This document shows, in pieces, positions 1 to 64,000 of a stretch of DNA of 64,000 bases. This DNA is from Macrostomum hystrix (Eukaryota > Animalia > Platyhelminthes). Location of the stretch: positions 1,426,001 to 1,490,000 of the forward strand of contig CATNEN010000041.1 in assembly GCA_950097015.1 (NCBI GenBank). Reading direction: 5' to 3'. Position 1 is the first letter of the stretch; each line of letters begins with the position of its first letter. A program made the position numbers and the translations under genes. Below the pieces are notes generated by a model. That model was not told the DNA's origin. It worked only from the letters and a program-made list of their open reading frames with translations, and did no database searches.

Positions 1-115
1 CTGACATTTAACAAGTCCGGCCCGGCCCCTGTTCGAATTAGCAACTCAAATTAACTGCAAATCCCTCAACTATGCAGAGCCCGCGCTTCTCGCCAACAAT
101 TGTTTAGCTTTGCAG

Positions 116-241
116 GTGGAGCCAGTTTTTTACTACGCTGCTATCATTATCGGCTACCTGGCGCTGCTTCTGGGTGTGTGTTCTTCTGTTTATTTATTTT
201 GGATTGTCACTAATATTTTTCTAATCTTTGCTTCCCTTTAG
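116..241 (+). CDS. Possible terminal exon encoding a hydrophobic 41-aa peptide (VEPVFYYAAIIIGYLALLLGVCSSVYLFWIVTNIFLIFASL*) of an upstream gene
   Basis: Acceptor-like tttagctttgcAG at 114-115, then an open frame to TAG at 239-241. No homology recognised, and T-rich DNA gives hydrophobic peptides by chance. Confidence 0.2.
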   Translation: MEPVFYYAAIIIGYLALLLGVCSSVYLFWIVTNIFLIFASL

Positions 242-1854
242 TTTGTGTGCTTCTTTGTTTTGTTATATTTTTCATTATGAGGGCGTCTAAGGAGGCTGAT
301 TTTCCGAATTGATTATTTGTGAAATTCCCAGCTTCACCTGAACTTGTGTTGAACTCTTCCTCGATTAGCATATTCTTTGTAGTGCAGGTTGCTGGCCCTG
401 CTGTACCCCAATCTGCACCTGCTTGCTGATTTCTGCTGCTTTCATGTATCATAGTCTCCCCGCACCTGCTTCTGTACAGATTCTAGAGCTAGCCGTTTTA
501 GAGAAATTATTAAAGCGCTCCCACCAACTGCCTGATCCCCAATGCACCGCGTCCTACACAATGGGATATGTGACACAGGTGTTATTCTTATTCGCTTTTT
601 ATCTATATATATATAAATATAACATATAAATACATTAGCCACTATGTACGGTTCCTTCTGTCACAGTTTGGTAATTTGCCTGCAAGCTTTCAATTGAAAA
701 CGTCTGGCATTCTTTCATTTCATTGAGACTGGGGATCAGCAGCATGCGCTGAAGATCCCGTGTGGTTGAGTTCCTGGAAAATCCCATTAGGTATCCAGAG
801 CCGAATTCTAGAACCCACATCAACAATGCGAGTATCTCAACTCCCAAACCCAGATCCTGAATAACAATGTCCCACTAATCTATCAGATAAAAATCCACAT
901 AATCGCAAATCCCGATCCAAAAAAATCCCACCAAGTCTGTCACGGACCCGCGACAAGATCCCAGACTTCATTGATCCCAAACCTCCTGCTAAGGAAGCTG
1001 AATGAGGATGGCGAGTGCCGCATTTGCTTCAAGTGCCATTGTCTTACAGCCATAGTGACATTTTGCCCGCCAGTTTTTCAGAGGAAAGAAGGGAGGCCAG
1101 ACTTGATAAAGTTGAGTTGCTACTGGCTGGCCAGCATGCCAACCAATCACAGACCGGCTGCAGAGTTGCAGCTGCAAGCAGCATTGCTTGTGGCAACTGA
1201 ACCGAAGGCCAGACAGTCACACCGGGAACGGGACAGGCGGCAGACAGAGGAAGCCGAATTGCTTTTTTTAATTTGCGTTTTTATTCTCTGGCGCACACAG
1301 CAACGGGACGACGGGAACGATTTTTTCTCTCAGCTCAGCATGCATTCGAGTGGACCCATTGTGGCACACGGGGCGGGGTGTCTGGATAGCAAAGAGTGGG
1401 CTTAGTTTGGCTGGGGTTGCTGGGCCTTTCTTGTGTCAAGCGACTCACAATGAGGACTCACAGCTGCGTTTGCTCTGGCTCTTATCTCCTCTCCCCGCCC
1501 GCAGCTGGCTTGTAGCACACTGATTTCGCCCTGCCAAGTTGCTCCTGCGGGGGTGGCCACAGCGGTGGCTTTGGGATCGATCAGAGGCGGGGGTGGCTGT
1601 GTGCCCGGGCCGATGAGAGCGGAGTCGGGCGCTGAGAGGCGAAAGGGAAATTGGCAGTGCGACAAAAGCGGGCCGCTCGGATTTCGAAATGGGATATGGA
1701 TTGCTAATCTATGCCGCCTGGGCCAGAGGGACCGCATGATCTGAGCTTGATTTCCGATGCCTGCCTGAAAGGGATCAATGCAAACTTCATCGAAGAATTC
1801 AAGCTGATGCAACCAGTTCATGACCCATCATTACATAATGATTATGACGGCTTA

Positions 1855-2030
1855 GATCCCAGTTCATTCTGATCCCAGGTAGACAGATCCCAGTTCATTC
1901 TGATCCCAGGTAGACAGATCCCAGTTCATTCTGATCCCATGTAGACAGATCCCAGTTTATTCTGATCCCAGGTAGACAGATCCCAGTTCATTCTGATCCC
2001 ATGTAGACAGATCCCATGTAGACAAATCCC
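1855..2030. repeat. 31-bp minisatellite (GATCCCAGTTCATTCTGATCCCAGGTAGACA), about 5 copies
   Basis: Tandem units read directly from the sequence. Confidence 0.9.
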
Positions 2031-2451
2031 GATTCATTAGGACCATATTTTGACTTATTTTGTCTCCCTCTATTGAGACATGCATGTCTGCCTAACATTG
2101 TGCGAAGGCACGGATCAATGAATGCCTTGGGAACCCGAGGGTAAGTGTGGAGGAGGGAGGGAGATAGGGAGTCCGCTGCGTTGGGAAGGACCCAAGCGCC
2201 ACTCCAAGCCCCCTCAACCCGCAGCACAGCCACTGGCGGGGCTCAGGCAGCCAAGCATAACAACATACACGGCCTGCAGCCAGCATTAACTGCATGCTTG
2301 CTGCGCTAAATGCAGCAGCAGCAGCAGCAGCAGCAGCGGTCTCATCCCTCTACGCAGCCACTGACAGCGCCCAGCAATTTATACGCAGGGAGCATTCTGC
2401 AAGGGACTGATTGCGCCTGCTGAGTGCTGAGTTGCACCGACGAAGCAGTGT

Positions 2452-2695
2452 GCTCTACCCTCTCCGCTCTCCCCTTTCCGCTCTCCCCTCTCCGCTCTCC
2501 CCTCTCCGCTCTACCCTCTCCGCTCTACCCTCTCCGCTCTACCCTCTCCGCTCTCCGCTCTCCCCTCTCCGCTCTCCCCTTTCCGCTCTCCCCTCTCCGC
2601 TCTCCCCTCTCCGCTCTCCCCTCTCCCCTCTCCGCTCTCCGCTCTCCCCTCTCCGCTCTCCCCTTTCCGCTCTCCCCTCTCCGTCTCCTATCTCC
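2452..2695. repeat. CT-rich ~14-bp minisatellite (CTCTCCCCTCTCCG)n
   Basis: Tandem units visible; explains the low-complexity ORFs at 2411-2851. Confidence 0.9.
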
Positions 2696-2967
2696 GCTCT
2701 CGCCTCCGGCGGCTGAAAATATATACTGAAATATCCAAGCAGCAGTTTTGGGACGGCCCTTTGTTGTCATACCAACAATGACAGGGCCGGAAAGAGCTGT
2801 GTTTGGCGTATTGTGCGCCATTACATTATTTGGAAACTGGGACTGGGACAATGATTGGATTATAAACCAATCTTTTTATTTAGAATTGGGATTTTAATTA
2901 TAATTTTGAACAGGGATGCATCGAGAAATTTCATTTTCTAGAGATCAGATATCCATAGAAATGCTCG

Positions 2968-3108
2968 ATACTCCCAGACATCCTACACTGTACTCCCAGA
3001 CATCCTACACAATACTCCCAGACATCCTACAGCTGTACTCCCAGGCATCCTACACTGTACTCCTACACATTCTACACTGTACTATCAGACATCCTACACT
3101 ATACTCCC
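2968..3108. repeat. Degenerate 22-bp minisatellite (TACTCCCAGACATCCTACACTG), about 6 copies
   Basis: Tandem units with substitutions are visible. Confidence 0.8.
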
Positions 3109-3626
3109 CTACGGTATTAGCCTATGTTATCGCGGTGATTCGCCACTATTTGAGTGCAAATCCTCAGGTTTATTAATTTCGATGCTGTCACAGAAATATC
3201 CATTCGCACAGCTTCAAACGCAGGCCTAGCCTGCAGTTGTCGAATAATGTCTATTATATGTATGCATATAATGCAGGGCTGGCAGTCCAGGAGGATGAGT
3301 GAAGGGACTATAGGGACGAGGCATGGGAGAAAACTGGGGAATATAGGAGGCGGCGGTTAAGGGGATCTGGAGAGAGGGGAGGGAGAGAGAGCGAGCAGGA
3401 TGAAGCTGGCCCAGTTTCCGTCGCATAAAATATGCCCAGGGAAAATGAAATGCAGGGTCTGGCAGAGCCTCAGAGGGACCAGTTCCGCAGCCTCCCTCCC
3501 AGCCGGCTGTGTGGGAAGCGGAGGGGGAGGTCCACTGGCCCACTGCATTGCGGGATGCCGCGCCTCGCTTGAAGGCTGCAGCACAGCGCATTGCGGCTGG
3601 AGGAAGGAGGCCGAAGTTAATGAATG

Positions 3627-3639
3627 TGACTGCTGCTAC

Positions 3640-3673
<34 letters not shown>

Positions 3674-3680
3674 GCTGCTT
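3627..3680. repeat. (CTG/CTA)n trinucleotide microsatellite
   Basis: Read directly from the sequence. Confidence 0.85.
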
Positions 3681-3811
3681 AGTGCTTGGTGTTTTAACCG
3701 AGACCGGTTATAGGGCGAGATGTACTGCGTGGCACAGCTAAATCTTAGCGCGAACCATTTATAAAAATGGCAATTCATTTTATTTACAGTTAATCCAACT
3801 GTACGTCTATG

Positions 3812-4405
3812 CAGCTGTGGGTTTATCAAGCTGTGGGTTTATCAAGCTGTGGGTTTCTTAAGCTGTGGGTTTCTCAAGCTATGGGTTTATCAAGCTATGG
3901 GTTTATCAAGCTGTGGGTTTCTCAAGCTGTTGGTTTCTTAAGCTGTGGGTTTATCAAGCTGTGGGTTTCTCAAGCTGTGGGTTTATCAAGCTGTGGGTTT
4001 ATCAAGCTTTGGGTTTATCAAGCTGTGGGTTTATCAAGCTGTGGGTTTCTCAAGCTGTGGGTTTCTCAAGCTGTGGGTTTATCAAGCTGTGGGTTTATCA
4101 AGCTGTGGGTTTCTCAAGCTGTGGGTTTATCAAGCTGTGGGTTTATCAAGCTGTGGGTTTATCAAGCTGTGGGTTTATCAAGCTGTGGGTTTTTCTCAAG
4201 CTGTGGGTTTCTCAAGCTGTGGGTTTATCAAGCTGTGGGTTTCTCAAGCTGTGGGTTTCTCAAGCTGTGGGTTTATCAAGCTGTGGGTTTATCAAGCTGT
4301 GGTTTTCTCAAGCTGTGGGTTTCTCAAGCTGTGGGTTTCTCAAGCTGTGGGTTTCTCAAGCTGTGGGTTTATCAAGCTGTGGGTTTATCAAGCTGTGGGT
4401 TTATC
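3812..4405. repeat. 16-bp minisatellite (CAAGCTGTGGGTTT[A/C]T)n
   Basis: Near-perfect tandem units; source of the repetitive ORFs at 3809-4424. Confidence 0.95.
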
Positions 4406-5857
4406 ATTGCCTAGTCTGAACTAACTATCTGCATTTTCACTGCCATTCAAGCTGCAATGTCCTGCCCATTGTCAGAGTCTTCTGCTTTCTGAAAAAGCTT
4501 TGCCTGCACCCCTTCCCCAATTCTTTTCAAAGACACCCCCTTCGAAGACAAAGCCCCTTGGTTGACAAAGGCATCCATCCAACACTCTTTCTTGGAGCTT
4601 TCGGATTTCATTGTGGGTGAGCGCAGGTGACAGCCGTGCTGTCTGGTCTCACAACAGCTGCAGCTGCAACTTCAGCACAGGAGAAAGCGAGAATCTGCCC
4701 AAGTGGCCATCGGCAGTAGCTCAGCAGCCCACGCAGAGATCCCGGCAGAGATAGAAGAGATGGGAAAACTCTAATGACACACGCTTCCTCGGGGCCCGTG
4801 CAAGGCGAGGAGGAAGAAGGAAGGGGCAAAGAGAAGGGGAGTGTGTGTGCTCATGCTCAGACAGGAAAAAGAAAGGTCTAGCTAGGCAGTGTCTCGTTTC
4901 TTTGTTCACAAAGCCTCATCAATGGCCTCAATCAATGGGCCCCACTGCCAGCTGCTTGGATGCAGTTCACAGGTGGGCCGGCATTGAGCGATCGGAAATG
5001 CTCAGCCTTTAATCTGGACACTTGGGGGGGGGAGCAATAGCGCAGCTGACCGCAGCAACTGAGACACAAGACTCCATCTAACAAGGCTTGACGAGAGCCT
5101 GATGCAATAATCTGAGAAAGCTGAACACTCCAACCATCGAGTTAATTGACTCAGTGAAAAGCCTCCCAGCTGCTACGCTGATCCAGGCCTACAAATGCAA
5201 ATGCAGAGAGCAGAGCAGATAAGTGAGTGAGAGCAGCAGAAGCTGTCAGGCCATTAATTAGACATGCGGGCGGGCTGGCTCTTCATCGCTGCGCGGCTGG
5301 AGACAGGCGGCAGTCACGCAGGCAGTCCCGCTGCTCGCTATCACTTCACCCTGGCCTGGGGGTGGCGGAAACCGCGGACCCCGGCTCGGAGACGGCGAGT
5401 TGAACGGCTCTGATTGGCTCTGGCCCGGCAGCCAGTCACAGTAGCTCAATCCCACACAGGAGCCTCATCAGTCAGAGAGGCCTTGCCGCCTCTCGCTCCA
5501 GAAGGAGAATGAGCCCCAGCCCTTCATTCTGCAGTTTCCTCCAGCCTTCCAAATGCAAACTCGGCACAGCCGCGCGGCTCTCCCGTTCACTCAGTGCTTT
5601 GGGAAATTGCAGCCTTAGCCAAGCAGAAATCAATACCCCCCTCTCCACATCCATTCCACGGCACTTCTCCTTTCGCTTCTCTCTCTCAATCGTGTTGTTG
5701 CGAATTCTTTTCACTAATCGCCTCTCGTCTCGGCTTTGGTGCGGTGGGTCCGTCCCGCGCGGACTGCAGCCCGCAGTGCGCAGAATAAACAGCTGCGCTT
5801 CCCCGCAGCTCTGAACAGCAGACCTCCCACTCTGCTCTCTGTGGTCTCTCTGCCTCT

Positions 5858-6055
5858 GCCTGCCTCTGTCTGTCTGTCTGCCTCTGTCTGTCTGTCCGTC
5901 TGTCTGTCTGTCTGTCTGTCTGTCTGCCTCTGTCTGTCTGTCCGTCTGTCTGTCTGTCTGTCTGTCTGTCTGCCTCTGTCTGTCTGTCTGTCTGTCTGTG
6001 CTGGGTGTCTGTCTGTCTGTCCGTGCTGGGTGTCTGTCTGTCTGTCTGTGCTGGG

Positions 6056-6100
<45 letters not shown>

Positions 6101-6205
6101 GCCTGCCTGCCTCTGTCTGTCTGTCTGTTTATTTGTCTTTGCCTGTCTCTTTCTGTCTGTATGCGTCTCTCTGTCTGTCTTTCTCTGTCTGCCCCTGTCT
6201 GTCTC
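5858..6205. repeat. (TGTC)n tetranucleotide microsatellite with GTGCTGGG interruptions
   Basis: Read directly from the sequence. Confidence 0.95.
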
Positions 6206-6331
6206 TGAAACTGTCAGTGTCCCTGGCCCTCTGTCTCTAACTTCAAATCCAAAGAAAGATTTTCTGTTTCGTTAATGCGGTCTCGTGTCAGCTGACCGAA
6301 TTAGCTGCCGTCTTCCAACCAGTTTGCAACA

Positions 6332-6389
6332 CTCATCTGCTCATCTGCTCATCTGCTCATCTGCTCATCTGCTCATCTGCTCATCTGCT
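6332..6389. repeat. (CTCATCTG)n 8-bp tandem repeat
   Basis: About 7 copies visible. Confidence 0.85.
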
Positions 6390-7169
6390 GTACTCACTGC
6401 GGTCAATGCAGGGCCATCTGCCGCCGCTTGCCAGCAAGGATGCCCCTCATTCGCATTCAGCCGATAAGTCCCATCTCGATTCAGCCCATATCAAATGAGC
6501 TGTTGAACTCAAACAAAAACAAAGCGAGTGCTCAATCTAAAAGAGTTTCGCTTGAGTTTGGAGTGATGCAGCTCTCAAGATAAATTTCATTGCGGCCCAG
6601 TGATTGTGTGCTCGCCAGGCAGTTGCTAGCCTCCCCCCACCCCGCGCCCCAAGCCTGCGGTGCTGGCCCTCCAGGCCTTGTGTGCGCGCTCCGACGGCCA
6701 CTGCGCAGGAAGCTGACCGCCCCCACCGCTTTATTAGCTGTCATACCTGGGCCCGTCTGGCTCAATCAAGCTTTATTAGCCCGCGCTGTGCTCTGCGCTT
6801 CACCTCAACTCTGAGGCGCTGCCACTCAGCCCCAGCCGCCCGCCAGCCTCCAGCAGTCACAGCTGGCGCATAAACTTGCGTCACGCGATGCCGCATGGAT
6901 GCTGGCCTCATCCTGAGCACTTGGGGCGGTGCCGGACTCAATAATAGGCTAGGGTGGGGCCTGCCTCAGCAGCTGATGCAGCCTGCTCCACCTGGCATAC
7001 AATAGACTCTCACACACACACAAACTCACGCATTACACAGTCTAAAAAATGGAGTTGAAAGAAGATGACAAAGATGAGGCCGCCCACTGCCACCTAAGCG
7101 CCGCCAACAATTTCATGCAGTGCAAAAACATCAGGCTTCAGGCTAGTGGAAACCCTGGAATGCAGAGTA

Positions 7170-8196
7170 TCCGAAACATCTGAGAACCCGAAACTTCTGA
7201 GAACCCGAAACTTCTGAGAATCTGAAACTTCTGAGAACCCGAAACTTCTGAGAACCCGAAACTTCTGAGAACCCGAAACTTCTGAGAATCCGAAACTTCT
7301 GAGAATCCGAAACTTCTGAGAATCCGAAAACTTCTGAGAATCCGAAACATCTGAGAACCCAAAACTGCTGAGAACCCGAAACACCTGAGAACCCGAAACA
7401 CCTGAGAACCCGAAACACCTGAGAACCCGAAACTCATGAGAACCCGAAACTCATGAGAGCCCAAAACTTCTAAAAACCCAACAATTCTCAGAGCCCGAAA
7501 CTTCTGAGAGCTCGAAACTTCTGAGAACCCAAAAATTCTCAGAGCCCGAAACTTCTGAGAACCCAAAGATTCTCAGAGCCCGAAACTTCTGAGAACCCAA
7601 AAATTCTCAGAGCCCGAAACTTCTGAGAACCCAAAAATTCTCAGAGCCCGAAACTTCTGAGAACCCGAAACTTCTGAGAGCTCGAAACTTCTGAGAGCCC
7701 GAAACTTCTGAGAACTCGAAACTTCTGAGAGCCCGAAACTTCTGAGAACTCGAAACTTCTGAGAGCCCGAAACTTCTGAGAGCCCGAAACTTCTGAGAGC
7801 CCGAAACTCATGAGAACTCGAAACTTCTGAGAGCCCGAAACTTCTGAGAGCCCGAAACTTCTGAGAGCTCGAAACTTCTGAGAGCCCGAAACTTCTGAGA
7901 ACTCGAAACTTCTGAGAGCCCGAAACTTCTGAGAACTCGAAACTTCTGAGAGCCCGAAACTCATGAGAACTCGAAACTTCTGAGAGCCCGAAACTTCTGA
8001 GAGCCCGAAACTTCTGAGAGCCCGAAACTTCTGAGAGCCCGAAACTTCTGAGAGCCCGAAACTTCTGAGAGCCCGAAACTTCTGAGAGCTCGAAACTCGA
8101 GAACCCGAAACTCGAGTACCCGAAACTCATGAGAACCCGAAACTCGAGAGCCCGAAACTCATGAGAACCCGAAGCTTCTGAGAGCCCGAAACTTCT
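7170..8196. repeat. 16-bp minisatellite (CCGAAACTTCTGAGA[A/G])n, about 1 kb
   Basis: Tandem units visible, with variants changing along the array. Confidence 0.95.
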
Positions 8197-9246
8197 GTAA
8201 ATGTGAACCATTTGCAAAGGTGTTTTCTGGTGTCCTCTGTCAAGTCAACTAATCTAAAAATAATATTCACCTGATCTGAAGAAGCAAACACAGCTACAGG
8301 CAAAACGCAAACCAAATGGCACACAATGCAGAAGTGGGGCCAGCAAAGTTTGCCGCACAGTGATAAGAGACTGTTGGTGCAGTGATAGCAGCCATGCAGG
8401 TCAAGCCTTATCAGCAGCGCATTCTCAGCCGCAGGCAGATTGTGCGCCGGCCAGGACTCTCGTTTTGACAAACAAAGCTTTAATATCGACCTCGTTTGCC
8501 TCTGGCCGGGTGCCACGGGATTGTTTCTGCCAGTTTGTCTGCACGATCAGATCTGTTTCATTGGCCAATAGCCAAATGCTGTTCTGTTTACTGCTGGCTG
8601 CATTTCGTGTTGCTGAATTGCTTTGGAATGAAGCCAATCCTGCAAACAGGCAAACTTCACATGCTGATGACATCTCGCACAGCTTGCTGGCTATTCAGCT
8701 GATCAAACGTGTCTAAATGACCCGTTAGTTATGCCAGCAAAACCAAAACAGCCTTGTGTCACCACTCCCTTCACAAAATATTAAAATTTTAACTTATTGA
8801 GCAAATTAATTTTGGCATGAAATGGAAAGACTTTACTTTGGGAAATTTTCCCATTATGCGTTGGGGAACAGCTGGGCCTGGCATGGCAACTGGGCTAGCC
8901 TGCCTGAGCTCATTATTACCTGGTCGCGCCCGATTGCCACATCTTCACCCACGCGATTCCCCCACATTGCCAGCATCTCCCGGTGCTTTGGCTTTCCAAG
9001 AATTTCTGCGAAATCCCCACAAGCAAATCGAGTCTCGAGTTTCCCTGCGGTGCAGAATAATATTTCCCCACTTTCACATTCCTTTGAATCCAAATGCGCC
9101 TCTTCCATTTTATCCTTCCCATGCCCGCCCCCCGCTGCCAGCTTGTCTCAATTTCCACTTTGTCTGCTTTTAGCGAGCCAATTATCATTCTTTGTATCTG
9201 CAGCTTGATATCAGCCCGCCATCACGCTCTCTCATCAAGCTTCTCC

Positions 9247-9686
9247 ACTTCTCTCCTCTCCCACTGTCCTCTCCCACTCTCCTCTCCCACTCTCCTCTCC
9301 CACTCTCCTCTCCCACTCTCCTCTCCCACTGTCCTCTCCCACTCTCCTCTCCCACTGTCCTCTCCCACTGTCCTCTCCCACTCTCCTCTCCCACTCTCCT
9401 CTCCCACTCTCCTCTCCCACTCTCCTCTCCCACTCTCCTCTCCCACTCTCCTCTCCCACTCTCCTCTCCCACTCTCTTCTCCCACTCTCTTCTCCCACTC
9501 TCCTCTCCCTCTCTCCTCTCCCACTCTCCTCTCCCACTCTCCTCTCCCACTTTCCTCTCCCACTCTCTTCTCCCTCTCTCTTCTCCCACTCTCCTCTCCC
9601 ACTCTCCTCTCCCACTCTCCTCTCCCACTCTCCTCTCCCACTCTCCTCTCCCACTCTCTTCTCCCACTCTCTTCTCCCTCTCTCTG
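9247..9686. repeat. 13-bp CT-rich minisatellite (CTCTCCTCTCCCA)n
   Basis: Read directly; homopyrimidine-biased. Confidence 0.95.
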
Positions 9687-12565
9687 CCCTGACGAATAAT
9701 ATAAAAATAATTCTAAAATTCTGCCAATTTACTAAAATCTTCTGCGTTACTTTGGTGATGCCTTCCGCTCATCTCCCTCTCTGCCATATTCTCAACCTAT
9801 CTCTTCCTCTTCACTCTCCTCTCCTCTCCCTTTCTCATCTCCTCTCTCACCCCATCTCATCTCCAAGCGCAGGGCCTCTTTCCCATGATCGAATGCCCGC
9901 AGTGCTCGTCAACGGGACGCGCTGGCACAATGCGAGGCCTTCAAAGCTGGCGAGGACGCGGGCGGCCATGCGCGGAGATCAATTGCCCAAAAAATCCCTC
10001 CTTCCTTCAATCCCAAACTGGGACTTCTCATCCGTCTCTCCCTAACCGCGCGGGCTGGGACGAGTCGAAGGGCTTGGGAAGGGAATGAAGGGGAGAAAAG
10101 TGCCGAGTCGCAATGATGAGGCAGCTCAGAGAGGCTGCACTGGGGAAGGCGCAGACTGAGGCGCTTTTCCCAATCTCAGCGGCGCTGCATTGGAAAAATG
10201 GAGAGATCCCCGCCTGTCTTCTCCATCCTCCAACTCCCTCATTCAGCCCATGGGCCCGCTTCCTTCCTTTGAATCCAGCTCCGCGTCCCCCCTCATTTTT
10301 ATGAGCCTGGGCGGAAGCCTGCAGCCACTTCCACACGCAGCTTCCTCCGCGGACTGGCGCGGCTGCCGCATTCACTCCACCGACAGTGCACTGCTGCTGC
10401 TGCTGCTGCTGCCTCTGCCGATGCCGCTGCTGCATGCGGTGAATTATTTAATCAGCAGAGTGAAACCTGTGATGCAGACCGTCCGCACACCTCCATGGCG
10501 GCAGAGCACACCGGGAGTGAAGGGCCTGCGGCAGCTGTCACAGCCTCTCCAGGCAGCCCCACTGAAATTCACTCATTCTTTTTATTCTTCCCATTTTCAT
10601 CCAGCATTTTCTCCGCGGGTTTTGGAGCCAGATCCGTCATCGACTCACTTACCCGGCTGCATTTCACCTGTCTATCGTCACAGATCCAAGCCCCTCTATA
10701 CCTGCCTGTCAGGACACATGATAGCTGCAAATTCCGCATACATTTCTACCAAATGCAACCTTGTGTGTCCGACAGCTTTGTGGCACTGTGGGATGGGGCT
10801 GCAATCTGCCAGCAAGCAGCAGCAGCAGCAGCAGCATCTTGCTTGGTCCATTCCTAAATGGAATGCCAATGGGAGAGAGGTCCTCCAGCAGCTGTCCCAT
10901 GCGGCCCCCGGCTTCCGTGGGTGACTGCTGCCTCCCCCTTGATCCCCCGAGGCCGCCTTCCCCATCGCTGCCATCCCATCCCCCTGCTACCGATGTCAGC
11001 GGAGCGGAATCGCCCCCCGCGATTTCCCGGGCGAGATAAGCAGCTTTGCCTGCGCCCCCGAATCCCTCATAATCTGGGGATATGATGCCACCGACCGCCG
11101 CTGACTGCAGGCTGCGGCTTCTGATCCCTATCCTTTAAATCCCATTTCCCAATACTCTGGGCGGGAGTGCGAGCTGCGTCTGTGGCAAATGGCATCCCCC
11201 CAGCAATGAAGTCTGAAGAAACAATAGAAGCCAATCACTGATGTGGAGACGAATCAAGAAAGAACAAGTGACAATCGGTTGGGAGCTGTCGACAAAGACC
11301 TGTAGGCTGAATTACACATACATGATTGCACAACTGCTAATTATAGACCCATGTTGGTGGTGACAGGGGTGCGAACACAGAGTTGACCATAGATATATTT
11401 ATTTAGTTATTTACATTGTTAAATACGCTCGAAACTGAATCCGACCCAACTCTCATCTGATTTCACCACTGAAATTGCGTAAAAGAGCCCCAGAGGAGCT
11501 ATTAGGGTTTGCAAGGGTGCCGCCGCCTTTAGCGTTTCAATGGCGCAAGCCTGCGCAGCAGAATTGTATTAACGGCAGTTGCTCGAAGTCAATTGACCAA
11601 GCCTTCCACCCTCCTACGGTTGCCTCGCCTGCAATGGCTGTAGGTCCCAGACACTGCGCAGATGTTGGGGCTGAAAAATTTTATTCTTTCCGTGCAGTCG
11701 ATCGTCTTCCATCTTTACTAATTCAAATGCAAACTCACTTCGCCTTTCGCTGTGCTTTCTTTGCTTATACCTCGGGCGCTTTGTCCTGCCTTTGGCCATC
11801 GAAACTGGATCCATCTGTCTTCGGACGCGCGCGAAGCAGAAATTGAAACCGCGAATATTAGAAAGAGCTAGATTTTGAACACTTGTGACTTCTGCTCGCT
11901 CTGGAACCCTTTGCCTCATGTTTTAACAATTATTAAATTGAACAAAGTTTGTGCAAATTCCCTTTCAGTTAAATAAAAAATATTACATTTAATCTGGGAT
12001 TTCAATAGTGGGTTACGCTAAACTACAGAAGCCTAGAAATAGCGTTAATATGCCTTCTCCGATTTTATTTTGGTGTTGCAAATTACACTTAAAGTTCAAG
12101 TCTATTAAAACGCGAATGTTGTTCAGTTGATTTTACTGAAAGTAGGACAATATGCATGCAGCTATAACAATTAAAGAAAGAGCTTGATTTAATGTCCAAT
12201 ATAAGTCAAGTCAAAGACCTCTTTCGTCTTCGGGTGCAGTAAAGCGAGTAGCTTATGCTTCAAGATGTTACGCTCCTGACTATAAAGTGGTTTAATTATA
12301 GACATTCTGGCAAAAGGCAAATAATAAGCTCAGGAAACACAGATAAAAAATATTCTAGTTGATTTGTCCCCAGCAATTTTCTCAACACGGCGCGAAACTA
12401 ATGATCTAAATCGTAATATCCATGATCTAACGAAACAGCTAAAGGTTTTAAAAATGACATTTTTGAATTAGTTCCGTCAAATAAAAAACGCGTTGCATTT
12501 GTTTTACTTAACCGTTTTCGTTTTAGTTTTTACGATATTTACGAGGCGTTGAGGGTCGTTCAAGC

Positions 12566-14281
12566 GGATCCTAGTCATTTCGTCAACTGCCATTTCGTCA
12601 ACTGGACACATCGTCAACCCGTTCCCCGTATTGGTCGTTTCGTCAACCAACCAATAGGATACTTTCAAAGCTTGGTTATTTCGTCAACTGTTCAATGGGA
12701 CGATGTCAACTTTTTGTCACTTCGTCAACTGCCAATAATACACGCCCCGCATGAAACTTTTTTCCCGTTGCATGTTTATTCAATGCAGCCCTCCTCCTTT
12801 CTCATTCTGGGCTTGGGACCAGACAATGGCGGAGTTACTGCCACAAAGATGCAGTAATTGTATGGTAAAAAAGGAAAAATGCATTGCACAAAATCACAAA
12901 GATCACAAAGGCCACCACAAAGGTCACAAAGGCCACCACAAAGGTCACAATCAAATATAAAGCTGAAGACATGCGCAGAATGTACAGTACACTTATCCAC
13001 TTACGTACGTACTAGTCCTGCTGCTGCTGCTGCACCTGTTGCCGCTGTCTGTACGCAAACTGGGGAATGTGGCCGAGGCGCGAGCACCGGAGCAGGAATG
13101 CACGGATTGACAACTCACCAGTGCGGTACTGCGCCCAGTACCGCTCCACAGTCGTCTGCAGACGCTCGTACCGTGCTCTGTGCTGGCGCTCCTGAGCACC
13201 CTGGTGCACCAGCGCGGCATGCATTGGCACAAGCTTGGCCTCCATGTGCAGCAGGTGCAGAAGTGGGTAGAGCGTCAACTGCACTCTCTCGGCCCGCTGC
13301 TTGAGTCTCCGGTGCCAGCCCTCGACCTCGTTGTTGGTACGTATTGACTGGCCGTACACACTGACTTCGTGGACTCCGTGGACCGGGTTCGACAGCCAGG
13401 TTGCGCTCACGTACTCGGCCAGGTCCAGCAGCAGTGGCGCGTGCACACCAGCAACGATCTGCGCCAGACCCTCGCCCATGTGCTCGGCCGGCAGGTAGGG
13501 GAGCGCCATGAGCATGCGAGCGAAGTCGCGGGTGCCAGGATCTGTTAGATAGGCCTGCTGCAGGCCCAGGTGCTGCAAGCGACGAAATATCGCCTGCGCG
13601 AAGTGAAACAGGCAGCCCTGGAACCTTGCAGCCGGAAACACGGACCGTAAAGCCTGCCATGCCGCAGCTTCAAAGTCCATGACACAGACCTCCGGTGTCA
13701 AGTTGCCCAGTCCCTGTTTCAGTGCAGAGAAGACGGCAGTGTAGTCATTTACCGACTTACCTGACATTAGTGCGAAGGCCAGAGGAACCTGCTTGATTGT
13801 CGTTCCCTGTCGGATGTAGCAGTGCACCGAGTACAGCTGCTTGAATGGGGCATGCTAATTCGCATTGAGAGATTGAGAGAACATGTGTCAACGCGAGGGG
13901 CGCTGGTTTAAGTAAAAGAGACAGGGTGCACGTTGTCAGCTTAAGAGAACAGACTAGGTGTCAGCGCGAGGGGCCCTGGTTCAAGTTACAGAGACAGGGC
14001 ACGTTGTCAGTTTAGGGATGGGGGTGGCGAAGATGGATTGAGAACGTTCCGGATAATAAGTAATGATAACAAAGGTAATGTTATGTACATGTTATGACAT
14101 TTGCAAACTGTAGCTAGCCAGTTGACGAAGTAACTAACATTCTCAGGTCATTTCGTCAACTGACTGATAAAGCAATCTAAAACCTTGGTCATTTCGTCAA
14201 CTGCAAGTGAGACCACCTTAAACTGTTGGTCGATTCGTCAACCAAGTTGACGAACTGGCAGTTGACGAAATGACCAGCACC
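12566..14281 (-). mobile_element. Mutator-like (MULE) DNA transposon, 5'-internally deleted, about 1.7 kb
   Basis: Imperfect TIRs: left GGATCCTAGTCATTTCGTCAACTGCC; right (reverse complement) GGGTGCTGGTCATTTCGTCAACTGCC. Each ~170-bp arm carries reiterated TTCGTCAAC motifs. Flanking direct repeat CGTTCAAGC at 12557-12565 and 14282-14290 (9-bp TSD, or 8 bp if the last C belongs to the TIR). Internal MULE transposase ORF. Confidence 0.92.
13012..13854 (-). CDS. MULE transposase, C-terminal ~280 aa only (first catalytic Asp and DNA-binding domain absent)
   Basis: Motifs [21 protein letters not shown] (second Asp), GCLFHFAQA (CxxH) and [10 protein letters not shown] (Glu). The frame is open from 13854 and preceded by an in-frame TAG; no DGTF motif lies upstream within the element. 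Confidence 0.85.
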
Positions 14282-15005
14282 CGTTCAAGCAGATCTTACT
14301 ATTTTTTTTATCTTACTTGGATTTTTCAAGCAGACTGGGTTAAATCACAGATCTTACTGGATGAACTAAGCTGGCAAAGATTTAGCTGATATTCATCAGT
14401 TTTTATCGCCTTTATAGTTTTTGTGAGTATGTTGCTAAGTAGTTGTAGCCTTCATTTCTTAGTCTGGTGATAATCAGCTCTTGCTATTGTATTAGTCATT
14501 TTAAGTTGATAGGCCTTTTGAATGCTGATGCTGTCCACTAATTAAAAAGTTAGATTTTACACAATCAGGAGTTATTTAAACCAAATGTATAGGATTTATA
14601 ATTCAGTGATATAATTATAAATTCTTGTTAAAATTTGGCTTTATATATATTGTACAACTCCTGTACAACACTTTCTATTTTTATGTTGTCTTAATCAAAT
14701 AACTGTATCATACCAATTGATATTTTATTCCCTAAAAGAGAATTACAGCTATATAAGGCTTTTATAGGCTTTTTGTCCTAACTTTTTAGCCATCTGCCTA
14801 ATATTTTTCTGTTATTATTGCATGTAGTGTATTATTGGTGTAGTGTAGTGTAGTGTATTGGTACAATAAGCAAATTTTATGTGCAAATAGTGCCAAGTTT
14901 TTCCATATGGATCCAGGCAAATAATGCCCTGCATGCCAGCCAAGGGAATGCCCATCTCTCTAACATTTATTAATTGTATTTAAATACAATCACAAGTATT
15001 TTCAT

Positions 15006-15390
15006 GGGGTCAGTGGCAGAAGGGTTATGTATTTGCCTCTTGCACCAAGGTCCCTAAGTTCAATTCTAATGGCAAGGCCACATTTATTTGGGGCACAGCT
15101 GTGGAGAGAAGGCTTTGGGGCTATCATACAATTTGTGTCCTTGAGGGCCAACCACCAAGGCACAGTGAAGTGTATATTGCCTGACAATGAGAAAACCAGC
15201 GCAGATATACACACCAGTGTGAGCAACAGTGTATGCCTGTGTACAGTATCTGTGTGTGTGTGCTCAGGAGTCAGTGAAATGGGCAGAATTGCCTCTGCTG
15301 GCTGCAGGTCTGGTGCATGTCTGGTGCCACAAAATCATGTACCATTGCCTGCAGCTCTTCTACAATTATTATTATTATTATTACTATCAA
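15006..15390 (+). mobile_element. tRNA-derived SINE, family 1 (CpG-decayed copy) with (ATT)n tail
   Basis: Head GGGGTCAGTGGCAGA... with A/B-box-like motifs; aligns by eye with the copies at 34592-34820 (-) and 53139-53570 (+). Confidence 0.75.
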
Positions 15391-15689
15391 AAATATTTAA
15401 AACAAACAAAAATAAAAGTTTTATCCTTTCTCATTTCTCAATATTTGTTTCATATTTAACTTCTAATATTTCTATTGCAAAATAATATTTTTTGCATACA
15501 AAACTTAAGAGGCTGAAAACCTGAGAAACAACATTAAATTTTTCACTTTGTAATGGACAATTTGGTAACAATTGGTATGGTTCAAACCAGTAAACATGGA
15601 AAGACAGTTTAGCAGTATGTATTCACTACAATTGTTAATTTGGTCCAAAAATTAGATTATAAAGTAAATGTTCCCAAAGTTCATGCATA

Positions 15690-15782
15690 GCTGCTGTAGG
15701 CTCATGTATAGCTATTGCAGGCTTATATGTAGCTGTTGTAGGCTCATGTGTAGCTGTTACAAGCTCATGCATAGCTGCTACT
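15690..15782. repeat. Degenerate 21-bp tandem repeat (TGTAGCTGTTGTAGGCTCATG)
   Basis: About 4 copies visible. Confidence 0.7.
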
Positions 15783-16508
15783 ACTTTGCAAAATAGGCAT
15801 AACCAATCAAATCTGGTTATGATTGATCACATCCAATCATCATTTGATCAAGACCTGATAATTGGTAGGCAAAAGCAAAGCTTACTATTTTATAATAAGA
15901 TCAGAGACAATTACTGGAGACAGCACTATACTAGCTACTGTACTTATATTTACTGAATCACTAATACACTATGATGCATTTACCAGTCAAGCAGGTGCAA
16001 TGTACAGACTGGCCATACTGGTCATACTCTAGCCTATGCTGCTGTCTCAACTGGGCATGAGTATGCAAGGCAAGTCATAAAATTCCAATTTTTAGTTTAT
16101 GAAGAAACAAAAATTTAGCAGTACCACAGTGTGACTAACTTTTAGCTAGCTAAATCAAACACACCTTTTTTTGAATTGAATTGAGTGACTTATGTAAAAA
16201 TTTTGTTTATGTACATTCCTTTGGTGATTGCATACATTGAACCTACATTGGCTGCATGATTGGCTAGTTTGGAATTTTGTTTTAATATGCCTGTGCTAGT
16301 CAATTGAAAAGGTTTCTGTCAGCTTCTCACCAACTTTTTTGCTATCTAGCATTGTTACCAAACTATCTATACCTTGTTACCAAACTGTCCATACCTTGTT
16401 ACCAAACTTTCAATTATCACATTTTCTGTAACTGAAATGTCTGTTACCAAAATGTCAGTTGCCAAATTTGTCTGTGCCCTGGCAATCTTGGTCCTAAACA
16501 GTATATAC

Positions 16509-17277
16509 CAGTGTTGGGTGCATTACATGTTACTAGTTACTAATTTGGTAATGATTTTGTTTTAACACAGTCTGGTAGCAAAAAAGATAGTAACAAATCA
16601 TTACCAACAGTGTGCATTTACTGTTGCCTGTTTTCATTACCAGTTTCCAAAAAGAATGCAATAAGTAATTAGCAGCACTGAAAATTATTTCTTTTGCTGC
16701 ATTTAAAATTGTCTATATTTTCAAATTACAGGTATAAAAATAGTAACATTTTTATAATTAGCTACTATATCTTTTAATTTTTTAGTTTCGCATTGATACA
16801 TTTTGCATTCCTTTGATTAGATTTTTTATCTTTTTTTGCAACATTCAAATTTTGCAAAAAAATATTTGTCAATCCATTGACTGACTATTGTATGTTACTT
16901 TAGTCTGACAAAAATTTTTTTTTGTCATCAATCATCAATATTATAAATATAATCTAAAATCTTCATGTAATCTTCTGATGGCTGCTAAACCCAAGACAAA
17001 ATGGTCAAGATCAGTGAGAGTGATACTGATAACAGAGTCTTAAAGGTGGACAATGTTGGAGATTACAACACATAATATAAGTAATGGCCAATAAACAAAG
17101 CTACAGATATTTATAACACACTTACATAAAAAGTGTAGAATAAATAAAATTAACTATTAAAAGTAACAATCATTACTAGTTTTTGTATTTTTTATTACCC
17201 AATTTTTCTGTTACCAAATGGTCAGTAACAATCATTACCACCATTGCTTTACTTTTTTGGTAATGCACCCAACACTG
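16509..17277. mobile_element. Non-autonomous hAT-superfamily element (MITE-like), 769 bp
   Basis: Perfect 18-bp TIR CAGTGTTGGGTGCATTAC. 8-bp TSD GTATATAC at 16501-16508 and 17278-17285. Subterminal GTAAC/GTTAC motifs; no ORF. Confidence 0.9.
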
Positions 17278-18203
17278 GTATATACAAAAATGTGTTAAAC
17301 CTTTTTTGTATATGATATATACAGAAGCAAAATAAAATCCATTATATGTACATTAGTAGTTAGACAGAAACAATAGTACAAGGTAAAAAAATGTGTTTAA
17401 GCCATTGAATTTGTGTTGAATTATAATGAAAGTTGAAGTTTTAAGTTTTGAGCCCAATAAATAAATCATAAAATGATTAGTTGAAATTGTAGAAAGTATA
17501 CATTGTTTTCTTTTATTTTGTTCTGTTTTGTTTTGTGTTGTTCTTTTGTTTTATAAAAAATGATACCCACTTAATATTAGTTTGTCTTTAGAGATCTTTA
17601 CATTTTAGGAAATGTGAAGGACTGCTCTAGAACTCCTTGCCCATGGTGATTAGTGAATATTAATGAGTCCAAATACTCCAAGTCCAAGATTGAAACTCAG
17701 AATTTTTTGTTCTGCAAGATAAGAATTCTTGATTGTAAAATAAAAAAGGAAGAAATTCACATAAATTTATTAATGTTTGTGGATTTAGCCTATTAAATAT
17801 ACAAGTAGATAAAAAAAGTAGTTGTTGTATTACAAAGAGCATATATATATACGACTAGTTGTCAAATAGGCATACTTTTCGTAGGTTAACTGCATACTAC
17901 AAACATGTGAAATTGTAAACATAGTTCATAGTAGATTGGTTTTTTAACCACTCACTAATGATCTAGTAGTATTTTTTGTAATTTTTATAAAGACATTGTC
18001 CTATTCCTTTTGTACTTTATAAACTTGTATGGTATAAAGCAATATTTAGATCTTGTGCAAAGTATATATTTTACACTTTTTACAAATGTTGTTTAAGTAC
18101 TAGATTTATTGAGTTAGTTTACAGTACATACTTTATATATCTTAGCTCTATGTTTTCTTTTTTCCCTTGAAAAAAGATTGTGTATGAATAGAACTCGCTG
18201 CAA

Positions 18204-18500
18204 GAGGTTGTAGCCTAGTTGTTAGAGTGTCTGATTCAAAACTTGAAGGTCGGGGGTTTGAGTGCCGACTCCACTGGAACAATTTGTGTCCTTTAGCTAG
18301 AAATTTAACTCTGCATTGCTTCAGTTCACCCAGCTGTTAAATGGGTACCAGTACTAGCTGGGGTAATTGAGGGTGGGTGTGTTGTCCTCCCAGTCCATGG
18401 ACTGAACAGCTGTACAGTCTTCAGATGCCCCATGCAATAGCTGTGGCTGCATATCTGGCCCAGTTGGGGCAGGTGTAGTCAATTATTATTATTATTATTT
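18204..18500 (+). mobile_element. tRNA-derived SINE, family 2 (CpG-decayed copy) with (ATT)n tail
   Basis: tRNA-like head; central TGTCCTTTAGC...CAGTTCACCCAGCTGTTAAATGGGTACC block reminiscent of the CORE domain; colinear with 51380-51672. Confidence 0.75.
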
Positions 18501-19169
18501 GTTGATAATTATTATCTAATACTATGACTAAGATTGTCAATAACTTTAACACATGACACCTGAGGATAAAAGCAAAAATAGCTTATAGCTTATACTTATC
18601 TTATACTGTTTATAAGCTTAGATAACCGTAGATAAAATGAAAGAATCAGCTTAAATAGCTTGATAATAAATTTCTCCAATACATTTCGGTCTGTCATGGG
18701 TTGTCTTCTGTGGGAGCAGTATTTTTCGCACACAAATATTTATAAGAAAGAAAAAATAGAACAAGTATTAACTGTACAATGTAAAGTTTAAAAATAAGTT
18801 TTCCAACTTTCCCACTTTTTTTCATGCAATACTTACTTCAGTCACATAAGAGTTTTTTATTATCTAGTTCTTTTTTATATTAGCATAGGGTTGCAGCTAT
18901 ACTTGGGTATTAAAAGTAAACTTTATTAGTTTCAAGGTATCGCATGTCTGATGTCTGCTCGATAATTTCAGGCAATAAGTTGCTAACCGGCGGTCCAGCG
19001 CAGTAGTAGAAACAGCAGCAGCAGCAGCAGCAGCTTCACCTGTGCCCACGAAGCCAGAGCCGGTCATTCCCAAATCTGCACCGTCCCAAAGACCAGTCTG
19101 CGCCGCCCCTTCAGCTCAGAGCCCCATCTTGTCTCGTCTCATCCAGGCATTCACAGTCGCACTCCTCAA

Positions 19170-21455
19170 ATGGACCCCCGTCTTGTGCAGCTGTACCAGC
19201 AACAACACCAAGACCTGAACTCGGCCGCCCTAAAACTCTGGGCTCACGTGTTCAAGAAGAGTCAGACAGACAGCCTGTTGAATGCGCCGCACCTGCCCAC
19301 GCTGGCGCCGCTGATGGGCAATCCGCAGGAATTGCAGGCGGCACTGCGCGAATTTCAGCAGCACCAGTTGGCTGTGCAGCAGCAGCAGCACCTCGGTCGC
19401 CTGCTGTTGAACAGTCCCGCCTATCTTGCCGTGTCTCTGGCCGCTGGCGTCGGCGGTGTGGGCGGCATCGGCAGCGTCGGCGGTGGCTCCTCGGACCAAT
19501 CAGACGAATCAGAGGATGGCAACTCAAGCTGTGGAGGCGGCGGCAGCGGTGGCGGCGCCAGCACCCCGCCATCGGAGCCGTCCAGCGTCGGGTGCGGTGG
19601 TGGCTTCAACAGACGCCGCTACCACGGTCGCTGGCCGCACTGCTACACTGGCAACAATAATTATTATGGCAAGCACCAGGCCCGGATGGCAGGGCAACAT
19701 CTGCATCATCAGCAGGCTGTCAATCAGCCGGTTGCTTTAAAAACAGCAGCCACAGCGGCTGCGGCAGCCTGGCTCTGTCCGGAGCGGCGTCAGCTTTGCC
19801 AGGGGCCGCAGGGGCTGCACGAAGAGCTGCTGCTGTTTCACCAGTGGATTTCACCAACGCCAGAGGAGGCGGCCATGCGGGCCAGTGTGAGTTTCTTTTG
19901 GCATATTTTTTTAGCTCGGTAGTTTTATTTATATGCGAATGAAAATTGTGCCTGTCACATCAGGGCGCTTGGTATCTGGGCGGCTGGGTTGGTCAAGCCG
20001 TCTATTAGACTTTGTTTAACTCTTAACGCAAATTTTAACTAATTAAATATAAAAGCATAGCAAACTAAAACGAATGTGTAATTTTCAGCGAGTTATGTAT
20101 TTTCGGCAGGAAGAGTATCATTTTCTGCCGATCCCAGCTCACTTACCAACTAATCAACCCAATACTCTAAGCCGCGCATCCCCCAAACTCGCTCCCGCCA
20201 GGTTGTGGACCGGGTTCGCCGCCTGGTCAGCCAGCAGTGGCCCGAGGCCAAACTCGAATTATTCGGCAGTTTCCGCACAGGCCTTTATTTACCAATGTCC
20301 GATATCGATCTGGTGCTGTTTGGCGACTGGGAGTCGCCGCCCCTCCGTCGTCTGGCCCGACTGCTGCGAGATAGCGGCTCTTGCGGCGAGATCAAAGTGC
20401 TGGACAGGGCCAGCGTGCCCATTGTTAAAGCGACAGACGCAGCTAGCGGGCTCACCGTGGACATCAGCTTCAACATGCCTAACAGTGTGCGGGCTGCCGG
20501 TCTCATCGAGGACTTTGTGCGCCAGTTCCCCTGCTTGCCCCACCTGGTCATTGTGCTGAAGCAGTTCTTGCTGCAGAGAAATCTTAACGAAGTCTGGACA
20601 GGCGGCATCTCCTCCTACTCACTGACGCTCATGATTGTGTCCTTCCTGCAGCAGCACACTGGCTCCGACTTGTCCCGACCGGCTGCCGAGGTCGATCTCG
20701 GACAGCTGCTGGTGGAATTCTTTGAACTATACGGCTGCAGATTCGACTACCTGAACACCGGCATCCGGGTGAAGGACGGCGGCGCTCACCTGCCCAAGGA
20801 GCAGCTGGACTTCGAGCCTGGCCTTAGGCCCTCGGTCTTGTGCATCGAGGACCCTCTGACTCCGGGCAACGACATCGGCAGAAGCTCCTACGGGGCGCTG
20901 CAGGTACTGTCATTGTCCACTGCCTGCTTCCTGACTTTGATATAGTCTTTGTTCCCGATTTTCTTTCATCTCCGCCCTGGCGGTCCCGATCTCGCCCCTC
21001 CCTCACCAATGCAGGTGAAGCAGGCCTTCTACTCGGCCTACTGGTGCCTGAGCAACTCGGCTCTGCAGCTGCTGCCAGCCAGCGGCGCTGGGGTGGCAGC
21101 GTCAGCCGCCGCCTATTCGCCTCTGTCCCGAATCATCAGAGTCTCCGACGACGTTCTGCGCTACCGGGCCTGGGTGCGCCAGAACTTCCCCGTGCCGGCG
21201 CCGCCCCCGCCGCCGCCCACGCCTCCTCAGCTTCCGCCCGCGCAATCAGCTGAGCCGATGGACCTTCCGGTGTCCCCGTCACCGCCGCCTCCAGCACCGC
21301 CGCTGCCTCCGCGGCCGTCATATGCGTCGGTGGCTAAGCGACCTCCGCCACTTCGCCGCGGCAGTGGCGGCAGCAACAGTAGCAGCAGCAGTGTCGGCAG
21401 CTCGGAGTCGTCGCCGAGGTCGGCACCGCCCCAGTTGGCGATTGCCAGTGGGTGA
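19170..21455 (+). CDS. TENT4: Non-canonical poly(A) polymerase TENT4 (PAPD5/PAPD7, Trf4 family), 619 aa; exons 19170-19886, 20202-20903, 21015-21455
   Basis: LHEELLLFHQWISPTPEEAAMRAS|VVDRV...LFGSFRTGLYLPMSDIDLV (nucleotidyltransferase GS and DxD motifs), GGISSYSL, LCIEDPLTPGNDIGRSSYGALQ|VKQAF. Both introns are GT-AG and phase 0. The N-terminal MDPR...LW resembles TENT4A. Confidence 0.96.
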
Positions 21456-22961
21456 CCCTTTTGTCTGCTGCAAGCCTTGCCTTAAATATTCGCCTTTGTG
21501 GGGCTGGTTTGAAGCACGTTCAGTTCTGATGCCAAAGGGTTTGGAAGGGTTTTCACTTTCTTGGGATGCACACGAAGCCATTGTATTTGCATTAATTTCT
21601 GGCATCATGAAAATGCGACTTGGGATTTCCCTGAAATCTATTTTTATATTGACATTTGAATTAGGAAAGCCAAACTCGGCAGTGTATTTCGCCTTGCTTT
21701 GCCATGGCCCGCTCTGTTTATTTATTCATATTAAATCTATCAGTGCGCAAATGCGACTTGTATTTGGTATACTTGGCGTATCCGAGATTTCCTGTTATCC
21801 TGTTAACGCAGTTGCTCGTTTATCTGATTTGACAGATTGCATAACTGAGATTGTTTCCTCGTACCAGTTTCTTCGCCGGCAAAGCTTGAGACCTGTACAA
21901 GCAAATTTCCAGCTGCCTAGCTGTCAAATCTGGTGAAGCATCAAATCATTAAAGCGATCTCAAATTGTTCTCTAGTGAACCCTGAGTCAATTTTCACTAG
22001 CAGGTCTCTAAGCCTCCAAGGCACTTTTAGTTGGTTTTTGTACAGATCTGAGCTAATGCGCGTTTCAGTGAATCATTCATTATTTTTGGCATAAAGTTAT
22101 CCTCTATTCACATATTTTTCTGTGAATTGACAGAGTAGAAAATCTGTGTTTGTTAGCTATTTAATTTTACTCCCGTGTTTCTTCCCTGCTCCTGTGCTTA
22201 GGAAGCATCCAGCACCTAGCAACCAATCAGAAACAACCTAGCAAATAAGTTTCCCGTACATGTTAAACATTAGCAAATTTCTATATGGTGCGGGAAAGCC
22301 TGTCGGAAGCCTTTCCTGGCCTTGTAGATTGCTTGTTATAATTTGTATTTATTTGAAAACATCCTAGCCAACTCTGTGTAACTACCTGTGTTGCTTACAT
22401 GCCAGCCTTGAACTACTGCAACCAGCCACCCCAGCCTCAGTGCTATTTACTTATTTAATTATTTGTTTCATAAAATCACTGCCTCTGGCTTGCTTTCCTT
22501 CTAGAAATCTATTTCAAACTATTAGCCTAAGAAATATGCTCTATTTTGTTTGTTTGTCTGTTTAGTCCACAACTCACACTGCTCAAACTGAATGTACTCT
22601 AAACTAATCTAGTTATTCTCAGCTATTGCTTTTAGCCGGCAAGCCTTTCCTTTGTAGTGCGTCAGACAGAGCGTCCCAAGCCCTGTACTATTCGCTATTA
22701 TTTTCTGTACAGGACTAGCTCGTACTTTGCCGCAGTGTAAGTAACTATTTAAAATCTTATCCGCCCAGCTGGGCTTGTGTTTTTGCGATTGTCGTTCAAT
22801 TAGTTTGACCCTGGATTCAAGCCCTGTGCAGCGAGCGAGTAGATATTGCTGCGCGTAGAATGCCATCCCGACCTCTTAATCAGCGCCAATAATACTAACG
22901 ACTATTTCTGAGGTGAAGGCCTGATCTGAAAGGTCACATCTTAGTCTCATCTTAGAGTGCC

Positions 22962-23470
22962 ATCCCTATTGCTGGAGGGACATGCCTATCTCTTGAGTGA
23001 CATCCCTATTGCTAGAGGGACATGCCTATCTCTGGAGTGACATCCCTATCTTTGGAGTGACATGCCTATCTCTGGAGTGACATGCCTATCTCTGGAGTGA
23101 CATCCCTATCTCTGGAGTGACATCCCTATCTTTGGAGTGACATGCCTATCTCTGGAGTGACATGCCTATCTCTGGAGTGACATCCCTATCTCTGGAGTGA
23201 CATCCCTATCTCTGGAGTGACATCCCTATCTTTGGAGTGACATGCCTATCTCTGGAGTGACATGCCTATCTCTGGAGTGACATCCCTATCTCTGGAGTGA
23301 CATGCCTATCTCTGGAGTGACATCCCTATCTCTGGAGTGAAATCCCTATCTCTGGAGTGACATCCCTATCTCAGGAGTGACATGCCTATCTCTGGAGTTA
23401 CACCCCTGTCTCTGGAGTGACACCCATATCCCTGAAGTGGCACCTCACCCTGAAGTGACACCCCTAACTC
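22962..23470. repeat. 20-bp minisatellite (GAGTGACAT[C/G]CCTATCTCTG)n
   Basis: Read directly; degenerate at both edges. Confidence 0.95.
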
Positions 23471-23989
23471 TGAAGAGACGGAAACTTTAAGGAATATTCC
23501 TGGAGTAAAGCCCCAGCTTAATCTACAGAGTGTTATCCTCTTGAAATCAGAAATGGCATCCTAAGAGCATATAGTACTCGCAGCAGCAGCATATGAGAAC
23601 TAAATGTTAGAACACACGCTTCCGTTATTATGGTTTGTCAGTCTCGCTGCCCGCTGTGTCTGAGGGGCTGAATCCCGGCGTCTGTATCTATTTAAATGCG
23701 TTTATCAAAGCGCTGACAATTTTTGTACGCGCGCCCTTTGGGTTTGCAAGGCCACCTGAAAGTCTGTGCCTGTCCTAATTTTGTCCACCATTTTAGTCTC
23801 TCTTCCATTAACAGCTTCTGCCCAATTTAAACCGTCTGTGCTCTGTGCTCTATTCATCTAGCTTTGCTCCTGCTCCGCGCTTTCTGGCTAAAGAAATTAT
23901 CTTTTTTCCTCACCTGCTTGTTTTGTCTCCAGTTTATTTATTTGACTGCTTCAGTCAGCAGAACCGGTTTGGTTTGACTGTCAACTCGA

Positions 23990-24709
23990 CCCTGCACCAT
24001 CCCTTCATTTATCCCTGCACCCATCCCTTCATTCATCCCTGCACCATCCCTTCACCGTCCCTACATTCATACCTGCACAGTCCCTACATTCATACCTGCA
24101 CAGTCCCTACATTCATACCTGCACACTCCCTGCATTCATACCTGCACAGTCCCTACATTCATACCTGCACAGTCCCTACATTCATACCTGCACAGTCCCT
24201 ACATTCATACCTGCACAGTCCCTACATTCATACCTGCACAGTCCCTACATTCATACCTGCACAGTCCCTGCATTCATACCTGAACAGTCCCTACATTCAT
24301 ACCTGCACAGTCCCTACATTCATACCTGCACAGTCCCTACATTCATACCTGCACAGTCCCCTACATTCATACCTGCACAGTCCCTACATTCATACCTGCA
24401 CAGTCCTTACATTCATACCTGCACAGTCCCTACATTCATACCTGCACAGTCCCTACATTCATACCTGCACAGTCCCTACATTCATACCTGCACAGTCCTT
24501 ACATTCATACCTGCACAGTCCCTACATTCATACCTGCACAGTCCCTGCATTCATACCTGCACAGTCCCTGCATTCATACCTGCACAGTCCCTACATTCAT
24601 ACCTGAACAGTCCCTACATTCATACCTGCACAGTCCCTACATTCATACCTGCACAGTCCCTACATTCATACCTGCACCATCCCTACATTCATACCTGCAC
24701 CATCCCTGC
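23990..24709. repeat. 23-bp minisatellite (CACAGTCCCTACATTCATACCTG)n
   Basis: Read directly; explains the ORF at 23845-24606. Confidence 0.95.
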
Positions 24710-25559
24710 GTCAAGCTATTGTGCATGTATTCAGCCGGCTTTCATGCGATGGAGGCCGTAACCAGAAGTTCACCGTCGCGATCATTCTGCTATATTTTGC
24801 TAGAAATTGCAAATTTGCTAGAGCTTGCGGCAGTAAGGCAAGGCGTATTGTTAATCTCGTAGCGAATTTGAATTTAATTGGTCGAATTGGACAGATAGAC
24901 GAATCCCCTAGCAGCAGAAAACTGTCGCTTTGTCGATAATCAAAAAGCAATTTCGTTATTTCCCAATCTGGACATTCTCCTCTGCAATGAATGTATCTTT
25001 CAAGCAGGTCGGGTTGCTGCTTTGTTGGCAAATTTCCAACTGTAATAGTTACAAAATCCTGCTTTCTATTGTTACTTCTATTATGACGCCAGGAAAAATT
25101 TTATCTTCTCTCGACCTGAGATGTTTTTTCAGTTTTTTTTTCAATTTTTCGTTTATTTGCCTGTTTGTCTGTCTGGTTGTTTGTTTGCCTGTTTGTCTAC
25201 CTGCAGAATAACAAAAATTGAAATTGGTACAGAATTTTGTTGCCAATAGTTAAAAAAATGAAGCATTTTTGGCGGTTTGTTTTGAATAATTTCTTTGTGT
25301 TGTCTATTTGAGTTTTCAGAATTCAGCTTCGAGATTTGAGTACACCATTGGGCTACTCAGGCTAGGACTTCTTTTGTCCCAGAAAGTGGGTCTAAATGTT
25401 AGCCAGATACCAGACTAAATAATTTCCGTTTGAACACAATCTTCAATCAAATTCACATTTAGACTTGGATTATTTATTTAGTATAGGTGGATGACGCATA
25501 AAGTGCAGCTAAAAAGCTTCAAGTCCCATCAAACTCGTTAGGTACGATGCAGAATTTAT

Positions 25560-25620
25560 TACCCAATTAGCTATAATTGAGGGCAGTTGAGTCTTGTCCA
25601 GTCCATGGACTGGTTGGGGG
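25560..25620 (+). mobile_element. Short fragment of SINE family 2
   Basis: TAATTGAGGG...CCAGTCCATGGACTG matches the 18204 copy near 18365-18405. Confidence 0.4.
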
Positions 25621-25853
25621 GCGCCACACCTGCTTAAGTTTCTAGCCCAGATAATGCTGCCCCCCTCAGTTTACACCTGGGCATAATGAAGATACGGATA
25701 GATGTAGGTATACTGCTCAAGGTTAAAAATAGTTACCCTAGACTGTCAAAATTCGAACTCAGGACCTCCCGGTTAGTAGTCCAAAACTGGCTATGCGAAC
25801 CTGCTTCGCCCTCCGCAGTGCCAACTCGAGCTGGAACTGCAGCCAGCAACGCC

Positions 25854-27208
25854 ATGAAAAACCGGTCAGCCGCGGCCACATCGGACCCCGATGCGCAGCA
25901 GCACAGTCGGCGGCGTCGGGCGCATCATCATCAGCATGGCCGTCGGCATCATCAGCAGCATGCACCTCCGTCCAAAAGAAGCCGGCTTGACGGCAGCAGC
26001 GCCAGCGGTGCCGGAGGCAGCAGCAGCCTGCGCCAGGTGGGCCAGTGGAAGCCGGAGGATGACCAGCTGCTAGTACAGGCGGTGCTGGCGCTGCACGACC
26101 TCCGGGCTGTTCACTGCTGCGTGCGCTTCAGCTGTGCCTTCGCCGAGTCCGAGCTTCGCGAACGCTGGCGCGGCCTCCTGTTCGACCGAACATTGTCCGG
26201 CCTGGCTGAGCAGGCCGCCCAGGCCCTGCCGGCCCCGATTCGCTTCCTGCTGCGCCGACGGGCGCCCTTTTCCCAGGCAGAGGAGGACCTGCTGGCTGCC
26301 GTGACGCCCGCTCAGGCGCAGCCGGAGGGCCGCCTCTCCCTGGCCTGCTTCGAGAGCCTGCTCGCCACCCGGCCTGACGTCTTTGGCAACAGCTGCCGGA
26401 CAGCCAAGGTGGGTGACGGAGCCGCCAGGTTGCCCGCACAGGGGTTGCCAAATCTCTGACCTTGTTGATCCCAGACACTGCTCAATCCCAAATCCCTCTC
26501 ACCTTCTCTAACGGTTATCTTCAGGCGCTGCACCGGCACTGGGAGCTGCTTCGCCGGCACGGACTGCTCCGCGCCTGCCCGCCGCTCGCCTGGCCGGTTG
26601 GTGCCCCCGCCACCGACTTCAAAGACGCCGAATTCCTGGTCGAGCGCTTCCGCTCCGCCGCGCCCGGCCCGCCCGGCCTGCCAGCCGAGCTGGACTGGGA
26701 GGCCCGACGGGCCCGACGCCGCCTCTGCCGCCTGGAGGAAGAGGCGCGGCGCTGGCAGATCGCCGCCCGAGACGCCCTGCCCCCGACAGCCCGGCCGCCG
26801 GAGCCCAGCGACCAGTTCGTGAGCAGCGACGGCCGTCCCGGCCTGGCCCTGCTGAAGGGCACTCGGGCCAGCTTCCTCATCTCTGGACTGTGCGTCAGCC
26901 TTGGCCGGCGAACCGAGGCCTGCGGCGTCGACATCGACCTCGGCCTGGAGGGCCCCAGCGGCAAGGTCAGCCGGCTGCATGCCTACGTGCGCCTGCTGGA
27001 GTCGGGCGCCTTCCAGCTGGAGAATGTCGGCCGCCGTCCCGTGTTCGTCAACGGCGAGCCCGTCTGCACAGGCGAGGCTTGCCTGCTGTCCGCGCCTTCC
27101 CTCATCATCATCGGCTGCCTGGCATTCCGCTTTCTCATCAACCCGGAGCTGCACACTGGCCGCTTCCGGCGGGCCATCGCGGAGGCCCTGCGCGCCAGGC
27201 GAGAGTGA
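25854..27208 (+). CDS. MCRS1: Microspherule protein 1 (MCRS1/MSP58), 412 aa; exons 25854-26408 and 26525-27208
   Basis: MCRS_N motifs WKPEDDQLLVQAV...VRFSC.F...ELRERWRGLLFD...RTAK|ALHRHW. C-terminal FHA domain LGRRT...DIDLGLEGPSGKVSRLH...GRRPVFVNG. GT-AG phase-0 intron. Start ATG chosen just after an acceptor-like site at 25817-25818. Confidence 0.93.
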
Positions 27209-27242
27209 CCTGCAGACTGCTTTTTGGAGTGATCCGTAGCCT

Positions 27243-27368
27243 TCAGGAGTGACCCTGAGCCCACAGGAGTGACCCTGAGCCTTCAGGAGTGACCCTGAGC
27301 CCACAGGAGTGACCCTGAGCCTTCAGGAGTGACCCTGAGCCCACAGGAGTGACCCTGAGCCCACAGGA
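27243..27368. repeat. 20-bp minisatellite (CAGGAGTGACCCTGAGCC[CA/TT])n, about 6 copies
   Basis: Read directly; lies just 3' of the MCRS1 stop codon. Confidence 0.9.
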
Positions 27369-28099
27369 ATGATAGCAGACAGGAGTGAAGGTGACTGTAG
27401 TCTATATGAAATGCTAGAGTGTAAGCCTGTATTTAGTTATTGAATGCTGTAAACTTGTTGTAAATACCCACCATCTATTTGAGTCAGTTGCAAGTGGCGT
27501 TTGATATTTCTGCATTCTACACAAAATTCAGCTAGCCTGCATTAGGTCATAAGCGGAGCATTCCATCGTGTGTCAAGTTTGAAATGATCGGTCTATTTTT
27601 TCGTGCTGGTTGATGAAAGTCGAGTGCTTCAATCAGTGGCAATCTAATCGTATTTTTGCTTATCGTGTTTTTGTTTGTAAAAAAATAATATCGATAAAAA
27701 GTTTTTCTAGTTGCTTGGAAGCTAAACAAAATTCGCTCGCATATCATGGTTTTTGTTTATTTGACACGCGCTAATTGCTACTGATAAGCCGGCAAGTCAG
27801 TAGCGCACTGCGGCCATCGAATTCAACTTGCATTCAACGGGAAATCCCACCCCGACCCGCCTGTCCCGAGAGGCCAGGAATAGAAACTTTTCTGTGTCTT
27901 CTGTTTTATAAATAATAGGCCATCTAATTTCAATAGGGTCAGCTGCGCATCTCATTGTTTGAAAGCGCACAAAATGGTCCTTTGAGGATGAATTTGAGCA
28001 ATGCGAAACCTGAGACTGCTTTAGTACGCCAGGGCTTTGTGGGTGCTCGAGTTGCACTTCGGATTTCAGAGGCTCCCAAGCTGCTCTGCTCAATGCTCT

Positions 28100-28102
<3 letters not shown>

Positions 28103-28160
<58 letters not shown>

Positions 28161-28163
28161 CCA

Positions 28164-28255
<92 letters not shown>

Positions 28256-28256
28256 G
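28103..28256. repeat. Compound (CCTG)n(TCTG)n microsatellite
   Basis: Read directly from the sequence. Confidence 0.95.
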
Positions 28257-29169
28257 GCTGTCTTGTTCTTACTGTAATTGAGTGTTTGCATTCGCAAGCT
28301 GCAGCAACTCGGCTGCTTAGCCAAAGTGAAATCACTCAATTAATAAAGAAATTGGGAAACGAATTTCTTTGCTTCTTAAGTGACAGGCGGGTATTCTAGT
28401 CTGTCCTCTTAACAATGGGAGAATTGTGGAGTGCCCAGACAATTTTGTTCCCTTAGCTATTATGCCTGAGAATCTGTGTGCTTAAGTAAGTGATGTTAGG
28501 CTCCTGTGGTCAGTAAAATGTGATTAATTATGCATGCTCTAATTCTCGCACGATCTGTGCTAGTCTGTGCTGTGAGCCGTGAGAGCCACGGGCTCAGCCC
28601 CCGCTGCCCCCTGATCCCCGGGGTGTCCGCCCTGGGTTGGGCGTTAATGCTCTGCGCAGATTGATTGACGCAGTCAAAATCTCAATAGCCTGTGATTGGA
28701 GCGCTTCAGTTATCGACTTTGCGCTAATAATCAATGGGCTGAAATAGTCAGCACAATGAAACCGATTCATCTGGGTGAAACCGGGCGTGAGACTCAGTGG
28801 GAAAATGGGATATTGCGATGCTCTGCCGCCTCTGCGTGTCTCATCCTGGGTGGCCTCCCAGCGTCCTCCATGCAGTTTACGCTGTTTGCAGGGGCTGTGG
28901 AATCCTCCGCCAGCCGGCCCACAACTCTCGGGCGCGCTGAATTATTCATCGGTAAAAAATTAATTTGCCCCTTTTTACTAATTGATGACGGGCCTTTGCC
29001 GGCAGCTTTTTCTCCTGGCTTTGGGATCGTCTTTTTAATTGGTAACGGCTGGTTTCAAGCCTATCAAACATGACAAGTTTGTAAAAACTGCTGCAATGTT
29101 TAGTCTGGGATATCTGGCAAGAGGAGTGAGATCTGCGCAAGGGGATTTTGGGGTGTCGGGTCTGCGTAA

Positions 29170-29360
29170 TGGGTGGGGATTCAAGTTGTGGAGGTCTATA
29201 AAAAGGGGATTTGGGTTGTGGAGGTCTGTAAAAAGGGGATTAGGGTTGTGGAGGTCTGTAAAAGGGGGATTTGGGTTGTGGAGGTCTGTAAAAAGGGGAT
29301 TTGGGTTGTGGAGGTCTGTAAAAGGGGGATTTGTGTTGTGGCGGTCTGCAAAATGGGGAT
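29170..29360. repeat. 30-bp minisatellite (TTGTGGAGGTCTGTAAAAAGGGGATTTGGG), about 6 copies
   Basis: Read directly from the sequence. Confidence 0.85.
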
Positions 29361-30212
29361 CTGGGATGTGGGAATGTGTGGGTGTGGATAAAGTGTGGGG
29401 ATTGAGCTAGTTATGAATAGGATAATCTGTGTATTGGGGGTCGGCAGATTTGTGAAGGGTGATTTAAGGTGCCGTGAATCAATTCGATGCCGTGAAGGCA
29501 AGTACAATGAGTAGGATGCAATGTCATTGCAGTATTTCGATCCTCGGAAAAAACTGCATCGAATCTTTCGGTATTAATTTTATCCCGCGCGTTTCGTTAT
29601 CTTACATTTGGGATCAAAAGGCGCTGCTGCACTGCGGCGCTGCCCCGCCCCTCGCCCTGGGAGCGGGCAGGCGAGTCTGATTAACTAGCGATCTGCTGAT
29701 GCGGGCCCGGAATCGAATTGGTGACTCACCAGCAGCTCCTGGGCATCGTTATTTCCCATTATAATTAGTGCCTGCACGGGCAGCTGGCAAACACCTGACG
29801 CCTCCCAAATCCCTGTCTCATCTCCTGCCAATTACGCAAATTGTCTGCGCGCTGCGGCAACAGCAGCAGCAGCAAAATCTGCAGATTTCCTCCATCTTTC
29901 TCCATCTAGCAGATCCCAGATCCCAAATTTCCGCTCCCTCCCGCCTGCCCGGCTTGAGGGGGTTGGCGGCAGCGATTGTGGCACTCGAACCGATTCCAAA
30001 GACTCGGCCTTTGAGTTTGTTGCGTGATTGAGCATGCAATTTCTTAGAAAGCAGAGCCAAACCTGCTTGTTTCGCTACTGTCCCCACGATGGCAATAGAG
30101 GAGATGGCTGCCGCTTTTCAGGAGCATTGTAGCGAACTCATTTGTGCTATTCTATTGCTTTTGAGCGCTTCTTTGAGCTGCTTTTTTATTGCCTTTAAAT
30201 TGCTCTCCTCCT

Positions 30213-30468
30213 CACGTCCCTCTCATCCAATCTTCTCACATCCTTCTCATCCAATCTTCTCACATCCTTCTCATCCAATCTTCTCACATCCTTCTGATCC
30301 TATCTTCTCATGTCCTTCTCATCCAATCTTCTCACGTCCTTCTCATCCAATCTTCTCACATCCTTCTCATCCAATCTTCTCACATCCTTCTGATCCTATC
30401 TTCTCATGTCCTTCTGATCCTATCTTCTCATGTCCTTCTCACCCAATCTTCTCACATCCTTCTCATCT
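30213..30468. repeat. 24-bp minisatellite (TCTTCTCACATCCTTCTCATCCAA), about 10 copies
   Basis: Read directly from the sequence. Confidence 0.9.
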
Positions 30469-32377
30469 CCTTGCTCTCTACACGCTCTCTCTGCTCCTAG
30501 CAGGCAGTTGAGCTGCAAAAGCAGCAGAAGCCGCAGCCAAGGCAAGCCCAGCACGAAGGATCCCAGTCTGACAATGAAAGCAGCGTCCTGACTTCACCGG
30601 CCATTATTCTCGTCAGCCTTGGCTGGTCACGTCTTCTCACAATTGATTTTCTTCAGCTTTTTCCGTCTTTTAAAAACTTTTTTAACAGGCAGCCCTGGAG
30701 ATTCCCAGTTGTAGCTTTGTCCTCCAACAGCTCACAAGTTGTGAGGCCAGTCCAGTGGCGTTTCTACTAATTGAATACAAAAAAATAAAAAATAGGACAA
30801 TTGTGCGATGATGGGAGCGAGGCTTGGCATTGTTGTTGGCCGAGGGAAGGGGGAAATTAATTGCAGAGTTTCAGATCCCAGAGCAGTCCCCAAGTTGCAC
30901 AGATCCTCGGCTGCGGGGGCTGTCTGTTCCCCATTGTTGCGGCACACGGGGAGCCAGTTGTCTCTGAGAGTCACTTCAGCTCAGGCCAGGCTGAGTCTGT
31001 TCTCAATATAAAGCTTTTCTTCGGGCCTCCTTGAGCATTATTGCGGGCGGGACGGGCCACTCAAACACGGCAGTGGGGCGACTCCAATTGCAGTTGGGGG
31101 ACATTGTGAATCAGCCCCTCTCCCGAGTGACCCAATTAGTTTTAATTGGGATTTTGGGAGCCGCGTGCCGAAGGAAGGGCGCAGTCTAGTGAATCATTGC
31201 TGCTGGGAAAATATCCCTCTTGTGTTGGGAGGCCGATTGGGAGTTTTTTTCTCTCGGCTGGAAGGATTTCGCCTCGGCTTCATTAGTGCCCCCAGAGGGC
31301 AGCCAATAATTCATTTTAATTAGATCCCCTCGCCAGGTACGCGGTGTGGCGAGCCTCGCCTTCTGTGCGAAAATCCGGGCTGCATCGGGGGGTTGCTCTT
31401 CCTGGCAGACTTTTTGTGGGGATTCGAGACGCGATTTTGATTCGTCTCGGGATTCAAAGGATTGTAATTTTGGGATTTTTGGGATTTAAGGATTAAAGGG
31501 TTATTATTTTAGGACCTGAAAAATTTGTGTGATTTCAGGATTTCGTTTTTGGAAGTTAAAGGATTGTGTTTTTTTATTTGATTCTGGGATCTGAGATTTT
31601 AGTTTAGGATTCGAGGTTTGTAAGTTTCGTATTCAAAGGATCGGCATTTTGGATTCAAGTTAATTTATAGATCTTATATTTGAAAATCAGAAGAAGGCGG
31701 TGATCTAGAAGATGGAATTTTTCGGATCCGACGGAAGGTCATTTTCGGGATTGGAAATAATGTGTTTTTTGTGTTCTGAAGAAAAAGAATTTTGTTAGCG
31801 ACAAAAGTTCAAACGAGTGTAGCTTCGGTGTCTGCGAGTGTCCCCTAAATCTGATAGCACAGGTAATATCACAGACCCTTGAAAACTGCACGCCGCAGTT
31901 CAGTTGTAGGTGAACTTGGAGTTTGCCGAGTTAAACATTTGAAAGGTAAACACTGTGCGCGGTCATCCCAGCTGGACAGATTAATTGTTTGTTAAACAGG
32001 CGCCGCACTATTTATACTGCCGGGTGGAACAGACAGCAAAGTTAGCATTCCGAAAAAGGCCGGCACCCCCGGCCCCGGTGACTGCCACCGCGGCTTGACA
32101 TAGCAGAACTGCAAGTTTTCGCAGTGCCTCCGGAACTGAACAAAGCGGCAGCGCTATAAATCAGAGGACAGCGAAGCGAATCGCATTGCTTCTTAGGAGG
32201 GGATTTTTACGGGAAAATATTTTTTTATCGGCTCCCATGGAGCGGTAAGAACAAAAAGAACAATGGGAATGCGATAAGAATTGAAAAGGCAGGAAACTCT
32301 GGATATAGTACCAAAGCGTAAGATTCTATGATCTAGAATTCCCTATGATTCTTCATCTTTCCCAACCGAATGCAGAC

Positions 32378-32966
32378 TTCATAGATGTCAGATGGATCAC
32401 AGTTGGATATATGACACATAGATCCCAGTTGGATAGATGCCACATAGATCACAGTTGGATAGATGTCAGATGGATCACAGTTGGATAGATGTCAGATGGA
32501 TCACAGTTGGATATATGACACATAGATCCCAGTTGGATTGATGCCACATAGATCACAGTTGAATAGATGACACATAGATCACAGTTGGATAGATGCCACA
32601 TAGATCACAGTTGGATAGATGCCACATAGATCACAGTTGGATAGATGCCACGTAGATCACAGTTGGATAGATGCCACATAGATCACAGTTGGATAGATGC
32701 CACGTAGATCACAGTTGGATAGATGCCACATAGATCACAGTTGGATAGATGCCACGTAGATCACAGTTGGATAGATGCCACATAGATCACAGTTGAATAG
32801 ATGACACATAGATTACAGTTGGATAGATGCCACATAGATCACAGTTGGATAGATGTCAGATGGATCACAGTTGGATAGATGTCAGATGGATCACAGTTGG
32901 ATAGATGTCAGATGGATCACAGTTGGATAGATGCCTGATAGAGATCACAGTTGGATAGATGCCAGA
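32378..32966. repeat. 26-bp minisatellite (CACAGTTGGATAGATGCCACATAGAT)n
   Basis: Read directly from the sequence. Confidence 0.95.
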
Positions 32967-33061
32967 TGTTTGGAGGTCGATGGTTCGAATCCCGAGAGAA
33001 ACACTTTAAACTACAATATATTCGATAGCGTTGCAACAACTTTGAAACAAGCTGCAACAGA

Positions 33062-33067
33062 TTTATT
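33062..33067 (-). terminator. Candidate polyadenylation signal (AATAAA) of LMO4
   Basis: TTTATT on the + strand, about 370 nt downstream of the LMO4 stop, in an AT-rich context. Confidence 0.4.
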
Positions 33068-33431
33068 TTAGTATTTTATATTCAACAATGTCTAATCGAA
33101 TAATAAACCGGCTGCTATTGATAAAACGACGGCCTTCTTATGTACAAATCAATCAGCAATCGGAGCGCGGGCACGCAGCTCGGATGCGAATCATGAGTTG
33201 GCACTGAAGATGCCTCAACAGCGGGTCTGTCTGGGATTTGAAAGTGAATCTTGGGACTTTTCGACTGTCCGTCAGTGCGGTGTGTACTTTTAAGTTCATT
33301 CACGTTTCCTGGAATGGATGTCTGGTCCGGCGATTGGACTCTTCAAATGGATTGCTCGACTAGCCCCCCTACTCGATAGTTATGCTCTGCCAACCCCGAC
33401 AAGTCAGTCAATTCTGAATTCTGGGCCGCGG

Positions 33432-36400
33432 TCAGCAGACGGGCTGCAGCGGCGGCTGCTGCTTCTGACCGCCGCCTTTCTTCTTCCCGCCGCCGCCTCG
33501 CTTGGACGCCGCCGTCGGAGTCGCGGCCGACGCCGCTGCGGCAGCCGAGGAGGCGCCGACTGACGCGAAGGCCTTGGCGAAGTCGGTCTCGCACACGGGA
33601 AGGCCGCTGGGCAGCAGGGCGTAGCGGTCGCCGGTCTGTAACGGGCAGCGACACTGGGAGCAGACAAAGCACTGCACGTGGTAGACCCGGTTGTTGCTAG
33701 GGGAGCGCAGGACAAAGTCCGTGGCCGGAATGTGCATCGAGCAGCCCGCGCAGGTGCCGTGGCTGCCGAACAGCCTGCGGGAGTGGGCGGCGGTGTGGAC
33801 TGCTGGCTGGCCTGACGGAGAGGCGAGACTGGGATGGAGAGGGGAGACTGGGATGGAGAGGGGAGACTGGGATGGAGAGGGGAGACTGGGATGGAGAGGG
33901 GAGACTGGGATGGAGAGGGGAGACTGGGATGGAGAGGGGAGACTGGGATGGAGAGGGGAGACTGGGATGGAGAGGGGAGACTGGGATGGAGAGGGGAGAC
34001 TGGGATGGAGAGGGGAGACTGGGATGGAGAGGCGAGACTGGGATGGAGAGGGGAGACTGGGATGGAGAGGCGAGACTCGTAGGGAGAGAAGACTGAGGGG
34101 CGACTGGAGTTAAGGAAGTAGAGGAGGAGGCATCAGGTAGATTTGGCTGCGGTTTCCTGTGCCCCGAGTCTGTTATCGCCAACCGAAACCACAGTCCAAT
34201 TCATCCGGTGCGCATTTTACAAAAAAAAGATTCTAAAATCCAAACCCTCAGTTCTCAGACTGACAGATTTCATAGCAAGCAGTTCGGCCTAGCAACAGCT
34301 CCCATTTAGCTACTGCCCGAGTGCAGCAACCTGTTTACCCAGGTGCCCCAGTCAGTTAGCAGGCAAATATTTGATTTATTGCATGTCAACAAGCCGCGTG
34401 GTTTCATGAGCTGAAGTGCCTCAGCAAGGATAATCGAAAACAGATCTTGACAGGCACAGGCACTACACCGAGTCACTCACTGAGAAATCTAACTCTAAGG
34501 ATCCTTGGGAGCTTCTGCCACACACTGAAGGACATTGGGCAAAATGTAACAATAATATTAGCTGGAGGCTGGCTGCAGCCAGCGAGGAGGCAATTACACT
34601 CACACAGGTGTGTACATCTGCCCTGACTTTCTCATCGTCAGGCAGTGTACACTTTCACCGTGCCTTGGAGATCGGCCCTTAGGGGTGTAAATTGCACGGC
34701 AAGCCCCCAAGCCTTCTCTCCGCAACTGCGCCCCAAATGAATGTGGCCTCGCCGCGGAATCGGGCTCAGGGACCTCGGTGCGAGAGGCAAACGCGTTTGA
34801 CCGCTCTGCCACTGACCCCCAATCATGGGGATCACACTGAGGGATCATGGGGATCACACTGAGGGATCATGGGGATCACACTGAGGGATCATGGGGATCA
34901 CACTGAGGGATCATGGGGATCACACTGAGGGATCATGGGGATAAATTCTGACACACACTGAGGGATCATAGGGATCACACTGAGGGATCATGAGGATCAC
35001 ACTAAGGGATCATGGGGATCACACTGAGGGATCATGGGAATCACACTGAGGGATCATGGGAATCACACTGAGGGATCATGGGGTTGCATTCTGACACGCA
35101 ACACTAAAAGTTCAACAAGTCAGCGTTGAAGTGACGTGGTTAATTGATCTGGCAACGTCATTTCACTAATTGGCAAAGCGCGCAGTCACGCAGTCCGTCA
35201 CGATATCCTGCAGTTTTCTCTCAAATGATGATCAGCGGCGGTATTTTATGCAGTCATGCAATGAGTTGCTCATGCAGCTACGGCTGTCCCCGCGGCCATA
35301 TTTCTTTCAGCCACTGGGAGGCAATTTACAATGTCAAACTTATCATTCTTGACTCCCCATGCAGGGTGTTTGCAAATTTCATGACGAATGGATACAGCTG
35401 TTCTACTGTCGGCCCGCCTTCATTAATTCATCAGCTATTGCTGATCGTGGCGTCGTGGGGGCGGGCAGAGGGCGGGGAGGAGCGCCCCCCTGCCCCCATC
35501 CACAGGGGTGAGGAAACTGACCCCAACCCCCTCTGCACCGGCTGCAGCCCCTCCTTTGTCTGGCATTGTTGTGCGGCCATTGTGAGCGGCCCCGCAGCCC
35601 GGAGGGGAACTGGGCCGAGTGAGTAATCCCCAGCCACATCCGACTCCGCAGCGCGCCGCTTATACTGCTGCGGTCCACAGGGGAACTGACCCCCTTCTGG
35701 CGTCTTTTGAGTCTCTCCTTCGCGAGTTTCCTTCGCTTTAGAAAACAACTTGTCAATCAAAGATTTCCAGCTCCCCTCCATCTCTGGTTTGTCTGTGCGG
35801 CAACAATATCTGGCAAATTCTGGGGCGCGAGTTCTGCTCCCATTGGGAGACAAAGCGGGTTAATGAGGCCATCCAAGGCCATGAAACAGGATGAGAGATG
35901 GGATGGAGCTGCAGGCACTGGTGAGCAGTCTCACCTGATGTAGTCATTCCTGCACAGGATCATGCCTGCCCTGGCGAAGCAGGACGAGCCAAGATCTGAC
36001 AGCGGGATGCTGCAGTGGTGGCACTTCAGGCAGCGAGTGTGCCAGCAGCGGTCGACAGCCTGCAGCAGGAACTGCTCGGTGATCGGGCCGTTGCAGCCGG
36101 CGCACCAGGCGCCCTGGACTGGATGCTGCTGCTGCTGCTGTATGTGACCTCCTGGTGGAAATAAAAAACTATAAACTTAGTCAAAGTTAGCAAACTCTCA
36201 AATACAGTCAAGCCAATCACAATGTCTGGAGCTAAGTCTCATTGCACACTGGCATCTCAACCACATTTCGATTATCCATTTGATTTGTGTCAGTCCACAG
36301 TGGGACAGCCGGCAGGCCTCACCTGAATGCTGAGGGTTCAGGGGACAGTCGGCAGGCCTCACCTGAATGTGAGGGCTCAGGGGACAGTCGGCAGGCCTCA

Positions 36401-39400
36401 CCTGAATGTGAGGGTTCAGGGGACAGCCGGCAGGCCTCACCTGAATGCTGAGGGTTCAGGGGACAGTCGGCAGGCCTCACCTGAATGCTGAGGGTTCAGG
36501 GGACAGCCGGCAGGCCTCACCTGAATGTGAGGGTTCAGGGGACAGCCGGCAGGCCTCACCTGAATGCTGAGGGTCCGGGGGTTGAGCCAAAACTAATTTC
36601 TAACAATTTGGCACGGCTGGTTTGGCCCGGTAATTGCCTAGACCAGAATCAGGTAATTCTGGGCCTGAAAACATGCCTTGATCGAGGGGGGCCTTCACCC
36701 TGCCTCTCATCCCATTTGCTGAAGGAAATCAGGACCCGAGGAGGGGGATAACTAGAACTTCCCAGACACCCTAGCGACGCTTTGGAGAAGTGCAGCTCAT
36801 GACATCCTCAGCCGTTGCATTTGTTATTCTAGTTTAGCTTTGTGAATTGACAGATATTGCCGTGTCGCCTGGGAACTTTTTCCTAGAAAATCACAGGGCA
36901 TCACACTCGATTTTGTGCCTCCGTATGAGAAAATATCAGTTTCCCAAATTGGGATTTGAGCCCGCGGAGGGCGAGGAGGGGTTGGTGACGGTCAACTGCA
37001 GTTCGCTAATTAGTGCACGGCGTTCTCGGCATTCAAGGAAGAAGTTTTTTTAATTAAAGCCATTTCGAGACGGTAATTACCAAGTTAGAGAGGCAGGCAG
37101 GGCGGGCTCTGCTCTCACTAAAACTTCATTACACAAGGTAAATCGGTGCCTCTCTAATTATGCCCCATGCAGCCCCAGCCGAGCCGGTTTGTAAGGCACT
37201 CCCATCCACCCCACCTCCCCCAACCTCAGGGAAGTTTCTGTTCTCTCCTCCCGCCAGTTCTTCCGCTCCTTCTTCATTTCTTTCCTCGGCTAAGGCAGGC
37301 CTGAGAGTAGCTTAGCCCTGCCAAACCGCAGCGGTTATGACCCGCTGCCAACTTCACATTTACTCCCCCACCCCACCTCCTTCTCACTCGTTATTATTGC
37401 AGAGCAACACACACACTCCCACACACACTCACACACACTCACACACACTCACACACACTCACACACACACTCACTCACACTCACTCACACTCACTCACAC
37501 TCACTCACACTCACACTCACTCACACTCACACTCACTCACACTCACTCACACTCAATCACACTCGCTCACACTCGCTCACACTCACTCACACTCACTCAC
37601 ACTCACTCACACTCAATCACACTCACTCACACTCGCTCACACTCACTCACACTCACTCACACTCACTCACACTCACTCACACTCACTCACTCACACACAC
37701 ACACACTCACTCACACTCACACTCACTCACACACACTCACTCACACTCACTCACACTCACACTCACACACTCACACACTCACACACACACACACACTCAC
37801 ACACTCACACACACTCACACACACACTCACTCACACTCACTCACACTCACTCACACTCACACTCACTCACACTCACACTCACTCACACTCACTCACACTC
37901 AATCACACTCACTCACACTCGCTCACACTCACTCACACTCACTCACACTCACTCACTCACACACACACACACACTCACTCACACTCACACTCACTCACAC
38001 TCACACTCACTCACACTCACTCACACTCACTCACACTCACTCACACTCACTCACACTCACTCACTCACACACACACACACACTCACTCACACTCGCTCAC
38101 ACTCACTCACACTCACACACACACACTCACACACACACACTCACACACACACACTCACACACTCACACACACACACACACTCACACACTCACACACTCAC
38201 ACACACACACACTCACACACACACACCCACACACACTCACACACACGCACACACTCACACACACTCACACACACTCACACACACACACACTCACACACTC
38301 ACACACACACTCACACACACACTCACACACACACACCCACACACACTCACACACACGCACACACTCACACACACTCACACACACTCACACACACACACAC
38401 TCACACACTCACACACACTCACACACACACACTCACACACTCACACACACACTCACACACACTCACACACACACACTCACACACTCACACACACACACAC
38501 ACTCACACACACACACACTCACACACACTCACACACTCACACACACACTCACACACACACACTCACACACTCACACACACTCACACACACACACTCACAC
38601 ACTCACACACACACTCACACACACTCACACACACACACACTCACACACTCACACACACACACACACTCACACACACTCACACACTCACACACACACTCAC
38701 ACACACACACTCACACACTCACACACACTCACACACACACACTCACACACTCACACACACACTCACACACACACTCACACACACACACCCACACACACTC
38801 ACACACACGCACACACTCACACACACACTCACACACACACACCCACACACACTCACACACACGCACACACTCACACACACTCACTCACACACTCACTCAC
38901 ACACACACACTCACACACACTCACACACACACACACACACTCACACACACTCACACACACTCACACACTCACACACACACACACACTCACACACACACAC
39001 TCACACACTCACACACACACACACACACTCACACACTCACACACACTCACACACACACACTCACACACTCACACACACACTCACACCCACACTCACACAC
39101 ACACACCCACACACACTCACACACACGCACACACTCACACACACTCACACACTCGCTCACTCACACACACACTCACTCACACACTCACTCACACACACAC
39201 TCACACACACAGTCACTCACACACTCACTCACACTCACACTCTCACACAGACACTCACTCACACACTCACTCACACTCACACACTCACACACACAGTCAC
39301 ACACTCAGCTGCACCTCATTAAGGCTGAGGGGGCAGGGGGCGGAAATCTCCCCTATCCCTAATGATTGCGCACACGGCAAAGGCAGCTTCAGGCCCGGCT

Positions 39401-40289
39401 GATGAAGGGAAAACACGGCAAGGCTGGCTGAAAGCAAAAGTGCCGCCGCCGCGATGCGAATCCCAGATGGGCTTGGGCGAAGGCGAGAAAATTTGGGAGA
39501 AAACTGATGAAAACTTAGCCCTAATTTCTTGCCCAGTCGCTTCCCAAAAAAATCCGGTCTCAATGAGGACCGCTCGAAAGATTGAGCTGTTTAATAACCG
39601 CGGCAATTGGCCTGATTATCCCTCTCTCCTGCGACCGTATATCCCCCAGGGCTGGGGAGCTCGACCCGGAACCCCTCGCCCACCTCGACAGCTCAATCTG
39701 TGTGGCATCTCTCGAGCTCTCATGATAGGTGAGATAATTGCTTTGTCTTCCTGCTGCCGCTGCCCCAGGCCATCTGTGCTGCCTGGACTGTCTCCGCATT
39801 CTCTCTCACAGATCTTTCTACACTGCCTGTCTCTGTCTGTCTCTGTCTGTCTCTCTCTGTCTGTCTCTGTCTCTCTCTGTCTGTCTGTCTCTGTCTCTCT
39901 CTGTCTGTCTCTCTCTGTCTGTCTCTGTCTCTCTCTGTCTGTCTGTCTCTGTCTCTCTCTGTCTGTCTGTCTCTGTCTCTCTCTGTCTGTCTGTCTCTGT
40001 CTCTCTCTGTCTGTCTGTCTCTGTCTCTCTCTGTCTGTCTGTCTCTGTCTTTCTCTGTCTGTCTGTCTCTGTCTCTCTCTGTCTGTCTGTCTCTCTCTGT
40101 CTGTCTCTCTCTGTCTGTCTCTCTGTCTGTCTCTCTGTCTGTCTGTCTGTCTCCATCCACCTCTGTTTCTCCCTTGTCACCCCTGTCTCCAGGTGCTCAA
40201 GAGGCGCCCAACTCACTGCCGCTGGCCAGCTCGGCTGTCAGGCTGGCTCCGCCGCCTCCTCCGGGCAGCTCGTCTCGGCTGGAGTCCAT
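33432..40289 (-). CDS. LMO4: LIM domain only protein LMO4, 210 aa; exons 40289-40217, 36151-35935, 33774-33432
   Basis: LIM1: [60 protein letters not shown]2: [41 protein letters not shown]...[19 protein letters not shown] is characteristic of LMO4. Intron phases 1 and 2 are mutually consistent with GT-AG sites. Exon 1 is inferred from ATG context, a GTGAGT donor and phase match. Confidence 0.9.
33817..34078. repeat. 19-bp purine-rich minisatellite (GAGACTGGGATGGAGAGGG)n in LMO4 intron 2
   Basis: Read directly from the sequence. Confidence 0.95.
34592..34820 (-). mobile_element. tRNA-derived SINE family 1, CpG-rich 3'-truncated copy in LMO4 intron 2
   Basis: Reverse complement GGGGGTCAGTGGCAGAGCGGTCAAACGCG...CCCGATTCC (A/B boxes); colinear with 15006-15230. 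Confidence 0.75.
34823..35082. repeat. 22-bp minisatellite (ATCATGGGGATCACACTGAGGG)n abutting the SINE head
   Basis: Read directly from the sequence. Confidence 0.92.
36300..36572. repeat. 39/40-bp minisatellite (GGGACAGCCGGCAGGCCTCACCTGAATGTGAGGGTTCAG), about 7 copies, in LMO4 intron 1
   Basis: Read directly from the sequence. Confidence 0.92.
37404..39305. repeat. ~1.9-kb compound (CA)n/(CACT)n microsatellite in LMO4 intron 1
   Basis: Read directly; generates the spurious 661-aa His/Thr ORF. Confidence 0.97.
39826..40153. repeat. Compound (CT)n/(CTGT)n microsatellite in LMO4 intron 1
   Basis: Read directly from the sequence. Confidence 0.95.
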
Positions 40290-40560
40290 GGCTGATTGCC
40301 GGGGGTGTTCAGTGCGTCCTGCAGGCTCTGTCGGGAGGCTTGGCTGCTCGCCTGGCTCTCGAGCGGGTAGGTTGGTGGCTGGGCAGCCAGCGGGCAGGCA
40401 ATAAAGCCGGCGTGCGGAGGGTGGGGTGGGTGCCGTGCGGCCCTCAGCCAATCTGTGGCCGGCCCACCCCAGCACATTTCTGTTAGAGATATTTGCCTTT
40501 GGGGATAAACTTCCCAGTTGCTTTATATCCCACCAAGCCATGAACTTGCCTCAGGTATTC
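40290..40560 (-). promoter_or_regulatory. Candidate LMO4 proximal promoter / 5' UTR
   Basis: GC-rich, with a CCAAT box at 40448-40452 and CCACCC/GC-box-like motifs between the MCT poly(A) signal and the LMO4 ATG. Inference only. Confidence 0.35.
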
Positions 40561-40831
40561 GCTCATTTGCCAGCTGCCCAAAACTTTTCGATTCTTTTTA
40601 ATCAGGGAAAACTCGTTGGAATGGTGAAGTGGGAATATAAGGGCTTATTGTCATAAGAGAAGTTTTTGAATGCGGGCGGAGACATTTTTCGCAATATTAT
40701 CAGTGCATTGCTCACAGTAGTCTCATTGGCTTCTTTAATGCAAAATGTTAAATAACAAAGCGGCAAAGCATTGATCAAGTTTACTCAAATATGAGTTCTA
40801 CCAAAATGAACAAAAACTTAACTGTGCTTCT

Positions 40832-40837
40832 TTTATT
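40832..40837 (-). terminator. Candidate polyadenylation signal (AATAAA) of the SLC16 gene
   Basis: AATAAA on the - strand, about 180 nt after the stop, followed by a U-rich tract. Confidence 0.5.
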
Positions 40838-41013
40838 CTACCAATGCCACTCCAGCCATTGAAATCCCATTTTGTAAGCTCTTTTGTGGACTATTGTGAA
40901 TTTGGCCAAAATCCTCTGACTATTCGGATATGTTTGCTGGGCCTTAAGGCAGCTGTTAAGCAGCGGTATCAAGAAGCTGTGTGTACAGTGGAGTCAGTCA
41001 GTCAGTCTGTCTG

Positions 41014-43122
41014 TCAGCCCTGAACCCTTGAGCTGGCCAGGCTCTGCAGGCTGCGCACAATGTCCTCTGTGTTCTCCGCCTCGCGCTGCCGGAACCTGGG
41101 CAGGTGCAGCAGGGAGTGCATGAGGCTGCAGACGCCGAAGAGGGCGCCGCTGACCAAGAATGGCACCAGATAGCCGGTGGCCTCGGTGTACAGGCAGCCG
41201 CCGATGGGGGGTCCGAAGCAGGACGAGAGGCCGCGGGCCAGCACTAGCAGCCCGAAGCCGCTGGTGACGTTCTCCAGGCCGATGAGCTGGCAGAGGATGA
41301 TGCTGGTGAGGCTGATGTAGGGCCCGGAGAAGAAGCCATACAGGGCGAACACGGTCACCATGGAGACGTAGCTGCGGCAGACAACGAGCAAAGCGGCGAA
41401 CACGCCGGTGATGAAAATCGTGACATTGTTGATAGCCAGCGGGGAGAAGTGTTTCTGCCCGGCCAGAAAGCCAAAAACGATCCTGGCGATGGTGTTGGCG
41501 GCGCCGTAGGCCGAGATGAGGGTGGGCGTGAGCGCTGCTGGGACTCCGGCCTCCTTGGCAAAGTCGCTGATGAAGAAGCCGGGAATGTAGAAGGCGATCA
41601 TGCCCACTAGGTTGGCGGCGAAGATGATGACGTAGCTGAGCTCCTTGAGGAGGCTGAAGTTCGTCATCAGCGACAGGGCATAGCGGAACGGTTTGGAAGC
41701 TCGCAGGGTGTCGAGGACACCAGTCGCCTCGATGCTTCCGTCGGCGGAGCGAGCGATGGCAGACTCCAAGTCAGTTCGCGAGGCCGGCAGCCGCGTCATG
41801 GAGAGGTACAGGTCCGCTTGCGACACGTCCTTCAGAGATCGCTTCAACCGGGGATCGTGCTGCGCCAGGTCAAAGATCGAGCTGCTCAAGAAGATGTCCT
41901 TTTGGTTCATTGGCCTGCGAACTTCCTGCAAACGGCTGCGGCTGATCAGCCGGCCGGCGCCGCCGCCTCCACCGCCGCCGACACCTCCAGTGCCCGATGT
42001 GGTGTCTGCAGCCGTTGCGCTGGTCTGGCCTCGCGGCCGGACCCGAATCTCCCTCAGGCGCATGATGTCCGGCGAAGATTCCATGAAGTCGTCGCGGTCC
42101 GCGCCGCCCGCAGCGACCACTCGCGACTTGGATGGCTGCTTCACCTGGCTGCGCTTGTAGCGAATCGCTCCAGAGTCACTGTTGGATCGCAGCCGCGAGT
42201 CCTCCGTCTCCACCGCCGCATCTACCGTGGCCTCCGTGGTCCCATTTGCAGTGGCGGCCGCCTGAGCAACGTTTTTGATATACTTTTGCACCAGGCTGCT
42301 GACATTCTTCGAACTGTTGGCATCCTCGCCGCCCACCGCAGTGGATGCGGTTGCTTCGGTTGCGGCTGCCGACCCGGATGCGCTGGCTCCCTTCAGCGGC
42401 TCTTTGACCACATCGATGGGCCGCATGAGGCAGCCGAAGACGGCGCCGTTGAGGGCGAAGCCGGCGAGAATCATGAGGCAGTTCTGCCAGCCGTAGTGCT
42501 CCAGCAGGATGCGAACCACCGGTCCCATCACCATCGTGCCGATGCCGGTGCCGCACACCGCCAGGCCCACGGCCAGGGAGCGCCGCTTGCGGAAATAAAA
42601 GTTCACGATCACGATGGACGGCAGGTACATGAGGCCGAGCCCGATGCCGCCCATCACGCCGTACAGAAGCGTCAGCGAGGTTACACTGCGGGCGAAGCTG
42701 CTGCCCAGGAAGGCCAGGCACGAGATCACGGAGCCGAGGACGCAGGTGACTCGGCAGCCGAATTTGTTCACAAGGCCGCCAGCCACGGGGCCAGACATCA
42801 GGTAGACTCCGCAAAGCAGCGAGCCAATCAGCGACAGCGAGGATTTCGGCGCTTCAGAGAAGTGGTCGATGAAGTCCACCAGCATCTCGCAGTAGGTGTT
42901 CGCGATGCCATCGATGATGAAGTTGTTGCACATGCTGGCCAGCATCACTACCCAGGCGTATCCACGGTCCAGCGGCAGCGGCAGCATCTCTTCCTCCACC
43001 TCCTCGACGACCTCCGGCTCCGCCGCTTCCGCCGCCGCTATCATCGGGGAGGCGGCGGTTGCGTTCTCCGCCTCAGCATCATTGTCCGGACCACCTTTTG
43101 GATTGTCCGTGACTTCTGGCAT
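41014..43122 (-). CDS. Monocarboxylate transporter (SLC16/MCT family, MFS), intronless, about 702 aa
   Basis: PLDRGYAWVVMLAS (variant of PPDGGWGW), LVNKFGCR, GLGLMYLPSIVIVNFYFRKRRSLAVGLA..GTGIG, HYGWQNCLMILAG. Twelve hydrophobic segments with a large central loop. First true ATG at 43122. Confidence 0.93.
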   Translation of the reverse strand: MPEVTDNPKGGPDNDAEAENATAASPMIAAAEAAEPEVVEEVEEEMLPLPLDRGYAWVVMLASMCNNFIIDGIANTYCEMLVDFIDHFSEAPKSSLSLIGSLLCGVYLMSGPVAGGLVNKFGCRVTCVLGSVISCLAFLGSSFARSVTSLTLLYGVMGGIGLGLMYLPSIVIVNFYFRKRRSLAVGLAVCGTGIGTMVMGPVVRILLEHYGWQNCLMILAGFALNGAVFGCLMRPIDVVKEPLKGASASGSAAATEATASTAVGGEDANSSKNVSSLVQKYIKNVAQAAATANGTTEATVDAAVETEDSRLRSNSDSGAIRYKRSQVKQPSKSRVVAAGGADRDDFMESSPDIMRLREIRVRPRGQTSATAADTTSGTGGVGGGGGGGAGRLISRSRLQEVRRPMNQKDIFLSSSIFDLAQHDPRLKRSLKDVSQADLYLSMTRLPASRTDLESAIARSADGSIEATGVLDTLRASKPFRYALSLMTNFSLLKELSYVIIFAANLVGMIAFYIPGFFISDFAKEAGVPAALTPTLISAYGAANTIARIVFGFLAGQKHFSPLAINNVTIFITGVFAALLVVCRSYVSMVTVFALYGFFSGPYISLTSIILCQLIGLENVTSGFGLLVLARGLSSCFGPPIGGCLYTEATGYLVPFLVSGALFGVCSLMHSLLHLPRFRQREAENTEDIVRSLQSLASSRVQG

Positions 43123-43665
43123 TTGTCCGCAACCTGGGCTCTCCCTCACCTGCTCTGCTGTTTCTCTTGTTCCCTCTGCCGGTCTGGTCCGGCCTGCCAG
43201 GTGTTTTCTACGCGGCCTTTATTGCAGCCGGTCTGGGCAGCTCGGGGGCAGAGATGTGAGAAGGTCAGCACGCGGTTCTCACGTGACCCAATTCTGGCAG
43301 GGTAACTTATCAACAACGGGCTTTTATCAGTCACGGGGGCGTTCTCGGTGTCATTCATTGTTTCCCGCGATCGGCGTTTTTGTGTTTTTTTTTCGGTTCG
43401 CGAACTTCGCAGCTACAGGTGTCACTGAGCACCTCTTATCCCGCTTATCTGGGACCCCGCAGCCCCCTGCTGTTTCAGGCGGCCCACCACCCTTCACTGC
43501 CACCTTGCTCACCCGGTCTTGAGTCAATTATCTGGTCTCAAGGCTGCCTGACACTTGCAAAAATCCAAGAGATGCTTTTGAAGTTAAGTGCGAACACAAC
43601 ACTGACAGAGGCTCCTCTTCCTTTTGCTGTGCATTCTGCGAATCGGTAGAATCTTCGTGCTTGGA

Positions 43666-44576
43666 GATGGGGGTTGGAAAGCATGCATTGGGATTGGAAA
43701 GCATGCAGATGGGATTGGAAAGCATGCAGATGGGGTTGGAGAACATGCAGATGGGATTGGAAAGCATGCAGATGGGGTTGAAAAGCATGCAGATGGGGTT
43801 GGAAAGCATGCAGATGGGATTGGAGAAATTGCAGATGGGATTGGAAAGCATGCAGATGGGATTGGAGAAATTGCAGATGGGGTTGGAAAGCATGCAGATG
43901 GGATTGGAGAAATTGCAGATGGGGTTGGAAAGCATGCAGATGGGATTGGAGAAATTGCAGATGGGATTGGAAAGCATGCAGATGGGATTGGAGAAATTGC
44001 AGATGGGATTGGAAAGCATGCAGATGGGGTTGGAAAGCATGCAGATGGGGTTGGAAAGCATGCAGATGGGGTTGGAAAGCATGCAGATGGGGTTGGAAAG
44101 CATGCAGATGGGGTTGGAAAGCATGCAGATGGGGTTGGAAAGCTTGCAGATGGGATTGGAGAAATTGCAGATGGGATTGGAAAGCATGCAGATGGGATTG
44201 GAGAAATTGCAGATGGGATTGGAAAGCATGCAGATGGGATTGGAAAGCATGCAGATCGGGTTGGAAAGCATGCAGATTGGGTTGGAAAGCATGCAGATGG
44301 GGTTGGAAAGCATGCAGATGGGGTTGGAAAGCATGCAGATGGGGTTGGAAAGCATGCAGATGGGGTTGGAAAACATGCAGATTGGGTTGGAAAGCATGCA
44401 GATGGGGTTGGAAAGCATGCAGATGGGATTGGAAAGCATGCAGATGGGGTTGGAAAGCATGCAGATGGGATTGGAAAGCATGCAGATGGGGTTGGAAAGC
44501 GTGCAGATGGGGTTGGAGAACATGCAGATGGGATTGGAAAACATGCAGATGGGGTTGGAAAACATGCAGATGGGAT
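43666..44576. repeat. 21-bp minisatellite (GG[G/A]TTGGAAAGCATGCAGATG)n, about 43 copies
   Basis: Read directly; the unit is a multiple of 3, giving long repetitive ORFs. Confidence 0.96.
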
Positions 44577-44905
44577 TTAGTGTCGTACTGTGTGTGCTGA
44601 GAAGGCAGCTTTGATGACGCGGACGCCCTGTCCGACTCCTTCAAGACACCAGGTGGGTGCACCTGGGGGACACGCTTGCCAAGGCTCATGAGAGCCAGTC
44701 ATTCAAACCAACCCCTGCCTTGGTGCACTGCATTGCGTGATAAAATAGGTAACGAATTCAGTCCGCACTTGACCAACTGCCGATCCGCCTTCATCGGAGC
44801 CCGTCTCCGAGCGACTCCATCAACAGTGGCCTGCCAGCAGCAAGACTCGCAGAAAACGGACTGAGACACTGATACAGACTGCTAGAACTGAAGCCGGCTG
44901 CCGCA

Positions 44906-46108
44906 ATGCGTTGCGTAAGAAGAAGAATGCTGGCTCATCTGGTGATGGCAGTGACTGCCACAGCATTGCTCATGTGCTATTCGATTTATCGATTGCAAAA
45001 CCAAATGGAGAGAGACGCATTTAGTGAAGCCATAACACATGTCGAGTCTGATAATGGGACCGAGCTGCCAATACGCTCGTACATGTTAAAAGCGACTTTG
45101 CTGACTCTTACAACCGGTTGAAGCAGCGCCAGCGGTCCAGAGACTGCCTGCACCAGCTCAACTCCAAGCTGCAGCTGCTGCTGCTGCGTCTAACCTCTGA
45201 GGCCGAGTTCGACTCGACGCACCGAGCCCGGGCCGCCGCGGCCTCGCTGAGCTCCTCCGTCGACGTTTTGTTCGCGGCCTCGGTGCGGAACGCCATGGGC
45301 GGCCTGCCGAGCAGCGACTGGCGACGCCGCGACCCCCGGGTCCGACTGCTGGGCTGCGCCGGCGCCGAGACCCAGTGCTGGATGAACATCAGCTACTCAA
45401 GCGGCAAGATTCACCGTCAGGCTGGTCGTGGCCTCGAAACCTTGAGGAGAATCGCGAGCGCGGCTTAGTCATGTCCGCCCTGAGGAACATGTACCTGCGC
45501 TTTATCTACCAAGAGCTCTACCGGCCCGACCGCGAGTCCCTGCTCATCGTCCTGGACCCCGACCTCAGCTTCAAGCCATGGAACCTGGACGCGGTCCTGC
45601 AGGGCCTGTACTACTTCGTGATCGACCGCGGCTGCAGTCGCTATGCGCTAACACAAGGTTCCTCAGCTTCATCTACGATCCCTGCACGTTGGTGTTCCAG
45701 CCCTACCAGCTCTTCACGCAGGCCTCCAAGGAGCCGCCAGTTCTCGCTAAAATTCGCGAACAGCAGCCTCCGCTTAGCATGCCACCGTTGAAGATGGCCG
45801 GCTGTTTCCAAGCCTTCACCGCCTACCGACTGAGCCACCTCGCCCGCCATCGTCTCGAGTACTTGCCGGCCCCCTGGGAGAACTCGAGCGAGCACCTGAC
45901 GCTGTCAAGGCAGCTGACTGAGAACTACCTGGACTTCAACATGCGGATGGAAGTCGTGGAACTTCTAGAGCTGGCCCTCATGGACTGGGGATGCCAGGAG
46001 TTTGAGTCAGCCGATACTTTTTTGTCAATATTGGCTTGTTTTGTTCTAGTTGTACGTACTAGTTTTAAAAAGCTTTACTCCTTTTTCTTGCTGACCCTGC
46101 TGTTTTAG
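44906..46108 (+). pseudogene. Frameshifted type II membrane GT-A glycosyltransferase (CAP59/GT69-like or microbial GT2-like)
   Basis: N-terminal signal anchor (MRCVRRRMLAHLVMAVTATALLMCYSIY), then VLFAASVRN, SSD..WRRRDPRVRLLGC, R...MSALRNMYL, LIVLDPD (DxD), LCAN....YDP, AGCFQAFTAY, SEH. These motifs are spread over four frames, implying three frameshifts and apparent internal deletions. Family assignment is from motif recall. Confidence 0.65.
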
Positions 46109-46369
46109 TTAAGAGCACTTTGCGCTTTGACATACATTGTTACTATTTGCAGTTGGTGAAACCACAGGTATTATATAGTATCTGTGGGTGAAACTTGTTC
46201 AATGAGCCAGTTTATACTCAGGCCAATGTCATCAGTGTCTGCCTACCTGTGTCAGCTAAAAATATACGTGAATTTTGTCTGTGGTAAAAATATGAAAATT
46301 ATCACTTTCAAATAGAACAATTTCACAAATTTAATATAAGAAATAAACTCTGGGCTTGCGCGTCGGTAA

Positions 46370-46452
46370 AAACAGGTCTATGTAGAGGGCCGACCCTCAC
46401 TGTCCGCAGCAGCACGTCCTGTTTCGCATATGAACGCGCACTACCACTGCCA
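46370..46452 (-). other. Degenerate tRNA-like (SINE head?) segment ending in a T-run
   Basis: Reverse complement TGGCAGTGGTAGTGCGCGTTCATATGCGAAACAGG...GACCTGTTTTT resembles an A-box and tRNA 5' half, but no full cloverleaf is evident. Confidence 0.25.
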
Positions 46453-46504
46453 GTAATGTAAAAGGAAAAAAAAAATTTATTTTGTTAATAAATTTAGTCT
46501 AGTT

Positions 46505-46509
46505 CAGTC

Positions 46510-46562
<53 letters not shown>

Positions 46563-46576
46563 GCTGGGTGTCTGTG

Positions 46577-46621
<45 letters not shown>

Positions 46622-46651
46622 GTCTGTCTGTCTGTCTGTTTATCTGTCTGC
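46505..46651. repeat. (TGTC)n microsatellite
   Basis: Read directly from the sequence. Confidence 0.93.
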
Positions 46652-47206
46652 CTTGCAGGCCAGCAAGTAAATCTACTGCGATCTAATTTCTCGACAATGA
46701 GCTGCAATCAGATAAGATTTAGTTCACTCTATCTGCACCAGTATTAATTTTAGGCACTCGATAGTTTTTGAGTTAAAGACAGAGCAAAAAATGTGATAAT
46801 TTCCTACTTTATCTCCGACTGCACCTAAGACTCAAAACTTCCTCTAGACTTAACTGGATACAATTGCCTACAAACCGGAGTCTGCATGCAGAATATTCTG
46901 GGCCTTCAGCCAATCATTTTTTAGTAAACCAATGTAAACTAGAGTGGAAAGAACATGAATTTCAAGAACTTCAAATGTGCACTAGGAAATCTTGTATGAT
47001 GAAGACAAAAAGTAAAAAAATCTTTTGTGGCTACTTGTGCAGCAGTGAAGGACAGAGAGGTAATTAGCGAGGCTCACTGCTGATACTTGTCGGTTGTCTT
47101 GGATACAAAAGTAGCGAGAAACAAATGCGCCGGGACACCTACTGAAATACCTGCCCAGAGCCCACGAAAAAAGCGGAATATCCACGAATTTTCCCATAAC
47201 ACATGC

Positions 47207-48256
47207 ATGGCGCTTACTTTCGCGATCTATCTGACAATCCTAGCAATGGCCTGTGGTGTCTCTGCTCAAGAGAGACAGACTGCGCTCAGGACTGTGACCA
47301 AGTGCCCATCGGCTGCCGGCATCCCTCAATTGGAGCGTCTTAGCTCCGTGTTGGATCTGGCAGCGTGTATCGTGGCGTGCGCTAACTCCGAGCGCTGCGC
47401 AGCGATGCACTTTCGGTCCAACAACTCGAGCTGCTTGCACGGCAACGTTGGTCAAGTAGCCATTGTGCTGGATCAGGTGTCCGCAAATAATGGATCTGAT
47501 GGCTGTGTGAGCCACGAGAAGCTGGGCATCTCCAATGTGCTGCCTCCGACTGCAGCTGCAGCAGTGGCTCCTCCCGCGGGACTCAGTTCGGGCCTGTTCG
47601 CTAAGCTGCTCATTCTCTTCGACTTCAGACAGAGTTTCTTGAACCTCGTGAACCCCGCTAGATTCGCTGCAACGCCTCGCGGGTCCGTCTTCCGGGACAG
47701 TCAGGGCGCCAACTTTCCTGGAGGCAACACTTCCGACTTCATCGAAGTGGACACGGAGAACGGAACTCTGGTTCCAAATTACCTGGACGCGGAGAAAAAC
47801 TTCACCTTCTTTGCTAGAGTCGTGCGTCAAACGTACAGCATGCAGAGCTACCACTATTTTTTTTACTCATCTTTCGGCTACGTGGCCTTCTTCGGTGACC
47901 GATACGGAAAGCTTGTGGTTGAACACATGTATCCTAGCGTGCCTGGCCATCACTTCGAGAAGTTCGAAGCTCAGGAGTCAACGGAAGCCATTGTTTCAAC
48001 GAGTTTTGAACCTCAGGCCGTGTGGGCGGGAGCAGTGTTCAATGGGAAAAACCTAACGCATCTGTACATGAATGGCTCTCTGGTCAGTACAGGATCATAT
48101 TCTGCTTGGGGTCGTAACGAGCCACCAATGTACCTGCGCCTCGGATACTGCCACACAGTAGCTGACGTGCTGAAAGGAAAGATGATCTGCTACTCAGTTG
48201 CCAAGGACGCGCTCACCATAGCTGAACTTCGTGAACTGAACGCCTTTTGTGGCTAG
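47207..48256 (+). CDS. Secreted protein, 349 aa: signal peptide, PAN/apple-like domain and concanavalin A/LamG-like domain; intronless
   Basis: Signal peptide MALTFAIYLTILAMACGVSA. PAN-like Cys pattern C...AACIVACANSERCAAMHF...SSC. C-terminal beta-rich domain (LLILFDF, FTFFARV, VWAGAVFNGKNLTHLYMNGSLV, LRLG...LKGKM.CY.V...ALT..E..EL) typical of Laminin_G_3/pentraxin-like folds. Confidence 0.8.
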   Translation: MALTFAIYLTILAMACGVSAQERQTALRTVTKCPSAAGIPQLERLSSVLDLAACIVACANSERCAAMHFRSNNSSCLHGNVGQVAIVLDQVSANNGSDGCVSHEKLGISNVLPPTAAAAVAPPAGLSSGLFAKLLILFDFRQSFLNLVNPARFAATPRGSVFRDSQGANFPGGNTSDFIEVDTENGTLVPNYLDAEKNFTFFARVVRQTYSMQSYHYFFYSSFGYVAFFGDRYGKLVVEHMYPSVPGHHFEKFEAQESTEAIVSTSFEPQAVWAGAVFNGKNLTHLYMNGSLVSTGSYSAWGRNEPPMYLRLGYCHTVADVLKGKMICYSVAKDALTIAELRELNAFCG

Positions 48257-48796
48257 TCGAATTTCATACGGATGATAAGCTTGTGCGGATGACAGCGCTG
48301 CATTCTAAAATTGAGCAAGCACTGTTGCAAGCATGCCACAGCTGTCACTTAGAATATACTCTTTAAATATTATCGTTTACGCTCTATGGCTTTTAATGCA
48401 CAAATCAACTGAAAAATGACACTTCGGCTAGGTTAATATCTCTGAGAGACAAAGCACGCCACACCCTCGACCAAGGAAGCACCCTGGACGTCTAGGAGAG
48501 TCCGATCTTTCGCCAGACCATAAGTCGCCTATTCTGTGCCCGACAGACGACAACTTTCAACGGCCACATTGGTACAGATTCGCGATCATGCCGACTGCAA
48601 TGTGCATCTGTTGCCCAAAGCATTCGACAAACCGTCAATTTTCAGCTTCTCCCAGCTTGGGTCGTATTTTGTCAACTTTGAATCCCAAAGTATAAGCTTT
48701 TTTGTTGTAAAAAGGAATAATTTATATTCACGTCTATATTTATATTTGTTGTTATTCTGGTAAAGGCTCTAAACCGTGACTCTAGCATCGGTCACT

Positions 48797-49115
48797 GGCG
48801 GGGGAGTGTGGCGGAAAGTGCAAATTTCGATGTCTGTATGCTACATTTACTTGTTATTTAATGTCTATTTTTCTTCACTAAATTCAGATTGAATTCTCAG
48901 ACCATTATCTAATGTACGCTTATGTTCTCTTCGCTGCACCGCTCTAACTTATGTGCATGGACTCGTCTCGATCTCTACCCTCCCAATGTGCGTGCGATTT
49001 CTCTCTTAAGTTAAGCCTCTCAATTCAGTCCTCTGAACCCTTAATAAACGTGAGCTGTAGTACGAGCTAAGGCGCAGGTGGAGAGAGTTTTACTCAGCAG
49101 TCAAACCACACCACA
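48797..49115 (+). mobile_element. Putative polypurine tract plus 3' LTR of an LTR retrotransposon (LTR 48807-49115, 309 bp)
   Basis: GGCGGGGGAG immediately precedes TGTGG...; the segment ends in ...CCACA (inverted termini TGTGG/CCACA) and has AATAAA at 49043-49048. No second LTR or gag-pol is present in the window. Confidence 0.5.
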
Positions 49116-50371
49116 ACACTCTTCTGACTTCATTCAACTGCATGGAATAGTTCCAACACTCTTCTGACTTCATTCAACTGCATGGAATAGTTCCAACACT
49201 CTTCTGACTTCATTCAACTACATGGAATAGTTCCAACACTCTTATGACTTCATTCAACTGCATGGAATAGTTCCAACACTCTTCTGACTTCATTCAACTA
49301 CATGGAATAGTTCCAACACTCTTCTGACTTCATTCAACTACATGGAATAGTTCCAACACTCTTCTGACTTCATTCAACTGCATGGAATAGTTCCAACACA
49401 CTTCTGACTTCATTCAACTGCATGGAATAGTTCCAACACTCTTCTGACTTCATTCAACTGCATGGAATAGTTCCAACACACTTCTGACTTCATTCAACTG
49501 CATGGAATAGTTCCAACACTCTTCTGACTTCATTCAACTGCATGGAATAGTTCCAACACACTTCTGACTTCATTCAACTGCATGGAATAGTTCCAACACT
49601 CTTCTGACTTCATTCAACTGCATGGAATAGTTCCAACACTCTTCTGACTTCATTCAACTGCATGGAATAGTTCCAACACTCTTCTGACTTCATTCAACTA
49701 CATGGAATAGTTCCAACACTCTTCTGACTTCATTCAACTGCATGGAATAGTTCCAACACTCTTCTGACTTCATTCAACTACATGGAATAGTTCCAACACT
49801 CTTCTGACTTCATTCAACTACATGGAATAGTTCCAACACTCTTCTGACTTCATTCAACTACATGGAATAGTTCCAACACTCTTCTGACTTCATTCAACTG
49901 CATGGAATAGTTCCAACACTCTTCTGACTTCATTCAACTACATGGAATAGTTCCAACACTCTTCTGACTTCATTCAACTACATGGAATAGTTCCAACACT
50001 CTTCTGACTTCATTCAACTACATGGAATAGTTCCAACACTCTTCTGACTTCATTCAACTACATGGAATAGTTCCAACACTCTTCTGACTTCATTCAACTA
50101 CATGGAATAGTTCCAACACTCTTCTGACTTCATTCAACTGCATGGAATAGTTCCAACACTCTTCTGACTTCATTCAACTACATGGAATAGTTCCAACACT
50201 CTTCTGACTTCATTCAACTACATGGAATAGTTCCAACACTCTTCTGACTTCATTCAACTACATGGAATAGTTCCAACACTCTTCTGACTTCATTCAACTA
50301 CATGGAATAGTTCCAACAGTCTTCTGACTTCGATCAACTACATGGAATAGTTCCAACACTCTTCTGACTTC
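49114..50371. repeat. 40-bp minisatellite (CAACACTCTTCTGACTTCATTCAACT[A/G]CATGGAATAGTTC), about 31 copies
   Basis: Near-identical head-to-tail units with no spacers. Confidence 0.97.
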
Positions 50372-51379
50372 CTCTCTGCCAGGCCTCCATCGCTGATCAG
50401 ACCGATCGCCAATCCATTTGTTTGAACATTACTTTGCTGCCTGGGTCCCAGACCATGAGGCTTCGAAGTCTGTTCTCTGTCGACTGTAGCGTTAGAGAGC
50501 TACCACTCCTAGAGAAGGCACAAGGCAGGAGCCATTTGCTACGATATACGAAGTCTCCATCCCCTCAATTAGGACACTCCTTAGAATCCTTTGATGTAGC
50601 CGCATTAGTAACAAAATGGAAGTTAGGTAGATGTCCGCTCCGAGATCGAGTTGGTTCCGATGAAGCTACAAAAAATTGAGCTTAGGAACTAAATTAGGAG
50701 CTAATTTTCGCCCTATTTTATTCGCTATAGTAATTGTCACGACTTCGCTTTGACGGCGTGTACTATGGTGTTTTTTTAGTTTTACTAGAGCGTTCCATGG
50801 CTGCCTCTATGCCTTTCATTCTGCAGACATTCCAGAACCTCTGCAAATCCTATTTTACCACGAAATCAACAAAGTAAAGTGGGTCTTGTAACTTTATTAT
50901 TGAAGGGTGAACAAAATTTGTTCACTTTCCCAGCAGTGAAGTCTTTCTATTTACTCTCAAAACACGCATTTCGACTCCTCGCAGACACTTTTTGCCGATT
51001 GCTTGCTATATGTTTAAGACAAATATTGCAGCCGTTGGGGGCAAGGACGGCTTTATGTGCAATGTAAATAACAGAGTAGAATTCCTCCAGTATTTACATC
51101 CGCGCATTTTTTACCATCAAAAGTCGAATGTCACTTTCCGAAGCGCATAATTTTTGCTATTGACATCTGACAAAACCGGGACTTAACAATTGTAAAAGAC
51201 GCATATAATATGAAATCCGAAGAGATGTGAAGGCTTTTTACGCATTTAAATGAGTGCAATTTTAATTGGCAGCAAAATTAGCAACTAGTTACTTGTCAGT
51301 TCTAATTCCGCTCACTAGAATTTTGAGTTTCATGAAGCGCGCATCGCAAAGTATTTGTGTCTCCAGTTGTAATGATGAA

Positions 51380-51672
51380 GATGGCTCAGTTTCATGCAGA
51401 GCGTCGAGCGTCGGACTCATGACTTGAAGGCCGGGGTTCGATTCGACTCCATTAGAACAACTTGTCCTTTAGCAACTTCTATGCATCACTTCGGTTCACA
51501 CAGCTGGTACCAGCATCAGCTGGGGTAATCCAGCGTGGCTGTGGCGTCCCTCCCAGTCCCTGGACTGAACAGCCGTACGCAGCCTTCAGAAGCTCCGCAT
51601 AATAGCTGCGGCTGTGCTGTTGGTTGCACATCTGGTCTGATTGGGGCAGGTATAATAAAATATTATTATTTT
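51380..51672 (+). mobile_element. tRNA-derived SINE family 2, CpG-rich copy
   Basis: B-box GGGGTTCGATTCGACTCC; body colinear with 18204-18500; AT-rich tail. Confidence 0.75.
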
Positions 51673-53138
51673 ATAAATGCTCGAATTTATACGAGCCTCG
51701 TACGTGCCTTAATTCTGAAAAATTTCTTCCTTTGCACGTTGATTTGCACCTTGCGCATTAGATCAGCATATTTGCACTTGTACACAGTTTGTGTTCGGGA
51801 GAGCCGATATTCAGTTAGTCCTAAATTCTAGAAAACCAATTGTACATGGAGTGGTTAAAGGAACAAAGACTACTCAGTGGTCCTTGGGAGTGGTCCAGAG
51901 TTTTCAAGAATAGGAAGTGAAAATGTTGAAGGCATAAACGACTCTACCGGGAACTACGAACTTTACCGATGTTGATATTAACACATGTACGTGTAAATAA
52001 CCTTGCATGTTTATGTGCATTCAGAGCTGTTTCTTTGAATAAAATAGCGAGAAAATCGAGAGTTTATCGAAACCACGGAACAGGATATTATCGGTTCTAA
52101 TAGTAACAATGAAAAACACCAGAAAGCCAAAAGTAAATGCATAAAAATCCGAAAATTTTAGGATTGCTTCACATAACAGTTTTCTAGATTTACTAGCCCT
52201 GCATTGACAATATGGCAGTATTTTTTATTTGTGCAAAATCCAGTAAAACTGCGTTAACGTTATATTAAACGACAAAAAGAAGCCACAAAAGGCATTTGCT
52301 TAAAGCAAGCTCAAAATTTTAAGTTCTATCTAAAAAGGTAGCAGTGCTTTATTTATATATACTTTTATTCAGATACTTTTATCAAAACTTTTTGTTTTAC
52401 ATCAGATGCAAAAAAAGTTAGCAGGTTTTAAAAATTTTCGTGCACGTAAAACGAATTGCAGAAACTTAGCGCGCATCACGCAAAATGTGATTGATAATTA
52501 CGATTTAACAGATTACAACGCATTATACTCTAAATTTGACCAACAAGTCCATCTCTGCTTGTTTATAGGAACGCATACTAACAAAACCGCTGACCATTGC
52601 TGAGTAGTGCCTACTATACTCTCAGAAACAAAAGCAGTTCCTTGTAATGTTTGTGAATGTCTGTTATTTAAAGTTTATGAATCTTAAGCCTAAACTTAAA
52701 CTTTAATGAAACAAATGAAAGTTTAGCGTCTGAATATGAATTTAATTAGCTTTCTATGGCAAACATATTTTAATTTGTACAAAATAGCAAGTATACAGAA
52801 ATACTTAAAATGCTCATTGCTGAACAAATATTTTCACTCAAGCATTTATGGCTTCTAAGTTGTTTGTTTACCCTTACAGAAGCTTCTATCAAAGTGAAAA
52901 ACACTAATTCTGACTCCTAATGGAACGAAATTAGCTATCTGTTGAATAAAAGCAAAAATACTGTTATTGTATTTATTCTACAAAAGTTAAAGTAAAACTT
53001 AATTAAAATGTATTTTAAGCTTTTGATTTTCAAAAATAAAGACACAAAATATCAATAATGTGACTGTTAAACATACAAAGGTACAGAGCTACAGGCACAA
53101 TACTTGTAGTTATATGATACTTGGGTAAGATATTTTAT

Positions 53139-53570
53139 GGGGAGAGTGCAGAGTAGTTTATGTGCCTCTATTATCTATTACTATGCCTCTTTGGGCATAT
53201 GCCTCTCCTCTTCATTTTGGGGTGTAGCAACAGAGATGGCTTAGGGGCTGTTCTGCAATTTATGCCCTTCAGGACCAATCTTCAATCATGGCGAAGCTAG
53301 TCTGCTCATAGTCCCCAGTGACGCAGCCGCAGCTGATGCCAAACTGGGACCCGAACGCGGCCTCCCAATGTGCCTGCTTCTCCACAAAAAGCACAGTGAA
53401 AGTGTATACTGCCTGGACATTGAGAAAGTGTGAGCATGTGCCTGTATATGATATCTGTGTGCATTTGCTTAGGAGCCAGTAGAATGGGCAGAAGTGCTTC
53501 TTCACTGGTTGCAGGTCTAGTGTCACCAAAGGGTGTGCCTTTGTATGCAGTCCTCCTGCAATAAAAATAT
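53139..53570 (+). mobile_element. SINE family 1, old CpG-free copy, split by a 100-bp insertion at 53281-53380
   Basis: The 5' half (TTCATTTTGGGG...TGCAATTTATGCCCTTCAGGACCAATC) and 3' half (TCCA...GCACAGTGAAAGTGTATACTGCCTG) are colinear with the other family-1 copies. Confidence 0.7.
53281..53382 (-). pseudogene. Inverted copy of part of HFM1 exon 3 (EKQAHWEAAFGSQFGISCGCVTGDYEQTSFAMIE)
   Basis: The reverse complement aligns without gaps to about 55311-55412, with roughly 8 substitutions. Confidence 0.9.
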
Positions 53571-54290
53571 TCTAAGGAAGTTCCACTATAAGATTCATCT
53601 CAGACTAAAATGGCTACCAGAACTTGTAAAAAGGCAACTATTGTACATACATTATATTCTTCCTTTCTATTAACATTTTTTCTTATGTCAAGTAGAGTTT
53701 TTATCAGCAAATAAAAGCACATTTTCTAGCTAAAATAGTTACCTCCTATTACCTTCAATTGGACTTTAACTTTTATTTTAATAACAAATTTCCCTTTTAT
53801 GGTTTATCTGTTATATTTTATTTTAAATGAAAGACGATGTGAAACTTTTCGCAGCCTGTAATAAAAAAATTAACGACCGCAAACTTGTTTTGACATTGTT
53901 GTTCTTTGCATCAATTAAAGCATGTGAGCCAATTTATAAATTTTATAATCATAGAATATATTTCTCTAGTAAAATTTGCATTGCATACAAACTAACTACA
54001 AGCTACTAGCTGATAGTTTTCAAGTGATAATAAAATTATAGTTTTTTTATCAAACACAAAAGACAAACCGAACATTTTTCATTTCAAGATTTATATTTTT
54101 ACTGTTTCATCACTAAGTGCAATGTCTCGACGAGTTGCTGCCATGATTCATATCCTTTTAACAAAACTTTTAAAAATCTAAACTCTGTGTTGTGAGTTAT
54201 GCTTTTAAGTGACAAATCGAGAAAAAAAGTTTCTCTTTAAAATTATGATTTTATGTTACTTTCCAACCTGTCTCACGTAGCCTGAAATAG

Positions 54291-57200
54291 TACGAAAATT
54301 TCTTAACTCCATTTTTTCGTCATGCTATACCTCCGGAGTACCACTCTGTATTCCCATTTGAGCAATTCAATTCAATGCAGGCGGACATTCTACCCATGGT
54401 GCGTTTTACTGCTTACTGTCAGTTTTTTAACTGGTCGGAACATTCTGTGTGGTTTTTTATTCTCCACCCAGTCGGTGGGTTGTAATTTTTCACGCAATCT
54501 GTGGGTTGTTATTCTCCACGCAGTCTGTGGGTTGTTGTTCTCCACGCAGTCGATGGGTTGTAATTCTCCACGCAGTCTGTGGGTTGTTATTCTCCACGCA
54601 GTCTGTGGGTTGTAATTTTCCACGCAGTCTGTGGGTTGTTACTCCGTCCCAATCAAATGAAATTTTACGTAACACGAAACGCCGCCTCGCAACACCCATC
54701 CGAAGGCGCTGGGCTCAGACCGCAATCTCGTCGTGTCAGCGCCCACCGGCAGCGGCAAGACTGTCGCATTCGACCTGGCCATCATCAGGAGCCTCATGGA
54801 ACAGCGGCGAACAGGCAGCGAGTTCAAGAAGGCGGTCTATAGTGAGTGCTAGTTCTCAGATGGCATTGTAATCCTTACAGATCCTCAGATCAGGCCGCTA
54901 TCCTCCCAGATCCTCAGATCAGGCCGCTATCCTCTCAGATCCTCAGATCAGGCCGCTATCCTCTCAGATCCTCAGATCAGGCCGCCATCCTCCCAGATCC
55001 TCAGATCAGGCCGCTATCCTCTCAGATCCTCAGATCAGGCCGCTATCCTCTCAGATCCTCAGATCAGGCCGCTATCCTCTCAGATCCTCAGATCAGGCCG
55101 CTATCCTCTCAGATCCTCAGATCAGGCCGCCATCCTCCCAGATCCTCAGATCAGGCCGCTATCCTCTCAGATCCTCAGATCAGGCCGCTATCCTCTCAGA
55201 TCCTCAGATCAGGCCGCTATCCTCTCAGATCCTCAGATCAAGTCTCTGACGCTCTTCCTCTCCCATCCGCGTTTGCCACCACAGTCTCTCCCCTGAAGGC
55301 GCTCTGCGAAGAGAAGCAGGCGCACTGGGAGGCCGCGTTCGGGTCCCGGTTTGGCATCAGCTGCGGCTGCGTGACCGGGGACTATGAGCAGACTAGCTTC
55401 GCCGAGATTGAGCGCCTAGGCATTATCGCCACCACACCGGTGAGGCTGCTTCTGTGTATGGGAGTGAGATTGGAAGCAATTTCAGCGATGGTTGAATTGC
55501 TTCTAAAGAGCTTTTCATCTAGGTTATAGAATTAGATCTAAAAGCTGTGTAAAATATTCTTGCACATGGCTCAGAAAGCAATCTTCTGACCTTCACCTGT
55601 AACTATTTTCTGCCCTACTCTCTTGCCTATACTATTCTCTCTTCCTTCTCTCATTCTTTTGGATTCCATCTAAACTTCCTGGTATCCAAAAGACAGCATC
55701 TCCTTGACTTCTCCTGTGCCTGTCAGGAAAGTGCATGGAAAAAACTCTGCTGGTTTATTGTCAAACAGTGTAAAACCTGCGCGCTGACATTTTATTAAAA
55801 GGAGAAATGGGACAGCCTGACAAGACGGTGGCGTGAGAGCGTCGGCTTCATGTCCAGCATCGGCCTGTTTATGATTGATGAGGTGAGTCATGAGAACAGG
55901 AAGATCTCTTTCTAAGAAATATTAAAAGAACTTTCATATTTTTGTTTTTACCAGTACACAAAATGCATGAATCCTCAAAATCCCCATTGCCCATAATGTA
56001 CACTCAGCCCTCCTCAGCCCATTCGCCACAATGTACACACAGCCCTCCGCAGCCCATTAGCCACAATGTACACACAGCCCTCCGCAGCCCATTCGCCACA
56101 ATGTACACATAGCCCTCCGCAGCCCATTCGCCACAATGTACACACAGCCCTCCGCAGCCCATTCGCCACAATGTACACACAGCCCTCCGCAGCCCATTCG
56201 CCACAATGTACACACAGCCCTCCTCAACCCCATTCGCCACAATGTACACACAGCCCTCCACAACCCCATTCGCCACAATGTACACACAGCCCTCCTCAAC
56301 CCGCCACAATGTACACACAGCCCTCCTCAACCCCATTCACATCCATCGGCCTCCTCAAACGAAGACCTCATGCCCCAGCCATCCCCCGATCTCTCTCAAA
56401 GGTTCACGTAATCCATGAGGCCAGGCGGGGCGCGGTTGTGGAGGCGGCCATCAGCCGGATGCTGCTGGTTGCCCGGCTGTCCGACACCGCCTGTCGATTT
56501 CGCTTTGTTGCCGTGTCGGCCACAGCACCGAACGTGGAAGATGTAAGCGAGCTTACTGTTAACTTGTTTTTGTTCTCATTGTTGTTGTATTTGCCGCTTC
56601 CCAGGCCATGGGAAATCGCCAGGATATGCTGCGCTGGGTTGGCTCCACAGGTCAAGGAGCACCAGGTCGGTAGGATGAGCAGTGCAGTTAAAAAGGTGCG
56701 CCACCGAATCTTCATCTGGCACCTGGGGCAGATGGGGAGGACTTCAGGGTCCAGCTTCGACTGGTAGGTCGCGAGCAAGCGGCAATCCCGGACCTCAGCT
56801 GCGAGAGGGTGACCCTGATCTTCCGGCTCAAACTGCGCTCCGTATGGTTGATGTTGCGGGCCGGCCTACTGAGGAGACTGTGAGCAGGCCTGCTGTGGCA
56901 TAGTGAATCGCTTTGAGATCGCTGATGTCCAGAGTGATGGATTTGATGGAGCTGATGAGAGGCTGGAGGCGCGTGAGTAAGTTAGAAGCAAGGCCCTGAA
57001 GACTGTTCCGAAGGGCGGCAGGTGGCTGAGAGAATATGCCCAGCTGTGACAGCCGGAGATGATGTGCAAAGCCGAATTCTGAGCTGCTTGGAGGGTGTTC
57101 CAGCTCGAATCGCTGAGGAGCGGGACGGCTGAGCAGTAGTTAAGCACCGAGCGCCCGAAGGCTTTGTAGGTGACAGTTTCCTTATCCTGCCCCCAGGATG

Positions 57201-58708
57201 TTAGCGCGAAGGATGTTATTAGTGCTGCCGACGGAGTGAGCGAGTGAACATGAAACTTGAGCAGAGGATCGAAAGTAACGCCGAGAATCTTGGGCGAGGT
57301 GCAGTAAGCCAGGCTGGCCCCGTTGAGATAGAGCGGAGGAGCAGCGGAGTCCGACAATTCTCATCGGGCTGTCTGGTGGCAAAAACCACCAATATAGACA
57401 TAATTGTGCTCTTCACAAAATTTCATCGAGTATTCATGTCGGCTATAATTTTTTTTAGTGTTTTAATTATAATGTTGATTAATATAATGTTAAACCAATA
57501 TGGATTTCGCATAGACGTTCGGTTTGGGAGCACTGCGAGCATGAGTAATGCAGTGGGTATTTAAAAGCATGCTCTTTTCTACTGTTAGTCGAAACTCACA
57601 GATTCGCATGAATAGAATGAATAGAACAAAACAGATCTTGCCACTCACTGCCTGCAGCTGTCGCGCTGGCTCACTGATGCTGACGGGCAGGAGGCCGCAT
57701 TCTACCGGTGAGTTGCTGCTCCAGCTTTCTTAGGTGTCCAAGATTTCTTGTCTCCAAAATTGTGTCCTGTGGCGGTGACCAGTTGCAGTTGCAGAGACCC
57801 GTAATATTCTGTGGCAGTGACCAGTGGCAGTAGCAGTGACCCGTAATATTCTGTGGCAGTGACCAGTGGCAGTAGCAGTGACCTGTAATATTCTGTGACG
57901 GTGACCAGCGGCAGTAGCAGTGACCCATAATATTCTGTGACGGTGACCAGTGGCAGTAGCAGTGACCTGTAATATTCTGTGGCGGTGACCAGCGGCAGTA
58001 GCAGTGACCCGTAATATTCTGTGGCAGTGACCAGTGGCAGTAGCAGTGACCCGTAATATTCTGTGGCAGTGACCAGTGGCAGTAGCAGTGACCTGTAATA
58101 TTCTGTGACGGTGACCAGTGGCAGTAGCAGTGACCCATAATATTCTGTGACGGTGACCAGTGGCAGTAGCAGTGACCCGTAATATTCTGTGGCAGTGACC
58201 AGTGGCAGTAGCAGTGACCCGTAATATTCTGTGGCGGTGACCAGTGGCAGTAGCAGTGACCTGTAATATTCTGTGGCGGTGACCAGCGGCAGTAGCAGTG
58301 ACCTCTAATATTCTGTGGTAGTGACCAGTGGCAGAAGCAGTGACCCGTAATATTCTGTGGCGGTGACCAGTGGCAGTAGCAGTGACCTGTAATATTCTGT
58401 GGCGGTGACCAGTGGCAGTAGCAGTGACAGATAGGCTCATAAGCAGATACAATGGGAAATGGTACTGAGGACCCACCGCATAGAAACTAATCCACACAGC
58501 ACTTTTGCATATTTGCTCGCAACGCCTCACACCCCGCGCCGTCCCTCAACTCAGGGCGGACCAACGCTCGCGCCCGGTGCCGCTCAAGACGCTGGTGCTG
58601 GGCTACCACCGCGGCCCTGACCAAACTGCCTTCAAGTTCGACATGAACCTGAACTACCGCCTGGCTGGCCTGGTGGCAGCCCACGCTGAGGGCAAGCCTG
58701 CTCTGATT
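54291..58708 (+). CDS. HFM1: HFM1/MER3 meiotic Ski2-like DExH helicase, partial; exons 54291-54398, 54706-54841, 55285-55439, 55802-55882, 56402-56542, 57658-57707, 58555-58708
   Basis: FPFEQFNSMQ (Q motif), SAPTGSGKT (Walker A), SPLKALC, VTGD, TTP|EKWDSLTRRW, MIDE|VH (DEVH), RGAVVE, RFVAVSAT.PN, RPVPL..LVLG, FKFDMNLNY (HFM1-specific), GKPALI. All six introns are GT-AG with consistent phases. The start codon and the C-terminal half were not found. Confidence 0.92.
54452..54640. repeat. 26-bp minisatellite (TCTGTGGGTTGTTATTCTCCACGCAG) in HFM1 intron 1
   Basis: About 7 copies visible. Confidence 0.88.
54877..55240. repeat. 29-bp minisatellite (AGATCCTCAGATCAGGCCGCTATCCTCTC) in HFM1 intron 2
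   Basis: About 12 copies visible. Confidence 0.93.
55993..56335. repeat. 35-bp minisatellite (CACAATGTACACACAGCCCTCCGCAGCCCATTCGC) in HFM1 intron 4
   Basis: About 10 copies visible. Confidence 0.92.
56565..57365 (-). mobile_element. 5'-truncated, degenerate non-LTR retrotransposon (LINE) 3' end in HFM1 intron 5
   Basis: Post-RT motifs PKILGVTFDPLLKF..H, TSWGQDKET..TYKAFGRSVLNY, LQAAQNSAL..ISGC, TLSQLRSG. C-terminal zinc knuckle CPRC..EDSVAHLFNC, frameshifted. (CAA)n-like tail at about 56565-56590. Confidence 0.82.
57765..58428. repeat. 42-bp minisatellite (GTGACCAGTGGCAGTAGCAGTGACCCGTAATATTCTGTGGCA) in HFM1 intron 6
   Basis: About 16 copies visible. Confidence 0.95.
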
Positions 58709-58987
58709 GTGAGTCTCTGATTGTGAGGCTTTCGTACTACCTGAGAAGCTGCAGTAGTGAGAACATATTGAATAAGAAGTATTCTTTGTTATTGTCTCGC
58801 GCCTGAGCAGCTGAGTAAGGGACTGGCTGCCGGTCTAATTGTGTACTTCGAATGGGGATTTGGAGCATGCTTGAACTCTGTAAGAGAGTTTGTTGACCGC
58901 TCGCTTCGCTACGGATCTTTCCAGCAACAAAAAGCTGAATATATATTTCCAAACTTTCATATTATTTAAGGAGTAGATTTCACTTTC

Positions 58988-61877
58988 CCAAAATTGCATA
59001 TTCCCCAAGCATGGGATTTCAGTCTCCCCAAATTTCATATTCCCCAAGCATGGGATCTCAGTCTCCCCAAATTTCATATTCCCCAAGCATGGGATCTCAG
59101 TCGCCCTAAATTTCATATTCCCCAAGCATGGGATCTCAGTCTCCCCAAATTTCATATTCCCCAAGCATGGGATCTCAGTCGCCCTAAATTTCATATTCCC
59201 CAAGCATGGGATCTCAGTCGCCCTAAATTTCATATTCCCCAAGCATGGGATCTCAGTCTCCCCAAATTTCATATTCCCCAAGCATGGGATCTCAGTCTCC
59301 CCAAATTTCATATTCCCCATCTATTGGATCTCAGTCTCCCCAAATTTCATATTCCCCAAGCATGGGATCTCAGTCTCCTCAAATTTCATATTCCCCAAGC
59401 ATGGGATCTCAGTCTTCCCAAATTTCATATTCCCCATCTATTGGATCTCAGTCTCCCCAAATTTCATATTCCCCATCTATTGAATCTCAGTCTCCCCAAA
59501 TTTCATATTCCCATCTATTGAATCTCAGTCTCCCCAAATTTCATATTCCCCATCTATTGGATCTCAGTCTCCCCAAATTTCATATTCCCTATCTATTGAA
59601 TCTCAGTCTCCCCAAATTTCATATTCCCTATCTATTGAATCTCAGTCTCACCAAATTTCATATTCCCCATCTATTGAATCTCAGTCTCCCCAAATTTCAT
59701 ATTCCCCATCTATTGAATCTCAGTCTCCCCAAATTTCATATTCCCCATCTATTGAATCTCAGTCTCCCCAAATTTCATATTCCCCATCTATTGGATCTCA
59801 GTCTCCCCAAATTTCATATTCCCCATCTATTGAATCTCAGTCTCCCCAAATTTCATATCCCCATCTATTGAATCTCAGTCTCCCCAAATTTCATATTCCC
59901 CATCTATTGGATCTCAGTCTCCCCAAATTTCATATCCCCCATCTATTGAATCTCAGTCTCCCCAAATTTCATATTCCCCATCTATTGAATCTCAGTCTCC
60001 CCAAATTTCATATTCCCCATCTATTGAATCTCAGTCTCCCCAAATTTCATATTCCCCATCTATTGGATCTCAGTCTCCCCAAATTTCATATTCCCCATCT
60101 ATTGAATCTCAGTCTCACCAAATTTCATATTCCCTATCTATTGAATCTCAGTCTCCCCAAATTTCATATTCCCCATCTATTGAATCTCAGTCTCCCCAAA
60201 TTTCATATTCCCCATCTATTGAATCTCAGTCTCCCCAAATTTCATATTCCCTATCTATTGAATCTCAGTCTCCCCAAATTTCATATTCCCCATCTATTGA
60301 ATCTCAGTCTCCCCAAATTTCATATTCCCCATCTATTGGATCTCAGTCTCCCCAAATTTCATATTCCCCATCTATTGAATCTCAGTCTCCCCAAATTTCA
60401 TATTCCCCATCTATTGGATCTCAGTCTCCCCAAATTTCATATTCCCCATCTATTGAATCTCAGTCTCCCCAAATTTCATATTCCCCATCTATTGAATCTC
60501 AGTCTCCCCAAATTTCATATTCCCCATCTATTGAATCTCAGTCTCCCCAAATTTCATATTCCCCATCTATTGAATCTCAGTCTCCCCAAATTTCATATTC
60601 CCCATCTATTGAATCTCAGTCTCCCCAAATTTCATATTCCCTATCTATTGGATCTCAGTCTCCCCAAATTTCATATTCCCCATCTATTGAATCTCAGTCT
60701 CCCCAAATTTCATATTCCCCATCTATTGAATCTCAGTCTCCCCAAATTTCATATTCCCCATCTATTGAATCTCAGTCTCCCCAAATTTCATATTCCCCAT
60801 CTATTGAATCTCAGTCTCCCCAAATTTCATATTCCCCATCTATTGAATCTCAGTCTCCCCAAATTTCATATTCCCCATCTATTGAATCTCAGTCTCCCCA
60901 AATTTCATATTCCCCATCTATTGAATCTCAGTCTCCCCAAATTTCATATTCCCCATCTATTGAATCTCAGTCTCCCCAAATTTCATATTCCCCATCTATT
61001 GAATCTCAGTCTCCCCAAATTTCATATTCCCCATCTATTGAATCTCAGTCTCCCCAAATTTCATATTCCCCATCTATTGAATCTCAGTCTCCCCAAATTT
61101 CATATTCCCCATCTATTGGATCTCAGTCTCCCCAAATTTCATATTCCCTATCTATTGAATCTCAGTCTCCCCAAATTTCATATTCCCCATCTATTGGATC
61201 TCAGTCTCCCCAAATTTCATATTCCCCATCTATTGAATCTCAGTCTCCCCAAATTTCATATTCCCTATCTATTGGATCTCAGTCTCCCCAAATTTCATAT
61301 TCCCCATCTATTGAATCTCAGTCTCCCCAAATTTCATATTCCCCATCTATTGAATCTCAGTCTCCCCAAATTTCATATCCCCATCTATTGGATCTCAGTC
61401 TCCCAAATTTCATATTCCCCATCTATTGGATCTCAGTCTCCCCAAATTTCATATTCCCCATCTATTGGATCTCAGTCTCCCCAAATTTCATATTCCCCAT
61501 CTATTGAATCTCAGTCTCCCCAAATTTCATATTCCCCATCTATTGAATCTCAGTCTCCCCAAATTTCATATCCCCATCTATTGGATCTCAGTCTCCCAAA
61601 TTTCATATTCCCCATCTATTGGATCTCAGTCTCCCAAATTTCATATTCCCCATCTATTGAATCTCAGTCTCCCCAAATTTCATATTCCCCATCTATTGAA
61701 TCTCAGTCTCCCCAAATTTCATATTCCCTATCTATTGAATCTCAGTCTCCCCAAATTTCATATTCCCCATCTATTGAATCTCAGTCTCCCCAAATTTCAT
61801 ATTCCCCATCTATTGAATCTCAGTCTCCCCAAATTTCATATTCCCCATCTATTGAATCTCAGTCTCCCCAAATTTCT
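58988..61877. repeat. 39-bp satellite (CCCCAAATTTCATATTCCCCATCTATTGAATCTCAGTCT)n, about 2.9 kb, with two variant blocks
   Basis: Read directly; units up to about 59400 mostly carry AAGCATGGG in place of ATCTATTGA. Confidence 0.97.
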
Positions 61878-62174
61878 GAGTGCACTGCACTGCTTTTGTC
61901 AGAGTTGGGGTTGGGGTTGCCGTTTGTGAAAGCATGCTAATAAAATAGTGTACTCGTACACCTTATATGCGTGTTACAGCAGCAGTGCAAAATTGCATTT
62001 TTTAACTCACTTGTGGACTCAAATATTTGACTAAAACTCCTTCGCTGGAGCTCTACCGGATCATGTCTATGGGTCGAAGCCCTGCCAAAGACTTGGCAAG
62101 CTTTGTGAAGGAGCCGCAGCGCTGATTTAAGCAAGAAGAGCTACTTTAGTAAATTTGCTCAGACTCAGCGAAAG

Positions 62175-62819
62175 ATGAGCAAGCTGAAGGATCTCGAGAA
62201 TCAAAGCTATGCGCGCCGGTCGAAAGTCAAGAGCGACCAGGAGCCGCCCCAGTACCACACCGCCTACGGCTTCGACGAGAGCTGCGACGATGATGGAGCC
62301 GAGCAAGATGGGGTCGATGACGGCGCGAGCTATGACGAAATCGAATACGCGAGCGATGTCGAGGGGCCGGAGGAGGGCAGCGGCAGCAGGGGCAGCAGTC
62401 AGGACCGCCAAGTCGAGCTCCGAGGTGGCGACGGGGACGGTGATCTGCAGTTCGATGACCTGGCGCAGCTCTTGGACCTGCAGCCCATCATTGACCAGCA
62501 CGAGATCGCCGACCTGGAGAAACTGCTCGACCTTCCCACCGAGGATCTGGAGCTCCCGCCAGAGAGGGACGACAGTGAGGACGACGGAGGCACAAGGTCC
62601 ACTGCGGCGGAAAAGCCGGCTCCGCTGTTGCCGCACCGAAAGTCGCAACAGTGGAAGAAGAAGTCGGCAACAGTCGCCATTCGGAAATTGCGGCGCAGGA
62701 ACGAGGATGGCGGCGAGGTCTCGGCGGAGGCGGACGCAGCGGACAGCGAATCGAGCGAGTCGCTGTACCACTGCGAACCTGACAAGGGCGTCGAGTTCTA
62801 CCGGCTGCCGGACATTTGA
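62175..62819 (+). CDS. Acidic, low-complexity 214-aa ORF with a basic NLS-like patch; possibly a terminal exon (of HFM1 or another gene)
   Basis: GC3-rich codon usage like the other genes here; D/E-rich; KKKSATVAIRKLRRR. The frame is open back to about 62109 with several AG acceptors. No domain recognised. Confidence 0.55.
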   Translation: MSKLKDLENQSYARRSKVKSDQEPPQYHTAYGFDESCDDDGAEQDGVDDGASYDEIEYASDVEGPEEGSGSRGSSQDRQVELRGGDGDGDLQFDDLAQLLDLQPIIDQHEIADLEKLLDLPTEDLELPPERDDSEDDGGTRSTAAEKPAPLLPHRKSQQWKKKSATVAIRKLRRRNEDGGEVSAEADAADSESSESLYHCEPDKGVEFYRLPDI

Positions 62820-63176
62820 CCCTGATCCCTGGGCTGCCGTCAAAACACGGAGACGTCTTGACCGTGTCCGCTTTGCCTTAATGTCGGGAGGGAGGCTGGC
62901 TTCTTATTGATGATCTGATATACTGATCCCCATCTGCTAGTTTGTTTCCTTCTACTAGGATATTAATCCCACGATATTGCATTCTGTAAGGATCTTCTTT
63001 CGCATGAATATCGCACTTCTTAAGTATAAAATTATATTATAATGGAACTTACCAACCAAGCCACTTATGCCGCATTAGATTTTTTCCTTTTTTAGGTGCG
63101 GGACCGAATACGAAAAACAGGGAAAAATTCGTTTACTTGTACTTTTTCCACGCTTGAGCCCGCTTTTAAGGAGCAC

Positions 63177-64000
63177 TGAGTCCGCCTTGTACAGGAAGGA
63201 GCATCGAGTCCGCCTTGTACAGGAAGGAGCATCGAGTCCGCCTTGTACAGGAAGGAGCATCGAGTCCGCCTTGTACAGGAAGGAGCATCGAGTCCGCCTT
63301 GTACAGGAAGGAGCATCGAGTCCGCCTTGTACAGGAAGGAGCATCGAGTCCGCCTTGTACAGGAAGGAGCATCGAGTCCGCCTTGTACAGGAAGGAGCAT
63401 CGAGTCCGCCTTGTACAGGAAGGAGCATCGAGTCCGCCTTGTACAGGAAGGAGCATCGAGTCCGCCTTGTACAGGAAGGAGCATCGAGTCCGCCTTGTAC
63501 AGGAAGGAGCATCGAGTCCGCCTTGTACAGGAAGGAGCATCGAGTCCGCCTTGTACAGGAAGGAGCATCGAGTCCGCCTTGTACAGGAAGGAGCATCGAG
63601 TCCGCCTTGTACAGGAAGGAGCATCGAGTCCGCCTTGTACAGGAAGGAGCATCGAGTCCGCCTTGTACAGGAAGGAGTATCGAGTCCGCCTTGTACAGGA
63701 AGGAGCATCGAGTCCGCCTTGTTCAGGAAGGAGCATCGAGTCCGCCTTGTTCAGGAAGGAGCATCGAGTCCGCCTTGTACAGGAAGGAGCATCGAGTCCG
63801 CCTTGTACAGGAAGGAGCATCGAGTCCGCCTTGTACAGGAAGGAGCATCGAGTCCGCCTTGTTCAGGAAGGAGCATCGAGTCCGCCTTGTACAGGAAGGA
63901 GCATCGAGTCCGCCTTGTACAGGAAGGAGCATCGAGTCCGCCTTGTACAGGAAGGAGCATCGAGTCCGCCTTGTACAGGAAGGAGCATCGAGTCCGCATA
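63177..64000. repeat. 28-bp minisatellite (GAGTCCGCCTTGTACAGGAAGGAGCATC)n, running off the window end
   Basis: About 29 near-identical copies. Confidence 0.97.

Follow-up and report, generated by a model that had tools for sequence, protein, structure and literature searches.

An inverted copy of part of an HFM1 exon inside an old SINE in the flatworm Macrostomum hystrix

Results

The locus and the donor gene

The window analysed here is a stretch of 64,000 nucleotides of contig C41 of the Macrostomum hystrix assembly (CATNEN010000041.1 of GCA_950097015.1, positions 1,426,001 to 1,490,000 of the forward strand), and all positions given below are those of the window unless a contig is named. 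In its last quarter lie the first recognisable exons of a helicase gene and, upstream of them, a short interspersed repeat that is interrupted by a piece of the third of these exons in reverse orientation. The features that the argument needs are the following.

53140-53285, plus strand: left part of the host SINE (decayed tRNA-like head, then body to the insertion point), placed by alignment with the family consensus, which holds to ...CTTCAA at 53285
53282-53382, minus strand: inverted copy of an internal piece of HFM1 exon 3, 101 nt, 94 of them identical, unique genome-wide apart from the exon
53383-53389, no strand: CACAAAA at the right junction, aligning cleanly to neither the exon nor the SINE consensus
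53388-53562, plus strand: remainder of the host SINE body on the right, sharing 75-81% identity with other copies, then an A/T-rich tail to about 53570
54291-54398, plus strand: first recognisable coding exon, with a candidate SL trans-splice acceptor
54706-54841, plus strand: exon 2 with the Walker A motif GSGKT (Pfam DEAD, E=1.9e-7), splice sites read from the sequence
55285-55440, plus strand: HFM1/Mer3-like exon 3, between the acceptor cacag and the donor gtgagg, encoding ...SPLKALCEEK...IIATTP
55311-55411, plus strand: donor segment inside exon 3, defined by the inverted-repeat search and by alignment
about 56396-56545 and about 58526-58714, plus strand: further exons, neighbours of exon 3

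Exon 3 gives a weak but collinear Pfam DEAD match (profile positions 52-102), and its full 51 amino acids align to helicase homologues which share the motif pattern of this helicase group. The exons, including some that lie past the end of the window, match a 1166-aa protein named "DNA 3'-5' helicase" collinearly along C41, and a single Sec63 match is found at C41:1494725-1495177, 4.7 kb past the window end. HFM1/Mer3 proteins combine one helicase cassette with one Sec63 domain, and Brr2 and ASCC3 have two of each. Two genes with a double Sec63, on C5 and C8, show the Brr2/ASCC3 layout, and the gene studied here is the only one in the genome with a single cassette and a single Sec63. Judged by its predicted domains, the donor gene is of HFM1/Mer3 architecture with a Ski2-like DEAD/DEAH helicase core; the exons were searched singly, and the name HFM1 as used below refers to this domain layout. 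Sequence searches of the PDB with single exons gave no match. In a search of protein representatives the closest matches to exon 3 were at most 48% identical and mostly unnamed, and no entry from M. hystrix itself was returned; these homologues served to polarise the two amino-acid changes described below, and neither to name the gene nor to place its N-terminus.

Several other features of this part of the window were recorded. Minisatellite arrays occupy 49114-50371, 54448-54639, 54871-55240, 55983-56338, 57767-58428, 58986-61876 and 63168-63997, so that every intron examined in this part of the gene, and the upstream spacer as well, contains one (periods of 26-42 bp, up to 74 copies, 86-99% matches). 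A segment of 202 bp at 50493-50694 has a counterpart of 100% identity at C38:11906148-11906349 and another of 99% identity at C1:10636991-10637192; it matched no Rfam family, and both a repeat of very recent origin and an undescribed small RNA gene are conceivable. Further upstream, an intronless ORF on the minus strand (41014-43149, 711 aa) looks like a multi-pass membrane transporter.

The host element

The repeat that surrounds the insert belongs to a family with more than 1000 candidate copies genome-wide, whose consensus of about 330 bp ends with a (TTA)n-type tail. The window copy extends from about 53140-53148 to 53562 and then into an A/T tail to about 53570. The 5' end of its left part is uncertain by about 10 nt, and BLAST alignments to other copies span 53211-53281 of this part. 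Once the insert is removed, the window copy aligns unbroken over the junction with 26 copies from other contigs, and two further copies in the window, at 15013-15370 (plus strand) and 34596-34812 (minus strand), are also continuous across the insertion point. A preliminary description of this DNA, made from the letters of the window, had stated that other copies read through the site, and these 26 and 2 copies bear it out; the junction string which it quoted could be traced to the copy at 34.6 kb.

The element is short, non-coding, present in high copy number and ends in a simple-repeat tail, and its identification as a SINE is well supported. A derivation from a tRNA is weakly suggested, by a full-length match of the Rfam tRNA model on the head of one copy (L013), which is below threshold (15.5 bits, E=2.1), and by pol III A and B box-like motifs seen by eye in the SINE head. 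ARAGORN found no tRNA in the SINE head, and Rfam at the gathering threshold over 48-56 kb found no tRNA or other RNA. Two 11-nt stretches on either side of the element (53127-53137 and 53564-53574, 9 of 11 positions identical) are a possible target-site duplication of the host SINE; as they sit in A/T-rich sequence, they may equally be due to chance or to a decayed tail.

The inverted copy and its junctions

A repeat search of the window returned an inverted repeat with arms of 101 nt at 53282-53382 and 55311-55411, which are 93% complementary and lie 1928 nt apart. In the gap-free alignment of the insert with the exon segment, 94 of the 101 positions are identical and seven differ. The antisense piece of exon 3 that the preliminary description had seen within the SINE is thus confirmed, with its bounds corrected from 53281-53380 to 53282-53382. 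The insert preserves the reading frame of the exon on the minus strand, and at the source exon 3 is intact, in frame and flanked by both splice sites. The insert is a copy from an exon of the meiotic helicase gene HFM1, reversed and placed in an old SINE about 1.9 kb upstream.

A search of the whole assembly (about 220 Mb; 220,453,370 bases in 42 contigs) found only two copies of the 101-nt piece, the insert and the exon, which excludes a paralogue, a homeologue or a processed copy as the donor. Of the two donors that had been proposed earlier, this gene and a paralog or homeolog, the first therefore stands and the second falls: there is no second copy at the DNA level, and no other helicase gene with a single cassette and Sec63. 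The copied piece begins 26 nt into exon 3 and stops 29 nt short of its donor site. As it is internal to one exon, a DNA template and a cDNA template would be indistinguishable, and the earlier remark that the insert holds no intron sequence, true in itself, is uninformative about the template.

At the left junction the SINE reading is good to 53285 (...CTTCAA, where the consensus has ...CTCCAA) and the exon reading starts at 53282 (TCAATC...), with a microhomology of 3-4 nt, TCAA/CAA at 53282-53285, that is common to both. At the right junction the exon reading ends at 53382 (...GCTTCTC), and its last three bases, CTC at 53380-53382, are also found in the SINE consensus just before CAA. The microhomology had been reported as only TC; in fact the left end shares TCAA/CAA and the right end CTC. 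The SINE unambiguously resumes at about 53388-53390 (...AAGCACAGTG), and 5-7 nt at this junction are of ambiguous origin: the bases at 53383-53389 may represent filler, a few duplicated bases of the SINE or a variant of the SINE at this locus. Given this ambiguity, a duplication of 2-6 nt of SINE bases at the insertion site is possible. No SINE sequence was lost on insertion.

These junctions bear directly on retroposition. Like the fragments that LINE machinery leaves behind (processed pseudogenes and class 1 TSIPs), the insert is an exon-only gene fragment at a new site, but it differs from them in showing no clear target-site duplication of at least 5 bp and no tail at its sense 3' end. Both hallmarks were sought at the junctions, and neither was clearly present. 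The sole A-run (A5, 53386-53390) lies at the end opposite to the sense 3' end, which directly abuts the SINE. Since one other SINE copy in the genome carries CCTCAAAAAGCAC at the insertion site, this A-run is better attributed to the SINE than to a poly(A) tail. With neither a clear duplication of at least 5 bp nor a tail at the sense 3' end, LINE-mediated retroposition was rejected. The absence of the marks of retroposition, already remarked upon in the preliminary description, is upheld: there is no convincing tail or target-site duplication, and there is short microhomology at both ends.

Relative age and decay of the insert and its host

The insert and its host differ strongly in their CpG content. 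The host SINE has no CpG, where the family consensus has 22, and the insert has 6, where the exon segment has 10; the earlier observation of a CpG-free host with several CpGs in the insert is borne out at 0 against 6. The SINE has thus lost 22 of 22 consensus CpGs, at a non-CpG divergence of 12.6%, and the insert has lost 4 of 10 and keeps 6, with three non-CpG differences in 81 sites (3.7%). Both contrasts between the SINE and the insert are significant by Fisher's test (p=2e-4 for CpG, p=0.015 for non-CpG divergence). The insert is clearly younger than the SINE, but not recent; the claim of a younger insert holds on the loss of 4 of 10 against 22 of 22 CpGs together with the lower non-CpG divergence.

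Among the seven differences between the insert and the exon, four have CpG in the exon and TpG or CpA in the insert. Two amino acids are changed in the insert: one change is R to Q, the other E to M, which takes up two of the seven base differences, one of the two being also a CpG difference from among the four. The exon segment represents the conserved original, alignable to helicase homologues, and at the changed positions several homologues keep R and many keep E; both amino-acid changes are hence derived in the insert. Two synonymous differences, at exon positions 55325 and 55373, carry no polarity. The differences had been described as mostly synonymous or CpG transitions, which holds for the four of seven that are of the CpG type and has to be completed by the two amino-acid changes. 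Because both of these fall on the side of the insert, the insert would be decaying neutrally. The same differences speak to the reading in which a chimeric read placed exon sequence in the SINE during assembly or polishing. Such an artefact should be identical or nearly identical to its source, and here 7 of 101 positions differ in a pattern of CpG decay, in an assembly which is reported to be based on long reads and polished to QV 42.8 (PMC10468722); we regard an artefact as hardly credible.

The complete loss of CpG from the host could also have been inherited from a CpG-poor subfamily, in which case the argument on age would fall. This was rejected, as the TG and CA states of the window copy differ from those of the other copy without CpG, as they would with independent decay, and from this independence it follows that the CpG loss of the SINE occurred in place. 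Methylation-driven decay is plausible, as the genome has a DNMT1-like gene at C2:2150957-2160021 whose product has RFD and methylase domains. As a side observation, CpG retention varies sharply among the SINE copies compared (L004-L031 and the window copy at 53140-53562). At 2-8% divergence, most copies still have 70-90% of their CpGs; none is left in the window copy or in L024, and L031 lacks the majority, at modest non-CpG divergence. Locus-specific germline methylation of SINE copies is suggested by patterns of this kind in the sequence.

The start of HFM1 and the inverted repeat

The two arms of the repeat lie within 2 kb of each other beside the beginning of a gene, and the insert could be co-transcribed with HFM1 and pair with exon 3, in a duplex of up to 101 bp that would affect splicing, editing or small RNA production. 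This functional idea is of consequence only if transcription runs through both arms. The arms lie on the same DNA strand, so that one transcript could carry both, and for a single RNA containing them the predicted duplex is very stable at -212 kcal/mol and includes runs of 47 and 28 pairs if G-U pairs are counted.

The start of HFM1 bears on this reading. Just upstream of the first recognisable exon a stop codon lies in frame, at 54288, and no ATG in that frame precedes the conserved motif. Candidate acceptors are the AG at 54289-54290 and the AG at 54337-54338, each followed by an in-frame codon; with the second of them the exon would begin at 54339. The SL RNA genes of this genome, located with the SL sequence taken from PMC8629364, end in ...TTGCATG followed by GTAAG, with ATG directly before the donor, and SL trans-splicing affects about 20% of the genes in M. 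hystrix (PMC10468722). On these sequence features, the spliced leader may supply the AUG of HFM1, and if it does, the SINE would lie in the outron or in promoter DNA. The genome has two variants of SL RNA genes (C39:12667898-12753120, and C15, C17 and C42): variant 1, whose 3' end is identical to that of the M. lignano SL, is arrayed at a period of about 11.6 kb, and variant 2, which has CTCTCTTTTTTGCATG, forms a tandem array on C39 with a period of about 927 bp.

An exon without ATG that fits an SL trans-splice acceptor thus weighs against a shared transcript, as it leaves the SINE at best in an outron, and so do the 717 bp from the end of the SINE to the acceptor, which have 24-32% GC and are non-coding in appearance. 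The differences between the arms look like neutral decay and not like maintenance. Pol III transcription from the SINE head would end at a TTTT run at 53215, short of the insert; antisense RNA driven by the SINE itself was considered in its own right and is unlikely, since the head is heavily decayed and the TTTT run lies upstream of the insert. A functional inverted repeat of this kind, which the preliminary description had proposed, appears very improbable to us. The same slender chance attaches to its broader form, in which the inverted copy would lie in the outron or an upstream intron of HFM1, pair back onto exon 3 within the primary transcript and yield a 101-bp dsRNA that would tune the splicing, editing or small-RNA silencing of a crossover-promoting helicase in a self-fertilising flatworm.

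Two features upstream bear on the extent of the gene. The intronless ORF at 47087-48256 (plus strand, 389 aa) sets an upstream limit for the start of HFM1. A GC-rich island at 51.4-51.7 kb was considered as a first exon or promoter and rejected, as it belongs to another SINE family. This second family (51400-51675 in the window) has more than 2000 candidate copies genome-wide, with a head that is tRNA-like by eye and a tail of ATT repeats.

Discussion

The evidence set out above points to a local templated insertion that is now a neutral relic, and we consider this the probable explanation. The event has an intact source, microhomology at both junctions and a close inverted template, as expected from a template switch. 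If patches were placed at random, one would fall within 2 kb of its source with a probability of about 2e-5, and for this reason we take the templating to have been local. A broken or stalled 3' end inside the SINE would have annealed through TCAA/CAA to the nearby exon DNA, would have been extended by about 100 nt on the exon template, and would then have been released to rejoin or resume in the SINE through the CTC microhomology. This could have been a template switch of the MMBIR/FoSTeS type or synthesis-dependent end joining; as there is a single event, the enzymology is not readable from this locus. Afterwards the copy would have drifted, with decay of CpG sites and change of two codons, as in unselected DNA. 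Templated insertion from nearby sequence had been proposed in the preliminary description, and the local, inverted and intact donor together with the microhomology at both ends supports it.

Some features do not sit easily with this local templated insertion. A copy of 101 nt from 1.9 kb away is longer and comes from farther than typical polymerase-theta insertions, the 5-7 nt at the right junction fit no model cleanly, and 2-6 nt of the SINE may have been duplicated. In addition, an RNA template, in the form of a nascent HFM1 transcript, would give the same product. Under this last reading, a nascent and tethered HFM1 transcript would have been reverse-transcribed at a double-strand break in the SINE and end-joined, as in class 2 TSIPs. 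The insert holds exon sequence only, and sense RNA primed from the left break end predicts exactly the antisense orientation that is seen. The lack of a clear target-site duplication and of a tail, the microhomology and the possible filler are all features listed for class 2 TSIPs (PMC5110952). However, the piece lies wholly in one exon, so that no spliced junction marks an origin from RNA, and a free mRNA would seldom land 2 kb from its own gene. HFM1 is moreover expected to be a low-abundance meiotic transcript, which we count against a patch made from RNA. Taken together, we find a patch templated by RNA unlikely.

As a third route, a free DNA fragment of about 100 nt, such as a by-product of replication or resection from the sister chromatid or the homologue, would have been captured and ligated into the break by end joining. 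Capture of fragments at breaks is documented (PMC5110952), and it would agree with the fact that the SINE lost no sequence and with the possible few filler bases at the right junction. Nevertheless, annealing and priming account better for the microhomology at both ends than blunt ligation does, and the closeness of the donor, although compatible with free fragments, is not predicted by them. Fragment capture is in our opinion decidedly improbable.

Compared with described systems, the insertion in the SINE is a known kind of event. Insertions by MMBIR with microhomology and nearby, often inverted, templates have been described (PMC8421209), as have break-repair patches with microhomology (PMC5110952). 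Like the MMBIR/FoSTeS events (PMC8421209), the event is a copy and not a cut, with short microhomology at both switch points, a nearby inverted template and an intact donor; most of the catalogued events, by contrast, are shorter and were recorded in somatic, cancer or disease settings, whereas here the insertion is fixed in the germline and has 101 nt copied from 1.9 kb away, and the likeness is one of a mechanism inferred from one product only. With the class 2 TSIP patches (PMC5110952) it shares a short copy of unique genomic or transcribed sequence, the absence of a clear target-site duplication and of poly(A), the microhomology and the possible filler. Those patches usually have distant donors, whereas this insert was copied from 1.9 kb away on the same chromosome, and they are thought to be RNA-mediated, whereas here RNA is the less likely template. 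Polymerase-theta end joining (PMC7165422, PMC2943611) likewise uses priming at microhomology, synthesis, release and rejoining, and inverted snippets are common among its products, but its typical inserts have a few to about 30 nt and come from within tens of bases (PMC11724301, PMC2943611). We rejected the assignment to this class (TMEJ), which is marked by short inserts from the flanks of the break, as 101 nt from 1.9 kb do not have that form.

In conclusion, the insert looks like an ordinary scar of DNA repair or replication which is decaying and shows no sign of function. It provides a clean and datable templated insertion in the germline outside the usual human, yeast and fly systems, for which the many SINE copies make it possible to reconstruct the state before the insertion, and whose donor survives intact 1.9 kb off. 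Cases such as this one help to calibrate how frequently, and over what distance, nearby DNA is copied during repair or replication in the animal germline.
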